In this document: positions 1-64,000 of the stretch, piece by piece
Position numbering within the stretch: position 1 is the stretch's first letter
How the letters are laid out: each line of letters starts with the position of its first letter
Assembly (NCBI RefSeq): GCF_006345805.1
Contig: NC_043010.1
Coordinates: 67,332,001-67,396,000, forward strand
DNA from: Octopus sinensis
Taxonomy: Eukaryota
Reading direction: 5' to 3'
DNA: 64,000 nt
Position numbers and translations under genes: made by a program
Notes under the pieces: generated by a model
The model's input: only the letters and a program-made list of their open reading frames with translations
The model's database searches: none
What the model was told of the DNA's origin: nothing

Positions 1-97
1 TAGCATGTACTCACGGCCAAATGCATGCTTGCATGAAATTTGTTTGCCACGGATGTGTAGGAAAACAGTGAAAACAATCACCGGTGTCGTGAATAGT

Positions 98-98
98 T

Positions 99-129
<31 letters not shown>

Positions 130-565
130 AATTATTGTATACAGTGCTCAGGTGCACCACAACTTGTCAGAAAGTGCATATAAAGTACATGCAGTAATGT
201 AGAAATGTCTGGAAAGTGAACATGCTTGTGTGTGTATGGAGGGGAGAAAATCAAGTGTAGTGTTGGCGAATCTCAGGAAGCATGGAAGTCTTGAAGGATG
301 CAGTGCTCCGACAACTAACAACCGATGCCGGCAGTTTGTTCCACGCTTCAGCAACTCTCAGCGTGAAAAAATGTTTCCTAAAGTCATGGGAGCTGTGCTG
401 TTTTCTTACTTTGTAAATATGTTCACGGGTGTTAGATGGGTGGAGTTTGAAGAGGTGCTCAGTGTTATTGTTTGTGCGATGGTTGATAATTTTATGGGTG
501 TCTGCCAGGTCAGCTGCCAGACGTCGGAGTTTCAATGTGTCCAGTTATTATATAATTCATGCAAA
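98..565 (-). mobile_element. 5'-truncated CR1/L2-like LINE 3' end (ORF2 C-terminus, 3' UTR, (ATT)n tail)
   Basis: ORF 251-535(-) has HFFTLRVAEAWNKLPASVVSCRSTASFK, the usual FFxxRVxxxWNxLP...FK end of CR1/L2-group ORF2; (AAT)n on + at 98-129 is the tail. 5' boundary approximate. Confidence 0.8.
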
Positions 566-566
566 G

Positions 567-616
567 TGACAGTTTCTGTGACAGATCAATAAATATCTGT
601 TTCTCATTTCAGAAAA
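567..616 (+). other. Splice acceptor region homologous to the ZNF-B acceptor (AG at 611-612)
   Basis: 567-616 aligns ungapped to 22551-22600 at 42/50 identity; both end TTTCAG|AAAA. Confidence 0.8.
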
Positions 617-2010
617 GTTCCACTGAAGATTCACACCTCCATACCCCTGACACAGCTACAGTCTCTCTTCAGAATGTCTTCCACACCAAGTTCCTCCAAA
701 AGCCAGCAACAACAACTCTTACATCAATCAGAAAATCATTACATTTACAGAGCCTAAGAAGCATCAACAAATTTCCACCTTTTACCTGTGTTTATTGCAA
801 TAAGAATATATTCGCTTCCATAAGTGTTTTGTCTTGCTGTTACTTCAAACTCTTCTTGCTAGAGTTTACCGCAGTCATTTCCTTTGAGTTGTGTATCCCC
901 TGATGATCTTCTTCCCCACTTTGTCCCCAGCAACACATCATCTCTTGTCATATCAGTGCATTCTATGGTTATTTAGTCACATTCACTTAATTACTACCCT
1001 CAGCTCTTGTTCTAACCTCTTCCAGTAGTTCATTTTTACTCCTCCAGCTTCCTCCGTCTTGAGATATTTGTTACAAGCTATCAACCACTTCTCACTCAAA
1101 GTTACCTTGGAATGGGGGTGAAACTCCTGTAACCCCACCAAAAATGTTGTAACCCCAATATACCCTCCACCAGAAATGTTAGGAATGATATATATTTTAT
1201 TGGTCATTGATGTATGTAAGTGATGCCAACTTGAAGAAGTTAGGTTTGACCTGTGATCCATGCTGACATAAATATAATTTCCTGCTGAACTGCCACAGAA
1301 ATAAAAGTAGAAAATTAAAAATAAACAACCAGATTAATCAAGAAGATAAAAACAACAAAAGACAATGCATTAAATTTCATTTTCAAATTATCAGTTATCA
1401 TCATTATCGTCATCAGCATCTCCATCATCAACAAAATCCTTACTTTTCATTGTCATCACAGACCTGTACTGTGATTTATATTAGTAAATCTTTCAAAACA
1501 CTCATTGCCAAACATCAAAACACTCACCCACTCAGTGAGAAGGTGGAGATAAAGAACAGGAAATCTTGATTGCTTAAACCAGTGTTGTTGTAGGTGACTG
1601 ATTGATAACAATCCTTAGATTCTCATACATATATATATATATATGTCAGCAGTATTTGAAAAATCAGGGTAGACCTTGGATATTACTTTCATGACCGTTG
1701 TTACGATGATGATTCAAATATTGGAGGAATAACATAAGTAAGCAGAACAGATTCAATACCTTCGCATTCCACTATTGTGGTGTGTTTCCAGACTATTCCA
1801 TTGTTTAAGAAACAAATTGTGGCATCATATCAAATAGATATAAAAAAAAAAGAAAGAAGATGGTTAAGACCAATCATAGTAATATTTGTTAAATCTTGCT
1901 CTCTAAAACACACTTCTAAAACTTGCCTGAGTGTAACACCTATTCAAAAATCACACACTTACAGTTTTTTTTTTTTTTTTTTTTGACATTTTAAAAATCA
2001 GGTTGTAAAA

Positions 2011-2931
2011 ATGTATTTTGTTGAGAAATATGTTGTTGAAAAACGATACAAATGTGAAGTGTGCAACAAGTGTTTTACAGGGAGTTCAGATCTGCGTATC
2101 CATACCAGGACACATACGGGGGAGAAACCCTACCAATGTGACCACTGCAAACAAGCTTTCACAACGTCTTGGAACTTAAAAACTCATATTCGGACACACA
2201 CTGGGGAACGCCCATTCAAGTGTGACCTTTGTGGTATTGGTTTCACAACTTCATCTTCACTAAAGATCCACACACGCATTCACACAGGTGTGAAGCCATT
2301 CACCTGTTCAATCTGTCAGAAAATGTTTTCTGATCGCTCTCATCTACAACGTCATTTACGAATCCACACATCGGAGAAACCTTTTCGTTGTGTCATCTGC
2401 GAAAAGAGTTTCTCCACCAGCACACACCTGAAACACCACATTTGGACTCATACAGATCAGAAACCGTTCATGTGTGACATGTGCGACAAATCCTTCCCAG
2501 ACAATTTCCAATTGAAGCGTCACATTCAGACTCATTCGAACGAGAGACCGTATCAGTGTTCTGTCTGTCTGAAATCCTTCTCCACCAGTACCAACCTCCG
2601 ACGTCACGAGTGGACGCACACCACCGAGAGGCCCTACATATGTGATATCTGTGGTAAATCTTTCTCCACTAACTGTAATTTGTTACGCCATACTAAAATA
2701 CACACTGACCACATTCTGTCGAACATTAACATGAGGCGAGCTACAGCTCCCCCTGGATTAGACGGCAACAAACTAGAAAAAGATAAAAGCGAGGTAAAAG
2801 AAGAGGAGAAAAAAGAAGAGTACCCCTTTGATTTTAAATCCACCTTTTCTGAACAGAGTACCTCATTCTCCCATGATATAGATACCCCAATGATTAAAGA
2901 CACCACTTTATTACAGATGTACTATTCATAG
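2011..2931 (+). CDS. C2H2 zinc-finger protein ZNF-A, 8 tandem fingers plus acidic C-terminal tail (306 aa from first ATG)
   Basis: Eight CxxC-x12-HxxxH units with TGEKP-type linkers; poly-T tract and CAG at 1999-2001 just upstream suggest an acceptor, so the true start may lie in an upstream exon. Confidence 0.93.
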   Translation: MYFVEKYVVEKRYKCEVCNKCFTGSSDLRIHTRTHTGEKPYQCDHCKQAFTTSWNLKTHIRTHTGERPFKCDLCGIGFTTSSSLKIHTRIHTGVKPFTCSICQKMFSDRSHLQRHLRIHTSEKPFRCVICEKSFSTSTHLKHHIWTHTDQKPFMCDMCDKSFPDNFQLKRHIQTHSNERPYQCSVCLKSFSTSTNLRRHEWTHTTERPYICDICGKSFSTNCNLLRHTKIHTDHILSNINMRRATAPPGLDGNKLEKDKSEVKEEEKKEEYPFDFKSTFSEQSTSFSHDIDTPMIKDTTLLQMYYS

Positions 2932-3189
2932 TCGACAGTCCCTACATACAGATTTTTGTTCCCTATCGTATCATGTTATTTAGTGAAACACTATCTGAGC
3001 CCTCCATCCTACCGTAATTGGTACAGACTGGAACATAGAATTAAACAAATTTCATAAAAGTCATAAATCTCTCTACACCAATGCATTTTTGTTATGTCTC
3101 TGTTATTATCGTGAAAATTCCTTGTTGTTCAACTTAACTTCCAGTGTTATACAACAGTGCTTTATACACATACACACACACACACACCT

Positions 3190-3575
3190 GTAATTATTGG
3201 GGCATTGGGATATGTAACAATCTGCCTAAATACCAATCTTGTGAAATTACGCTTCTCAGAACCAGAAAGGAGAAAGCTGATTCAAAGACTACAGATCCAA
3301 GCCATCTCTGAAGTTGTAAAATTCTGTGAGACTTCCCAGAAGTTTATCATATATGAGCTTGTCTAGATATGCTAGTATGTGCATGAAAAGAATATGCATA
3401 GAACAAAACATATAAATCTGCACGTATACATACATACAAACAAACAAAAACACCCTGTTGTTGATGTTGAAATTCCAGTGAAGGAGCCTCGGATCTAGGT
3501 TAGAAACTGACTCCTTTCTCTATTGGCAAGAAATCTTGAAATAAAACTGAATAATGACATACTCACATGCATACA
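3190..3575 (+). mobile_element. 3' end of a restriction-endonuclease-type (R2/R4/Dong-like) non-LTR retrotransposon
   Basis: Peptide PVIIGALGYV...LIQRLQIQAISEVVK matches the PIVIGALG...LQ C-terminal motif of REL-type LINEs; second copy at 47349-47645; followed by (CATA)n. Confidence 0.65.
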
Positions 3576-3988
3576 TACATACATACGTACGTACATGCAC
3601 ACACACACATACATACAGACATACATACATAAATACAGACAGACACACATACATACATACACACACACATACAGGTAGACATACATACATAAATACAGAC
3701 AGACACACATACAGGCATACATACAAACACATACATACACACACATACCCATACATACATACATATATCTGGAGTTCTGACAAAGCTACAAGGTGGTGAT
3801 ACACATGCACCTAACTATGAGTGCATTGTATCCTACAGCAGAAACAACTGTTAGCCAATGTAGTTCATTGCATAATTTCTTGCTCCCTTCTGATTTATAT
3901 GGTTGCTTGCTGCTATGCTTGTACTTAACTGATGCTTCTCTCTGAAGCATACATCATATATTTATCAAAGTATACAGTGCCATAGATG

Positions 3989-4157
3989 CATTACAGCTGA
4001 TCTTATCTGCCAGTTTTCCACTGGATATTAAGAGTGGTTATCTAACACATGTTTCCAGGAATGGAAAGAATGCCATCACTGAAGAGCATGTGTATTAGAT
4101 AACCACCCAGTTACCTAATATCTTATGTGAAACCAATTACTAAGATCAGCTGTAATG
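3989..4157. repeat. Imperfect ~170 bp palindrome (MITE-like or hairpin)
   Basis: CATTACAGCTGATCTTA (3989-4005) is the exact reverse complement of 4141-4157; inner GATATTA, GTGGTTATCTAA and CACATG blocks also pair. Confidence 0.7.
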
Positions 4158-4984
4158 GATTCTTAGAGTGTGGAGTGTGACAGTTTGTAATAGTTTAGAT
4201 CCTGGATAAGGTAGAAAAGGAGTCCATAGTGCCGATGAGACACAGACTGGTAAGTACGTCACTGGTGCCTTTGTGACTTTATTTTATTCTAGGTAGGGGT
4301 GTTGGTCCTACACAAACCCATTTTCATCTCAGGAATGAAGTTATCCATATTAGTCTGACCCCTATTGTTTGGCCTGTCCAGCATGGAAGGCTTTGCCAGG
4401 AGCATGAGCTCCGGTTGAATAGCTCTCAGGGCCATATACAAACCACCACACCACAATAATGTCTGAACCTTGTAGTAAAATGGTTCATTAAGCCAGAGTA
4501 ACCAAAAGTACAGTACTAACCCCTTGAATGGGATACCAGTCTATCACAAAATTTAACTCCCAGTTATCCTTGGTACTCATTTTCCAGCTTATTTTATCAG
4601 AGAACAGTAAATATGGAAGCAGTGGCATTCATACATTTCTCATTGGTATTTGTGGAGACAGAGAAGTGAACTGGCTACAACCGGGGTTGAAATTGTCTTG
4701 CTCAAACCGATAAAAAAGCTTCTACATAGCCACTTGGCCTGCTAGAAATATCAACTAAATCTACTTTAACCCTTCGGCTTTCAAATTACTCTATCAAGTG
4801 TAATGTTTAGTTATTCACCTTGTTTGGAATTAATCATACATTATCTGGTAGCTTTGGCATTAGGAAGGGCATCCAGTTGTAGAAACCCAAGATGCAACGC
4901 AGTGGAACTGAACCCTGAACCATGTGGTTGGGAAACGAACTTGTTACCACTCAGTCAAGCCTTCATCTATTAAATGTTCTTCTT

Positions 4985-5335
4985 TCTTTTATTCTTTTAC
5001 TTGTTTCTATCATTTGATTGTGGCCATGCTGGAGCACCACCTTAAAGGGTTTTAGTTGAAGAAACTGACCCCAGGACTTGTTCTTTGTAAGCCTAGTTCT
5101 TATTCTATTGGTGTCTTTTGCCAAACTGCTAAGTTACAGGGACGTAAACACACCAACATCAGTTGTCAAGCAATGCCACAGATGGGGGATAAACACACAC
5201 ACATAAATATATATGACAGGCTTCTTTCAGTTTCCGTCTACCAAATCCACTTACAAGGCTTTGGTTTACCCAGGGCTATATAGACACTTGCCCAAGGTCA
5301 GACTGAACCCGGAACCATGTGGTTGGGAAATTTTT
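4985..5335 (-). mobile_element. tRNA-headed SINE, family 2 (internal CA/TA microsatellite)
   Basis: Colinear with copies at 26765-27180 and 37140-37540. Confidence 0.8.
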
Positions 5336-5754
5336 TTTTAGGTATTTATATATTTTAGGAAACAAGCTCAGATCAACTCAGGTAAGTCGGGTTCTCGGGA
5401 TGAGGGTGTCTATTGTTAGGCACGAAACATCCAATAATCTCAGAATACAACACTGAAGAGGGGTCGCAGTATGGCATCTGTAGATTTATGTTAAACTTAA
5501 CAACATATAAAAATAATTAGACCAAAGGAAAATATTTTATTCTTTTATTTGTTTCAGTCATTTGACTGCGACCATGCTAGAACACTTCCATGAAGAGTTT
5601 TAGTTGAACGAATCAACCCCAGGACTTATTTTTTAAGCCTAGTACTTATTCTATCAGTCTCTTTTGCTGAACCACTAAGTTAAAGGGAAGTAAACACACC
5701 AACACCGGTTGTCAAGTGATGATGGGGGACAAACACAGAAAGACACAGACAGAT

Positions 5755-6080
5755 CATCATCATCATCGTTTTACGTCCGCTTTCCATGCTGGCATGGGTT
5801 GGACAGTTCAACTGGGGTCTGGGAAGCCAGGAGGCTGCACCAGGCCCAGTCTGATCTGGTAGAGTTTCTACAGCTGGATGCCCTTCCTAATGCCAACCAC
5901 TCCGTGAGTGTAGTGGGTGCTTTTTACGTGCCAGGCGAAGCTGGCATCGACCACGATTGGTTGGTGCTTTTTACGTGGCACCGGCATGGAGGCCAGTCGG
6001 GGCGGCGCTGGCAATGGCCACGTTCGGATGGTTCTTTTACGTGCCACCAGCACTGGTATCACAACTACAATTTCCATTGA
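5755..6080 (-). mobile_element. RTE-related 3' UTR fragment with (GAT)n tail and internal ~60 bp tandem units
   Basis: (CAT)n-CGTTTTACGTCCGCTTTCCATGC...GGATGCCCTTCCTAATGCCAACC plus TTTTACGTGCCAC modules; one of about 15 copies in the window. Confidence 0.75.
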
Positions 6081-6384
6081 TTTTTGAGCGAATTCGATTT
6101 TGATTTCAATATATATATATGTACAATGGGCTTCCTTCAGTTTCCACCTACCAAATCTACTCACAAAGCTTCTCGTCAGTCTGAGGCTATAGTAGAAGAC
6201 ACTTGCCCACCGATGCCATGCAATGGGACTGAACCTGGAACCATGTGGTTGGGAACAAGTTTCTTACCACACAGCCTCGCCTGCACCTACAAATATAAAT
6301 ATTTTTCACATTTTTAAAATATAATTTTATCATTTTCAAAGAACACTTAGCAACATCTTGCAACACCTGGTGTGTGAGCGAGCA

Positions 6385-7275
6385 TCTGTGTGTGTGTGTG
6401 TGTGTGTGGGTGGGTGGGTGTGTGTGTGAGGAATTGTCTACTTGGGGAAAAATGATCTAAGTATTTTAGTAATGTCTGAAGGCCTAACATTGTATTTATA
6501 GTGAATTGTATCCAAGTGGTTGATTTTGTAAATTGATAATGTGTGTGTGTGTGTGTGTGTGTGCGTGTTTGTGTGTGTGTGTTTGTGTGTGTGTATGTGT
6601 GTGTAGGAACTGGTGTAGTGTGACAGGAAGTTCTCAACAAACCAAGTCCATGACCCAGATACAATTCACACACAAACACACAAGTGTATGAGTGTGTGTG
6701 TGCATGCATACATATATATGTACATATGCATTTATGTATACATTTATTTGTGTGTATATGTGTTTGTGTGTGTATATATATATAGAGAGAGAGAGGGAGA
6801 GACAGACAGAGACAGAGAGATACATAAATATCTGTGTGTGTATGTGTATTCATACACTCACATATGTATATGTGTATTCATATGTATATGTGTATTCATA
6901 CACACACGGTGTGTGTGTGTCTATGCACAAATCTGTAATATATATCTATGTTGCTAATGCTCCAGGGAGCAGGGATGAATATTGCACATCCTAGAAAATA
7001 TCTAGGACATTAGATTATATTTTTCAGAGGAAGGAAGAATATGCATTGTGTGTGTGTCTGTGCCTGCCTTAGTGTATCTGTGTGTGTGTTTGTGGCTAAG
7101 CACCACCCCCACTCTCTCTCCCTCTCTGTTTGTGTCTATGTATGTGTGTGTCTATGTGCATGTGTGTGCATGTATGTGTGTGTCTATGTGTGTGGGTGTG
7201 TCTGTGTGTTTGTGTCTGTGTGTGTGTGTGTCTATGTGTGTGTGTGTGTGTCTGTGTGTGTGTGTCTATGTGTGT
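6385..7275. repeat. Compound (TG)n/(TA)n/(GA)n microsatellite region
   Basis: Direct inspection; source of HTHT/CVCV ORFs. Confidence 0.9.
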
Positions 7276-7959
7276 GGTAGGACTGCAAACCACATCTAAG
7301 ATTACATAAATTTCATTTTATATCCAAATTACTTGTGGCTTCTCCTGGCTGGATTACAAGCTCACAAATACACATGCACTCACGTATACTCACATGCATA
7401 AACACACATCTATTTGTGTGTGCGCATGTATACATATGTATATACATACACACACACCTTCCTTGTATCTTTTACATGTTTCAGTCTTTTGGGCTGCAGC
7501 CATGCTGGGGCACTAACTTCCATACATCATCTTGCGATGCTCTTAGATACACGAAAAGGAATGTTTCCTGAGGTCCTTATGTGTTTTAAGGTCTCTCAAC
7601 AATCATACTCCTCCACCCGGTTAGCACTACGCCTAGTAGCACTGCCCCCTTCATGGCTTACATCTCCTGAATCTGAGTCACCTTGAGGTAACCCCTGTTG
7701 CCGCCATGACCAACCTGATCACCTACTGCCTACTGGCCCCTTTGATGCTAAGCATAAACATTAAATATCTCATAAACACCTTCTCATGCTTCATCTGGTC
7801 ACTTTAGCTGAATGTCCTCCCTCAAATGCTTTAAAATGTTACTGTAGAACTCTCGATTGATGATCTGGCCCTGGGGGGTGAACTCTTGATGCACAATACT
7901 GCAGATGTCAAAGAAACATGATGAGTATCCTCTTGATTGAACTGTGGCTCTGTCGTGTA

Positions 7960-8263
7960 CCCATGCCACTCAAAACATTGTGTACGACCCATTGCCTTGT
8001 TGCTATAAGCTTGCTGAAGCATGTTCAATGTCTCTGTAGCATAATTACAGATTGGTTCTTTGTTCCAACTTCCTGTCCATGACAAAAATCACAGGTGATC
8101 GCAAAACCACAAATTTCATAGCTTGTGAAGTAAACACAGCAATATCACGGGGCACACTGCCTCGTGAAGGTCACTGCTAGTTCTCATTGCACACACAACT
8201 GTGTGCTGCCATCTGTTGGCGCACTACAGAAATAGTTTGGGAACGTTTTGATAACACCTCATA
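7960..8263 (-). mobile_element. Mariner 5' fragment (TIR plus decayed HTH N-terminus)
   Basis: Minus strand encodes MDRKLEQRTN..(frameshift)..ATETLNMLQQAYSNKAMGRTQCFEWH, a typical mariner N-terminus; TIR-like TA-TGAGGTGTTATCAAAACGTTCCC near 8263. Confidence 0.75.
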
Positions 8264-8439
8264 TGTGAAGGTGGCTGACTATTGTTCCCACTTTCTGCTC
8301 AGTAAACTTGTGCAGCAAGACCTCTAAGCCCTGTCTGCCAATTTCTTCGAGCAGTGGAATAATTCAAAGCTGACAAAGCAAGAGTGATCAACACACTACT
8401 TCTATTTGAAGGAAAATAATATATAATAATGATATATAA

Positions 8440-8810
8440 TATATATATATATTAGTTTATTTATTAGTTAGTTTATTCAAAGTAGTCGCCTTCAGAACCC
8501 ACACACTTAATCCAGTGTTGTTTCCACTGATGGAAGAATTCCTGGAACTCGTTTTCTGGGATGATCAGCAGCTACTTTGTTGCATTCATTTTGATTTCCT
8601 TGATATCCTGAAATCTTCTTCCTTTCAAGCCGGATTTGATTTTTGGATAAAGGAAAAAGTCGCAAGGGGCAAGTCTGGGGAATACGGTGAATGTCGGACC
8701 TGGGGAATGCTGTGCCTAGTCAAAAATTGCTGCATAAACTGTGCTGAATGGGCAGGTGTGTTGTCAGTTGAAAGCAGTTTTGGCACAAACTTGGCAAACA
8801 TGCATCTCAA
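8440..8810 (-). mobile_element. Internally deleted mariner 3' fragment
   Basis: AKFVPKLL (WVPHEL-type motif) is fused directly to DNTPAH...HSPYSPDL, implying loss of the intervening catalytic segment. Confidence 0.75.
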
Positions 8811-8879
8811 GGTGACTCAGATTCAGGGGATGCAAGCCATGAAAGGGGCAGTGCTAATTGGGTGGAAATGTATGTGAAG

Positions 8880-9225
8880 AAATTGGATTCTTCACAACAA
8901 CAATGCGTTCTATCGCAGAGCTCTCCTCACTTGTGAGTTTCTCACCAAAAGCAACATGGTGTCGTTTCCACATCTGCCCTACTCACCAGATTTAACATCT
9001 GTGAAATTTCATCTCTTCCCCATAATGAAAATGCAGCTCAAAGGTTGCCCTTTTGACACCATCGTCGAGATCCAAGATGAATCACAGAAGGTCCTCAACT
9101 CACTTATGGAAAACAACTTCCAGGCCAGATTCCTAAAGAGGCAGAAATGCTAGGACCTGTGTATTGCTGCACAAGGTGACCATTTCAAAGGAGAGTATGT
9201 TAAAATTTAGGTAAATAAATCATTT
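8880..9225 (+). mobile_element. Mariner 3' fragment, opposite orientation
   Basis: HLPYSPDLTSVKFHLFPIMKMQLKGCPF is the YSPDL mariner motif region. Confidence 0.8.
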
Positions 9226-9709
9226 TTTTTCTCCTTGATTGTTTTGGCGATGAAGTTTTCCAAGAGGATGTCCAAAGTGTTTTCATTGTGCAAGATTTTA
9301 TGTACATGCAATACAGCACAGCATGTCAGACAGTATTGTGTCAATGTGGTACAGGATCAGGTCTTCAAACAGCGATGTGTGCTGAACAGGCTCTCACTTG
9401 ATATAACAGACTCAAGCCTCCAATATGATGACAGCTCTTGATTGTAGGGTTTAACAGGTCATCATTTGTTCTCGTATTGAAGAGTGATTTCCAATGCTGA
9501 TTTTGTTGTTGTTGCTATTGTTTAGTTGTGATAAGGCTGGTAGAAGTGGAACACGATGACAATGAGGATAATGCATCACTTATTGTACTTCAGGGATATG
9601 AAGAAGTGGATAGCTGAACTATGAAGGGTTGTTGGTTGTGGAGTGTAATAGTTCATCAATTGTGCTAGTATTGAGGAGCGGCAATGGTTGTTGATGTTGT
9701 TATACTGTT

Positions 9710-10045
9710 GGTATATTATGCAGGGTGAAATGCTTAGTGGTATTTCGTCTGCCACTACGTTCTGAGTTGAAATTCCACTCAGGGTCAATTAAATAAGTAC
9801 CAGTTATGCACTGGGGTCGATATAATCTGTCCTTGTTTGACCCTTCTGTGTTTAGCCCCTTGTGGGTAGTAAAGAAATAGGTATTTCATCTGCCATTACA
9901 TTCTGAGTTCAAATTCTGCCAAGGTCAACTTTGCCTTTCATCCTTTCGGGGTCGATAAATTAAGTACTAGTTGTGCACTGGGATCGATTTAGTTGACTGG
10001 CCCCCTCCCCTAAATTTCAGGCCTTGTGCCTATAGTAGAAAGGGT
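9710..10045 (+). mobile_element. Two tandem tRNA-headed SINE family 1 copies
   Basis: Repeated GTATTTCGTCTGCC...GAGTT(C)AAATTC motif and CCTTTCATCCTTTCGGGGTCGATAAATTAAGTAC core. Confidence 0.75.
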
Positions 10046-10089
10046 TGGTATATTGTTGGCATATTGTTGGTATATTGTTGTTATATATT

Positions 10090-10930
10090 CACAGACACGA
10101 CAGAAGTAAATAGACACCCTTATAATCATTAAAATACATTCAAATCTGAAAATATACATTCAAATTATTTATTAATTATTGTAATGTAAATATCTAATAT
10201 TTGGTAGACATACGCTTTGCATTTTTTAATGCAAGGATCCTATTAAGCATGCTCCTGGTCAGATGACTAATATTCTCTTGAGGAATTTCTTACCAAGTTT
10301 CATGCAGTAATCTCAAAAGATCTGGCTTTGAGGATGCTTTCTTGTTCTTTTTACAAAGTGTCTTGTCCATTATGCCCCAGAAGTGTTCAATAGGGTTCAT
10401 ATCTTGTGACTGGCTTGGTTATGGAAGCTTTTTAATGCACTTCTCTTCCAACCAATCTTGGATCGTTTTAGCTGTGTGACAAGGAGCCCCATCTTCCATA
10501 AATAGTCTTCTTCTAGAGAAGATTAGAAGGAGTCCTTTTTGCAATATGAATGCATATTTATCTGAGTTTATGTTTGCCTCACACTCCACCAGCTCTGACT
10601 GACCATTGCTCCAAATTGCTCACCAGACCATCACAGAATAGCTGCCATGTTCTATTGTTGGCAGCAATCTTTTCATGTTCAAATTATTGATTACAGAGTC
10701 TCCAAACCCACACTTGACTATTGTCAGAAAATACAGCAAATCTGGATTCATCAGAGACAGTGTCCCAAAATGCAAGTGGCCTCTCCACCATCTCATTGGC
10801 CTAATGTTTTCTCTGCTTGATATTGACTGATTGAAGAAGTAGCTTCCTTCTTGCTGCTCTGCCATAGTAGCGAAGTTTGTGGAGATACCTGACAGCTGTT
10901 CTGGGACTGACATCAACTTGTTCTGCTATG
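10090..10930 (-). mobile_element. Decayed Tc1-family transposon, 3' half with TIR
   Basis: PTIEHGSYSVMVW (Tc1 PTVKHGGGSVMVW) and, downstream in another frame, EDGAPCHTA...MNPIEHFWG; TIR-like CAGAAGTAAATAGACACCC at ~10101-10119. Confidence 0.8.
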
Positions 10931-10954
10931 TCAGGCCTTGCAATGAAGGTTATA

Positions 10955-11285
10955 CTTACTTACTTGTACTTGTGATGGCATTCACCCAGGGTGGGTTGAG
11001 CTGGCTTCTTCTCTGTTCCTAACGGCATCACGAACCATGGCAGCCCACACTCGATGGTCCTGTGTGGGGTCACTGGAGATAGCGAGCCATTCGCGGTTCC
11101 ATCTGCGCAGACCGACCACTTGCAAACCTGAGAGTTCGGAGAATTCCCCCTTTATCATCGTTGCCCAAGTCTTCCCCCAGCTGGGAAGTGGAGGTGGGAG
11201 GAGGACATTGTGAATCAGCTCACCCTCTGGACACCGGGCTGCATAACCGAACCACCTTAAGTGCTGTTGTAGAAGCACCGAAGGG
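10955..11285 (-). mobile_element. RTE-clade LINE 3' end
   Basis: HLRWFGYAAR...KTWATMIK...QDHRVWAAMV matches the RTE ORF2 C-terminus; (TAAG)n-like tail at ~10955-10972. Confidence 0.8.
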
Positions 11286-11433
11286 AGGGGCCGGAGACTC
11301 AGACAACAACGAAGACCAGCTATAGGACCTGATCAATGCACTAAGTTACGGGGATGTAAACACACCACCATCGGTTGTCAAGTGATGTTGGGGGGACAAA
11401 CACAGACACACAAACACACACACATATATATAT

Positions 11434-11664
11434 GGCGGCGAGCTGGCAGAAACGTTAGCACGTCAGGCGAAATGCGTAGCCGTATTTCGTCTGCTGTTAC
11501 GTCCTGAGTTCAAATTCCGCCGAGGTCGACTTTGCCTTTCATCCTTTCGGGGTCGATTAAATAAGTACCAGTTACCCACTGGGGTCGATGTAATCGACTT
11601 AATCCGTTTGTCTGTCCTTGTTTGTCCCCTCTGTGTTTAGCCCCTTGTGGGTAGTAAAGAAATA
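11434..11664 (+). mobile_element. tRNA-headed SINE family 1, near full length
   Basis: A-box-like TGGCAGAAACGTTAG, B-box GAGTTCAAATTCC, conserved TTCATCCTTTCGGGGTCGA core (resembles the Meta-type SINE domain, from memory), AAAGAAATA tail. Confidence 0.88.
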
Positions 11665-12093
11665 ATATATATATATATACATATATTGGCCCGAGGCTAT
11701 AGTAGAAGACACTTGTCCAAGGTGCCACGCAGTGGGACTGAACCTGGAACCATGTTCGTAAGCAAGCTTCTTACAACACAGCCACTCTAGGGATTTGGAC
11801 GGGGTGTGTGTTTTTATTTATTTCAGCTATTTGTTCTTATTTTGTAAAGAAACCGAACTTCAAGTAACTTTTTACAGATCAATTTTTGAACACTATTTTC
11901 TAAGTCTAGAAAAGGTAAGTAAGGGGTGCAATTTTGAATTTTGTGCATCCACAAAATTTTAGGGGATGCAAGGGTACCCACCGAACACCCTGTTCCCAAG
12001 TCCTTGCATATATATATATATATATCTTTGTCGTACTGGACCACTGAACTCTACAAATATTTTTCATTCTCTCTCTCTGTTCATCTTCTCTTA

Positions 12094-12133
12094 TTCTTTT
12101 CTACTGAAGAGCGTAGGCTCGAAACGTAAAAGA
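12094..12133 (+). ncRNA. Candidate minimal type I hammerhead ribozyme in a probable Penelope-like element remnant (~12030-12225)
   Basis: CTGAAGA (12104-12110), short G...C stem-loop (12111-12120), GAAACGTA (12121-12128) with palindromic ACGT; TCTTT(T)/AAAGA flanks could form an imperfect stem I. Confidence 0.45.
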
Positions 12134-13149
12134 CTTTTTCATTTTCCCCGAGCGTCAAACTAATACACTTGCTTAGTTTTCATACACCTATCTTCGTCTT
12201 TTGTTCTATAAATTTCAACTATATATGTGTGTGTGTGTGTGTGTGTGCATATATATATATACATATAAAATTGTGAAACATGCTGACATTAAAATTATAC
12301 ACGCACACCCACCCATATACACATCACACACAGAAGTAAATGTTCGAGTGTGTTTGTAACGAAAACACATATACAAAAACAGCCTTGTACTCCAAAGAAC
12401 ACGAAATAGTTGCCAGGGGGAAATATTTGACAGGGGAAACTACTTTTCGTTAAACACCGATGAATGGTCTTAACGTTAAGCTTCTAACAAAGAGAGCGAG
12501 AGACGAAACCTACACTGCTCTCTCTCTCTCTCTCTTTTTTTCTCCACATTATTAATCTTATTTATTTATTTATTTATTTATATCCAAAGCTCAATGTGAA
12601 CTTTTCTCATCGGAAGGGTCACCTACCTGTTGTTTGCTAATTAATTCCTCACACGCTGTTGCCATTTATGTTTATATATTTTCCTATGTATGTATATACA
12701 TATATATATACATATACATATATACATCGATAACATTATATATCAGTGCTCTTTTAAACACTCCCTTTCAATCTGTCTGTCGGTGTCGTCGAAGCCAGCG
12801 ACACTTGGTCCCCTTTATTCTGGAAAATAACCCAAGACACTCTATGACATGTTTTCACCAGTTCACTATTGAACTGCTATACTCACATATTTACCTGTGT
12901 GCCGTCTCCGGGTATGTTTTTTGTTTTCCTCCTCCTTCATCTTTTCTTGTGTGCATGCATACACAAATACACAAACTAGCCACGCATAAACATACATAAA
13001 TCTGTCACACACACACACAATTACATATACACATACATTCATATCTATACACATGCATGTATATATATATATACCTATATATATATATGTATGTATATGT
13101 ATGTGTTAGATGACACAGTTTTCATTTATTTTGTTTATATATTTATTGA

Positions 13150-13387
13150 TTAGTCTTGTAAAGTAGGAAGGGCAGAGCCGTTTGGGTCCCCCGGGGGCCT
13201 CCTGGACTTGTGGTTGGTTGAGGTTGCGACGGTTTTAATGCCAAGTTGGAAATTGTAGGTTAGTAGTTTCTAGGAAGACGAGGACAGAGGCGGGTTCCAT
13301 CAAAGAAGCAGATGTACGAAGGAATGACTTGGTAAGTCTTTTAGTACGGATTCTATTAAGTCAGATTCAGATCCTGTCCGCCATGTT
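13150..13387 (+). promoter_or_regulatory. Probable promoter and non-coding first exon of ZNF-B
   Basis: SINE-free, CpG-retaining island (~12.4-14.9 kb); donor TTG|GTAAGT (GT 13332-13333); YY1-consensus CCGCCATGTT at 13378-13387; further donor CAG|GTAATT at 14204. Confidence 0.45.
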
Positions 13388-15504
13388 GGATTTATGGTCA
13401 AAAAAATAGGGGGGGGAGGAATAATGAGGGTTTATTAAAAATAATTATTATTAAAGAAATTCCGGCTATTCTATAGAAAATATAAATGCCAAATACTTTG
13501 TAGATGTCTTCTAAAATAAAACTAAGTTCTGTTATTGTTTCGTAACCGATAAAGAAACGAAAAATTTCTTGTCAACGTGCAAGTGACCCCTTAAGATTAT
13601 TATTTTAGTTGTGATGTTCCCCGTTTGGAGAGAAAAAATCTTCGCATGTTTGGAGATGGAGAAAGGATATTTGACGATCGTAGGGATGACCTTGTTGCTT
13701 GAGTTGACCGTGCTGTCTCGGTGGACAAGTCACTTAACGGGGGAAATGGACAGCACCGTAGTAGACAGGATCCTTTTTTTTAATGTCTCGTCCCCCCCCC
13801 CCGCTGCCACCGTCTCTCTCCTATTCCGTTCATCTTCTGCTGACATGCACAAAAACCGTTCCTAGACGAAGGGCGTATGACATGTTTTAGAGGTGAAACA
13901 AAACTGGTAACATAAACTAAATAAGATACATTCATATTTGGAGTTTAAATGGAAGAAGCAAGCGGTGGTGGTGCTGGTGGCGGGGCTGTATTTTATATAT
14001 ATATATATTTCTTTTTAATCTTGTAAATAGGCGACAGGAGATAAGATTAAGGTCGTTAGCAAAATATTAACCTGATTAGAACCGAAGCTAAAAATCGACG
14101 GGATTTATATAACCGGTGAAAACCCCCCCATGTGCGTATATGCATGTGAACGAGTGTTTGTCAGGGAGATTATGAACCGCTATCTTTTAGCATAAATCCT
14201 CAGGTAATTACTTAATTTTTTTGCTCCGATGTCCTTGAGAAAAAGGTATTGAATCTTGCTACTTTTATATACCCTCTTACAGCTGAGACATCAACTTTTA
14301 AATTCGATTCGTTTTGCTGTTGTTACTTAGCCATTTTGACGGAATCGCTTCAATTCGTCAATTGTATAAATTATTAGCCATTTGGAGGTGCTTGTGGGTG
14401 ACAGTGGAGGTGATGGTGCTAGATCAGGCGGTATATAACATCGTGACATCTATGAACACCAGAAAAATCATGTTTTCTCTCATCAACAATTGCCGATGCA
14501 TTTTGACAACGTCGAACACAAACAAATTGCTGAATCAGACAATATTTTTTTATATAAATATAAACCAATAAATGATCTTAACATATCTGTCAGTTGTTTT
14601 ATAGCTTTTGATCGAGACAGAATTTTAAAGAATTATTATTATTATTAATATTTATTATTTTTTTTTGTTGTCGTCGAAAAGTTGCAGAAATACGATGGCA
14701 GGAATAAAGGTAAAAAAAAGTATGTGTTCGATAACTGATTAGATACGGTATGAATTAACATCATCACCTCGTAATTATCGAGTTCGAATAATTTCCAAAC
14801 ACGTTGTTGCCTGAGGGTACCACAGTTCTAATGTTCTTCGTTTCACACAGCTGTCAGGAAAGAATATTGTTATTTGGGTGTCCTATCCTGGGAAAGAGTC
14901 ATATCAATGGGTGCTAAGCTTAATTCAAAGTCTAGTTTAACACATTAAGTACCTTTAGCAAGGTCTGAGGAAAAACACCTTCACTGTCTCCCACTTTTCT
15001 TGGACTTTCTAAAAAGGATCGTGCGTGTTGCCTTTCCATGTCTGATAAGGCCATAAAAAAAAGTTAGAGTTAGGCATCAGCCCTTGGGTCTCTAGAAGAA
15101 ATTGGCATAAAAAAATTATGTGTTTACATCAGTTTAATATTTCTTCCCAGAACTTTTGATAACTTAGCTACCAAAGCAGCCTTTGATTCTGTGGAACAAA
15201 ATCATCGGATTATGTTTTTAAGTGTTCACATTTAAATTAAAACCAGCCATTATAAGTTTATGTAAAAACCTTTTATGTACAAAAATATCAACATAATAAT
15301 GATAAAGTTTTTATTTATTTGTTAGTCCCAGCTACCCCCATTTACCCTTCTATACTGTGGGGTAGCCATGTATTTTCTCTCTAACAAGGTACCTGCACTT
15401 GTACCTCTGTCATACTTTAACCTCTCAATACCTGACATAATGCTACTGACCCCTCTCAAAATATTGAGTCATGGTGGGGGATTTTTTCCTGCTCTTTTTT
15501 CTTG

Positions 15505-16056
15505 TAATGGTTCTCAACCAATTTTTACCAATGCCCGCCACACCCCCGATTCCTATTTTATTCACATGGACCCTCATAAATAAATAAATAAATGCGCCCT
15601 TTTTAAAGCCTAGCCAGGCTCATGGGCTCGGTTTCCTGGTTTCAATGGCATATGTGTACCCCAGCTGGACGGGATGCCAGTCCATCGCAGCGTTACTCAT
15701 TTTTGACAGCTGAGTGGACTGGAGCAACGTGAAATGAAGTGTTTTGCTCAAGAACACAACGCGTCGCCCTGTCCAGGAATCGAAATCATAATTTTACGAT
15801 CATGGTGCTAACACCCTAACCACTAAGCTACACACCTCCACCATGGACTCTCATAGCCATTTAATATTCTAAAAAATCCTTTTATATTCTTATAGTTAAA
15901 TGTTATTGGGAATTGTCTAAAAAAAAAGTTTTAATATTTTGTGTATTGTAGAAATATAACCAGTTTACTGCACATAGATTTTAACAACAAAATCTTACAT
16001 GCCCTGCCTCCCCCAGACCCCTAAGGGTTATATGCACCCTGATTGAGAACCACTGA
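15505..16056. mobile_element. MITE with TGGTTCTCAA termini, interrupted by a SINE
   Basis: TGGTTCTCAACC near 15508 and TTGAGAACCACTG near 16043; related pieces at ~31980-32115 and ~36760-36875. Confidence 0.65.
15579..15841 (-). mobile_element. tRNA-headed SINE family 4 nested in the MITE
   Basis: Flanked by 14 bp TSD CATGGACCCTCATA (15565-15578) / CATGGACTCTCATA (15842-15855); (TTTA)n tail. Confidence 0.85.
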
Positions 16057-17467
16057 ACTAGAGTGTGCAGTGTGTTGTCATTGTACTAGTATGTTGTTGT
16101 CGACAAGACTGCGGAATCCTTTCAACCCTGTGTTGTCTCTTCTTGGTTGTCAACCAGTTTAGAATGTAGGGGTGTGCTTTTTGTCATGAAGGCAAACATT
16201 TGTGAGATAGTTTTGTAACTTTGCAAAACTGTGAGGGTCTTCACTGTTCTGTAATGTGTTTGTTTGTTTGTTCAAGGCAAGTGACTGAGACGGTGAACAG
16301 AAAGAGAGCAGTGGTAGAAGAACCAGGATTGATGTTTTGGCTCAGCTGTTTTTGCCCTGCTTATTTGACACTGTTGATTTGATGTTGACTTATTTGACAT
16401 CAGACATTTGAATATATCTCTCTCACTTTCTCTGTGTGTGTGTGTATATATATATATATGTGTGTGTGTATATGTATATATCAATGTGTGCATGTGTCTT
16501 TGTGTCTGCCCATCACCACTTGACAACCAGCGTTAATGTGTTTATATCCCTGTAACTTAGCAGTTGAGCAAAAGAGGCTGATAGAAGAAGTATCAAGCTT
16601 AACAAAAGCAGAAATCCATTAAGTACTGGGGTCAATTCATTTGACGAAAAATTCTTCGAGGTGGGGCCCCAGCATGGCCACAGTCTAATGACTGAAACAA
16701 GTAATAGATAAAAGATATATATATATACTTGGTGACCCTGTCAGTGCTGGTGCTATGTAAAAACAGTCCACACTGTAAAGTGGTTGGCATCTGGAAGGGT
16801 ATCCAGTTGTAAAAACCATGCCAAAACTGACCTCACCTGTGCTAGCGACATGTAAAAAGTACTGAGTCCACTGCGCAGAGTGGTTGGTGTTAGAAAGGGC
16901 ATCCAGCTGTAAAAACCTTACCAAAACAGATACAGTAACCTGGATTAATCTTCTACCTGGCTGGTTCCTGTCAACCGTCCTACCCATGCATGCATGGAAG
17001 ACAGACAGTAAACAGTGATGATGATATGTTATCAACCAGCCTATTGGATGTTGTTATACACTACTGGTCACAATGCACTTACATTGTTGTTACTTTTGCT
17101 TACTGGCTAGTGAAGCAGGGCATCATTTACTCTGATTGAAAGATCATTTCGTTGTAGGGTGTACCCTTTTACAGCTGAGTGGACTGGAGCAATATGGATT
17201 GCAGTCTTTTGATCAAGATGAGCTATTTACATGTTTTGGGGCCATTGAAACAAATTTGTTGTGGTATTTTGATGTTGATTGTTAAATTATGTTCATCATA
17301 ATATTTCTCCATCATTTATAGCTTTATATATACACCTTTTTGATAGGCTCTTCTATATATTTGTATTTTATTCGCATATATATTTTTACTTTGTGTGTTT
17401 CTATGTATATACTTTTATATGTTTAGAAACCATGGTACTACTTATATGTGATTAAATGTTTGAGGTA

Positions 17468-17803
17468 AAAGACCCCCTTCGGTCATGAATGACCATGGGA
17501 TTGCACCTAGAAAGTTACCCTCCTAGACACAAGTCCGGGCAAGGTTGTTTATGGAAGACCAGCAGTCGCCCATGCATACCAGCCTCCCCTCTCCACGCCA
17601 CCAGTGTTATCCAAGGGAAAGGCAAAGACTGATACAGCTTGGCACCAGTGACGTCGCAACTCATTTCACAGCTGAGTGAACTGGAGCAACATGAAATAAA
17701 GTGTCTTGCCCAAGAATACAACACACAGCCCGGTCCGGGATTCGAGCTCACAACCTCACGATCGTAAGCTCGACGCTCTAACCACTGAGCCATGCGCCTT
17801 CAC
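17468..17803 (-). mobile_element. tRNA-headed SINE, full length
   Basis: Head GGCTCAGTGGTTAGAGCG...GAGCTCGAATCCC; perfect 12 bp TSD ATGTTTGAGGTA at 17456-17467 and 17804-17815. Confidence 0.88.
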
Positions 17804-17879
17804 ATGTTTGAGGTATGGTGTTATATATAAAGATGAATGGAGGCATAACATTGCCATCACTAGTGATCACTCCAAACAC

Positions 17880-18569
17880 CATGATGTTAACTAGATGTTA
17901 GATTTTTATCATTATCGGTACATACTTTTTGGAACACAACAAGCCGATGGTTGTTTTGTGTGTTCAGCATCTGATTCTGGCAGAAAAACCAAAGCATGTT
18001 CGGTTGGAGGAGATGCTTGAGTTTTTTCAAAAGCTTTGTAGTATGGTCTTTCCTCTTGTCCTTGATGGCTTGGGATAAAAATTGGCCCTTTCTCATCTTA
18101 TATGAGGAATACTGTATCTTCATGCACTACTTGCCTAATAAGAAATTCAGACACTTCCATGTCCCTAGTGATGGACCTGATTGACTTTGAGGGATCATTG
18201 TCAATCATGGCCTGGATCTCACCAACAAATTCAGGAGTTCTTTTCTTATCAGAATGAGTTTTCCAAGCTGCCATACCTTCGTAGTCACCATTAGATTCAT
18301 CCACCTCTTTCCGAATCCTCTGCACTCTCCTCAGATTGACGCCCAAACACTCTGAAATGTGCGTATTGAAGCTTCCAGCATGAATGCCAAGCAGCGCAGC
18401 ATGTCGTTTCCAAATTTCTAACAAAGTGAATTGTGTCATGGTGCTGCTTTTCTCACAGACAGTGCCCAACTGACCCTACTATACTGTGTAGTCGACAAAA
18501 TCAAAAACAAACAATGTGCATGCACAAAATTAAAAACATAAGATGACGACAATTTACCCATCACATGCC

Positions 18570-18575
<6 letters not shown>
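17880..18575 (-). mobile_element. 5' half of a decayed IS630-Tc1-mariner (maT-like) transposon
   Basis: HTH peptide ...IDNDPSKSIRSITRDMEVSEFLIRQVVHED continues after a frameshift as SYKMRKGQFLSQ...LWFF; TIR-like end at ~18545-18575 resembles 59312-59340. Confidence 0.75.
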
Positions 18576-18619
<44 letters not shown>

Positions 18620-19969
18620 TAATGAGGGTAGAAAATTGATATCAATCAATTAACATCAATTTAAACCAAAAAAAATCCAGATTTAAAATTTAGGTGTGTG
18701 CACACACACATACACATATATTATTCAGACACATCATCATTATCATTTAGTGTCCATTTTCCATGCTACCATGGGTCAGATGGTTTGACTGGAATTGGTA
18801 AGCAGGGGAGCCGTACCAGGTTCCAGTCTGGTTTGGCTTAGTTTCTATGATTGGATGCCCTTCCTAATGCTAACTACTCCATGAGTGTAGTGGGTGCATT
18901 TTGTGTCACTGGCACATGTGCCCCTTACATGTTACATGTTTATTTGTGTCTCCTGATGTTGACATCTTGCATTACTAAATAAGCATCTCCATCATACATG
19001 CAGTGTTGCTAGCTTCCAGTCTTCCACAAGAACATGTCCATCATTCATCATCGTTTAATGTCAGTCGTTGATGCTGGCATGGGTTATGAAGAAATATTGC
19101 CTTACTTAATACCCAGGATTTTCTTATTTCTAGCCCAGGCCTGTGCAAAACTGGAGAGGACACTTCAGTGCTGCTGTAAAAAGTGGCAGAAAAAACACGG
19201 GAGGTAGCAGTCACGAGTTATAAGTCCATTCAGATTGGCGTAAGATATGGGCGCTACGGGTTACCTCTGACGGTGGGAGGGACCCCTGTGTCCCATTGGT
19301 TAGCTACTGCCCACCACAAGCTTGGCAGCCCCCGGTTACCTTACTTAGAAACAGGTGAGGGTTGGCAACAGGAAGGGCATCTGGCCGTGGAAAATCTGCC
19401 AGAAGTATAACGAATTTATTGCACAATGGAAAATAGATGATAAAGAATGATGATGATGAATTTTTAAGAAAATCTTATATGGACCCTGGTTCAGAACCAT
19501 TGCTATAGAAAATAAAATGCCATTTTCTATACTTTTATTTGCTTGTTTTTTAACAGTGTGTAGTCTGAAGGAAGCAGTTGTCCCCTTGGAGTTTGCAGGC
19601 CCTTTGAACCTGGTGAAATCAAAGTAGTTGATGGAAGGGCCTCATAATCACTAGTGATTACTCCTGGGGTCACAACACAAAAATTTCATCTTACAGACTG
19701 GCTTTCCTCTTTAAGCCCAGAAAATACTTCAGCTTCCAAATTAGTTTCTGACACCTCACAAAATTCTAATAAGACTTACAGTCAAATACTACCTCCACCC
19801 ACATCTGGCATGGTGCTGCCTCTGCACACGAACTTATATGGATGACCAGAACAAAGATGAGTGACACTGTTTGGGCCTGTGAGGAGTTGGTACAGGTCCA
19901 GCCAGCTACACTGAACAGAAGCCACTGTGCTTGTGGTGGCAACCGCCCCCCCCAAAAAAAACTAAGAAT

Positions 19970-20350
19970 TTGGTGCCACGTAAAAAGCACCATTCGAGTG
20001 TGATCGTTACCAGTGCTGCCTTACTAGCACTTGTGCCAGTGGCACGTCAAAAAGCATTCGAGCGAGGTCGTTGCCAGTACTGCTGGACTGGCTCCTGTGC
20101 AGGTGGCACGTAAAAAACATTATTTGAGTGTGGCCATTGCCAGTACTGTCTGACTGATCCTTGTGCTGGTGGCACGTAAAAGCACCCACTACACTCTCGG
20201 AGTGGTTGGCATTAGCAAGGGCATCCAGCAGTAGAAACTCTGCCAGGTCAAGATTGGAGCCTGGTGCAGCCATCTGGTTCGCAAGTCCTCAGTCAAATCA
20301 TCCAACCCATGCTAGCAAGGAAAGCGGACGTTAAACAACAATGATGATGA
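19970..20350 (+). mobile_element. RTE-related 3' UTR fragment with four tandem modules
   Basis: Four G(C)CACGT(A)AAAA modules, then the GGTTGGCATTAGCAAGGGCATCC core and GGACGTTAAAC(GAT)n tail. Confidence 0.8.
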
Positions 20351-21143
20351 TTATCTTGTATGTGACACAAGAGGTTGGAATGTGTTGTTGAATAACTTCA
20401 TGACAATCATTTGGGTGGCTTTTTTTTCTGTGGGAGGTGCATATGCATTATAAAAGCATGTGGCTTAGTGGTTAGGGTATTCAACTCACAATTTTAAGTT
20501 TGTGGGTTCAATTCCTGGTGATGCGTTGTGTCCTTCAATAAGACACTTTATTTCACATTGCTCCAATCTACTCAGCTGGCAAAAATGAATTGTACCTGTG
20601 TTTCAAAGGGGCCAACCATGTCACATTCTGTGTCACACTGAATCACTCTTAGAACTACGTTAAAGGTACACGTGTCTGTGGAGCACTCAACCACTTGCAC
20701 GTTAATTTCACGAGCAGGCTGTTCTGTTGATCAAATTAACTGGAACCCTCATCGTCGTAACTGATGGAATGCCAGAAGTGCATGTGCATTCTAGAATTCT
20801 TGAATGTTTTGTAGAAGTGCTCTCTCAGATGGGGTAGTATCTCATGTGGCATTTGATAATTTATGCTATTAAACAGTTTCTCTAGTTTAATGCTATTGTT
20901 ATAAACAATATATGTACAGTGTCTGGCAGAATCTGTAGAGCATCAGTCATAGTGTCTTGCAGTGTAATTCATTTATCCATGTCCCTCTTCCATTCCGAGT
21001 TCAAACCCTTTCCGGATTGCATTTGCTTTTCGTTCTTTGAGGTAAAAAAAAAAAAAAAGCACTGGTCAAGTACTGATGATGAGGATGACCACTGTCCAAT
21101 GGCTGAAGGCAATAAAAGAATCACTCATAAATCTACAATACTT

Positions 21144-21371
21144 ATTTCTTTACTGCCCACAAGGGGCTAAACACAGAGGACAAACAAGGACAAACGGATT
21201 AAGTCGATTATATCGACCCCAGTACATAACTGGTACTTATTTAACCAACCCTGAAAGGATGAAAGGCAAAGTCGACCTCGGTCGAATTTGAACTCAGAAC
21301 GCAGCAGCAGGCGAGATACCGCTAAGCATTTTGCCCGGCATGCTAACGTTTCTGCCAGCTCGCCGCCTTTT
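21144..21371 (-). mobile_element. SINE family 1, full length
   Basis: Perfect 16 bp TSD TAAATCTACAATACTT at 21128-21143 and 21372-21387. Confidence 0.9.
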
Positions 21372-22086
21372 TAAATCTACAATACTTGCACACACACACA
21401 CACACACACAGCCATCTTTCCATCCATCTATATATCTAATTATCTATCTAATCCTGAACCCATACATCCCTCTGTACACTCTGGTAGCAGGAATTTTGGT
21501 GACTTCATTGAATGTTCTTCATCCAGTTACATTTGGAAATGTTTGTTTTAAAATTATGAGATGAAATAAACATCAGGGGTGCTTCATCTCATACAGCTAA
21601 CTGCAGGTATTGCGAGTTCTTGGGGTCACAAGCATTTTGTCCCTTAGCCTGTATGCTTAACCTGAAAGGGGTACAAGGATTCAATCTTCACTTGAAGAAG
21701 GGTCCCACCTGTGGGCTCTTGTCAATCACAGCCACCTCAAGCTGCTTTCAGCTGCCATGCTTATCTCCTTGGTGGCTTTCTTTGTCTGGGTTCCAGACCA
21801 ATCTTCTGCAGGAAATAACACACCAATCTAGCTGGAAAGCCATGGCAGCTGACTTCAATAACAAATGAGGCTGTGTGCCATCCCTTGGCAAGTGCCTCAT
21901 CAACCAACTGTTTTGAATATTTGTTTGGTTTGATTGATGTAAATAGTGTAGAACATATGACAGATGTAGATATGGTTGTATAATTTTTTACTTACGTTTC
22001 TGGGTTTCATACCATCTTAAGAAAGTGTCTTCTTCTGTAGCTTTGGATTGGTGAGTGGATTTTAGTTGACAGAAGCTGTATGGAAG

Positions 22087-22318
22087 GCAGTGAGCTAGCA
22101 GAAATGTTAGCACGCCAGGTGAAATGCTTAGCAGCATTTCATCTGCCGCTACGTTCTGAGTTCAAATTGCGCTGAGGTCGACTTTGCCTTTCATCCTTTT
22201 GGGGTTGATTAAATAAGTACCAGTAATGCACTGGGGTCAATATAATCGACTAAATCTGTTTGTCTGTCTTTGTTTGTCCCCTCTGTGTGTAGCCCCTTGT
22301 GGGCAATAAAGAAATAAG
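22087..22318 (+). mobile_element. SINE family 1, ~280 bp upstream of the ZNF-B acceptor
   Basis: Colinear with 11434-11664. Confidence 0.85.
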
Positions 22319-22614
22319 AAACTGTATGGAAGCTGTTTGTGTGTGTGTGTCTTAGTGATTTATATGTGTAAGATATCTGATAAATCCATGTTTCCAAATG
22401 AAAATTACTTGAGGTTTTATGAGTTATGCAGATTATATCTTTTACATCCTCACCAGTTTGGTGAACCAGTAATTGACTGGTTGGAAACTTACACTTATTG
22501 CTACTGTTGTTCATGAAAATGTGATTTAATATGAGTAAAAATATAATAGATGATAGTTTCTGTGACTGGCCACTAAATATGAGTTTCTCTTTTCAGAAAA
22601 CAAACCTGTGAAAG

Positions 22615-23838
22615 ATGTCAATGATGGAGCAAGCTGCAGATGGAGATTTGATGTCTTCTCTGACAACTTCCAATTCTGAAGCATCCGTGGAAGGGAATTT
22701 TACAGAGAGTGAAAAAAGTAGTGCGAAAAATATGAACGAGACTTCGTCAGCTGGAGATGCGGATAAAGAGACAACTGCGATGACCGAAGTTATCGATCCT
22801 CTCACTTGTACTGTTTGTAAAAAATCTTTCAATGATTCTGCCCTCTTGCAAAAACACATTAAAACACATTCAGTAAAGAAACCCTTTGAGTGCGGCATTT
22901 GCTCGAAAGCATATGCTAAGTTTTCACAATTAAAGCTTCATACAAGATCACACACCGGCGAGAAACCGTACAAGTGTGACTATTGCTGTAAATGTTTTGC
23001 CTGCAGTTCAGATTTGCGCATCCATACCAGAACGCACACGGGCGAAAAGCCGTACGAGTGTGGTTACTGCCATCAAACTTTCTCGACCTCTACGAATTTA
23101 AAAACTCATATTAGGCGGCACACGGGCGAAAGACCCTTTCAGTGTGACGTTTGTGGCATTGCATTTACAACCTCATCTTCACTTAAGATCCACACACGAA
23201 TTCACACAGGCGTGAAGCCATTCACCTGTTCAATCTGTCAGAAGATGTTTTCCGACGGTTCCCATCTACAGCGCCATTTACGGACTCACACGTCGGAGAA
23301 ACCTTTTCGTTGTGTCATCTGCGAAAAGAGTTTCTCCACCAGCACACACCTGAAACACCACATTTGGACTCATACAGATCAGAAACCGTTCATGTGTGAC
23401 ATGTGCGACAAATCCTTCCCAGACAATTTCCAGTTGAAGCGTCACATTCAGACTCATTCAAACGAGAGACCGTATCAGTGTTCTGTCTGTCTGAAATCCT
23501 TCTCCACCAGTACCAACCTCCGACGTCACGAGTGGACGCACACCACTGAGAGGCCGTATATATGTGATATCTGTGGTAAATCTTTCTCCACTAACTGTAA
23601 TTTGTTACGCCATACTAAAATACACTCTGACCAAATTCTATCAAATATTAATGTGAAGCAAAGTTCCGCTGCTCTGAGCGAGGACAACAAAGAGACAGCT
23701 GAGGTGAAAGAGGAAGAAAAAGTCGAGTGTTCCATTGATTTGCCACCCACAGTTTCTGAAGATGTTACATCGGATTCACAGGATTTATCTGCTGCATTAA
23801 CAGAAGACTCTCCACTGCTGAAAATTTATTATTGGTAA
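22615..23838 (+). CDS. C2H2 zinc-finger protein ZNF-B, acidic Ser/Thr-rich N-terminus plus 10 tandem fingers (407 aa), single coding exon
   Basis: Ten canonical fingers; acceptor TTTCAG at 22591-22596; in-frame TGA six bases before the ATG, so 22615 is the probable start. Confidence 0.95.
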   Translation: MSMMEQAADGDLMSSLTTSNSEASVEGNFTESEKSSAKNMNETSSAGDADKETTAMTEVIDPLTCTVCKKSFNDSALLQKHIKTHSVKKPFECGICSKAYAKFSQLKLHTRSHTGEKPYKCDYCCKCFACSSDLRIHTRTHTGEKPYECGYCHQTFSTSTNLKTHIRRHTGERPFQCDVCGIAFTTSSSLKIHTRIHTGVKPFTCSICQKMFSDGSHLQRHLRTHTSEKPFRCVICEKSFSTSTHLKHHIWTHTDQKPFMCDMCDKSFPDNFQLKRHIQTHSNERPYQCSVCLKSFSTSTNLRRHEWTHTTERPYICDICGKSFSTNCNLLRHTKIHSDQILSNINVKQSSAALSEDNKETAEVKEEEKVECSIDLPPTVSEDVTSDSQDLSAALTEDSPLLKIYYW

Positions 23839-25693
23839 ACATCATGGTGATTTTTTTTTTTTTTTTTTTTTGTAAAATACTACCTGAATCCAGCTCATCA
23901 AATTACACAGTGAAGTGCTCTGCCTAACCCCTCCATCCCACCACAGTTGGTATACTGTGCAATAGAGAATTAAACAGTTTGTAATGGTCACAGATCTATA
24001 CCAAGGTACTTCTGTTACATCTCTGTTACTAAGAATATCCATTGGTATCCAACCTAACTTCTTGTGTTGTGCAACAATGTTATATAACACTTTGTCACTT
24101 CTCTCTCTCTGCATATATAAAAAGATATATAGATATATATATCTATTTGGAAATGATTGTAAAGAACTCATTTTCTCAGTGTAGCATGAAAACTGATCTG
24201 GCCAAATTTGCAAAAAAGATTAAATATGAGTATTTTGAGAAATACTTCACTTTTTTTTCTTTTTTTTTTTTGTATTTTGTATGTCAGAAATACTTTTTTT
24301 TTTTCCTCAGAATTATGATGAAATTTTCTTATGAGAACGGGTGAATAATTTAAAATGAAGTACTAGTGTAAATCTTACTGCAATACAAATAGTATTACAT
24401 CTTACTAATGTGCAGTGTTACAATCCTGCTGCAACTGTTACAACACTACCTCATGACCATACAGTATTAGAATTCTCTCTAGTTACCATACACCGTAACC
24501 CTCCCTTCCAAGAGAGCATTTATATGGTTGCTTGATCTACTAGAAATAGCAACCAAATCTCCCTCAAATTACACCCTATCATTTTAAGTAAGGAAAGCTC
24601 ACATTAGATAATACAGTCTTATGTATGTCTAAAAAGATGGGATAGTAACACCTGAAATGGTTTTTGATTACAGGTCAGCTTGATCCAGTCTGATCCAGGA
24701 GCTAAACATCATTTACAATCCCTTGCTACTGTAATATAATACCCCTGTATTATTCCTTTTTTTTTTTTTAATAATTTCTATTGACAAACCAATTGAATAA
24801 CATGTCTTAAATAACAACAATAAGGAAGCCGTATCTTTTATATTTTAAATACAAATGACTCTAGTGACTTCACTCTCCAAAACTGGATAGAGCAATTTAT
24901 GCCATCTAAGACTGTTTATAGGGACCTAAGTTAAGGCACCACAGTGAGTTCAATCCTTGTTACATCCATCATACGGTATCTTTATACTAGAAACATTACT
25001 CTGATCAATGCTGGTTGACTGCCTACATTAAAAAAAAAAGACGAAACAAAAAAAAAATTATGCTCCAGTCCTGCATTAAACTGGGATGGTTAGTGATAGA
25101 AAAGCTATCCCAGCTGGTTATAATTCATATATGGAGGTAGCTACTTTGGCAAACATCCAATGGGAAATGAGAAAATGGATATAAGCATTAAAAAAAATTT
25201 TTTTTTTTTTTGTTAAATATATTCAATTTGATACTCTCTCTCTCTCTCTTGAGTTCCAGCTCTGTGAATATACGATTTATACTATTAACTTTGGTATGTC
25301 TTGTTTAAATATTCTATGCAGCTTATGATACTTTCACCTCCAACTCTCCAAGGTATTGACTGAAATGAAAATACGACATGGAAGCAATTTTGACAGATTT
25401 CCCATCTTTTTTTTTTTTTTTTTTTTTACTTTATTTCAATCATCACAGTCGAATATTTTGTTAATGTAAGTGAGAATGGAACAGATTGTCTCTGTCATTC
25501 AAAGAGTATTAGTTTTATCTAATATTAATTGTTATTTTATTTATTTTTGGTACATAAGTTCTATTGGTAACAACCAACATATGGGAAAAAAAATATGCAA
25601 AACTATAAAATATTTCAAAACAAAACCCAAAAAAAGGCAATCTCCGGTTTGTGTATTCATTAATGTATATATTAGATTTATTTGGGACAATGC

Positions 25694-25701
25694 TCACAAA
25701 C
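25694..25701 (-). CDS. Candidate terminal coding exon of the minus-strand gene (..G-L-stop), followed by AT-rich 3' UTR
   Basis: Acceptor CCTGTTTATTTCAG|GTTTGTGA; phase 1 matches the 26161 donor. Confidence 0.45.
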
Positions 25702-26160
25702 CTGAAATAAACAGGAAGGCACCGATTAAAAGCTATCATTTGTAAAAATTGTTAAACGATAATCTAGAACGAAGAATTGTTTTGATATTTTAGTAATATT
25801 TTCTTGAATTATGTCATGTGTTATGTCCCTTTAGGCAAGGTACACTACTCTTCATGTCTTGAAAATATAAAAAAAAAACACCCAAACAATCCATCTTTCT
25901 GTAAACATCAAATATATGGCAATTTTTTGGACTTTGTAAAATTATCCAACTCATAATATTAAAAGGAAATTACATACGGAAAAGGAATAAAATAAAAAAA
26001 AGAGAGGAGTATCATAAAAAAAAATTTTTTTAAAGTTGTTACAATCCTAACATTTCTATTTATCAATGGTTTGACCTATATACATGGAGTAAGGATCTGG
26101 TCAAAATTTGGAAGGGTGCAGAAAAAAAATATCGGAATAAACTTTGCTTCAATGACTCAC

Positions 26161-26245
26161 CTTTTTGTCTTTTCTCTTTCAGCATTTGCATTTCTGTCTT
26201 AATCTTTTCTATGAGTGAAAGAACCAATTCCGTAGCTTTTTTCTG
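26161..26245 (-). CDS. Internal exon of the minus-strand gene: QKKATELVLSLIEKIKTEMQMLKEKRQK (coiled-coil-like)
   Basis: Acceptor TTTTTCCTTTCCAG|CAG, donor AAG|GTGAGT; 85 nt; phase 0 start matches the 28436 donor. Confidence 0.75.
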
Positions 26246-26474
26246 CTGGAAAGGAAAAACTTTGATGTACATGCATGTATGACTATAGACATAAATGTAT
26301 ATAGATAGATATACATACCTGTAGCAGTATAGCTCCTGTGTTTTTTTTTTAATGTGGAATTCGTGCAAACCATGTATTGTGTTATTAACCAGATGTACAA
26401 TAAAGCTATGTAATGTTTTATATATTACATACTACTTGATAATGTTTTTTATTTTATTTTATTTTCATTAATAT

Positions 26475-26760
26475 AAATATTAATTCGAGGAGCACAACTA
26501 TTCAACTCCATTCCGGTACATGTCAGAAATCTATCAGGATGCAGTGTGGAATCATTCAAATTGCAGCTGGATAGATACTTAAGCACCATTAGAGATGAAC
26601 CCCATCTCCCAGGATATACACAACAAGCACAAACTGACTCAAACTCGCTCCTACACATGTCAAAATTAAACAAAGAATACAACCTGGCAACCACACCAGA
26701 CTCTGAGGGTGGAGTCTTCGACTTGGCCTGAGCATGGACTCAAACTCAAATGAAATGAAA
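26475..26760 (+). mobile_element. LINE 3' end (CR1/L2-group-like) with (TGAAA)n tail
   Basis: LFNSIPVHVRNLSGCSVESFKLQLDRYLSTIRDEP...GY...SNSL, an FKxxLD-type ORF2 terminus. Confidence 0.75.
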
Positions 26761-26764
26761 TATA

Positions 26765-27180
26765 TACTCTTTTATTCTTTTACTTGTTTCAGTCATTTGG
26801 CTGTGGCCATGCTGGAGCACCGCCTTTAGTCGAGCAAATCGACCCCAGGACTTATTCTTTGTAAGCCTAGTACTTATTCTATCGGTCTCTTTTGCCGAAC
26901 CGCTAGGTTACGGGGACGTAAACACACCGGCATCGGTTGTCAAGTGATGTTGGCGGGGACAAACACAGACACACAAACATATACACACACATACATACAT
27001 ACATATATATATATACATATATACGATAGGCTTCTTTCAGTTTCTGTCTACCAAATCCACTCACAAGGCTTTGGTTGGCCCGAGGCTATAGTAGAAGACA
27101 CTTGCCCAAGGTGCCATGCAGTGGGACTTGAACCCAGAACCATGTGGTTGGTAAGCAATCTATTTACCACACAGCCGGGC
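26765..27180 (-). mobile_element. tRNA-headed SINE family 2, best-preserved copy
   Basis: Minus head GGCTGTGTGGTAAATAG...GGTTCAAGTCCCAC, internal microsatellite, (AAGAGT/AAGAAT) tail. Confidence 0.88.
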
Positions 27181-27769
27181 ATTTTTTTATGATTTTTTTT
27201 TTTTGTAACTTTACACTTTCTGTTAATCTTTTATCTTTTATTTGTTTCAGTCATTAGACTGTGGCCATGCTGGGGCACTACTTTGAAGAATTTTTAGCCA
27301 AATGAATCAACCCCAGTACTTACTTTGTGTTAAGCTTAGTACTTATTTTATCAGTTCTTTTTGCCAAATTGCTAAGTTATGGGATGTAAACACACCAGCA
27401 TCAGTTGTCAAGTGGTGGTGGAGGACAAACACAAAAACACACACACACATATATATATAGGCGCATGGCTTAGTGGTTAAGGTGATGCACTCATGACTGA
27501 GATTGTGGGTTCGATTCCCAGACCGGGTATCGCGTTATGTTCTTGAGCAAAGCATATCATTTCAACATTTGACATGTGACACCCAGCTGTACCTGTACAG
27601 GTAATGTCAATCTGATGGAGGGAGTGAGCTTATGTGTACACACATTTGATCATTATGAACAAATCATCTGTGTGGTTGTTTGGTAAGAAATTATCAAACC
27701 CTTGTACGTTGTCTAACAATGTGAGAGTCCATCATATATGTGTATATATATATTATATATATATATATA

Positions 27770-28100
27770 TCATCATCATCATCGTTTAACGTCCGTTTTC
27801 CGCACTAGCATGGGTTGGACAGTTCGACCGGGGTCTGGGAAGCCAGGGGCTGCACCAGGCTCCAGTCTGATCTGGCAGTGTTTCTACAGCTGGATGCCCT
27901 TCCTAACGCCAACCACTCCGCGAGTGTAGTGGGTGCTTTTTACGTGCCACCTGCACAGGTGCCAGGGGGGTCTGGCATCGGCCACTATCGGTTGGTGCTT
28001 TTAACGTGCCACCAGCACGGAAGCCAAGGCGGCGCTGGCATCGGCCACGTTCGGATGGTGCTTTTTATGTGCCACTGGCACAGATATCACAACTACTATT
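27770..28100 (-). mobile_element. RTE-related 3' UTR fragment with three tandem modules
   Basis: Same family as 5755-6080. Confidence 0.8.
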
Positions 28101-28435
28101 ATATATATATATATACTTATGATGTTAATGCTTGACTATTTCATCCAAGCTGAGAAAAAAATAACATTTTAAAATGGAATTTTCATACATATTAAGGTTT
28201 GTATAGCAATCACAATCACTTATTGATTATATTGATTCTGTGGTCCACTTCCAATGAATCACTTGTTTATAATTACCATACTTACTGGGTTAAATTGCTT
28301 GGGTGAAAGAAATAAGTATTTAATTCATTTATGCAGATGCCTTACAATGAATTATAGGCCTAAGTTCAAATCTTACTGGAATCAGCTATACCTTTTATCT
28401 CTTTTCATATGAATGAAATAACCCCATTAGTACAC

Positions 28436-29845
28436 CTTTTCCCTACTCTCCAAAAAGGACTTCATACTTGAGCAAGAAGTAAAAAAATTATCTATGTTTA
28501 CCTCTTTTGTTTTCTTTGTATTATCCTTCATCCTTCTTACTCTGCTCGGAATCTTTTTTTTCACTGGAGACGAGTTGTACTCAAAGATATTTATTGGTAT
28601 ATCCTGCTCTTGGAATGTAGATGATGGATAATCAAGTTCTGATGCATCTTCTGGTTCCTTACTATTTGTGGTATCTTTTGATTCAGACACAGAATCACAT
28701 TTTTTTACAGATCTGCCAACTTTTGTATTGTTCTGCTTCAAAGCAAAACAAGGATGGTGTTTAGCTGTTGCTTCCGCTTGAGGCTGGTCATGTATTTTGT
28801 CACCCAAGGATGGATGAGTTTCGCTTCTAATTGGAAATGTCCAAGATTTGTTGCGTTTTTGTTTATTTATGTTAGAATCTGACTTATTTTTGCTGTGTTG
28901 AAAATTGGGTTTATTGCTGAGAGAATTACCATTATTATTTTGTGATCGTCTTGGATCAACAAATTTTCTGGTTGTATTTTCAATGTCTTGTTTTGGTTTG
29001 GTTGATTGATTTCTTTTCAGCTTTAGCTTATTAAATGTCTTACCATTTACAGTTCCACTTTTACCATTATCACAATCCGTTTCTTTTGTCGGCTTACCTG
29101 AATCAATCGGCTTGCCACTTATCATGCTGCCATTTCTATTACCTGGCTGGTTCAACAACTGATTGTCTCTAGACTTACGGTTTCTATTTTTACCTGAGTT
29201 GTTGTCATTATTTGATGGCCGCTGTGAAACTATCACATCCAGATTATCATATGCTTGGCTCATACAGCTGTTTGTCTCACACAAACTTTGATCATCTTCC
29301 AAAGCTGAAGCAAAAATCTTTCCTGTTTCTGACTGAATAAGTTTTTGCTCCTTTGTTAAGCCATTCAGTGGTATTTGCCCATTTTGTCTTTGGAAATTGT
29401 CTCCTTCAGGGCTAGAAGCTATGTTTTTCCTAGAGAATATAGTTTCTTTGTTTTTATTCTGCACAGATATTTCACTGATCTTTTTACTCTTGGCTGTGTT
29501 GTCCGAGTGATTTTTGAGAAGCTCATTTGAAGAGCTTAGCTGATTTTTATTATTTCTTTTTATTTGGTTTTGGGTTCTCCTTGGAATTTTATATTTGGGA
29601 GCCTTGGGTGACAAAGTGACATTCTTATTAGATTTCCTCTTCTTCGTCACTGGTGATACATTATGTCGCAGATTGATGCTGTAAACCCGAGATCCCGCAT
29701 TTCTTACTGCTGCTTCAGAAGACACTTCATTTTCAGAACTGCTTGTGTTTTGAGTTGATAAATTAAATGTACGTTGGCCCAAGTCACATATCAGTATTCT
29801 CTTTTTCGAAGATTTCAGAATTGTCTTTCTTGACATTGTCCACTT
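28436..29845 (-). CDS. Large exon of an unidentified minus-strand gene: basic, Ser/Asn/Lys-rich, probably disordered
   Basis: 469-codon stop-free ORF in AT-rich, non-repetitive DNA; putative acceptor TTCAAG| (in frame, KWTM..) and donor AAG|GTGTAC after ...FLESREK. The ATG at 29836 is an alternative start. Confidence 0.8.
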
Positions 29846-30177
29846 CTTGAAGCCATAAATAGAGATAAAAGAATATTATTTTCCAGCACCATATTTCATC
29901 GCATATAAGACACACTTTTCTAACAGTTTTTTTTTTTTTAATCACTTTAGGCCCTATATGTGAAGTATAATGTTCTAAAAACTATTGTTCTGGAATATGT
30001 CCTGCTGAAATTTGAGTGCATCTAATACGTTTGTGTGCCTATTATTTCATCAAGTATGGGGTATATTTTCATATAATCTCCCTTAAATACAAACTTATTA
30101 CTGGTTCAAATATACTTGAAGCATACTTGAACCCGTAAGGCCTTTCATTGTATTTTGTCATAGAGAAAAGTTCTCAC

Positions 30178-30234
30178 CGTAGACAGATTGGTGTAGATAC
30201 ACCAAGTCAGTTCATATGGTGCGTTTAGTCCTTC
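30178..30234 (-). CDS. Candidate 57-nt exon EGLNAPYELTWCIYTNLST
   Basis: Acceptor TTTCTCACTGTAG|, donor ACG|GTGAGA; only frame 0 is open and it joins the large exon in frame. Confidence 0.6.
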
Positions 30235-31528
30235 CTACAGTGAGAAATTCCCTCCATGGCAAAATAATGAATGGCTTTGTTACACATTTGGATATGCCGC
30301 AAATTTATTTGAACTTGTAACAAGTTTATATTTATACACACATCACTGCTTAGAGCTTTATTCAGTAAAGTATCTCCTAATACATAGATCTGTTAGTACA
30401 CTACTAGGAACATTGAATCCATTCATTCAAGAGACAAAAAATGGTTCCCTATTGTTTTCTCTAACCCTGTGGGAAGATTTAAGCTCAAGACAGTAAGGTA
30501 ATAAAACAACAAACAGGTACCATCAGGAGACAATTCTGTTTTGTAATGGTAAACTGTGAAAGTTGTCTCTATTTGCCAAGTAAACTGACTCATACAGAGT
30601 TGAGTATCTTTGCCAGAATACAATACAATGATTATAATGGGCCACAAGCCACTAATCTTTCAGCCAGCAGAGATTCTTTTTTCAAATGAAAGCCATATTA
30701 GTAATTATACAATGTGTATCTTTCTGAAAATAACAATTCTAAAAGTATTCAGAAACTTTCTGGCATTGTTGATAGCTGTGATAAGAATGGAAGTCTATTG
30801 TTCTTAGTAGTTGTTGGAACAGAATTTGAGGGAAATCCAGCCATCGTTTCTAGCTGGTCAAGCAATCAAGTGTAGATTTCCTCAATTCATTGTGAGATGT
30901 TTAGTCTGATTAAACAGACCTATGATCAAAGGATTTCCTGTCATGACCATCCCGACTTTTTAGGAGATAGGATTGTATTATCTAATGGGTACTTTTATGG
31001 TGGTGGGATAGTATTTGAAGGAGTTTTGACTGCTGATTCTTGCAGCTCAAACAACCATACAGAAATTCACTTGTTGACTTATTCTAATTACCAGATTACC
31101 CTTGATTGGGGATATAATGATTTGTTAAAGATCGAACATGCATTAATTTGCATTAGGTTGTTGGATTAAGTCTATCTACATTAATGGTTTTCAGCTGAGT
31201 TTCACATGATTTTTGGAGGTCCTTATATGATTTAGTTGTTAAAAATTATCTGCAATAAATCAGTTATATTTCTACATGGCAGAATACTCAGTCAGTATGT
31301 GAGGGGTATGGGTTCAAGTCCCATAGCCATCTGCTGGCAACTAAAATTTTAAAAGGTGCAGTCATGGCTGTGTGGTAAGAAGCTTACTTCCCAACCATGA
31401 TTCCAGGTTCAGTCCCACTGCATAGCACTTTGGACAAGTGTCTTTTGCTATAGCCTCAGGCCGACCGAAGCTTTGTGAGTGGATTTGGTAGACGGAAACT
31501 GAAAGAAGCCTGTCATGTATATACACAC

Positions 31529-31690
31529 TTTATTATGAAAGCTGCAAAATCATCACAAAAATATTACAAAATACCCGTTCATGGGGCAGTTGTGGTCCAG
31601 AATAGATTTATTGCAGATGAACAGGAATGTGAAACCCTGAGCAGCAGTTTTTTGTAATATTTTTGTGATGGCTTTGCAGGTTTTAATAAA
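31529..31690. repeat. ~42 bp inverted repeats around a ~78 bp spacer (MITE-like), inserted in a family 2 SINE
   Basis: CTGCAAAATCATCACAAAAATATTACAAAA versus reverse complement of TTTTGTAATATTTTTGTGATGGCTTTGCAG. Confidence 0.7.
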
Positions 31691-32968
31691 ACATATTACT
31701 CTACCTCTGGTATTCGAGTACTATTTTTTCCAACCTTGTTTCACATTTATTTGCTTACTCGAGTATATATACATACATATATGTATATATCTATGTGTGT
31801 TTGTGTTTGTCCCGCCATCACCACTTGATAGCCAGTGTTGGGGTGTTTATGTCCCTGTAACTTAGCAGTTCAGCAAAAGAGGCCGATAGAATAACTACTA
31901 GGCTTAAAAAAGTTCTGGGGTTCATTGTTTGACTAAAACCCTTCAAGGTGGTGTTCCAGCATGGCTACTGTAAAAAAATAAACTATTTAAAAAATGTTTT
32001 TATACAATTCCTAATAATATTTGATTATAAAAATATAATGGGATTTTTTCAAAACATTAAATAAAATGGGAATCAAAGGGGTCCCTAGAGAAAAACAATG
32101 GTTGAAAACCACTGATCTACATTGAACAATATTGTGAAATAATCAATGACTATGACATAGATACACAAGATAGATATATCAATGCTTTATTTTGTTGAAT
32201 GTTTTTTATGGGTCATCCTTTTTTTTCTTTTATACCTTAATCCTTGTCTCCTAGTGTAAATCTCCACTCTGGTTTTGGAGTCCTGTGGAGCTGTATGGCA
32301 GCCTTATTAGTGCTGGTGGCACGAAAAAAGCACCCAGTACACTGTAAAGTGTTTTACATTAGGAAGGGCATCTTGTCATAGAAACCATGCCAAAGTAGAC
32401 ATTGGGCAACAATGCAGTCCTTGTATCCATCAGATTCTGTCATACCATCCAACCCATGCCAGTATAGAACAAGGCCGTTAAATGAAGAAGTCTAGAGAAA
32501 GGGGCTGTAATCATGGAGTTCATAGACCCTCCAAAACCAGTGAGACTAATGGGGTTAAGTTTTTTCTTGAAATGTTTCAAGTCAATGACTGCGAAAAAGG
32601 GATTCCAAAGTGACATTGTCTTGAGGAGGAAGGACAAGACCTAGTGGCTTGTGCAGAGTTTGTGGGGTGTACAAAATATAAGTTAAGTTACCATAGCATC
32701 ATTTTTTTGAGAATTCATATTTAAAAAAAAAAGGAGACTATGACCTTGATGTTGGATTAACATAACCGTAAGCTTAAAATCGAACAGATTTACCATCAGG
32801 TAAATCTGTTTGATTTTTTAAATTTGACATAATCTGAGTTCAAACTGGTGAAAGCTAAGTTGGTTTTTGCATATTATATTTTACTTTTAATTTAATTTAA
32901 TATGAAAAGATTGATTATAGTAAGAACGGTCAGGGTGGGCCTGAGTGGAAGTGGTATTAAGGAAGCCA

Positions 32969-33200
32969 AGGTGGCAAGCTGGCAGAAACGTTAGCACGCC
33001 GGGCGAAATGCTGAGCGGTATTTCGTCTGCAGTTACGTTCTGAGTTCAAATTCCACTGAGGTCGACTTTGCCTTTCATCTTTTCGGGGTCGATTAAATAA
33101 GTACCAGTTACACAGTGGGTCAATGTAATCAACTTAATCCATTTTCTGTCCTTGTTTGTCCCCTCTGTGTTTAGCCCCTTGTGGGTAGTAAAGAAATAGA
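32969..33200 (+). mobile_element. SINE family 1, full length
   Basis: 14 bp TSD TATTAAGGAAGCCA at 32955-32968 and 33201-33214. Confidence 0.9.
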
Positions 33201-34392
33201 TATTAAGGAAGCCAGTTCCAAGAGAGATAGGCCCCTGTAGTGTTTTGCAAAATAATATAAAAAAGAATTGTGATGTGTCTTTTTAAATGGCTCTCATAGT
33301 TTGACCACAGTTTAATTGTTTCAATTTCTATACAAAATTTTTGGAGTCACTTGCCAAACAAGCATAAGACCAAAATCGATTTAAATCTTTCTCTTCATAA
33401 TTCAATAGTGTGCTTTGACAATTCTTTCATTCTTTGAAATTTGCCTAATTGTCTAATTTTTCTCTCAACTAATGAAACGATAAATAACTGATAAGCTATA
33501 TATTTCACAACATACAGTAAAATAAATTATGTTGTATCTAGGGAGGTTCATTATGCCAATAAACACACACACACACTGATTCTCTTTTACTACCTTTATT
33601 ATTATTAGTCACTTGGTTAACCAATTAACTAATTAATTGTTTGATTAGTCATTCAGTGTCAATGATGGCACATGGCTCAGTTGTTAGAGCATTGGGCTTA
33701 CAATCATGAGGTAGTGAGTTCGATACACGGACCAGGCTGTGAGTTGTGTTTTAGGGACCAATAAAATAAGTACCAGGCTTTAAAAAACAGTCCTGGCGTT
33801 GATTTGTTTTCACTAAAACCCTTCAAGTTGGTGGCACAGCATAGCTACAGTCAATTGACTGAAACAAGTGAAAAAGAATTAGCAACTTTTAAAGAATAGG
33901 GGAGAGAATTTACCCCCAAAAATATTTTCATAATTCCTTAAAATTATCTCCCTTGTTTGCCGTTGAGGGTTTTCGTTTTCCTCTTCCCCATTAATTGGAG
34001 GCAAATTAGGGTTTACTGAAAATTGTTTTGAATACATCATTCAGCACATCACCATCAATTCTTGTATAGAACTGTGTGCTTCACAGTTCCAGTGATGCCG
34101 TGTTTGGCTGTTGTGTGCATGCTCACATGTCTGAGACAGGAAGCTTCATGCAATGCCAGTGAAAGACAGTGTTTCTTTTTAACTCCGTGTGTGTTGTGCT
34201 TAAAAACCTATTTATATTCTTGAATGTGATAAAGTGTAGAATTAGATTATTATCCTGCTTCCAGCTTCAGTGTTGCTTCAAGGATTTGAAAAATAGGGCA
34301 CATTTTCCCCACTTATTTTGTGATTTGGGGGGATTTTGGAAAAACAAGGGGGAATTTGTGGCGGTGTTCAGTGACCAATTTAAACACACTAC

Positions 34393-34402
34393 CTGGCAGT
34401 AG
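34393..34402 (-). CDS. Possible 10-nt microexon (CTACTGCCAG)
   Basis: TTTGTGTTTTAG| ... CAG|GTAGTG; converts phase 2 (37546 donor) to phase 0 (30234 acceptor). Weak. Confidence 0.25.
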
Positions 34403-36334
34403 CTAAAACACAAACCAATCAAGTTTATGTATAAATATTCTTGTTATATGTTTGTTTCCTATTACACAATATTAAAAGAACGGCTAAAAATTTTCTGAAG
34501 CAGCACCCCCACTAATTTTATCTACAAGCCACCACTGATCACCCCCTGCCTAGGTTGCATTTATAGGTGGTGATGTGTCGAAGGATTAAAGCATTGAATA
34601 AAATACTTGGTACTTTTATGTGTTACTGTGTTACCAGCATACAAGTCAAATTTTTCAGACCAAAATTTACAACCCCCAAAATTAGGTCAACTTATATACC
34701 AGGATGACTTTTGAGGAGCAAAAATTCCATATGAAAGGCAACAGGATTTGGAGAGATAGTGATAATGTTTGAATGGTTACATTACACGTTTGCACTATGT
34801 TGACTTGTATGATAGAAAATATGTTAAGTACAAATGTTAAGGAGATCATGGAGGTTTAATAAAATAAAGTACCAGTCCAGTACTTAGACTGACATAACTG
34901 ATTCTGGTGGATCCCTGGCTTCTTCAGGCAATGAGACTACATACGAGAATCCCAAACAGACTTTGCACTTAACCCAGCCTGGATCAGCCTAAATATGCTA
35001 CCTGTTTTATGTTCTAACCAGCTAGATCCAGCCTATTACACCTACCCTTCAATGCCATTCTAGGAATATACTATCACATCATTAAAATTTCAAAGCAACA
35101 AATTAATGCATGATTAATTCAAAACAATTTGAATGAAAAAGCATTACATTTGACAGAATAATCTGAATGCTAAAGGGTTAAAGGATAGATAAGAAGTGTT
35201 AACCCCCAATGATCACAGGATTCCTGTGAGAAACAGGCAGTGACTACACACATTATGATAGAAATTCTGTAATTAACAAAATATGTGGGGCACCGATCGT
35301 GGCTGCTGCCAGCCTCCCCTGGCACCTGTGCTGGTGGTACGTAAAGAGCACGCACTACACTCACGGAGTGGTTGGTGTTTGGAAGGGCATCCAGCTGTAG
35401 AAACTTTGCCAGATCAGATTGGATTCTGGTGCAGCCTCTTGGCTTCTCAGACCCTGGTCGAACCGTCCAACCCATGCTAGAACGGAAAACGGACATTAAA
35501 CGATGATGGTAAGGATGATGATGATGATAATCCATCATTGTGTCAAGTACAAGGTGGTATATGAGGTAAAGAAGAGTCTATATTTTTTGTTTAGCTTTTC
35601 TCTTTCAGGTGTATCCACTGATTGACTCTAATGCTATGGATGTTTGAAGTGATCAATACTATCAAAAGTAATACCGAGTGAGAATTAAAATTAGATGGTA
35701 GAATTAAAATATAAGGTAAAGATATCATAAATCCATTCTTCGGTGCTTTTTAGGTATAACTCAAGACATGTTTCACTTTGTATTTCATTTAATATTTCAT
35801 CTTGAGTTTTATTTATTCTGAGTTTATCAATAAATCACATTTTGCTTTTCTTGTGTGTGTATTTCTCAAACTTAGCAGAATGGTCAAAACAGTTCAGACC
35901 AAAATGCTTATAACAAAGAACACTAAATCCCAGTGCCTTATAGAAAGTGGCTGTTGTAAGGAGCAGCTAAGGATTCAATACTGCATACTTAATGATAAAC
36001 AAATGGTACACAAAAAGATACAGCAGGATCCTCAGTACATAAACTGGATACCAAAACTTAGAGGTGGTCAATGAACAAAAGTAATTAAAATCACCATATT
36101 GACAAATCAGAGTCACTCCTGCCTACATTGGCTCCGTTATATCAATTTATAGTTGTCTCTACTGATTTTTGACCATTAAGCTAATGATTCTTTTCTCATC
36201 ATTCTATGTGTAATTTTTATTCAGTGGTTCTCAACTGAGGTTCACATGAACCTTAGGGGTCGATTTATGATTTTACTGTTAAAATTTATGCGCAATAAAT
36301 CAGTAATACTTCATCAATACACAAGATAATGTAA

Positions 36335-36760
36335 CATCATCATCATCATCATTAGCATCATCATCGTTTAATGTCTGCTTTCCATGCTAGCATGGGTTTG
36401 ACAATTTGACTGAGGACTGGTGAGCCAGATGGCTGCACCAGGCTCCAATCTGATCTGGCATTCTACAGCTGGATACCCTTCCTAACGCCAACCACTCCGA
36501 GAGTGTAGCGGGTGCTTTTATGTACTACTGGCACGAGGGCCAATCAGGTGGTACTGGCAACGGCCACACTCAAATGATGCTTTTTATGTGCCACCTGCAC
36601 AGGAGCCAGTCCAGTGGCACTGGCAACTGCCTCGCTCGAATTTTTTTTCACGTGCCACCAGTATAAGTGCCAGTAAGGTGACGCAGGTGACGATCATGCT
36701 CGAATGATGCCTTTTATGTGCCACTGGCACAGAGGCCAGTTTGTTGCTCTGGCAACATTT
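36335..36760 (-). mobile_element. RTE-related 3' UTR fragment with four tandem modules, nested in a MITE
   Basis: (CAT)n tail at left, then core and four TTTTATGTGCCAC-type units. Confidence 0.8.
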
Positions 36761-37139
36761 TTTTAAATACAATTCCTAGTAATATATGTAGTTATAAGGA
36801 TATAATAGGATTTTTTTTTAAACATTGAATAGCCATGGATATCCACTGATGTAAAAACGGTCAAGAACCACACTATATTAATTGATTGGTTTTCTTGTAT
36901 ATCAGCTCCTCTTTTACTGTATCTTCTTCACACTTAACTAATGTGTGCTTTGTTTCTGAAGTATGAAAACATTGATACATAACATCGGTGGCAGAAGGTA
37001 CGGTAATGAAGCAGACAGGTCGGCCTTGAAAACACAGATGGGATGATGCAGGATAAAGAGATACAGAGAAGATATATTGCAGACTTATCCTACCTTTGCC
37101 AATGGGAAAAAGAAATGGAAGTTGAAATGATGATGATAC

Positions 37140-37540
37140 GTTCTTTTATTCTTTTACTTGTTTCAGTCATTTGATTGACGCCATGCTGGAGCACCATCTT
37201 TAGTCAAGCAAATCAACCACAGGACTTATTCTTTGTAAACTTAACACTTATTCTATTGGTCTCTTTTGGTGAACCGCTGAGTTACAGGGATGTAAACACA
37301 TCAACATCAGTTGTCAAGCAACGGCGGGGGACAAACACAGACATACAAACATGTACATATACATATATGTATATATGATGGGCTTTTTTCAGTTTCCGTC
37401 TACCAAATCCACTCACAAGGCTTTGATCAGCCCAAGGCTATAGGAGAAGACACTTACCCAAGGTGCCACACAGTGGGACTGAACCTGGAACCATGTGGTT
37501 AGTAAGCAAGCTACTTACCACACAACCACTCCTGCACCTA
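37140..37540 (-). mobile_element. SINE family 2
   Basis: Colinear with 26765-27180. Confidence 0.85.
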
Positions 37541-37545
37541 CTTAC

Positions 37546-37756
37546 CTTCCTGTACACATGTTAATTAAAAGGTTAGTAAATGTTAATTTTTTCTGATCAT
37601 TCTGGAAGTCAATAAAATAGTCAATTTCATACGCATATTTTGTGTATAAGTTATTCAGAGGAAGGCTGTGCTTACAATTTTTGAATGCCCTCCACCCACC
37701 ACACTGGTGAGAATGATGCAGCTGGTGTTTAGCTTTGAATATCTGTAGGTCAGTGA
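37546..37756 (-). CDS. Candidate exon (V)TDLQIFKAKHQ...CGGWRAFKNC...LTFTNLLINMCTG
   Basis: Strong donor AAG|GTAAGT at 37545; acceptor TTTTTCCTACAAG| gives a phase 1 start matching the 40450 donor; 69 open codons. Alternative internal acceptors exist. Confidence 0.45.
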
Positions 37757-39244
37757 CTTGTAGGAAAAACAAAACATAGTCATGGAGGAAATTCTAGCGA
37801 GAATTGCATTCTGAAGGAGAAAAAAATTGGAAAGTGATTAATGCAGGTTATGGAAGATGGGATATGATAAAGTGTAACAAGAGGAGAAGAGGTGAGTGAG
37901 CCTGAATGATGAAAGCACCATCAGCTAAAATATGGCTGACGTTTAGAATTTAAAAGCAATTCTTTCACTTATTTTACGCACAGAATTTTATTTTGGGTTC
38001 ATTCTTTTTCTTTTTTTTTTTTTTGAAAGTTTTGGCATAAAGGCATTTAACGATTTCCAATTATTAGTTTTTTTTTTAGCGATTTTTTTTTGGGGTGATT
38101 TTTTTTGTTTAAGGTATTATCTATCTATCCACTCAGTCAAAGTCAACTCTCGGTCACTCGTTGGATCAGTGTCCTCCAGTCAGTTCTATCCTGGGCCCGC
38201 TTCTTTCAGATTGGCCATGTCCATTCCGGTATCACTCTTAATGGTGTCAAGCCAGCGGGTTCTTGGTCGGCCTCTTCCTCTCTTGCCCCTGACCATTCCA
38301 AGCATGATGTCCTTCTCTTTTAAGGTATACAGATGGTATATTTAGTTAAATGCCTGAAGAACAGGATACAGTTTGATGAAGGTTTAACAGTTATTTCTAG
38401 CATGATGAGAGGTTGTATCATTGGTTTGAGATGGCTAAGTTGATATCAGATCACTAACAGAAATATCAGCACTTCACATATTGTCATCGGTACTGAACTG
38501 TATTCATGGATAAGACACACTCTGTACTCTCAGTGTCCCAATCCATATAATCTTAAGTAAACCCAACAAAGTACCACATGCACTAACATTGGGGCTTCTT
38601 ATGTGTTGGTGCTACAGTTAGGGTCATTACTGTTGAGTGATTTTATTCCACTCCAAAGAGCATTATTATGATATGAATAAATGGTTAATATTCTAGAATG
38701 ACAAAATGGTAACTAAGGTAGCGCTAAACAAAATAACTTGGTTGGAATCAAGTAGCTTTTTACTCCTTGCAGTTTATTACAGTTGGTTAGCAACCTAGCA
38801 CTTGGTTTTGGATTTTGTGAAGGGACTGACATTAGAGTAAAATTGGCATATAAGTATATTTTGTATTTGTTTGGATCAGATCATTGAAGCTTGTAAAACA
38901 GCTGAAAGAGACTGATGCCTGTGAGTCTCCCCCAATGCTTAATTGGCTGCTGAAGAGCAACTAATAGATATTTGCACCCTGAATAACTTATGTTTTTAGT
39001 TGTGAAATTAGCCATTTAGGGCAGTTAACTCAATGTATATATGTGTAGGCTTAAAGGTGAAACATACAGCTAGGGTGTGTAATGGTTAAATGCTTACAAT
39101 ATTAAGCTATTGATACAATTTGCATATTGAATATTATACATTTAAATAGAGTATATGTGTGTACATGTTTGTGTCTGTGTGTGTTTATATAGAATGCATT
39201 TACATACACACACACATTATGTATGCATGTATGTATGTATGCAC

Positions 39245-39845
39245 ATATGTACGTACCTGTCTGTCTGTCTGTCTGTCTATCTGTCCATCCGTCCATCCAT
39301 CCATCCATCCGTCTGTCCATCCATCCATCCATCCGTCCATCCGTCCATCCATCCGTCCATCCGTCCGTTCATCCACCCACCCACCCGTCCGTCCGTCCAA
39401 AATCCATCCATCCATCCACCCACCCACCCACCATCCATCCATCCATCCATCCATCCATCCATCCATCCATCTATCCACCCACCCATCCATCCATCCATCC
39501 ATCCATCCATCCATCCATCCACCCGTCCGTCCGCCCGTCCGTCCGTCCGTCCATCCATCCATCCATCCATCCATCCATCCACTCACCCACCCGTCCGTCC
39601 GTCCGTCCAAAATCCATCCATCCATCCACCCACCATCCATCCATCCATCCATCCATCCATCCACTCACCCACCCACCCGTCCGTCCGTCCGTCCAAACTC
39701 GATCCATCCATCCACCCACCCACCACCATCCATCCATCATCCATCCATCCACCCACCCATCCATCCATCCATCCATCCATCCATTCATCCACCCATCCGT
39801 CCGTCCGTCCGTCCGTCCATCCATCCATCCATCCATCCATCCATT
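39245..39845. repeat. Compound (ATCC)n/(GTCC)n/(ACCC)n tetranucleotide array with a higher-order duplication
   Basis: CGTCCGTCCAAAATCCATCC recurs at ~39390 and ~39600. Confidence 0.92.
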
Positions 39846-40449
39846 ACATTGTGTTTGCCCTCTCAGTGACCAGCCCTGTGTGGCCAATAAAGAAAGTTAT
39901 CTATCTATCTATCTATAAAAGGAGCACTCCATTGGTTACGATGACGAGGGTCCCAGCTGATATGATCAACGGAACAACTTGCTCATGAAATTAACATGCA
40001 AGTAGCTGAACAATCCACTGACATGTGTACCCCTAATATGGCTTAGTGGTTAGGACATTCGACTGATGATTGTAAGGTCACAAGTTCAATTCCCAGCGAC
40101 GCGTTTTATCCTTGAGCATGACATTTTATTTCACTTTGCCAAACCAACATGTCTATCTCATTCTTGCATATCTACTTCTTTCTAGTGTGCCTATCTCTTT
40201 CCAACACCTACGTCTGACACAAGCATTTGTGACAACATATATTACTACCATTCTCTAACCACTGTAAAACAGCTACAGTATACTGTTCCTAATGACGAAT
40301 TGTATCAGATAAATAAAAACAGTAATAAACAGCTTTTTCCTTTCTGTTAACTCATTTGGTTCATATCACCACCGTTCCATGAAGTTTTAACTATTCTGCT
40401 ATAAATACTAGCAACCACTGCATCTGCTGCATTTTTCAGTAACACATAC

Positions 40450-40560
40450 CTGTTACATTTGTAACATTATACAATGTCACATACTTAACAGTATGTGTGC
40501 TATTAAATGCTTTCAGGCTGTAGTTTTCATCCAGGGAAAGTTCATTTAAAGATGTAGTGT
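40450..40560 (-). CDS. Candidate 111-nt phase 1-1 exon TTSLNELSLDENYSLKAFNSTHTVKYVTLYNVTNVT
   Basis: Acceptor TGTGTTTTTTTAAG|, donor CAG|GTATGT; open frame with four N-x-S/T sequons. Confidence 0.6.
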
Positions 40561-40675
40561 CTTAAAAAAACACAGTATACTTCAAAGCCAAGTAAAATGA
40601 ATCACTCTGGAGGTGATCAAGAATAAGGTGGATATTTATATTTCACTGTTATTTCAGCTCATCAGTGTTGTATAC

Positions 40676-40710
40676 CTGTTTTGTCCTCAGGGTGAATTCT
40701 AATCACTGGC
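40676..40710 (-). CDS. Candidate 35-nt exon PVIRIHPEDKT
   Basis: Acceptor TATACTTCAG|, donor CAG|GTATAC; phase 1 end joins the 40560 exon (GAC) across a 115-nt intron. Confidence 0.55.
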
Positions 40711-41192
40711 CTGAAGTATATACAGGTAGTGCAAAATCTATCAGCTGATGTGCAACAGCACTGCACAAGGAAAACAAAATTCAAACTTTGAGTTAGAAAC
40801 AGTTCTATGAAACCATTTAACAATATAAATACATTATGTATTCATCCTATATATCATCATCATCACTTCACATCTGCTTTCCATGTTGGCATGGGTTGAC
40901 AGTTTGACTGTAACTGATAAGCCAGAGAGCTGCACCAGGTCCCAGTCTGATTTGGAGAGGTTTCTATGGCTGGATGCCTATCCTAACACCAACCAATCCC
41001 AGAGTGTAATGGGTGCTTTTTATGTGCCATCAGCATGGGTGCCTTTTACATGGTACCGGCAACAGCAACTACTATGATTTCATAGGTACCATTTACATAA
41101 CACTGGCAACAATGGCCATGACTACAATTTCATTTGGCTCAATATATATATATATTTATGTATGTATATATATAAACATACACACACATACA

Positions 41193-41239
<47 letters not shown>

Positions 41240-41374
41240 ACACACACACACACATATATGTGTATATATATATATTTAAGTATATATGTTGTCATATATA
41301 CACATATAAATATGGATATATATGCATTTGTATCATCTGATGTTTGTTTTTCCATGCTGACATGAGTTGGACAA

Positions 41375-41883
41375 CACACACACACACACTCATACACACA
41401 ACACACACTCATACACACACACTCATACACACACACACACACTCATACACACACACTCATACACACACACACACACTCATACACACACACTCATACACAC
41501 ACACACCACACTCATACACACACACTCATACACACACACACACTCATACACACACACACACACTCATACACACACACTCATACACACACACACACACTCA
41601 TACACACCACACTCATACACACGCACTCATACACACACCACTCATACACACACACCACACACACACTCATACACACACACACACACTCATACACACACAC
41701 TCATACACACAACACACACTCTACACACACACTCTACCACACACACACACACTCATACACACCACTCATACCACACACACACACACTCATACACACACAC
41801 TCATACACACACACTCATACACACACACACACACTCATACACACACACTCATACACACACACACACACTCATACACACACACT

Positions 41884-41920
<37 letters not shown>
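41375..41920. repeat. Long (CA)n array punctuated by CTCATA
   Basis: Direct inspection. Confidence 0.92.
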
Positions 41921-41921
<1 letters not shown>

Positions 41922-42753
41922 CACACGGATGTAAAATAAGGAAAAGATGCGTGAGAGTGAAAGAAACCTACATTTCCATATTTCCATGAAATACTAGACA
42001 TTCCAAAACCTATCTTTAAACCAAGATATAATACTACACAGAGCAGAATCGGTAGTTGAAACGATGTCCAAATCCACCCCCGTTTCAGTAGAGCACCCCA
42101 ATTCATTTGGTTGGGTTGAGCCAATCATCATTGGATGATGAAAAACGATATTCCTTCAGCAAACCAGCTGTGCTCGCTGGCAACAGCATAGCAACAGCAA
42201 CTGGATACCAAACAAACTGCCTGTGTTTGTGTGTGTGTGTGTGTGTATGGTAGTTTGCTGTCTCTAGCAATGTGTGTCTGACTAGTGTATGACTATATGT
42301 GTGTCTGTCTGGGTGTCTGTGGGCTTTTCCATCAAGGCATCCGTGTATGTTTTTGTGATTTATCACTGTATAACTACACTTGCGTCAGAAATTAATTACA
42401 TTCTCAAATTTCTACATTAAATGTTAAATCAATTAACCTATGAGTGTTCAAAATGTCTTACGCGTGAGTTAGTATTGTGTGGGTGATTCGATCCTTGCGT
42501 GGCGCTCCTATATCTATTAAACAAAGCAAGAGATTGTCTGCATCCGCACTCCAAGTTGTTGCATGCTATGTCAACATCATAAGGCTGTGACTCTAAACTG
42601 CTTGCAACAAAGTTACGTCATTGTTCTGCGCAACAGTGAACTCGCAACAAAGCAATAGTTCGAGATATGGCCACATACCTGAGTGAAGAGCAAATCAAGG
42701 TGCTAATTAATTTCTGACGGTAGTGTATGCATACATTTGCTTGATTTATGGCC

Positions 42754-42785
<32 letters not shown>

Positions 42786-42928
42786 CATGTGTGTAGATAA
42801 GTATGTAAGTGTTTTGAGTTCGTGTCTGTGTGCACCTAAGCCTTAATATGAGAATATGTCTTACATGTTTAGTGATATGTGCGTACTAATGTTACTGTTT
42901 TAATGAGAGAGAGGTGGAAGGGATGTGC

Positions 42929-43001
42929 GTGTGTGTGTGAGTGTGTGTGTGTGTGTGAGTGTGTGAGTGTGTGTGTGTGTGTGAGTGTGTGTGAGTGTGT
43001 A

Positions 43002-43033
<32 letters not shown>

Positions 43034-43056
43034 TGTGAGTGTGTGAGTGTGTGTGA

Positions 43057-43091
<35 letters not shown>

Positions 43092-43185
43092 TGAGTGTGT
43101 GAGTGTGTGTGTGTGTGCGTGTGTGTGAGTGTGTGTGTGTGCGTGTGTGTGAGTGTGTGTGTGTGTGAGTGTGTGTGAGTGTGTA

Positions 43186-43230
<45 letters not shown>
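42929..43230. repeat. Long (TG)n array punctuated by GAGT
   Basis: Direct inspection. Confidence 0.92.
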
Positions 43231-43234
<4 letters not shown>

Positions 43235-44094
43235 GCAAGGAAAATATTGATACTAACTTCTAAATTTCATCTCTGCTGCCTTTGTTGGATTGTCTGACCA
43301 AACATAGGTGAAACTTTAAAGTTACTGATACATCAAATACCCCTTGTCAGAAAATGGTCCATTATTATTATTCTCAAACTTGCGTTAAAATAATAATTTT
43401 AAATTAGCATTACACATACAAACACACACACACAGCACACACTCATGCACACAACACACACACATATAATGCATGTGTGTAAGTTTAACTGTGCCAAAAC
43501 TGGTATTCTTTGTAAAGCCATTACTTAGCTATTCAATAAATGTAGATTGGTAAAATAAATATCCGATTGGTGCTGATATATTTTAAGAAAATACTTGGAA
43601 CTGGTCTGGGAATCGAACCTACAATCTCGCAATTGTTAGTGCAACACGTTAACCACTAAGCCATGCGCCTTCACATTAATTTTAAGTATTGTTACTATTA
43701 TTATTGTTGTTGTTGTTATTGTTACTATTATTGTTATAGATGCAGTGAGCTGGCAGAACTGTTAGCAGACTGGATAAAATGCCTAGTGGTATTTCTTCTC
43801 ATTCATTATGTTCTAAGTTCAAATCCCACCATGTTCGACATTGTCTTTCCTTGCTTTGGGATCAGTCAAATACTATATGGGATCAAAACATTCAACTTGC
43901 CCCACCACTACCTCCCACCTCAAAATTTCTGGCCTTGCACCAAAAAGTAGAAAGAATTATTATCATCGTTATAAAAGTGGGAAGTTGGCACCGTAATGAG
44001 TAGCAACAAAAATGCTTTGTTTCTACTCTCTAGATTTTGAGTTCAACTCTTACGGAAGATAATTTTACCTTTCATTCTTTTAAAAAATAAAAAA

Positions 44095-44340
44095 TGTTCC
44101 TTCTCAAGCCATGCCAGGCTCATAAGGGCCGGTTTCCCGGTTTCAGTGGCGTAGAAATTCCCCACCTGGACGGAATGCCGGTCCATTGCAGGATTACTCA
44201 TTTTTGCCCGCTGAATGGACTGGAGCAATGTGAAAATGAAGTGCTTTGCTCAAGAACACAATGCATCGCCCAGTCCAGGAATCGAAACCACAACCTCACG
44301 ATCGTGAGTTCATCACCCTAACCACTAAGCCACGCACCTC
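44095..44340 (-). mobile_element. SINE family 4
   Basis: Colinear with 15579-15841. Confidence 0.82.
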
Positions 44341-45169
44341 CTTTCATCCTTTTAGGTTTGATAAAATCAATTACCAGTCAAGTACTTTTTATTGATTCCT
44401 TGTACTTAATTCAGGAACCATTATTATTGTTATCATAATTAAGGTGGTGAGCTGGCAGGATCGTTAGCACGCCTGATGAAATGCTCAGCAGTATTTTATC
44501 TGTCTTTACATTCTGAGTTCAAATTCTGCCAAGGTTGACTTTTCCTTTCATCATTTCGGGGTTGATAAATTAAGTACCAGTGAAACACTGGTGTCAATGT
44601 AATTGACTCATCCCTTCCCTCCAAATTCCAGACCTTGTGCTTTTAGTAAAAAGGACACGTGAGACCTTTTCTTTTTTTGGAGCGTCTCCTCTATTGGGAG
44701 TTTTTCGTTGTTAAAATTTTTGATTGTAAAACTGCTTTTCACTCGTTTTTTTTTTTCACAAACGGACAAAACCTTTTGTAATCTTTCGTCCTGTTTTGAC
44801 CCTTTATGTTTTCCAATCATATTTGTTAGCCCTTGTGGCCAATAAAAAGAATTTATTATTATTATCATCTTTATTATTATTATCATTATTATTATTATTA
44901 TTATTATTATTCCACCGAGGTCAACTTTGCCTTTCATCTTTTTGGGGTCAATAAAATAAGTACCAGTAATGCACTGGGGTCAATATAATTGACTAGCCCC
45001 CTTCCTCCAAAATTTTTAAGGCCTTGTGCCTAGAGTAGAAATAATTATTATTATTAAGGAAACGAGTAGGTAGAATAGTTAGCAGACTTTATTATTATTA
45101 GGCAGCAAAGTGGCAGAGTTGCTAGAACAATTCTAGGCAGAATGCCTTCTGTTTGCCTTTTCATTCACA

Positions 45170-45178
45170 CACACACGA

Positions 45179-45211
<33 letters not shown>

Positions 45212-45401
45212 CACAAACAAGCACATATGTACATGTGTGTGTATGTATGTGTATATAAGCATACTTGTGTGTGTATATATATATATATGTGTATATATAT
45301 ATATATATAATATATATATATATAATATATATGCATATATATATGCATATCTATATATATGCATATCTATATATATGCACATATAAATATATATGCATAT
45401 A

Positions 45402-45458
<57 letters not shown>

Positions 45459-45525
45459 ATATATATATATATATGCATATCTATATATATGCATATATAT
45501 GTGTGTGTGTATATATATATATCTC
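45170..45525. repeat. (TA)n/(TATGCA) compound microsatellite; similar tracts at ~48290-48450, 49690-49990, 53150-53680, 59170-59300, 60480-60760 and 62560-62685
   Basis: Direct inspection. Confidence 0.9.
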
Positions 45526-46555
45526 ACCTATGTTATAAATTCTTTCTAACACTTGGGAGATACCCTTGAAGTAGTTAACAGATTCTGTAACCTAGGTAAC
45601 CTAATTAGCAATAAGGATGGTTGTTCTGAAAGCATAGTAACCAGATTAAGGAATTCTCTCTTTGAATGAATGTCAGAATTTTATGATATTTGCATATGAG
45701 GAGTGATGTTGTATGATAACAAAGCATAGACACTGAATGTAGGAGATGTGCAGAGGATGAAAGGAAATTAAATGAGCAAGTTGCATGTGAGTAAGAAGTT
45801 TGCATTGCAGCCATGTAGTCTCAGGTTCAATCTCACTGCATGGCACCTTGGGCAAGTGTTTTCTACAATAGTGCTGGGCCAACCAATATCTTGTGTGTTT
45901 GTGAGTTTATTTGGTAGAAGGAAACTGTGTGGAATCTCAATATGTGTGTGTGCCTGTATGTGTGTCTATATGTATGTATGTGTGTGTGTGCTTGTATGTG
46001 TATTTCTATCTGTCTGTCACTCTGTCTGTCTAAACCAGTGGTATTGCCCCCCTGGTGGAGGTGGAAAGTTCCAAGGGGACACTGAAGAAAAGTGGGGCAA
46101 TAATGGAGTAGCGATTCATGTAACATGTGAGGTGATAGAGGGTTAGCGATTCATATAAAAACAACAAAATAATGGGTTTGTTAGGTTCAGCTTTATTTGT
46201 GAAATACACTTGCTTTGAATTTGCTTCAGAAAGAGGTCTATGTTTGTAATTTTTAGTTGGGGTGAGGGCGCTAGGAATGTGGCCTTACTTTGGTTGAGAG
46301 TAAACATGATAAATTTTGTCCTATTGTTATATTGTTTGTTTTTTTACCAGGAGGAGGTAGTGAGGTTATAGAGCCTTGCTTCGGTTAAGAGCAAATAACA
46401 AATTTTGTCCTATTGTAAAAAAGTAGGCAACAGCTCGTAAAAATTTGGGAACCACTGGTCTAAACACTCATATATATACACACACACACACATACAGATA
46501 GACATACACATATATATGTGCATGTCTAGGTGTGTGTGTGTGTGTGTGTGTGTGC

Positions 46556-46609
<54 letters not shown>

Positions 46610-47348
46610 TTGTGTCTTTGTTGTATATATGATTATTCGCCCACAACTTAACAAAATGTGTTGGCGTGTTTACACCCCTGGAATATAACATTTAAAAAAA
46701 AAAACCAAAAAAAAAGGAAAAGAAAACAACCTGGTAGAATAAATACTAGACTTAAAATACATACTGGAGTCTACTTATTTGATAAACTTCAAGATAGTGC
46801 TCCAGCATGACTGCAATTCTATGACTGGAGCAATTATAAAATGCAAATAAGTAATATATTAGAGAATCTTAACACTGTGAGCTGTGTGTAAACTATTAAT
46901 GCACAAGTGCGGGCATAGCTATGTGGTAAAAAGTTTGTTTGTCAAATACATGGTCCTAGGTTCAGTCCTACTGCATAGCATATTGGGTTAGTGGCTTCTA
47001 CTATAGCTTAGGGCTGGCCAAACCCTTGTGAGTGGATTTGGTAGATGGAAACTGAGAGAAGTCCATCACATACATATATACATACATACATACATACATA
47101 CATGCCTGCCTGCCTGCCTGCCTGCCTGCATGCATGCATGCATGCATGCATGTATGCATACATACACACATACATACATACATACATACATAATTACATA
47201 CATAATTATATACATACATACATACATATATACATACATACATACATGCCTGCCTGCCTGCCTGTCTGTCTGCCTGCATGCATGCATGCATGCATACATA
47301 CATACATACATACATACATACATACATACATACATACATACATACATA

Positions 47349-47645
47349 GGAGAAAGCTAATTCGAAGACTACAGATCCAATCCACCTCTAGAACTGTAAA
47401 AATCTGTAAAACTTTCCAGACGTTTATCATTTAAATATATATGAGCATGTCTAGATATGCAACTATATGCGTGAGAATACATACATAAAGCAAAACATAC
47501 AAATCTGGACATATACATACATACAAACGAAAATACCCTGTTGTTGATGTTGAAATTCCAATGAAGGAGCCTTGGATCTAGGTTAGAAACCGGCTCTTTC
47601 TCTATTGGCAAGAAACCTTGAAATAAAACTGAACAATGACATACA
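47349..47645 (+). mobile_element. Second REL-type LINE 3' end, inside the (CATA)n tract of a family 2 SINE
   Basis: RRKLIRRLQIQSTSRTVKICKTFQTFII and 3' UTR colinear with 3269-3560. Confidence 0.7.
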
Positions 47646-48288
47646 TAAATAAATAGATAAATATACGTGTGTGTGTGTGTGTGTGTGTGCATGTATGTGT
47701 GTGTGTGTGTGTGCATGTGTGTGTGTGTTTGTGCTTTTGTCTCTGTGTTTCTCCACTACCACCACCAATTCACAATAGGTGATGGTGGTGTTTATGAACC
47801 TGCGACTTAGCAATTTGGCAAAAGAAAACTGATAGAATAAGTACCAGGTTAAACAAAAACAAACAAAAAAATAGGTACTAGGATTGATTTATTCAACTTA
47901 AATTCTTCAGGTGCCCCTGCATGGTTGCAGTCTAATAAGTGGAACAAGTAAAAAACAAAAAAATTGAAGTAGGCTCAAAGACAGGTAGACTTTATATGTT
48001 GCAGATATACTAATTAGAAGTGAAAGTGGGTGGTCTTAAAGCGTAATTGCTGCTGGAATAAATGGGTGGGAAAAGTTACCTCTGCAAGTAGAAAATGTTT
48101 TTTTTTCTCTTAGAGGGTATAGTAGATTGCGCAAATTGCTGGAAAGAAATGAAGTGATCAAGTTCCACATGATTATGTAGTTTGCTTTGTAACTATGTGG
48201 TTCTGGGTTCTGTTCCATTGTACTGCACCTTATGCAAGTGTCTTTTTTTTCTATAGACCCAAGCTGACTAATGCCTTGTGAGTTAATT

Positions 48289-48324
<36 letters not shown>

Positions 48325-48357
48325 TATATATATACATATATTATATACATATATTAT

Positions 48358-48423
<66 letters not shown>

Positions 48424-48798
48424 GTATGTATATATATATATATTATATACATACATATTGAGATAGAGGTTGTGAGTGCTACTCTTTGATGTGCATTGTT
48501 TTGTTCTGTACTATTATGTTTGACCTTGATGTTCATATGTAGTGGGTAATAAATTATGTGATTGGGTATTATCTGGTAGTTGATTATTGATTAAGGTGTA
48601 TTTCTCCATTTTCTTATTTTGTATTATATACATACATACATATATATATATACATATATACATATATATATATAGACATATATATACATACACAGGTACA
48701 GGCGTAGATGTGTGGAAAGAAGCTTGTTTCCCAACAACGTAGTTCCAGGTTCAGTCCCACTGCATGACACCTTGGGCAAGTGTCTTCCACTATAGTCT

Positions 48799-48851
<53 letters not shown>

Positions 48852-49512
48852 TTAAAGAAGTGACAAGCACTCAATTTGAATAGCAGCTATAGAAGATAGA
48901 GACCAAGAGACATAGACTTGGGAAGAGGGGATGCAGGTGATGCAAGTGCACCCCTAAAATTATTTGTCAAGGGAGATATGGAAAGACATAGTGGACTAGC
49001 TATTGTCTTAAGGCCCCAAAAGTCTCCAACAGCTGGTAATACTCTACAATGCTCAAGTGAGGCCCGCAAGGAACCCAAAACCATATGGTTGGGAAGCAAA
49101 CTTCTTACCACACAGGCTTTTGCATAGTTTCTGTCTACCAAATTCAACTCATGAATTATTGGTCAAAACCAATGCTCTAGTAGCAGGTACTTGCCAAAAT
49201 TTCTTGCAATGAGATTGAACTTGAATCTATGCTGTTGTCAAGGGAGCTATTTAACCACATGGCTACGTCTGTGCCAGTAAACAAATATTTATGTAAACAA
49301 TATTTCTTAATATATATGTTATTCAATATATACCGCAGGATGGGATGGTTTTATTTCTGATATCTGTTTTATGTAACACAAACCAGTGCGGGCTGAAAAC
49401 TAATGTATATTCAAAATTAACACCACATAGATATAAATAACACATTTATCATGTTTGATATCATGTTCAGTAGAATTATGTTTATGTTTAACCCTTTCAT
49501 AAATAGAAGACA

Positions 49513-49605
<93 letters not shown>

Positions 49606-49713
49606 CAGATACACACACACACACATACAGACATACACAGACACACAAACACACAGACACATTTATATATGTCTGTGTGTGTAGATATACATATATGGCA
49701 TATATGTATATGA

Positions 49714-49758
<45 letters not shown>

Positions 49759-50406
49759 ATATATATGGGGATGTATATGTATATAGATATGTATATGTAT
49801 ATAAATATATGTATGTATATGTATGTATGTATATAATATATATATATATAGATATAGTGTATGTTGTGTGTGTTGGTGTGTATATATATATATGCATGTA
49901 GATACTATATATGTAAATATATAACATACAATATATACATATATGTATACTCATGTATATATATATACACATATATGTATGAATGTATGTATGTATGTGT
50001 GTTTGTATATGTGCTTGTAGGCAGGTAGGTAGGTAGGTAGGTGGGTAGGTAGGTAGTAGGTAGGTAGGTAGGAAGATAGGTAAGTGGGTGTGTATATTTA
50101 TATTTCTTTTTCTGTACAAGATGTACAAAAGTAGTTTAGTAGCAAGGGCAACTATAATATGGAGATCACAGACATTTTTTTTTCTTCTCTTCTGAAGTAA
50201 CTGATTCATGCACTGGAACTAGCACGTGCATTCTTCTACCTGGTGCCAGATGACGTTTCTCTCAAGGAATAACAGCTAAGTTACACATGTTTGAAGAAAT
50301 TCAGTGAGCTATTGCCACTGTTGATAGCAATATGTTAGTCTAGCCATTGAAAACATGAAAATGACAGACTGCATGAGGAATGTGTAAGAACCTGTTATAT
50401 TATTGA

Positions 50407-50802
50407 CTAGCAGTATCGCCCGGCGTTGCTCGGGTTTGTAAGGGAAATAACTATATAAGCATTTTTAGAGATGTAAAGTATAATAGCCATCTCAATATGG
50501 CTAACCACAAACGGGAGTGTTACTGTAGCTTTTTACGTTCTGAGATTTAATAATACATTTTTAGAGAGTTACTTCCCTTATATAATAGCAAAAAAATGCA
50601 TCACAAATGGGGAAAAAATGATGGTAAATTTTTTTTTAAATCGTAGACTCATCGTAGATGCGCGCTAATACCCAGAAGGGCTCGATATGAATCACGACTG
50701 TAAGATACCCGGTTTTGGTTAAACTGCACCGCAAAATGTGGGAGTAGTTAGGAATCTAAATCGTAGGAGACAGACACACAACTTCACTTTTATATATAAA
50801 GA
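50407..50802 (-). mobile_element. Non-autonomous Helitron, 396 bp
   Basis: Minus strand A|TCTTTATATATAAAAG...CCCGAGCAACGCCGGG hairpin...CTAG|T: 5' TC, 3' CTAG, subterminal hairpin, AT target, no TSD. Confidence 0.85.
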
Positions 50803-52308
50803 TAACTGTGGGTGTTGTGTATAGTTAGCTGGAATATGAGAGAAGAGTGGCTTATGAGGAAGGTTTTCTACAAGAGAAAGCTGTGCATAAATGAGACGAG
50901 AAGGCTGCTACGCATTATAAGAACTGACTGTCGTGTGCAGGAGGAAGAAGTGCATCTCTATGGATATGTGATGGTACATAATCCCCTTTGTATGACAGTA
51001 CAGGCAAATCGTGGGCATGGAGATTATTTGTAATACCATGTGGTCATGTCAGGTCTATGTGGATATTCAGATGCTGGTGTCCTCTGGAGACTAGCCAACG
51101 ACATCTCAGAGTTTGCACTTGATAGTGGCAGCAAAGAGGAGGTCAATCTGACTGGTGGTACAGGACAAAAAGACCACTTGATATGTGTGAGAATCTGGAC
51201 AACCCCAGGACTTATAGAGGAAAAGTGTAAAAGAGGGAAGTGTGGTGGTAGACAACAGTAGACAACTTTGGTGGCTGTTAATGCTGCTGCTGTTGTTGCT
51301 GTTGTTGCTGGTGCTGCCGAATCAGTGCTGGTTGAAACTTTGAAAAAATAGCAAGAGCAGATGCAACCAGAGTGACCTCATACTCAGATCCACCAACACC
51401 CAGTGCTGATAAGATTGTTGTTTGTTCCTTCTCGAGCCACACCTGGCTCATAGGGCCATTTTCTTGGTTTCCTTGGCGTATAGGTTCCCCACCTGGACAG
51501 GACGCCAGTCCATCGCAGGTGAGCTGCAAGATGCAGGAGAAAAGAACGAGAGAAAGTTGTGGTGAAAGAATCAGCAGAAGTTTGCCATTACCTTCTGACG
51601 ATTTTGATGATATGTTTGTATATTTTCAAAATGACATTGTAGAATATTCGGGGGCAGATATAGCTGGATTAAATGCTAAAGGGTTGAAATAAACTTACAT
51701 AGCAGAACAAAGAATAAATTTAAATAAAAAGGAGTGAAGCCCAAATCACATATATTATCAGGGCTGTAAGACTATTACTACACTTTGCATTGAAGATATT
51801 TCAAATCAACCATCCCAAAATATTTTTCCATGTCCATTATTAACACATTTTCTACCCAGGAGATTTCCTCCATCTTTCTCTCCCCTTTCTCCTTTCTCCT
51901 TTTCCACTCTCCCTCTTTCTCTCTCCAAACAAACATGCACACTTTTTGCACATAGGTGGCAAATCGGCAGAGTTGCAAGAGAATCAGACAAAATACCTTG
52001 TAGTAGTTACTCCATCTTCCTGCATTCTGAGTTCAAATCTCACCGAGGTTAACTTTGCCTTTCATCCTTCCAGGGTCAATAATTGAAATACCAGTCAAAG
52101 ACAGTAAACTGATGAAATCATTTGAGCATTGAATGGGATGCTTTTTTGGTATTTGTTCTGGCTCTCTGTATCCAGATTTCAAATCCTACCATGGCTTACC
52201 ATGAGCAGTAGGCTAAATCTGTTGTCTGATTTAAAACCAGATTTATAGAGAATGAAAAAGAAGCTATAATAAATCTTAGAGGGAGTTATAAACAGTGGCT
52301 GCAACACA

Positions 52309-52498
52309 TCGTGACATATATTTGCCATTTAAATATGGCTAACCCCTAAGGGTAGATGCTACTGTAGTTTATAGCCCCAGGAGGACACAGAAAGTGTGTC
52401 TAAAGCCAGCTGGAGGAGGTGTCCTCCTGGGGCTACAAACTACAGTAGCATCCACCCTTAGGGGTTAGCCATATTTAAATGGCAAATATATGTCACGA
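52309..52498. repeat. Near-perfect inverted repeat: 80 bp arms, 30 nt loop, 2 mismatches
   Basis: 52309-52388 versus reverse complement of 52419-52498 = 78/80 by hand alignment. Confidence 0.95.
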
Positions 52499-53361
52499 AA
52501 AAGAAGCTTCTTCTAAGCAAACAAGACTTGTTTTTTAAAAGAAATCCACAAGTCTGTCTATGAGTGCTTGTGAATCGGCAATCACGCCTACAAGTGATAG
52601 TGCACGAGTCTCGTGCAAGTGAAAGTGATTCAGAAAATAATTATAATAATGATATTTTTTATCATAAATGATCTTGACATTCTTTTTACTTTACATAAAA
52701 TATTCTTTACATTCTAATGTTGCTTTATTGCCATTTATTTACGAGTATTATAAATTTTATATGTATAATATTTTTCTGGGAACGAATTACGATTTATAAT
52801 ATTGCTACTATGAGAAATTATTGCTCTGCTTTATAAGTTTTCACTTTACGAGCAGTCTCCAGGAAGAAATTAACTCATATATCAAGGCATTACTGTACAT
52901 AGTGTACAGAAGAGGTTATAATCCAAGCTGTAGCTTAATACTATAAGTTGCACCCTTAACCAGTGTAATTTTGTATTAGTCGTAAAGGTTTGTCTGAAGA
53001 ATTACAGGTAGGAGGCTCTTATACATGTTTTTCTAGATATTTATCTTTATGACTCCTATCCTGTAATGAAACATTCATAACATGGAATTAAGAATATACT
53101 AAATTTTTCCAGTCTTTTGTTTAGATGTTTATATCTGTCAGTATGTCTGTCTTTCTATCTATCTATCTATGTATCTATCTATATATATGCATGTATGTAT
53201 GTATGTATGTATGTATGTATGTATGCACACACACACATATGCATACATACTTCTTACTCCCCTATTTATATACATGCATACATACACACATACACACATA
53301 TACACATTTACACACACACATACATACATACATAGGTATATATACATACATGCATACATAC

Positions 53362-53424
<63 letters not shown>

Positions 53425-53550
53425 CACACACACATACATATATGTATATATTTATAGATACATTCATATGTATATATATATACATACATGCATACATTCA
53501 CACACACACATATATATATATATATATACACATTCACACATGCATACATT

Positions 53551-53583
<33 letters not shown>

Positions 53584-54099
53584 ATGTATATACACATACA
53601 TACATATACATACATACATACATACATATATATATACACATATACATACATATGTGTATGTATGTGTGTGTGTGTATATATTGAGGGGGAGAGAAGTCGG
53701 AGAGATAGAGAGATTTGTCTATGACAGATAGAAATACATGCACATTACCTCACACACACACACATACTACACGTACAAAAACACACTCGCACAGAAACAA
53801 TGACAGGCAAAACAGCTGTTACCGTGGTATCAGTTACAGTGTAGTATTTCTTTTACACATTCTGCCGGAAAGTAATAGTTGATAACGTCATTGTTGGCGG
53901 TGTTGTTGTTGTTTGTGTGACTCCCCACCATTGCCACCACCATCACTATCCCCATCGCCGCCGCCACCACCACCACCACCACCACCACTACCACCACTAC
54001 TTACATGCTTACATTTTCTTTGAATGAATCTGTAGAGAATACGGAACAAATGAGGAAATTATGAATGAAAGCACTTAAGAATTCCGCTGTAGACCCCGC

Positions 54100-54400
54100 C
54101 TTGAAAATAATGATGATGATGAAGTGGAGGAGGAGGAGAAGGATGATGATGATGAGGATGATGATGTCGATGACGACACTGATGACAAGGATGATAACAA
54201 TGATGATCAAGATGACGACAGTGATGATGATAAAGAAGATGTTGATGACAATGACCACTATGATGACGAATGTGCGAGCTAGAAATCATCGTGATGATGG
54301 TAGTCATTGATGACCCTGCTGCTAAGGACTGTCATGGTCTTCATGATGATAATGATGATGATGATGATGATGATGAATAGTGATGTAATGATGACAGCAA
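54100..54400. repeat. Degenerate (GAT)n/(GAG)n trinucleotide tract
   Basis: Direct inspection. Confidence 0.85.
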
Positions 54401-55069
54401 CAACAATGAGGGAGTGTTGAACCTCAAAATATTTCCAGTGGGAAAAATCCAGCTCCACAGGAAAGAAGATATTATAATAGAAATATGAAGAGATTGAACA
54501 CTTGAGCTTCAAAAATGCTCAGTTGGTGATGTGGAGGATTTCCTGACTCCTTTAGACTGTCTCGTTATCCAGTTTCATTATCATTTAGCACAGCTGTCTT
54601 TTATTCATTAATTATTTAGTTGGAATAGAAGTAGCAATGCCAAGAACCTTTGCAATTACACCCCTACCACTCAGGGCAAGGTTGTTGTTTAAGTCCAAAT
54701 CAGCTATGATTCAAAAGACTTTTGGTCAAAGATGTCCAACTCCTGATCGTCCAATCTTTCACTCTAGCATAGTGTGTCTGAAATCACATTATTCCAATGT
54801 GTCTTTCTTATTTTTAAGATGAAAAGGGGAGTGATTTGAGGGAGATTTGGCTTCTATTTCTAACAGACCCATTATCATCCCCAAGCATATAGTAATAAAC
54901 ATGTTGATACCCAAGACCTGAAAATAAACTTTGGATCTCATTTCCTTTTATGAATCTCATAGTTTTAACATCTCTTAATTTTGATGAAGATCCAACCCAA
55001 AGACTTCCACACATCATCTACAAGCAATGTTATGTATGCATTCACACCAACACAACCAATAATCACAAG

Positions 55070-55270
55070 TGTTTATAAGGCCTGAAATTTTTGGGGAAGG
55101 GGTCAGTCAATTAGATCGATCTCAGTATGCAACTGGTACTTAATTTATCGAACCCAAAAGGATGGAAGGCAAAGTCGATCTCAGCGAAATTTGAACTCAG
55201 AACATAAAGACAGACAAAATACCACTAAGCATTTCGCCCTGTGTACTAACATTTCTGCCAGCTCACCGCC
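55070..55270 (-). mobile_element. SINE family 1
   Basis: Reverse complement of the family 1 head and core. Confidence 0.8.
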
Positions 55271-56439
55271 TGGTGATCCTTAATATTATTTACAGTAATG
55301 GTTTCTAAATGACTTCTTGGATTTCATAGAAACTTAGATAGTCTGTGTTGGTCAAAATTAATCAATATAAAGTCCAGAATAATGAGTAAGTTTATTTATT
55401 ATGACGAGTATAGATGATCCATATATAAGTAATACTTTTTAAAAAACATTGTTTGACCTTGCAGTTTGGTTCATAGTTTTCATTAGAAACCAAGCCCTGT
55501 GCTTATCAATTGAGAAAACACTGCATTAATGACATAGCACCAGTGCCGGTGCCATGTAAAAAGCACTCATTAGAGTATTGCAATACCTACAATAAGAAGA
55601 AAGCTCTTCTTATGATCATTTGTGATGAATCTGTAACTGATGATAATCCCTAAATTCAAATTAAACATATTTATATGGGGATAACTGGGTATCCACCCTG
55701 TAAGGTGGCTGGTTTTAAGAAGGGCATCCAGCCATAAAAACCCTGCCAAAACAGACTGAAGCCTGGTGTAGTCTTTAGCCTAGCCAGCCCCTGTCAAACC
55801 ATCCAACCCATGCCAGCATGGAAAACAGACATTAAATGCTGCTGCTGCTGCTGATGATGATGATAATGTAAACAAGTTATGGGTTAAACTATATTATTTC
55901 TTTCCTTCTTTTTTTAAAAAAAAATTTGATGAACAAGTTACTTTGTTTAACAAGTAGACTATGAATATGACTAATTTCAAACAAGATACTTTTGGTATGT
56001 TTTTTAAACATCACAACAAAATTCCTGTCAACAAAATTTCTCAAAACAAAAATACAGTGGAAATAGCAAAAAATATACCAGATCTTCCTCTATTGAAAAT
56101 GTTTATGACAAAATTACCAGAAAAGTTAAATATTTAACAACCAATTCACACAAACTAATGGTAACAGTTCCTGCTCAGCCTTACCTGTACTACATTAATA
56201 CAATGTTGGGGTATTGTTGGGATAGAAATTACATTATTGTGAGGAAGAGACATGGTTCAATGGTAACGTTATTATGTTAAGGAGACCCCTGCCAGATAAC
56301 ACTCACATCTTTAGAGTTGAGGTATGAGGTACGAGGTTTAACCTTTTAGCATTCAGATTATTCTATGAAATGTAATGCTTATTTATTTAGGTATTATCAT
56401 CTTGCAGCCTTGAGATTTCAATTATGTAACTATATATAT

Positions 56440-56732
56440 TTTAGATGGAAATTATAGTTGTGATACCTGTGCCGGTGGCACGTAAAAAACACCATCCCAA
56501 AGTAGCCGATGCCAGCGCCGCCTTGACTAGCTTCTGTGCCGGTGGCACGTAAAAAGCACCCACTACACTCATGGAGTGGTTGGCATTAGGAAGGGCATCC
56601 AGCTGTAGAAACACTGCCAGATAAGACTGGATCCTGGTGCAGCCTCCTATCTTCCCAGACCCCGGTTGAACCGTCCAAACCATGCTAGCACGGAAAACGG
56701 ACATTAAACGATGATGATGATGATGATGATGA
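56440..56732 (+). mobile_element. RTE-related 3' UTR fragment with two modules
   Basis: ATGGAAATTATAGTTGTGATACC leader, modules, core, (GAT)n tail. Confidence 0.8.
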
Positions 56733-57534
56733 ATGACATTGTGAGGTATGGGTGAAAGGCTGGATCTGGCCAGTTTGAACATAAAATAGGGAGAATATTT
56801 TGGCCGGATACGGTCAGTTTAAATGCTAAAGGGTTAAAGTAGATGTAAGTAGAACATCATATATACCATCACCTCTGGGATACAAGTGTCTCGTTTAGTA
56901 AGATAAAGGTCTAGTAGGAGATCACTATTTGAACCCCATTGTAACTGTAATTTAATATTTCTTCTTAATTGCTCTGCAGTCAAATATATGCAAATATTAC
57001 TCAAAATAAAATTCTGTATTTGAATATCTAACGTATCAAATTACATCGAAAAATACTTGCAAAACAATAGGATCTTACAATGGAAAATGAATAACGGAAA
57101 GGAAACAGCAAATCCACTTTCCACTCTTCCCAGTTCATCGGAATGCAGGAGTTAGGAGCTGTGCACATGGCTACAACCAACCCGGCATTACATGTCTCAC
57201 ATCATCCTTCATAAAGTCACTCAGTCTCCACTCCTATCCTTTTAACTTCTAATGGTCCAATCAGCATACTGAACCACAATTAGTGTGAAGTACATACTAT
57301 AAATTAATCTATATTGTTTTAGCATGAGAACCAAATAAAATATGCATGCTGTATAAATGTAATAAACAACAAGTGAATTTTATTTATAGAAAGTTAATGA
57401 AAGATAGCTAATAAAAATGTCTCCGTAAGTACAGTGGTTCTCTCACTAACAGACACCCTACTCCAACTATCACCACCAAATATTAGTGAAATTTTCCTTT
57501 TACTCCCTCTTTATTAATAATTCTTTCTATTATA

Positions 57535-57945
57535 GGTACGAAAGACCTAGATCTCTGGAGACACGCTGTGATTGAGAAGACGTGGCAAGTAAAGTGAGAT
57601 CACAGCCATAGCCTACACCAGTGTCACATAACCAGTACATTTAAAAAGTACCTTTGAATCATCGGGCAATACGCTGTGCTTGAGGGGACCTACTGAGTCA
57701 AGTAAAATCAAAATCAAAAATCAAATCTTTATCAAATGGAAATTGTAGTTGTGGTCGATGTTAGCCCCCCCCCTCCCCACTCCAACTGGCTCCTGTAGCC
57801 CAGTAGCACGTAAAAAGCACCATCCAAACGGGGCTGATGCCAGTGCCACCTGACTGGCTCCCATGCTGGTGGCATGTAAAAAGCACCCACTACACTCTCA
57901 GAGTGGTTGGCATTAGGAAGGCCATCCAGCTGTAGAAACACACTC
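57535..57945 (+). mobile_element. RTE LINE ORF2 C-terminus joined to the module-bearing 3' UTR
   Basis: TKDLDLWRHAVIEKTWQVK* (RTE-like DRxxWR terminus) leads into ATGGAAATTGTAGTTGTG, the modules and the GGTTGGCATTAGGAAGG core. Confidence 0.65.
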
Positions 57946-58096
57946 ACACAAATTTGATTATTGAGATAGCTGGAAGATGGAAGATACATTCTCATATCTT
58001 CCATCTTCTGTCTCTCTCATTAATCAGATACCCAACAAACACTGTGAAAGTGAATGTGTTTCACTGGTAAGTTACCAGGTGTATATCATGCAAGTT

Positions 58097-58141
<45 letters not shown>

Positions 58142-58956
58142 TGTCATCATTGTCGTCATTGTCGTCATCATCATCCTCTTCATCATCATCTTCCTCATCA
58201 TCATTGTCGTTTAACATCCACTTACCATGCTGGCATGGGTTGGATGGTTTGACTGAGGACTGGCAAGCTGGAAGGCTGCACAAAGCTCCAATCTGATCTG
58301 GCAAGGTTTCTACAGCTTGATGCCCTTCCTAACACCAACCACTCTGTGAGTGTAGTGGGTGCTTTTTACATGCCACCAGCATGGGAGCCAGTCAGGTGGC
58401 ACTGGCAATGACCCATGCTATATATATGTGTGTGTGTGTGTATATATATATACATATATATGACAAGCTTCTTTCAGTTTCCCTTTACCAAATCCACCCC
58501 CAAGGCTTTGGTTGGCATGGGACTACTGTAGGAGACACTTATCAAAGGTGGCCTGCAGTGGGACTCAACCTAGAGCCATGTAGTTAGGAGGTGAGCTATA
58601 TACCATGGGGAGAAAAGTGAGTATATGGTGCTTTATGTGTGAAGTTCCTGGCATCAGGTTTTGGTAAATATATCTGTTTGAAGTAAACCAGAGACTGGCC
58701 CATTAACAGGCATTGTGACACAGTATGAATAAATGAGGCATGAATTACAACAACTGGTATAGTATGAATTACAAGAACAACTATAAGCATGGTTGGTATG
58801 AAGTTTGCTTCCCAACCATATTGTTCTGGATTCAGTCCTACAGTTTAACATCTTGGGTAAGTGTCTTCTGTTATAGCCCTGGGCAGACCAAAACCTTATG
58901 AGTGGATTTGGTAGATAAAATCTGAAAGAAGCCTGTCTTATATATATGTATATATA

Positions 58957-59167
58957 CGAGGGGTGCCGGAAAGTTCCTGGCTCTGGGTAAAAGAAAATAC
59001 AGGAGGATCAGTTGACTATGATTTTATTCAACATATTCTCCACTCAAGTACACATATTTACTGCAGTGGTCCTTCAGTTTTTCTAAACTCTGTAGAAGAA
59101 ATGGATGGTTGGGCCTCCAAACATGCCTTTCACAATATCCTTAAAGCCAGGAACATTTTGGCACACC

Positions 59168-59171
<4 letters not shown>
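58957..59171. mobile_element. Mariner-derived MITE, ~215 bp, TA-flanked
   Basis: TA-CGAGGGGTGCCGGAAAGTTCCTGGCT ... AGCCAGGAACATTTTGGCACACCCTCA-TA terminal inverted repeats. Confidence 0.85.
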
Positions 59172-59206
<35 letters not shown>

Positions 59207-59311
59207 ATATATATATATATATTATATATATATTATATATATATATATATATATATTATATTATATATATATATATGTATATATATATATACATACATAT
59301 ATATATAAACA

Positions 59312-59650
59312 CACAGGGTGTGGTGAATAAACTGTCGTCTAAATTACGCAAAATGAAAATAACACTGACATCATTTTAACAAATATATTTACCAAAACTG
59401 CATAAAAATATCTTGAACTATTAAAGAGTAAATTTATTCAATAAAATCGCCATTGGCTTCAATCACGGTCCCCAGACGACTTTGGAATCTCCTGCAACTC
59501 TTCTGGATGGTCTCTTTGTTTAAGTTGGTGAATGCTGCTATAATCCTTGCCTTCAGTTCATCATTGGTGTTACTGAGAAGTTAGGTGGCCAAATGTTAGG
59601 TGTGATGTGGTTGCAGAAATTGTCTGACAGCCATGACTGGGTTCTCCTGC
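59312..59650 (-). mobile_element. 3' end of a maT-like transposon
   Basis: APCHTSRRTQSWLSDNFCNHITPNIWPPN (truncated WPPNSPD motif)...RLGTVIEANGDFIE*; TIR CAGGGTGTGGTGAATAAACTGTCGTC. Confidence 0.75.
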
Positions 59651-59709
59651 TTGTGTGGCATGGTGCATATATATGTGTGTGTGTGTGTGGTGTGTGTGTG
59701 TGTGTGTGT

Positions 59710-59749
<40 letters not shown>

Positions 59750-60482
59750 GTGTGTGGTAATTGTAACTAAATATCACAGACACACAAACAGTGTCCTTTA
59801 TCTCCAATCTTCTGTGATTACATGTCTGGTGTCGGGGAAACATTACCTTACTTAGAAACAGGTGAGGGTTGGCAACAGGAAGGGCATGTGGCCATAAAAA
59901 ATCTGCCTCAGCATATTCCATCTGACCCATGCAAGCATAGAAAAGTGGACATTAAAACAACGATGATGATGATGATGATGATGATTACTACTACAGCATA
60001 AACTGCAGTAACTGCTACTGTTTAAACTACAGCAACCAGTAGTGAGAAGAGTACGATAACTAAGAATGATATGAAGCACAGTGACAGTATAAACTAAGAT
60101 ATGCACGGTATGCACTACAACCGGTAAAGTATAAACTATTTCAACAGGACAGTATGAATTATAACAATCAGTCATATATAGGTCTTAAAAGTCATTCAGC
60201 AGAAACTATAGCAACTAGTACAGTACAGGCCTTTTCAACCAGGACAATATGGCCTTTAAAATCAGTAGTACATGCGTCTTAACAACTAGTACATTTTGAT
60301 AATAACCACCATACAAGACAATAAAGGGTTTCAGTTGAGAAGGTCACTTTGGGAGGGAACAGAATGTTATTTAGAAACAGATATAACTTGAAAATTCAAT
60401 GACCTTTAAACTCATCTTAATTCTTGTTTTTTAGTTTTTTGTTTTTATTTCTGAAAATTTAAGGAGTAAAAGCACTTATGAG

Positions 60483-60532
<50 letters not shown>

Positions 60533-61618
60533 TGTGTGTGTATATTATATATATATATAATGCATATCTATATGAGTGTATATATATATATATATATATG
60601 CATATCTATATATATGCATATATATATATATGCATATCTATATATATGCATATATGTGTGTGTGTATGAGTGTATATATATATATATATATATATATGCA
60701 TATCTATCTATATGCATATATATCTATATGCATATATGTGTATGTGTGTGTGTGTGTGTGGTATATGTATTTGGTTTTATATCAATGGAGTTTATGTTGG
60801 TATATATTTGTGCATGGCTTGTGTATGTGTAATGTACATACGAGGCTTAAAGTGTTTAGTGCATATGTATTAAGTGTGTGTGACCAAGTCTGTGTAAAAA
60901 TGTATGCCAGTGTATTTAAGTATACACGCACTAGTGTATATGTAAAAGTGTATACATATGCGTGCGTATATGATTATATATGTGATGTCTGTGTGTGTGT
61001 GTATGTGCATGCACGTGGGTGTGTGTGTTGTCGCCTATTAGAGATGAGGGTTCTTTATTTTCCCAGATGATTTTTTCTGCAAGAATCTAAGCATTGCCTA
61101 CTTAACCTTGAATAAAAAAAATCTGCCCTTTCTGAACAGTTCAAGCTTCAAGTTCTCAGCCAATACAAGGACTAACTATTGCATTGCAGTACTTTTCAAT
61201 TATTATTTGAATGGCACCACTTGAATGTAAATTTTTTTTTTTTCTTAATGTGTGAGGTTGACTTTTCTGCAATACAAACTATTCATGTCAAATACATCAT
61301 TTATTCTATAGAAAACTCAGAACTTATTTTTCAGCATGCTGCCTTGTTTTGTTCTTATCTTTTTTCCACCCCATTTGTAAATTATCTGTTAGTTTCTTTG
61401 GCTATGTCACACACAACACAGATACATTCTTTCTTTCATCTGGGTATGTGGGAAGAGAAACGAGAGAAAGATCCCACACATACACACCTTGTTCGGTATT
61501 GGTGGCATGGAGCAGGGCTGAGGGTAACATTCAACAACAGCAACAATAAGCATTCACAATTCCATCTCCAGTAATAACCTTGGAAAAATACTCTCTCCAC
61601 CTTTTCCTCTTTCTCTTG

Positions 61619-61665
<47 letters not shown>

Positions 61666-62299
61666 TGAATGAGATTATAGCGGAAAGAGTTTTCTACTTA
61701 TTGACAGGATTTAAAAGTTATAGTTATTATTATTCAATAGTGCAAGCTGTTGCCATTTAGCTCTAGGTCAGCTTTGATGGGGGCAGACCTTCAAGCTGTG
61801 ACCATCTATACTCATGTTCAAACCTGGTGCAGTCTAGATCTGCATTAACCATTACATCGTTCCATTTTCTCTGTAAGTAAGTGTTATTTGGGGAAAATTT
61901 GGCTGATGTTTCTAGCATAAAACAAGGCTGCCTCATTTCCTCATCAGCTGTTGTACTTTTGAGTGGATTAACTTATTGAAAATGGAATTTAAGCTTCAAC
62001 TAGATGTTTTACATGTCAATTATCGCAATCTCACTCTTTCTCTCCTAATATGCCCACCTCTGCTCTCTCTCTATCTCTCTCCTATTACTTCCTCCATTTT
62101 GCTACTCATTATTGACATTCATAATGGTTTTTGTATTTTTTTTAAAATAATGATTGTTATCAATTGATTATTATTATGTAAAAATGCTTTATTCTCAAAT
62201 CCTCAAATGATATCAGTAAATTGCTTCCACTGTACGTTAATAGATATGAATGAATGTATGTGCATATGCATGTATATAATAATAATAACAATAATAATA

Positions 62300-62349
<50 letters not shown>

Positions 62350-62565
62350 TTAGGGAGTATAACTCCAAACTTACAGGGAAAAATTCAATTTAGTATAAAA
62401 TCAAATTTGTTTTTTTACGTATATATTGATCATTCAATTTTATACTTTTCGAGATCTAGTTATATGTTTTATAAAATATATTTTATTTGTTATTCATGTT
62501 TTGGTTTATGTCTGTCACAGTTTGAGTTGCATAATAGTGGTTTTATCTCTAATTTATATTTTATA

Positions 62566-62659
<94 letters not shown>

Positions 62660-62684
62660 ATATATTTATATATTTATATATATA

Positions 62685-63035
62685 TCGTTGCCAGAGCAGC
62701 CAACTGGCTTCTGTACCTGTGGCACGTAAAAGGGCACCATTCGTGCGTGATGGTTACCAACGTCGCTTCACTGGCACCTGTGCCGGTGGGCACGTGTAAA
62801 AAGATTCGAGCGAGGTCATTGCCAGTACCGCCTGACTGGCCCCCGTGCAGGTGGCACGTAAAAAGCACCCACTACACTCTCGGAGTGGTTGGCGTTAGGA
62901 AGGGCATCCAGCTGTAGAAACTCTGCCAGATCAAGACTGGAGCCTGGTGCAGCCATCTGGTTCGCCAGCCCTCACTCAAAACCATCCAACCCATGCTAGC
63001 ATGGAAAACGGACGTTAAATGATGATGATGATGAT
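62685..63035 (+). mobile_element. RTE-related 3' UTR fragment with three modules
   Basis: Same family as 19970-20350. Confidence 0.8.
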
Positions 63036-63038
63036 ATA

Positions 63039-63262
63039 CGAGCTGGTAGAAACGTTAGCACGCCGGGCGAAATTCGTAGCAGTATTTCGTCTGTCGTTAC
63101 GTTCCGAGTTCAAATTCCGCCGAGGTCGACTTTCCCTTTCATCCTTTCGGGGTCGATAAATTAAGTACCAGTTACGCACTGGGGTCGATGTAATCGACTT
63201 AATCCCTTTGTCTGTCCTTGTTTGTCCCCTCTATGTTTGGCCCTTTGTGGGTAGTAAAGAAA
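63039..63262 (+). mobile_element. SINE family 1
   Basis: Near-identical to 11434-11664. Confidence 0.88.
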
Positions 63263-63277
63263 GATATATATATATAT

Positions 63278-63467
63278 CATCATCATCATCATCATCATTT
63301 AGCGTCCGTTTTCCATGCTAGCATGGGTTGGACGGTTCTACTGGGGTCTGTGAAGCCAGAAGGCTTCATCAGGCCCAGTCAAATCTGGCAGTGTTTCTAC
63401 GGCTGGATGCCCTTCCTAACGCCAACCACTCCGTGAGTGTAGTGGGTGCTTTTTACGTGCCACCCGC
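63278..63467 (-). mobile_element. RTE-related 3' UTR fragment, one module
   Basis: (CAT)n tail, core, single TTTTTACGTGCCAC. Confidence 0.8.
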
Positions 63468-64000
63468 ACACATGCACACATACAAATATGCACACATATG
63501 AGCATATGTGTGTGTGTGTGTGTGTTATTTTATATTGGGCTGTTGAAATACAATGTCTTATTTCAAACACAATGGTTATATTATGTTTGAAATAAGACAA
63601 TTTATGCAGAATTACCATGACTCTAATTCAGCAGATTGACCAGTAATTGGGTCCTTTATTTCCACTCAATGCCGTGAAGGGCACCCATCTAATATGACTT
63701 AGATGTAACGTTACATGAAAGTGAGAACGAAAGGAAGCAAGCTGAGAAAGAAAATAAAACAAAATGCAAAAGGTGAATTATTATAGAATATGATGACCTA
63801 GTTTCAGTGTTGTCAAAAACATTATAATTATGCAACATATGTTTATTCTGACCTATTCTGTAGAATGTATAAATATATCGAAACAGATTCTATTACTTAA
63901 CTCTTTGAGTGCTTCTCACTGGAACAGCTTAGCATGCCGAAGAAGTAGAGCTTGTCCTACAAAACTGTATTTCTGTTTCACACACTTAAAAATGTATTAA

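What the first reader, a model, noticed from the sequence alone, without database searches (positions are those of the whole stretch)
2371..2703. Sharply bounded near-identical tract between ZNF-A and ZNF-B (probable gene conversion across 21 kb)
Hand alignment at offset 20922: 2047-2250 about 74% identical (53/204 differences), 2251-2370 about 87% (15/120), 2371-2703 about 98.5% (5/333, all synonymous third positions), then about 76% straight after the last His codon. Protein constraint alone would not preserve synonymous sites. Inference: recent non-allelic gene conversion homogenised the last four fingers (A5-8 = B7-10) while the N-terminal fingers and tails diverged. This would be a concrete concerted-evolution mechanism inside the known cephalopod C2H2 ZNF cluster expansion.
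Basis: partly seen in the sequence, partly recalled or inferred. Interest (0 to 1): 0.7.

Follow-up and report, generated by a model that had tools for sequence, protein, structure and literature searches.

The report
Gene conversion between two octopus ZNF genes
Two neighbouring zinc-finger genes of the octopus Octopus sinensis share a stretch of about 460 bases that one gene copied from the other a few million years ago, which is a clear but ordinary case of gene conversion between duplicated genes.

Summary
At offset 20922, 2371-2703 differs from 23293-23625 at 5 of 333 bases, all synonymous. The flanks differ at 24-26% and their dS is saturated. No codon shuffle out of 200000 came close.

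The window is Octopus sinensis chromosome CM016872.1. I fetched both genes from O. vulgaris and the ZNF-B orthologue from O. bimaculoides. These data exclude three rivals:
- Assembly error: two independent assemblies show the same structure.
- Nucleotide-level constraint: orthologue dS inside the tract is normal.
- A single unequal crossover: the tract has two junctions.

They also show the classical incongruence. ZNF-A is A-type at 2038-2244 and from 2704 onwards, but B-type in between.

Non-allelic gene conversion is therefore supported, most simply from B into A. It happened after the O. bimaculoides split and at or before the O. sinensis/O. vulgaris split.

Refinements:
- The tract is mosaic. 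A second homogenised block lies at 2245-2330. A 40-base divergent patch lies at 2331-2370 and a 13-base patch at 2625-2637.
- Between O. sinensis and O. vulgaris no substitution is shared by both copies within one species.
- Only two ZNF genes lie in the window.
- ZNF-A is N-terminally truncated but still under purifying selection.

This is a known kind of event and of modest interest.

The parts
2011..2931 (+). ZNF-A open reading frame, 306 aa, 8 C2H2 fingers. It is the N-terminally truncated paralogue and the probable acceptor of the conversion.
   Evidence: ORF; Pfam. The protein is identical in O. vulgaris, and all 11 nucleotide differences between the species are synonymous.
22615..23838 (+). 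ZNF-B open reading frame, 407 aa, 10 C2H2 fingers, the probable donor.
   Evidence: ORF; Pfam. The protein is identical in O. vulgaris (16 synonymous differences). The O. bimaculoides orthologue is 97% identical in protein and ungapped (L005 24231-23008).
2371..2703 (+). Main homogenised tract in A (T2), fingers A5-A8.
   Evidence: 5/333 differences from B in O. sinensis and 7/333 in O. vulgaris. Only 3 are fixed in both species. dS A-B is 0.08-0.12. It differs from O. bimaculoides B at 11-13/333, which is an orthologue-level distance.
23293..23625 (+). Main homogenised tract in B (T2), fingers B7-B10.
   Evidence: Partner of 2371-2703 at offset 20922. It differs from O. bimaculoides B at 16/333, with dS 0.298.
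2245..2330 (+). Second homogenised block in A (T1), from the end of finger A3 to most of finger A4. The partner in B is 23167-23252.
   Evidence: One fixed A/B difference (2277) in 86 bases, against a background of 24.9% (binomial P = 6e-10). A differs from O. bimaculoides B at only 2-3/86.
2331..2370 (+). 40-base divergent patch between the two homogenised blocks (P1). It encodes the recognition helix and H-X3-H of finger A4/B6. The partner in B is 23253-23292.
   Evidence: There are 11 fixed A/B differences in 40 bases, including the two amino-acid differences R/G and I/T. O. bimaculoides B has the A state at 6 synonymous sites and the B state at the 5 sites of the amino-acid-changing codons and 2361.
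2625..2637 (+). 13-base micro-patch inside T2 holding the only three fixed A/B differences (2625, 2634, 2637). The partner in B is 23547-23559.
   Evidence: A has the same state as O. bimaculoides B at all three sites, so the B copy of O. sinensis and O. vulgaris is the derived one.
2038..2244 (+). Unconverted 5' flank in A (fingers A1-A3), old paralogous divergence. The partner in B is 22960-23166.
   Evidence: 55/207 differences between A and B, with dS saturated at 2.5-3.9. A differs from O. bimaculoides B at 56-57, and B at 18.
2704..2737 (+). Unconverted 3' flank, starting at the first base after the last His codon. The partner in B is 23626-23659.
   Evidence: 8/34 fixed A/B differences. 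B of all three species is identical here and A differs from all of them at 8 sites. Further downstream the tails and 3' flanks align only with gaps.
2995..3166 (+). Diverged homology between the 3' flanks of A and B (partner 23924-24086). It shows that the original duplication was genomic and old.
   Evidence: blastn gives 69.8% identity over 172 bases; alignment.
567..810 (+). Remnant of the original start of the ZNF-A exon. It holds a conserved splice-acceptor region (567-616, partner 22551-22600), a decayed N-terminus and the start of a first finger (PFTCVYCNKN). Homology to B then ends until 2038.
   Evidence: 84% identity over 50 bases; sequence and alignment. The frame from the ATG at 674 runs into a stop, read from the sequence.

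Best explanation
ZNF-A and ZNF-B are old tandem duplicates, 21 kb apart, in the same orientation, with saturated synonymous divergence. They lie on Octopus sinensis chromosome CM016872.1. In the lineage leading to the O. vulgaris/O. sinensis pair, a non-allelic (interlocus) gene conversion copied about 460 bases of the finger-coding exon from one copy into the other. This happened after the split from O. bimaculoides and at or shortly before the O. sinensis/O. vulgaris split. The direction was most simply B into A.

The mechanism is inferred, not shown: repair of a break in one copy used the paralogue as template, either by synthesis-dependent strand annealing or by heteroduplex formation with mismatch repair. 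This overwrote A 2245-2703.

The outcome is mosaic. There are two homogenised blocks (2245-2330 and 2371-2703) separated by a 40-base patch that stayed, or again became, different. That pattern fits patchy heteroduplex repair or two or three separate short events. The right end falls exactly where the finger array ends and the more diverged, indel-bearing tail begins.

Since then both copies have accumulated ordinary synonymous substitutions independently in each species. Both remain under purifying selection.
For: Shown:
(1) The tract is real and far beyond chance.
(2) Synonymous sites are homogenised. dS between A and B is 0.08-0.12 in the tract, and saturated or undefined in the flanking finger segments.
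(3) O. vulgaris, an independent assembly that differs by roughly 1-5% in most non-coding segments around the genes, has both genes with the same boundaries.
(4) The four-sequence site patterns show only 3 fixed A/B differences in 2371-2703 and 1 in 2245-2330. The other differences are private to one copy of one species, so homogenisation predates the species split.
(5) The O. bimaculoides B orthologue was reached through the neighbouring gene. A differs from it at 56-57/207 in 2038-2244 and 8/34 in 2704-2737, but only at 2-3/86 and 11-13/333 in the two blocks. B differs from it at 18, 0, 4-5 and 16 in the same four segments. So A is a mosaic of A-type flanks and a B-type core.
(6) Three-point branch lengths in the tract are A 1, B 4-6 and O. 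bimaculoides 10-12. In 2038-2244 they are 46.5, 8.5 and 9.5. The A/B coalescence in the tract is therefore younger than the O. bimaculoides split (P = 0.0017 under a clock).
(7) Both flanks of the tract are paralogue-specific, so there are two junctions. That requires conversion rather than one crossover.

Weak support for B as donor: GC3 of the tract is 0.55-0.57, against about 0.52 in B's unconverted fingers and about 0.40 in A's. At 10 of the 15 fixed differences inside 2245-2703, A equals O. bimaculoides B.
Against: - The O. bimaculoides orthologue of ZNF-A could not be fetched. If A and B were already homogenised there, the direction cannot be read, and the history would be repeated conversion rather than one event.
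- Conversion between sequences that were only about 75% identical is mechanistically difficult. This hints at earlier rounds of homogenisation in this segment.
- The 40-base patch is not simply 'unconverted A'. The B copy of O. sinensis and O. vulgaris carries six clustered synonymous W-to-S changes there relative to both A and O. bimaculoides B. That needs an additional event.
- A_vul shares two adjacent non-CpG states (2436, 2439) with O. bimaculoides B, against the simple tree.
- Counts within the tract are small.
Confidence: 0.9

Rival explanations
1. Long-running concerted evolution. The C-terminal four fingers have been homogenised repeatedly since the duplication, including before the O. 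bimaculoides split, while the N-terminal fingers and tails escaped. The event seen here is only the latest round, and the direction cannot be determined.
For: - Conversion needs high identity, yet the flanks are only about 75% identical. A segment kept similar by earlier rounds would explain why this segment could convert at all (established knowledge of homology dependence; inference).
- GC3 is somewhat higher in the tract (0.55-0.57) than in the other segments (0.21-0.57), as expected from GC-biased conversion.
- The mosaic structure and the odd site patterns at 2436/2439 and in the 40-base patch suggest more than one event.
- Block 2245-2330 is equally close in all five sequences.
Against: - No site in 2038-2737 has the pattern in which a species-specific state is shared by both paralogues of O. 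sinensis or of O. vulgaris. All 12 post-split substitutions in 2245-2703 stayed private to one copy. So no homogenisation occurred in either lineage since the split.
- A single B-to-A event explains the distances to O. bimaculoides B without further assumptions.
Confidence: 0.25
2. Nucleotide-level constraint on the tract keeps synonymous sites identical in both paralogues without any conversion. Possible sources are an RNA-editing structure, an embedded non-coding RNA, an antisense gene or splicing signals.
For: Cephalopod coding sequences are known to carry constraint around RNA-editing sites (my own knowledge, not tested here). All differences in the tract are synonymous.
Against: - Orthologue dS inside the tract is normal: 0.064 (A) and 0.031 (B) between O. 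sinensis and O. vulgaris, against 0.060 and 0.077 outside. It is 0.298 inside against 0.33 outside between B of O. sinensis and B of O. bimaculoides.
- Under the rate reduction needed to explain the A/B identity, about 1.0 and 2.0 third-position differences are expected. Observed are 6 and 16 (P = 7e-4 and 5e-10).
- The RNA fold z-score is -0.84.
- There is no Rfam match in the window.
- There are only short GTG-initiated antisense ORFs.
Confidence: 0.01
3. Assembly artefact: a collapse, mis-polishing or mis-join copied one paralogue's reads onto the other.
For: Near-identical paralogous segments are a classic site of polishing errors. The window comes from a single assembly.
Against: - The O. 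vulgaris assembly (GCA_951406725.2, built de novo from nanopore reads according to PMC10700109) shows the same two loci and the same boundaries.
- Each of the four copies has private substitutions inside the tract: A_vul 2436, 2439, 2550, 2607; B_sin 2511, 2538. Three differences are shared by both species.
- O. bimaculoides B also agrees at orthologue level.
Confidence: 0.01
4. A younger partial duplication, or an unequal crossover, produced a chimeric gene rather than a conversion.
For: Tandem paralogues in the same orientation can recombine unequally. ZNF-A has clearly been rearranged at its 5' end.
Against: - The high-identity region is bounded on both sides by old paralogue-specific sequence: 2038-2244 and from 2704 through the 3' flank.
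- One crossover gives one junction and changes copy number. Here both loci keep their own flanks in three (B) or two (A) species.
Confidence: 0.03

Closest known systems
Interlocus (non-allelic, ectopic) gene conversion between tandem paralogues, as detected with GENECONV-type tests
   Same: It is a short tract of a few hundred bases with near-identity that includes synonymous sites. It is bounded on both sides by diverged paralogous sequence. Both loci are retained, and the gene tree of the tract disagrees with that of the flanks.
   Different: Nothing essential. The tract is mosaic, with a 40-base and a 13-base interruption. The donor could only be inferred from one outgroup orthologue.
Short gene conversions among lineage-specific poly-zinc-finger paralogues in vertebrates and insects (Emerson and Thomas 2009, PMC2604467)
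   Same: That study reports 'short regions of gene conversion' among paralogous poly-ZF genes in many species. Here too the genes are C2H2 poly-ZF genes, tandemly duplicated, with differing finger numbers between paralogues.
   Different: This case is in a cephalopod, whose C2H2 expansion is independent and lacks KRAB (no KRAB hit). It has been dated with two further species.
Homogenisation by gene conversion suggested for cephalopod protocadherin clusters (Albertin et al. 2022, PMC9068888)
   Same: It concerns the same animals and the same idea: lineage-specific duplication plus homogenisation within expanded tandem families.
   Different: That suggestion rests on tree topology of protocadherins. 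[quoted passage not shown] Here a single event is resolved base by base in a C2H2 pair.

Membership tests
Interlocus gene conversion | A segment of significantly higher identity between paralogues than the rest of their alignment | tested here: met
   5/333 differences in the tract against 24-26% in the flanks. 0 of 200000 codon shuffles reached this, and the smallest shuffled value was 16. Binomial P on fixed differences is 8e-37 for 2371-2703 and 6e-10 for 2245-2330.
Interlocus gene conversion | The identity extends to neutral (synonymous) sites and is not explained by local constraint | tested here: met
   dS between A and B is 0.08-0.12 in the tract and saturated outside. Orthologue dS in the tract is as high as elsewhere in the genes.
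Interlocus gene conversion | Two junctions: paralogue-specific sequence on both sides, with both loci retained | tested here: met
   Fixed differences are dense up to 2244 and from 2704 onwards. Tails and 3' flanks are diverged and contain indels. Both loci are present in O. sinensis and O. vulgaris.
Interlocus gene conversion | Phylogenetic incongruence between tract and flanks when orthologues from another species are added | tested here: met
   Against O. bimaculoides B, A is at 27% and 24% in the flanks but at 2-4% in the two blocks. Only the B orthologue was available, so the four-taxon version with O. bimaculoides A was not possible.
Interlocus gene conversion | Non-reciprocal transfer with an identifiable donor | tested here: inconclusive
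   The tract is at orthologue distance from O. bimaculoides B and its GC3 resembles B. This favours B into A, but earlier homogenisation cannot be excluded without O. bimaculoides A.
Interlocus gene conversion | Not an assembly artefact | tested here: met
   There are two independent assemblies, with private substitutions in each of the four copies.
Ongoing concerted evolution (repeated homogenisation) | Species-specific substitutions shared by both paralogues within a species | tested here: not met
   Between O. sinensis and O. vulgaris no site in 2038-2737 has that pattern. All 12 post-split substitutions in 2245-2703 are private to one copy.
C2H2 poly-zinc-finger genes | Tandem C2H2 fingers with TGEKP-like linkers recognised by the Pfam models | tested here: met
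   PF00096 and PF13465 hit strongly. PF00096 passes 8 stretches in A and 9 in B, and B has 10 fingers by eye.
Large cephalopod C2H2 gene cluster | Many C2H2 genes in tandem at the locus | tested here: not met
   tblastn of ZNF-B against the 64-kb window finds only A and B. The wider chromosome was not examined. One other ZNF from the same O. vulgaris chromosome appeared (P0086, 39% identity).
Structured or edited RNA element under nucleotide constraint | Reduced substitution rate at synonymous sites between orthologues, and a stable or conserved structure | tested here: not met
   The orthologue dS is normal, the fold z-score is -0.84 and there is no Rfam match.

The most novel reading that the evidence does not exclude
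The mosaic is maintained by selection rather than by accident. The truncated ZNF-A and the full-length ZNF-B would be kept identical in their last four fingers, giving a shared DNA-recognition module. Their amino-acid-changing codons in finger A4/B6 (R/G and I/T, inside the 40-base patch) and their N-terminal fingers would be protected from homogenisation in several octopus lineages. ZNF-A would then act as a shorter competitor or partner at ZNF-B's target sites. The clustered synonymous W-to-S changes in the patch would be the footprint of repeated, selectively trimmed conversion.
Probability: 0.1. Interest if true: 0.5.

Novelty: new member of a known kind. Interest (0 to 1): 0.25.

Why it matters
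The case gives one cleanly resolved and dated example of interlocus gene conversion in the independently expanded C2H2 zinc-finger family of octopuses. Until now such homogenisation had only been suggested, for protocadherins.

In practice it warns that gene trees, dN/dS scans and duplication dating of cephalopod ZNF paralogues can be misled by short conversion tracts. Here a pair whose flanks say 'ancient' would look a few million years old if judged from the last four fingers.

It also shows that an N-terminally truncated ZNF copy, which was not retrievable from the protein collection searched here, is still under purifying selection. It does not change what is known about how gene families evolve.

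Tried and rejected
- A protein search with full-length ZNF-B returned only generic multi-finger proteins of 49% identity or less. No octopod orthologue surfaced.
- A search with an alignment of the two non-finger tails found nothing in the 5.8-billion collection. In the 1.84-billion representative library it gave only three weak hits, the best at E = 1.5e-7, which I did not inspect.
- The exact-sequence cluster look-up found neither protein.
- The O. bimaculoides orthologue of ZNF-A could not be reached. It should lie about 20 kb upstream of B, beyond the 10-kb flank of L005. The overlapping 625-aa gene model there could not be looked up.
- The Logan contig L006 carries the neighbouring gene from a more distant octopod, but at 3.4 kb it is too short to hold a ZNF.
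- I searched for a donor of the B-specific 40-base patch in the window and among the other fingers in register. None was found.
- I looked for a transposon signature in the 1.2-kb non-homologous stretch of A, 811-2037. Nothing was recognisable.
- Pfam scans of six other window ORFs gave no hits.
- Rejected readings: nucleotide constraint, assembly artefact and a single unequal crossover (see the rival explanations).

Full report
**What is there**

The window is identical to Octopus sinensis GCA_006345805.1, chromosome record CM016872.1, at about 67,332,001-67,396,000. It holds two C2H2 poly-zinc-finger open reading frames on the + strand:
- ZNF-A, 2011-2931, 306 aa, 8 fingers.
- ZNF-B, 22615-23838, 407 aa, 10 fingers.

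A tblastn of ZNF-B against the window finds no third copy. Locally this is a tandem pair 21 kb apart, not a large cluster.

The two genes align without gaps over A 2038-2737 and B 22960-23659 (88% identity). Weaker homology is found in two further places:
- the 3' flanks, 2995-3166 against 23924-24086, at 70% identity;
- just upstream of the ZNF-B exon, 22551-22600 against A 567-616, at 84% identity. This is a polypyrimidine/CAG splice-acceptor region.

The original duplication was therefore genomic and old.

ZNF-A has since lost its N-terminus. After the old acceptor comes a decayed N-terminal remnant and the first residues of a finger (PFTCVYCNKN, about 780-810). About 1.2 kb without homology to B follows, until 2038. 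The present ORF starts at an ATG 10 bases after a poly-T/CAG motif at 1964-2001. That motif looks like a new acceptor, but this is an inference with no transcript evidence.

**Checking the observation**

The five differences in 2371-2703 are third-position and synonymous. NG86 estimates of dS between A and B are:

| Segment | dS A-B |
|---|---|
| 2038-2244 | 2.5-3.9 (saturated) |
| 2329-2370 | undefined |
| 2704-2736 | 1.08 |
| 2371-2703 | 0.08 (O. sinensis), 0.12 (O. vulgaris) |

In 200000 codon shuffles, the fewest differences in any 111-codon window was 16, against 5 observed.

**Related sequences**

Exact-protein look-ups found both genes in the independent O. vulgaris assembly GCA_951406725.2 (L002 and L004). 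Both proteins are identical between the species. All 11 (A) and 16 (B) nucleotide differences are synonymous. For ZNF-A this would have a chance of about 2e-7 if the sequence were drifting. The truncated copy is therefore still a constrained coding sequence. Non-coding segments around the genes mostly differ by roughly 1-5% between the two species, so these are truly separate genomes.

Protein searches for a more distant orthologue failed. The neighbouring gene, window 28141-29836 on the minus strand, did have an O. bimaculoides orthologue (P0125, 82% identity). Its locus (L005, CM046614.1) also contains the ZNF-B orthologue at L005 24231-23008. That orthologue is 407 aa, 97% identical and ungapped. 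The ZNF-A orthologue would lie beyond the end of L005 and could not be obtained.

**What the five sequences show**

1. *Structure of the tract.* Differences between A and B that are fixed in both O. sinensis and O. vulgaris are distributed as follows:

| Segment | Fixed A/B differences |
|---|---|
| 2040-2244 | 51 (dense) |
| 2245-2330 | 1 (at 2277) |
| 2331-2370 | 11 |
| 2371-2624 | 0 |
| 2625-2637 | 3 |
| 2638-2703 | 0 |
| 2704-2737 | 8 |

The homogenised region as a whole is A 2245-2703, 459 bases, and it is mosaic.

2. *Timing relative to the O. sinensis/O. vulgaris split.* All other differences inside 2245-2703 are private to one copy in one species. No site anywhere in 2038-2737 has a species-specific state shared by both paralogues. 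So the homogenisation predates the split, and no further homogenisation is visible in either lineage since. This argues against active concerted evolution at present.

3. *Constraint is excluded.* Orthologue dS inside the tract is 0.064 (A) and 0.031 (B) between O. sinensis and O. vulgaris, against 0.060 and 0.077 outside. Between B of O. sinensis and B of O. bimaculoides it is 0.298 inside against 0.33 outside. Suppose constraint were strong enough to explain the A/B identity. Then about 1.0 and 2.0 third-position differences would be expected, where 6 and 16 are seen (P = 7e-4 and 5e-10). In addition the tract has no unusual RNA fold (z = -0.84), the window has no Rfam match, and there is no sizeable antisense ORF.

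4. *Incongruence between tract and flanks.* Differences from O. bimaculoides B are:

| Segment | ZNF-A | ZNF-B |
|---|---|---|
| 2038-2244 | 56-57 of 207 | 18 of 207 |
| 2245-2330 | 2-3 of 86 | 4-5 of 86 |
| 2371-2703 | 11-13 of 333 | 16 of 333 |
| 2704-2737 | 8 of 34 | 0 of 34 |

ZNF-A is thus a mosaic with A-type flanks and a core that is as close to the O. bimaculoides B orthologue as ZNF-B itself is.

5. *Timing relative to the O. bimaculoides split.* Three-point branch lengths in the tract are A 1, B 4-6 and O. bimaculoides 10-12. In 2038-2244 they are 46.5, 8.5 and 9.5. If the A/B coalescence in the tract were older than the species split, the A branch should be at least as long as the O. 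bimaculoides branch under a clock. This is rejected (P = 0.0017).

**Dating and direction**

The event falls between the two speciation events. From the A-B, O. sinensis-O. vulgaris and O. bimaculoides distances in the tract, the A/B coalescence is about twice as old as the O. sinensis/O. vulgaris split if all differences are counted. It is about as old as that split if the three clustered differences at 2625-2637 are set aside. It is 0.2-0.4 of the age of the O. bimaculoides split. The cited dates are 2.5 and 34 million years (PMC10700109). At this locus the dS ratio of the two splits is about 0.19 rather than 0.07, so I give relative ages only.

The core is at orthologue distance from O. bimaculoides B. 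A single transfer from A into B would have left it at paralogue distance. The simplest history is therefore B as donor and A as acceptor. Two weak observations agree:
- GC3 of the tract (0.55-0.57) is nearer to B's unconverted fingers (about 0.52) than to A's (about 0.40).
- At 10 of the 15 fixed differences inside 2245-2703, A carries the state of O. bimaculoides B, as if A preserved the B sequence of that time.

The alternative is that this segment had already been kept similar by earlier conversions, so that the direction is unreadable. It cannot be excluded without the O. bimaculoides A orthologue. It is mechanistically attractive, because conversion between 75%-identical sequences is inefficient.

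**Mechanism**

What is shown is a non-reciprocal-looking replacement with two junctions at a retained locus. What is inferred is the repair pathway: repair of a break in one paralogue using the other as template, giving a tract of a few hundred bases. The interruptions at 2331-2370 and 2625-2637 would come from patchy mismatch repair or from separate short events.

The right boundary coincides with the end of the last finger. There the alignment becomes more diverged and soon needs gaps. This is where homology-dependent extension would be expected to stop.

**Unexplained details**

- In the 40-base patch, O. bimaculoides B has the B state at the two amino-acid-changing codons (R/G, I/T) and at 2361. 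It has the A state at six synonymous sites. At all six, the B copy of O. sinensis and O. vulgaris has a W-to-S change.
- The share of A-state sites in the patch is 6 of 11, against 5 of 51 in 2038-2244 (Fisher p = 0.002).
- There are two possible explanations. Either B of the O. vulgaris lineage received a micro-conversion from a third paralogue, or O. bimaculoides B was itself patchily converted by its A. For the first, no donor exists in the window or among the other fingers.
- A of O. vulgaris shares CAT CAT at 2436/2439 with O. bimaculoides B, while the other three copies have CAC CAC. Three further such homoplasies (2289, 2538, 2550) are at CpG sites and are probably parallel decay.

**Comparison with what is known**

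Short gene conversions among lineage-specific poly-ZF paralogues have been reported with GENECONV in many animals (PMC2604467). [quoted passage not shown] For cephalopods, homogenisation by gene conversion has been suggested for protocadherins (PMC9068888). My one three-term search of the held library (gene conversion, zinc finger, octopus) returned 13 papers. In the four I opened, none described a resolved conversion tract in a cephalopod C2H2 gene.

**Verdict**

It is a new, well-documented member of a well-known kind of event, of modest interest.

Noticed in passing
window 567-2037: ZNF-A has lost its original N-terminus and first two fingers. The old splice-acceptor region and a decayed N-terminal remnant with the start of a finger survive at 567-810. 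About 1.2 kb of sequence unrelated to B follows. A poly-T/CAG motif (1964-2001) and an ATG at 2011 now head the ORF. The same structure is present in O. vulgaris.
   Followed up: partly
window 2011-2931 and 22615-23838: Neither ZNF protein, nor any relative above 49% identity, was retrievable from the 5.8-billion protein collection, although both are called as genes in two NCBI assemblies. In O. bimaculoides a 625-aa gene model overlaps the 407-aa B orthologue and runs off the fetched locus (L005 23008-28633).
   Followed up: partly
window 23253-23292 (A coordinates 2331-2370): Relative to both ZNF-A and the O. bimaculoides B orthologue, the B copy of O. sinensis and O. vulgaris carries six synonymous W-to-S changes within 40 bases. 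This suggests a further micro-conversion from an unseen third paralogue, or a conversion in O. bimaculoides.
   Followed up: partly
window 2436 and 2439 (L004 10426 and 10429): ZNF-A of O. vulgaris shares two adjacent non-CpG synonymous states (CAT CAT) with O. bimaculoides B, while A of O. sinensis and both B copies have CAC CAC. This conflicts with a simple tree. It may reflect ancestral polymorphism or a small post-speciation conversion.
   Followed up: no
window 28141-29836, minus strand: This is a Ser/Asn/Lys-rich protein-coding gene with no Pfam domain, tail-to-tail with ZNF-B. It is annotated as an uncharacterised protein in O. sinensis, is 82% identical in O. bimaculoides and 71% identical in a Logan contig (SRR11869394). 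It served as the syntenic anchor to reach O. bimaculoides.
   Followed up: partly
window 5753-5933 and about a dozen other places (e.g. 63282-63462, 35335-35516, 58195-58375, 20170-20364): A repeat of about 180 bases is dispersed on both strands at 76-94% identity. A second dispersed family lies around 4984-5330 and 5535-5745. These are presumably SINE-like elements and were not classified.
   Followed up: no
window 39284-39844, 41374-41926, 42924-43230, 45274-45522, 47068-47348, 53270-53652: There are long microsatellites, including (TCCA)142, (AC)276 with a 34-base higher-order unit, and (TG)n, (TA)n, (ACAT)n and (ATAC)n. They generate most of the long spurious ORFs in the window.
   Followed up: no
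ZNF-A/ZNF-B coding sequences in window, L002, L004, L005: At this locus the synonymous divergence between O. sinensis and O. vulgaris (0.06) is about 0.19 of that to O. bimaculoides (0.33). The published divergence times of 2.5 and 34 million years give a ratio of 0.07.
   Followed up: no
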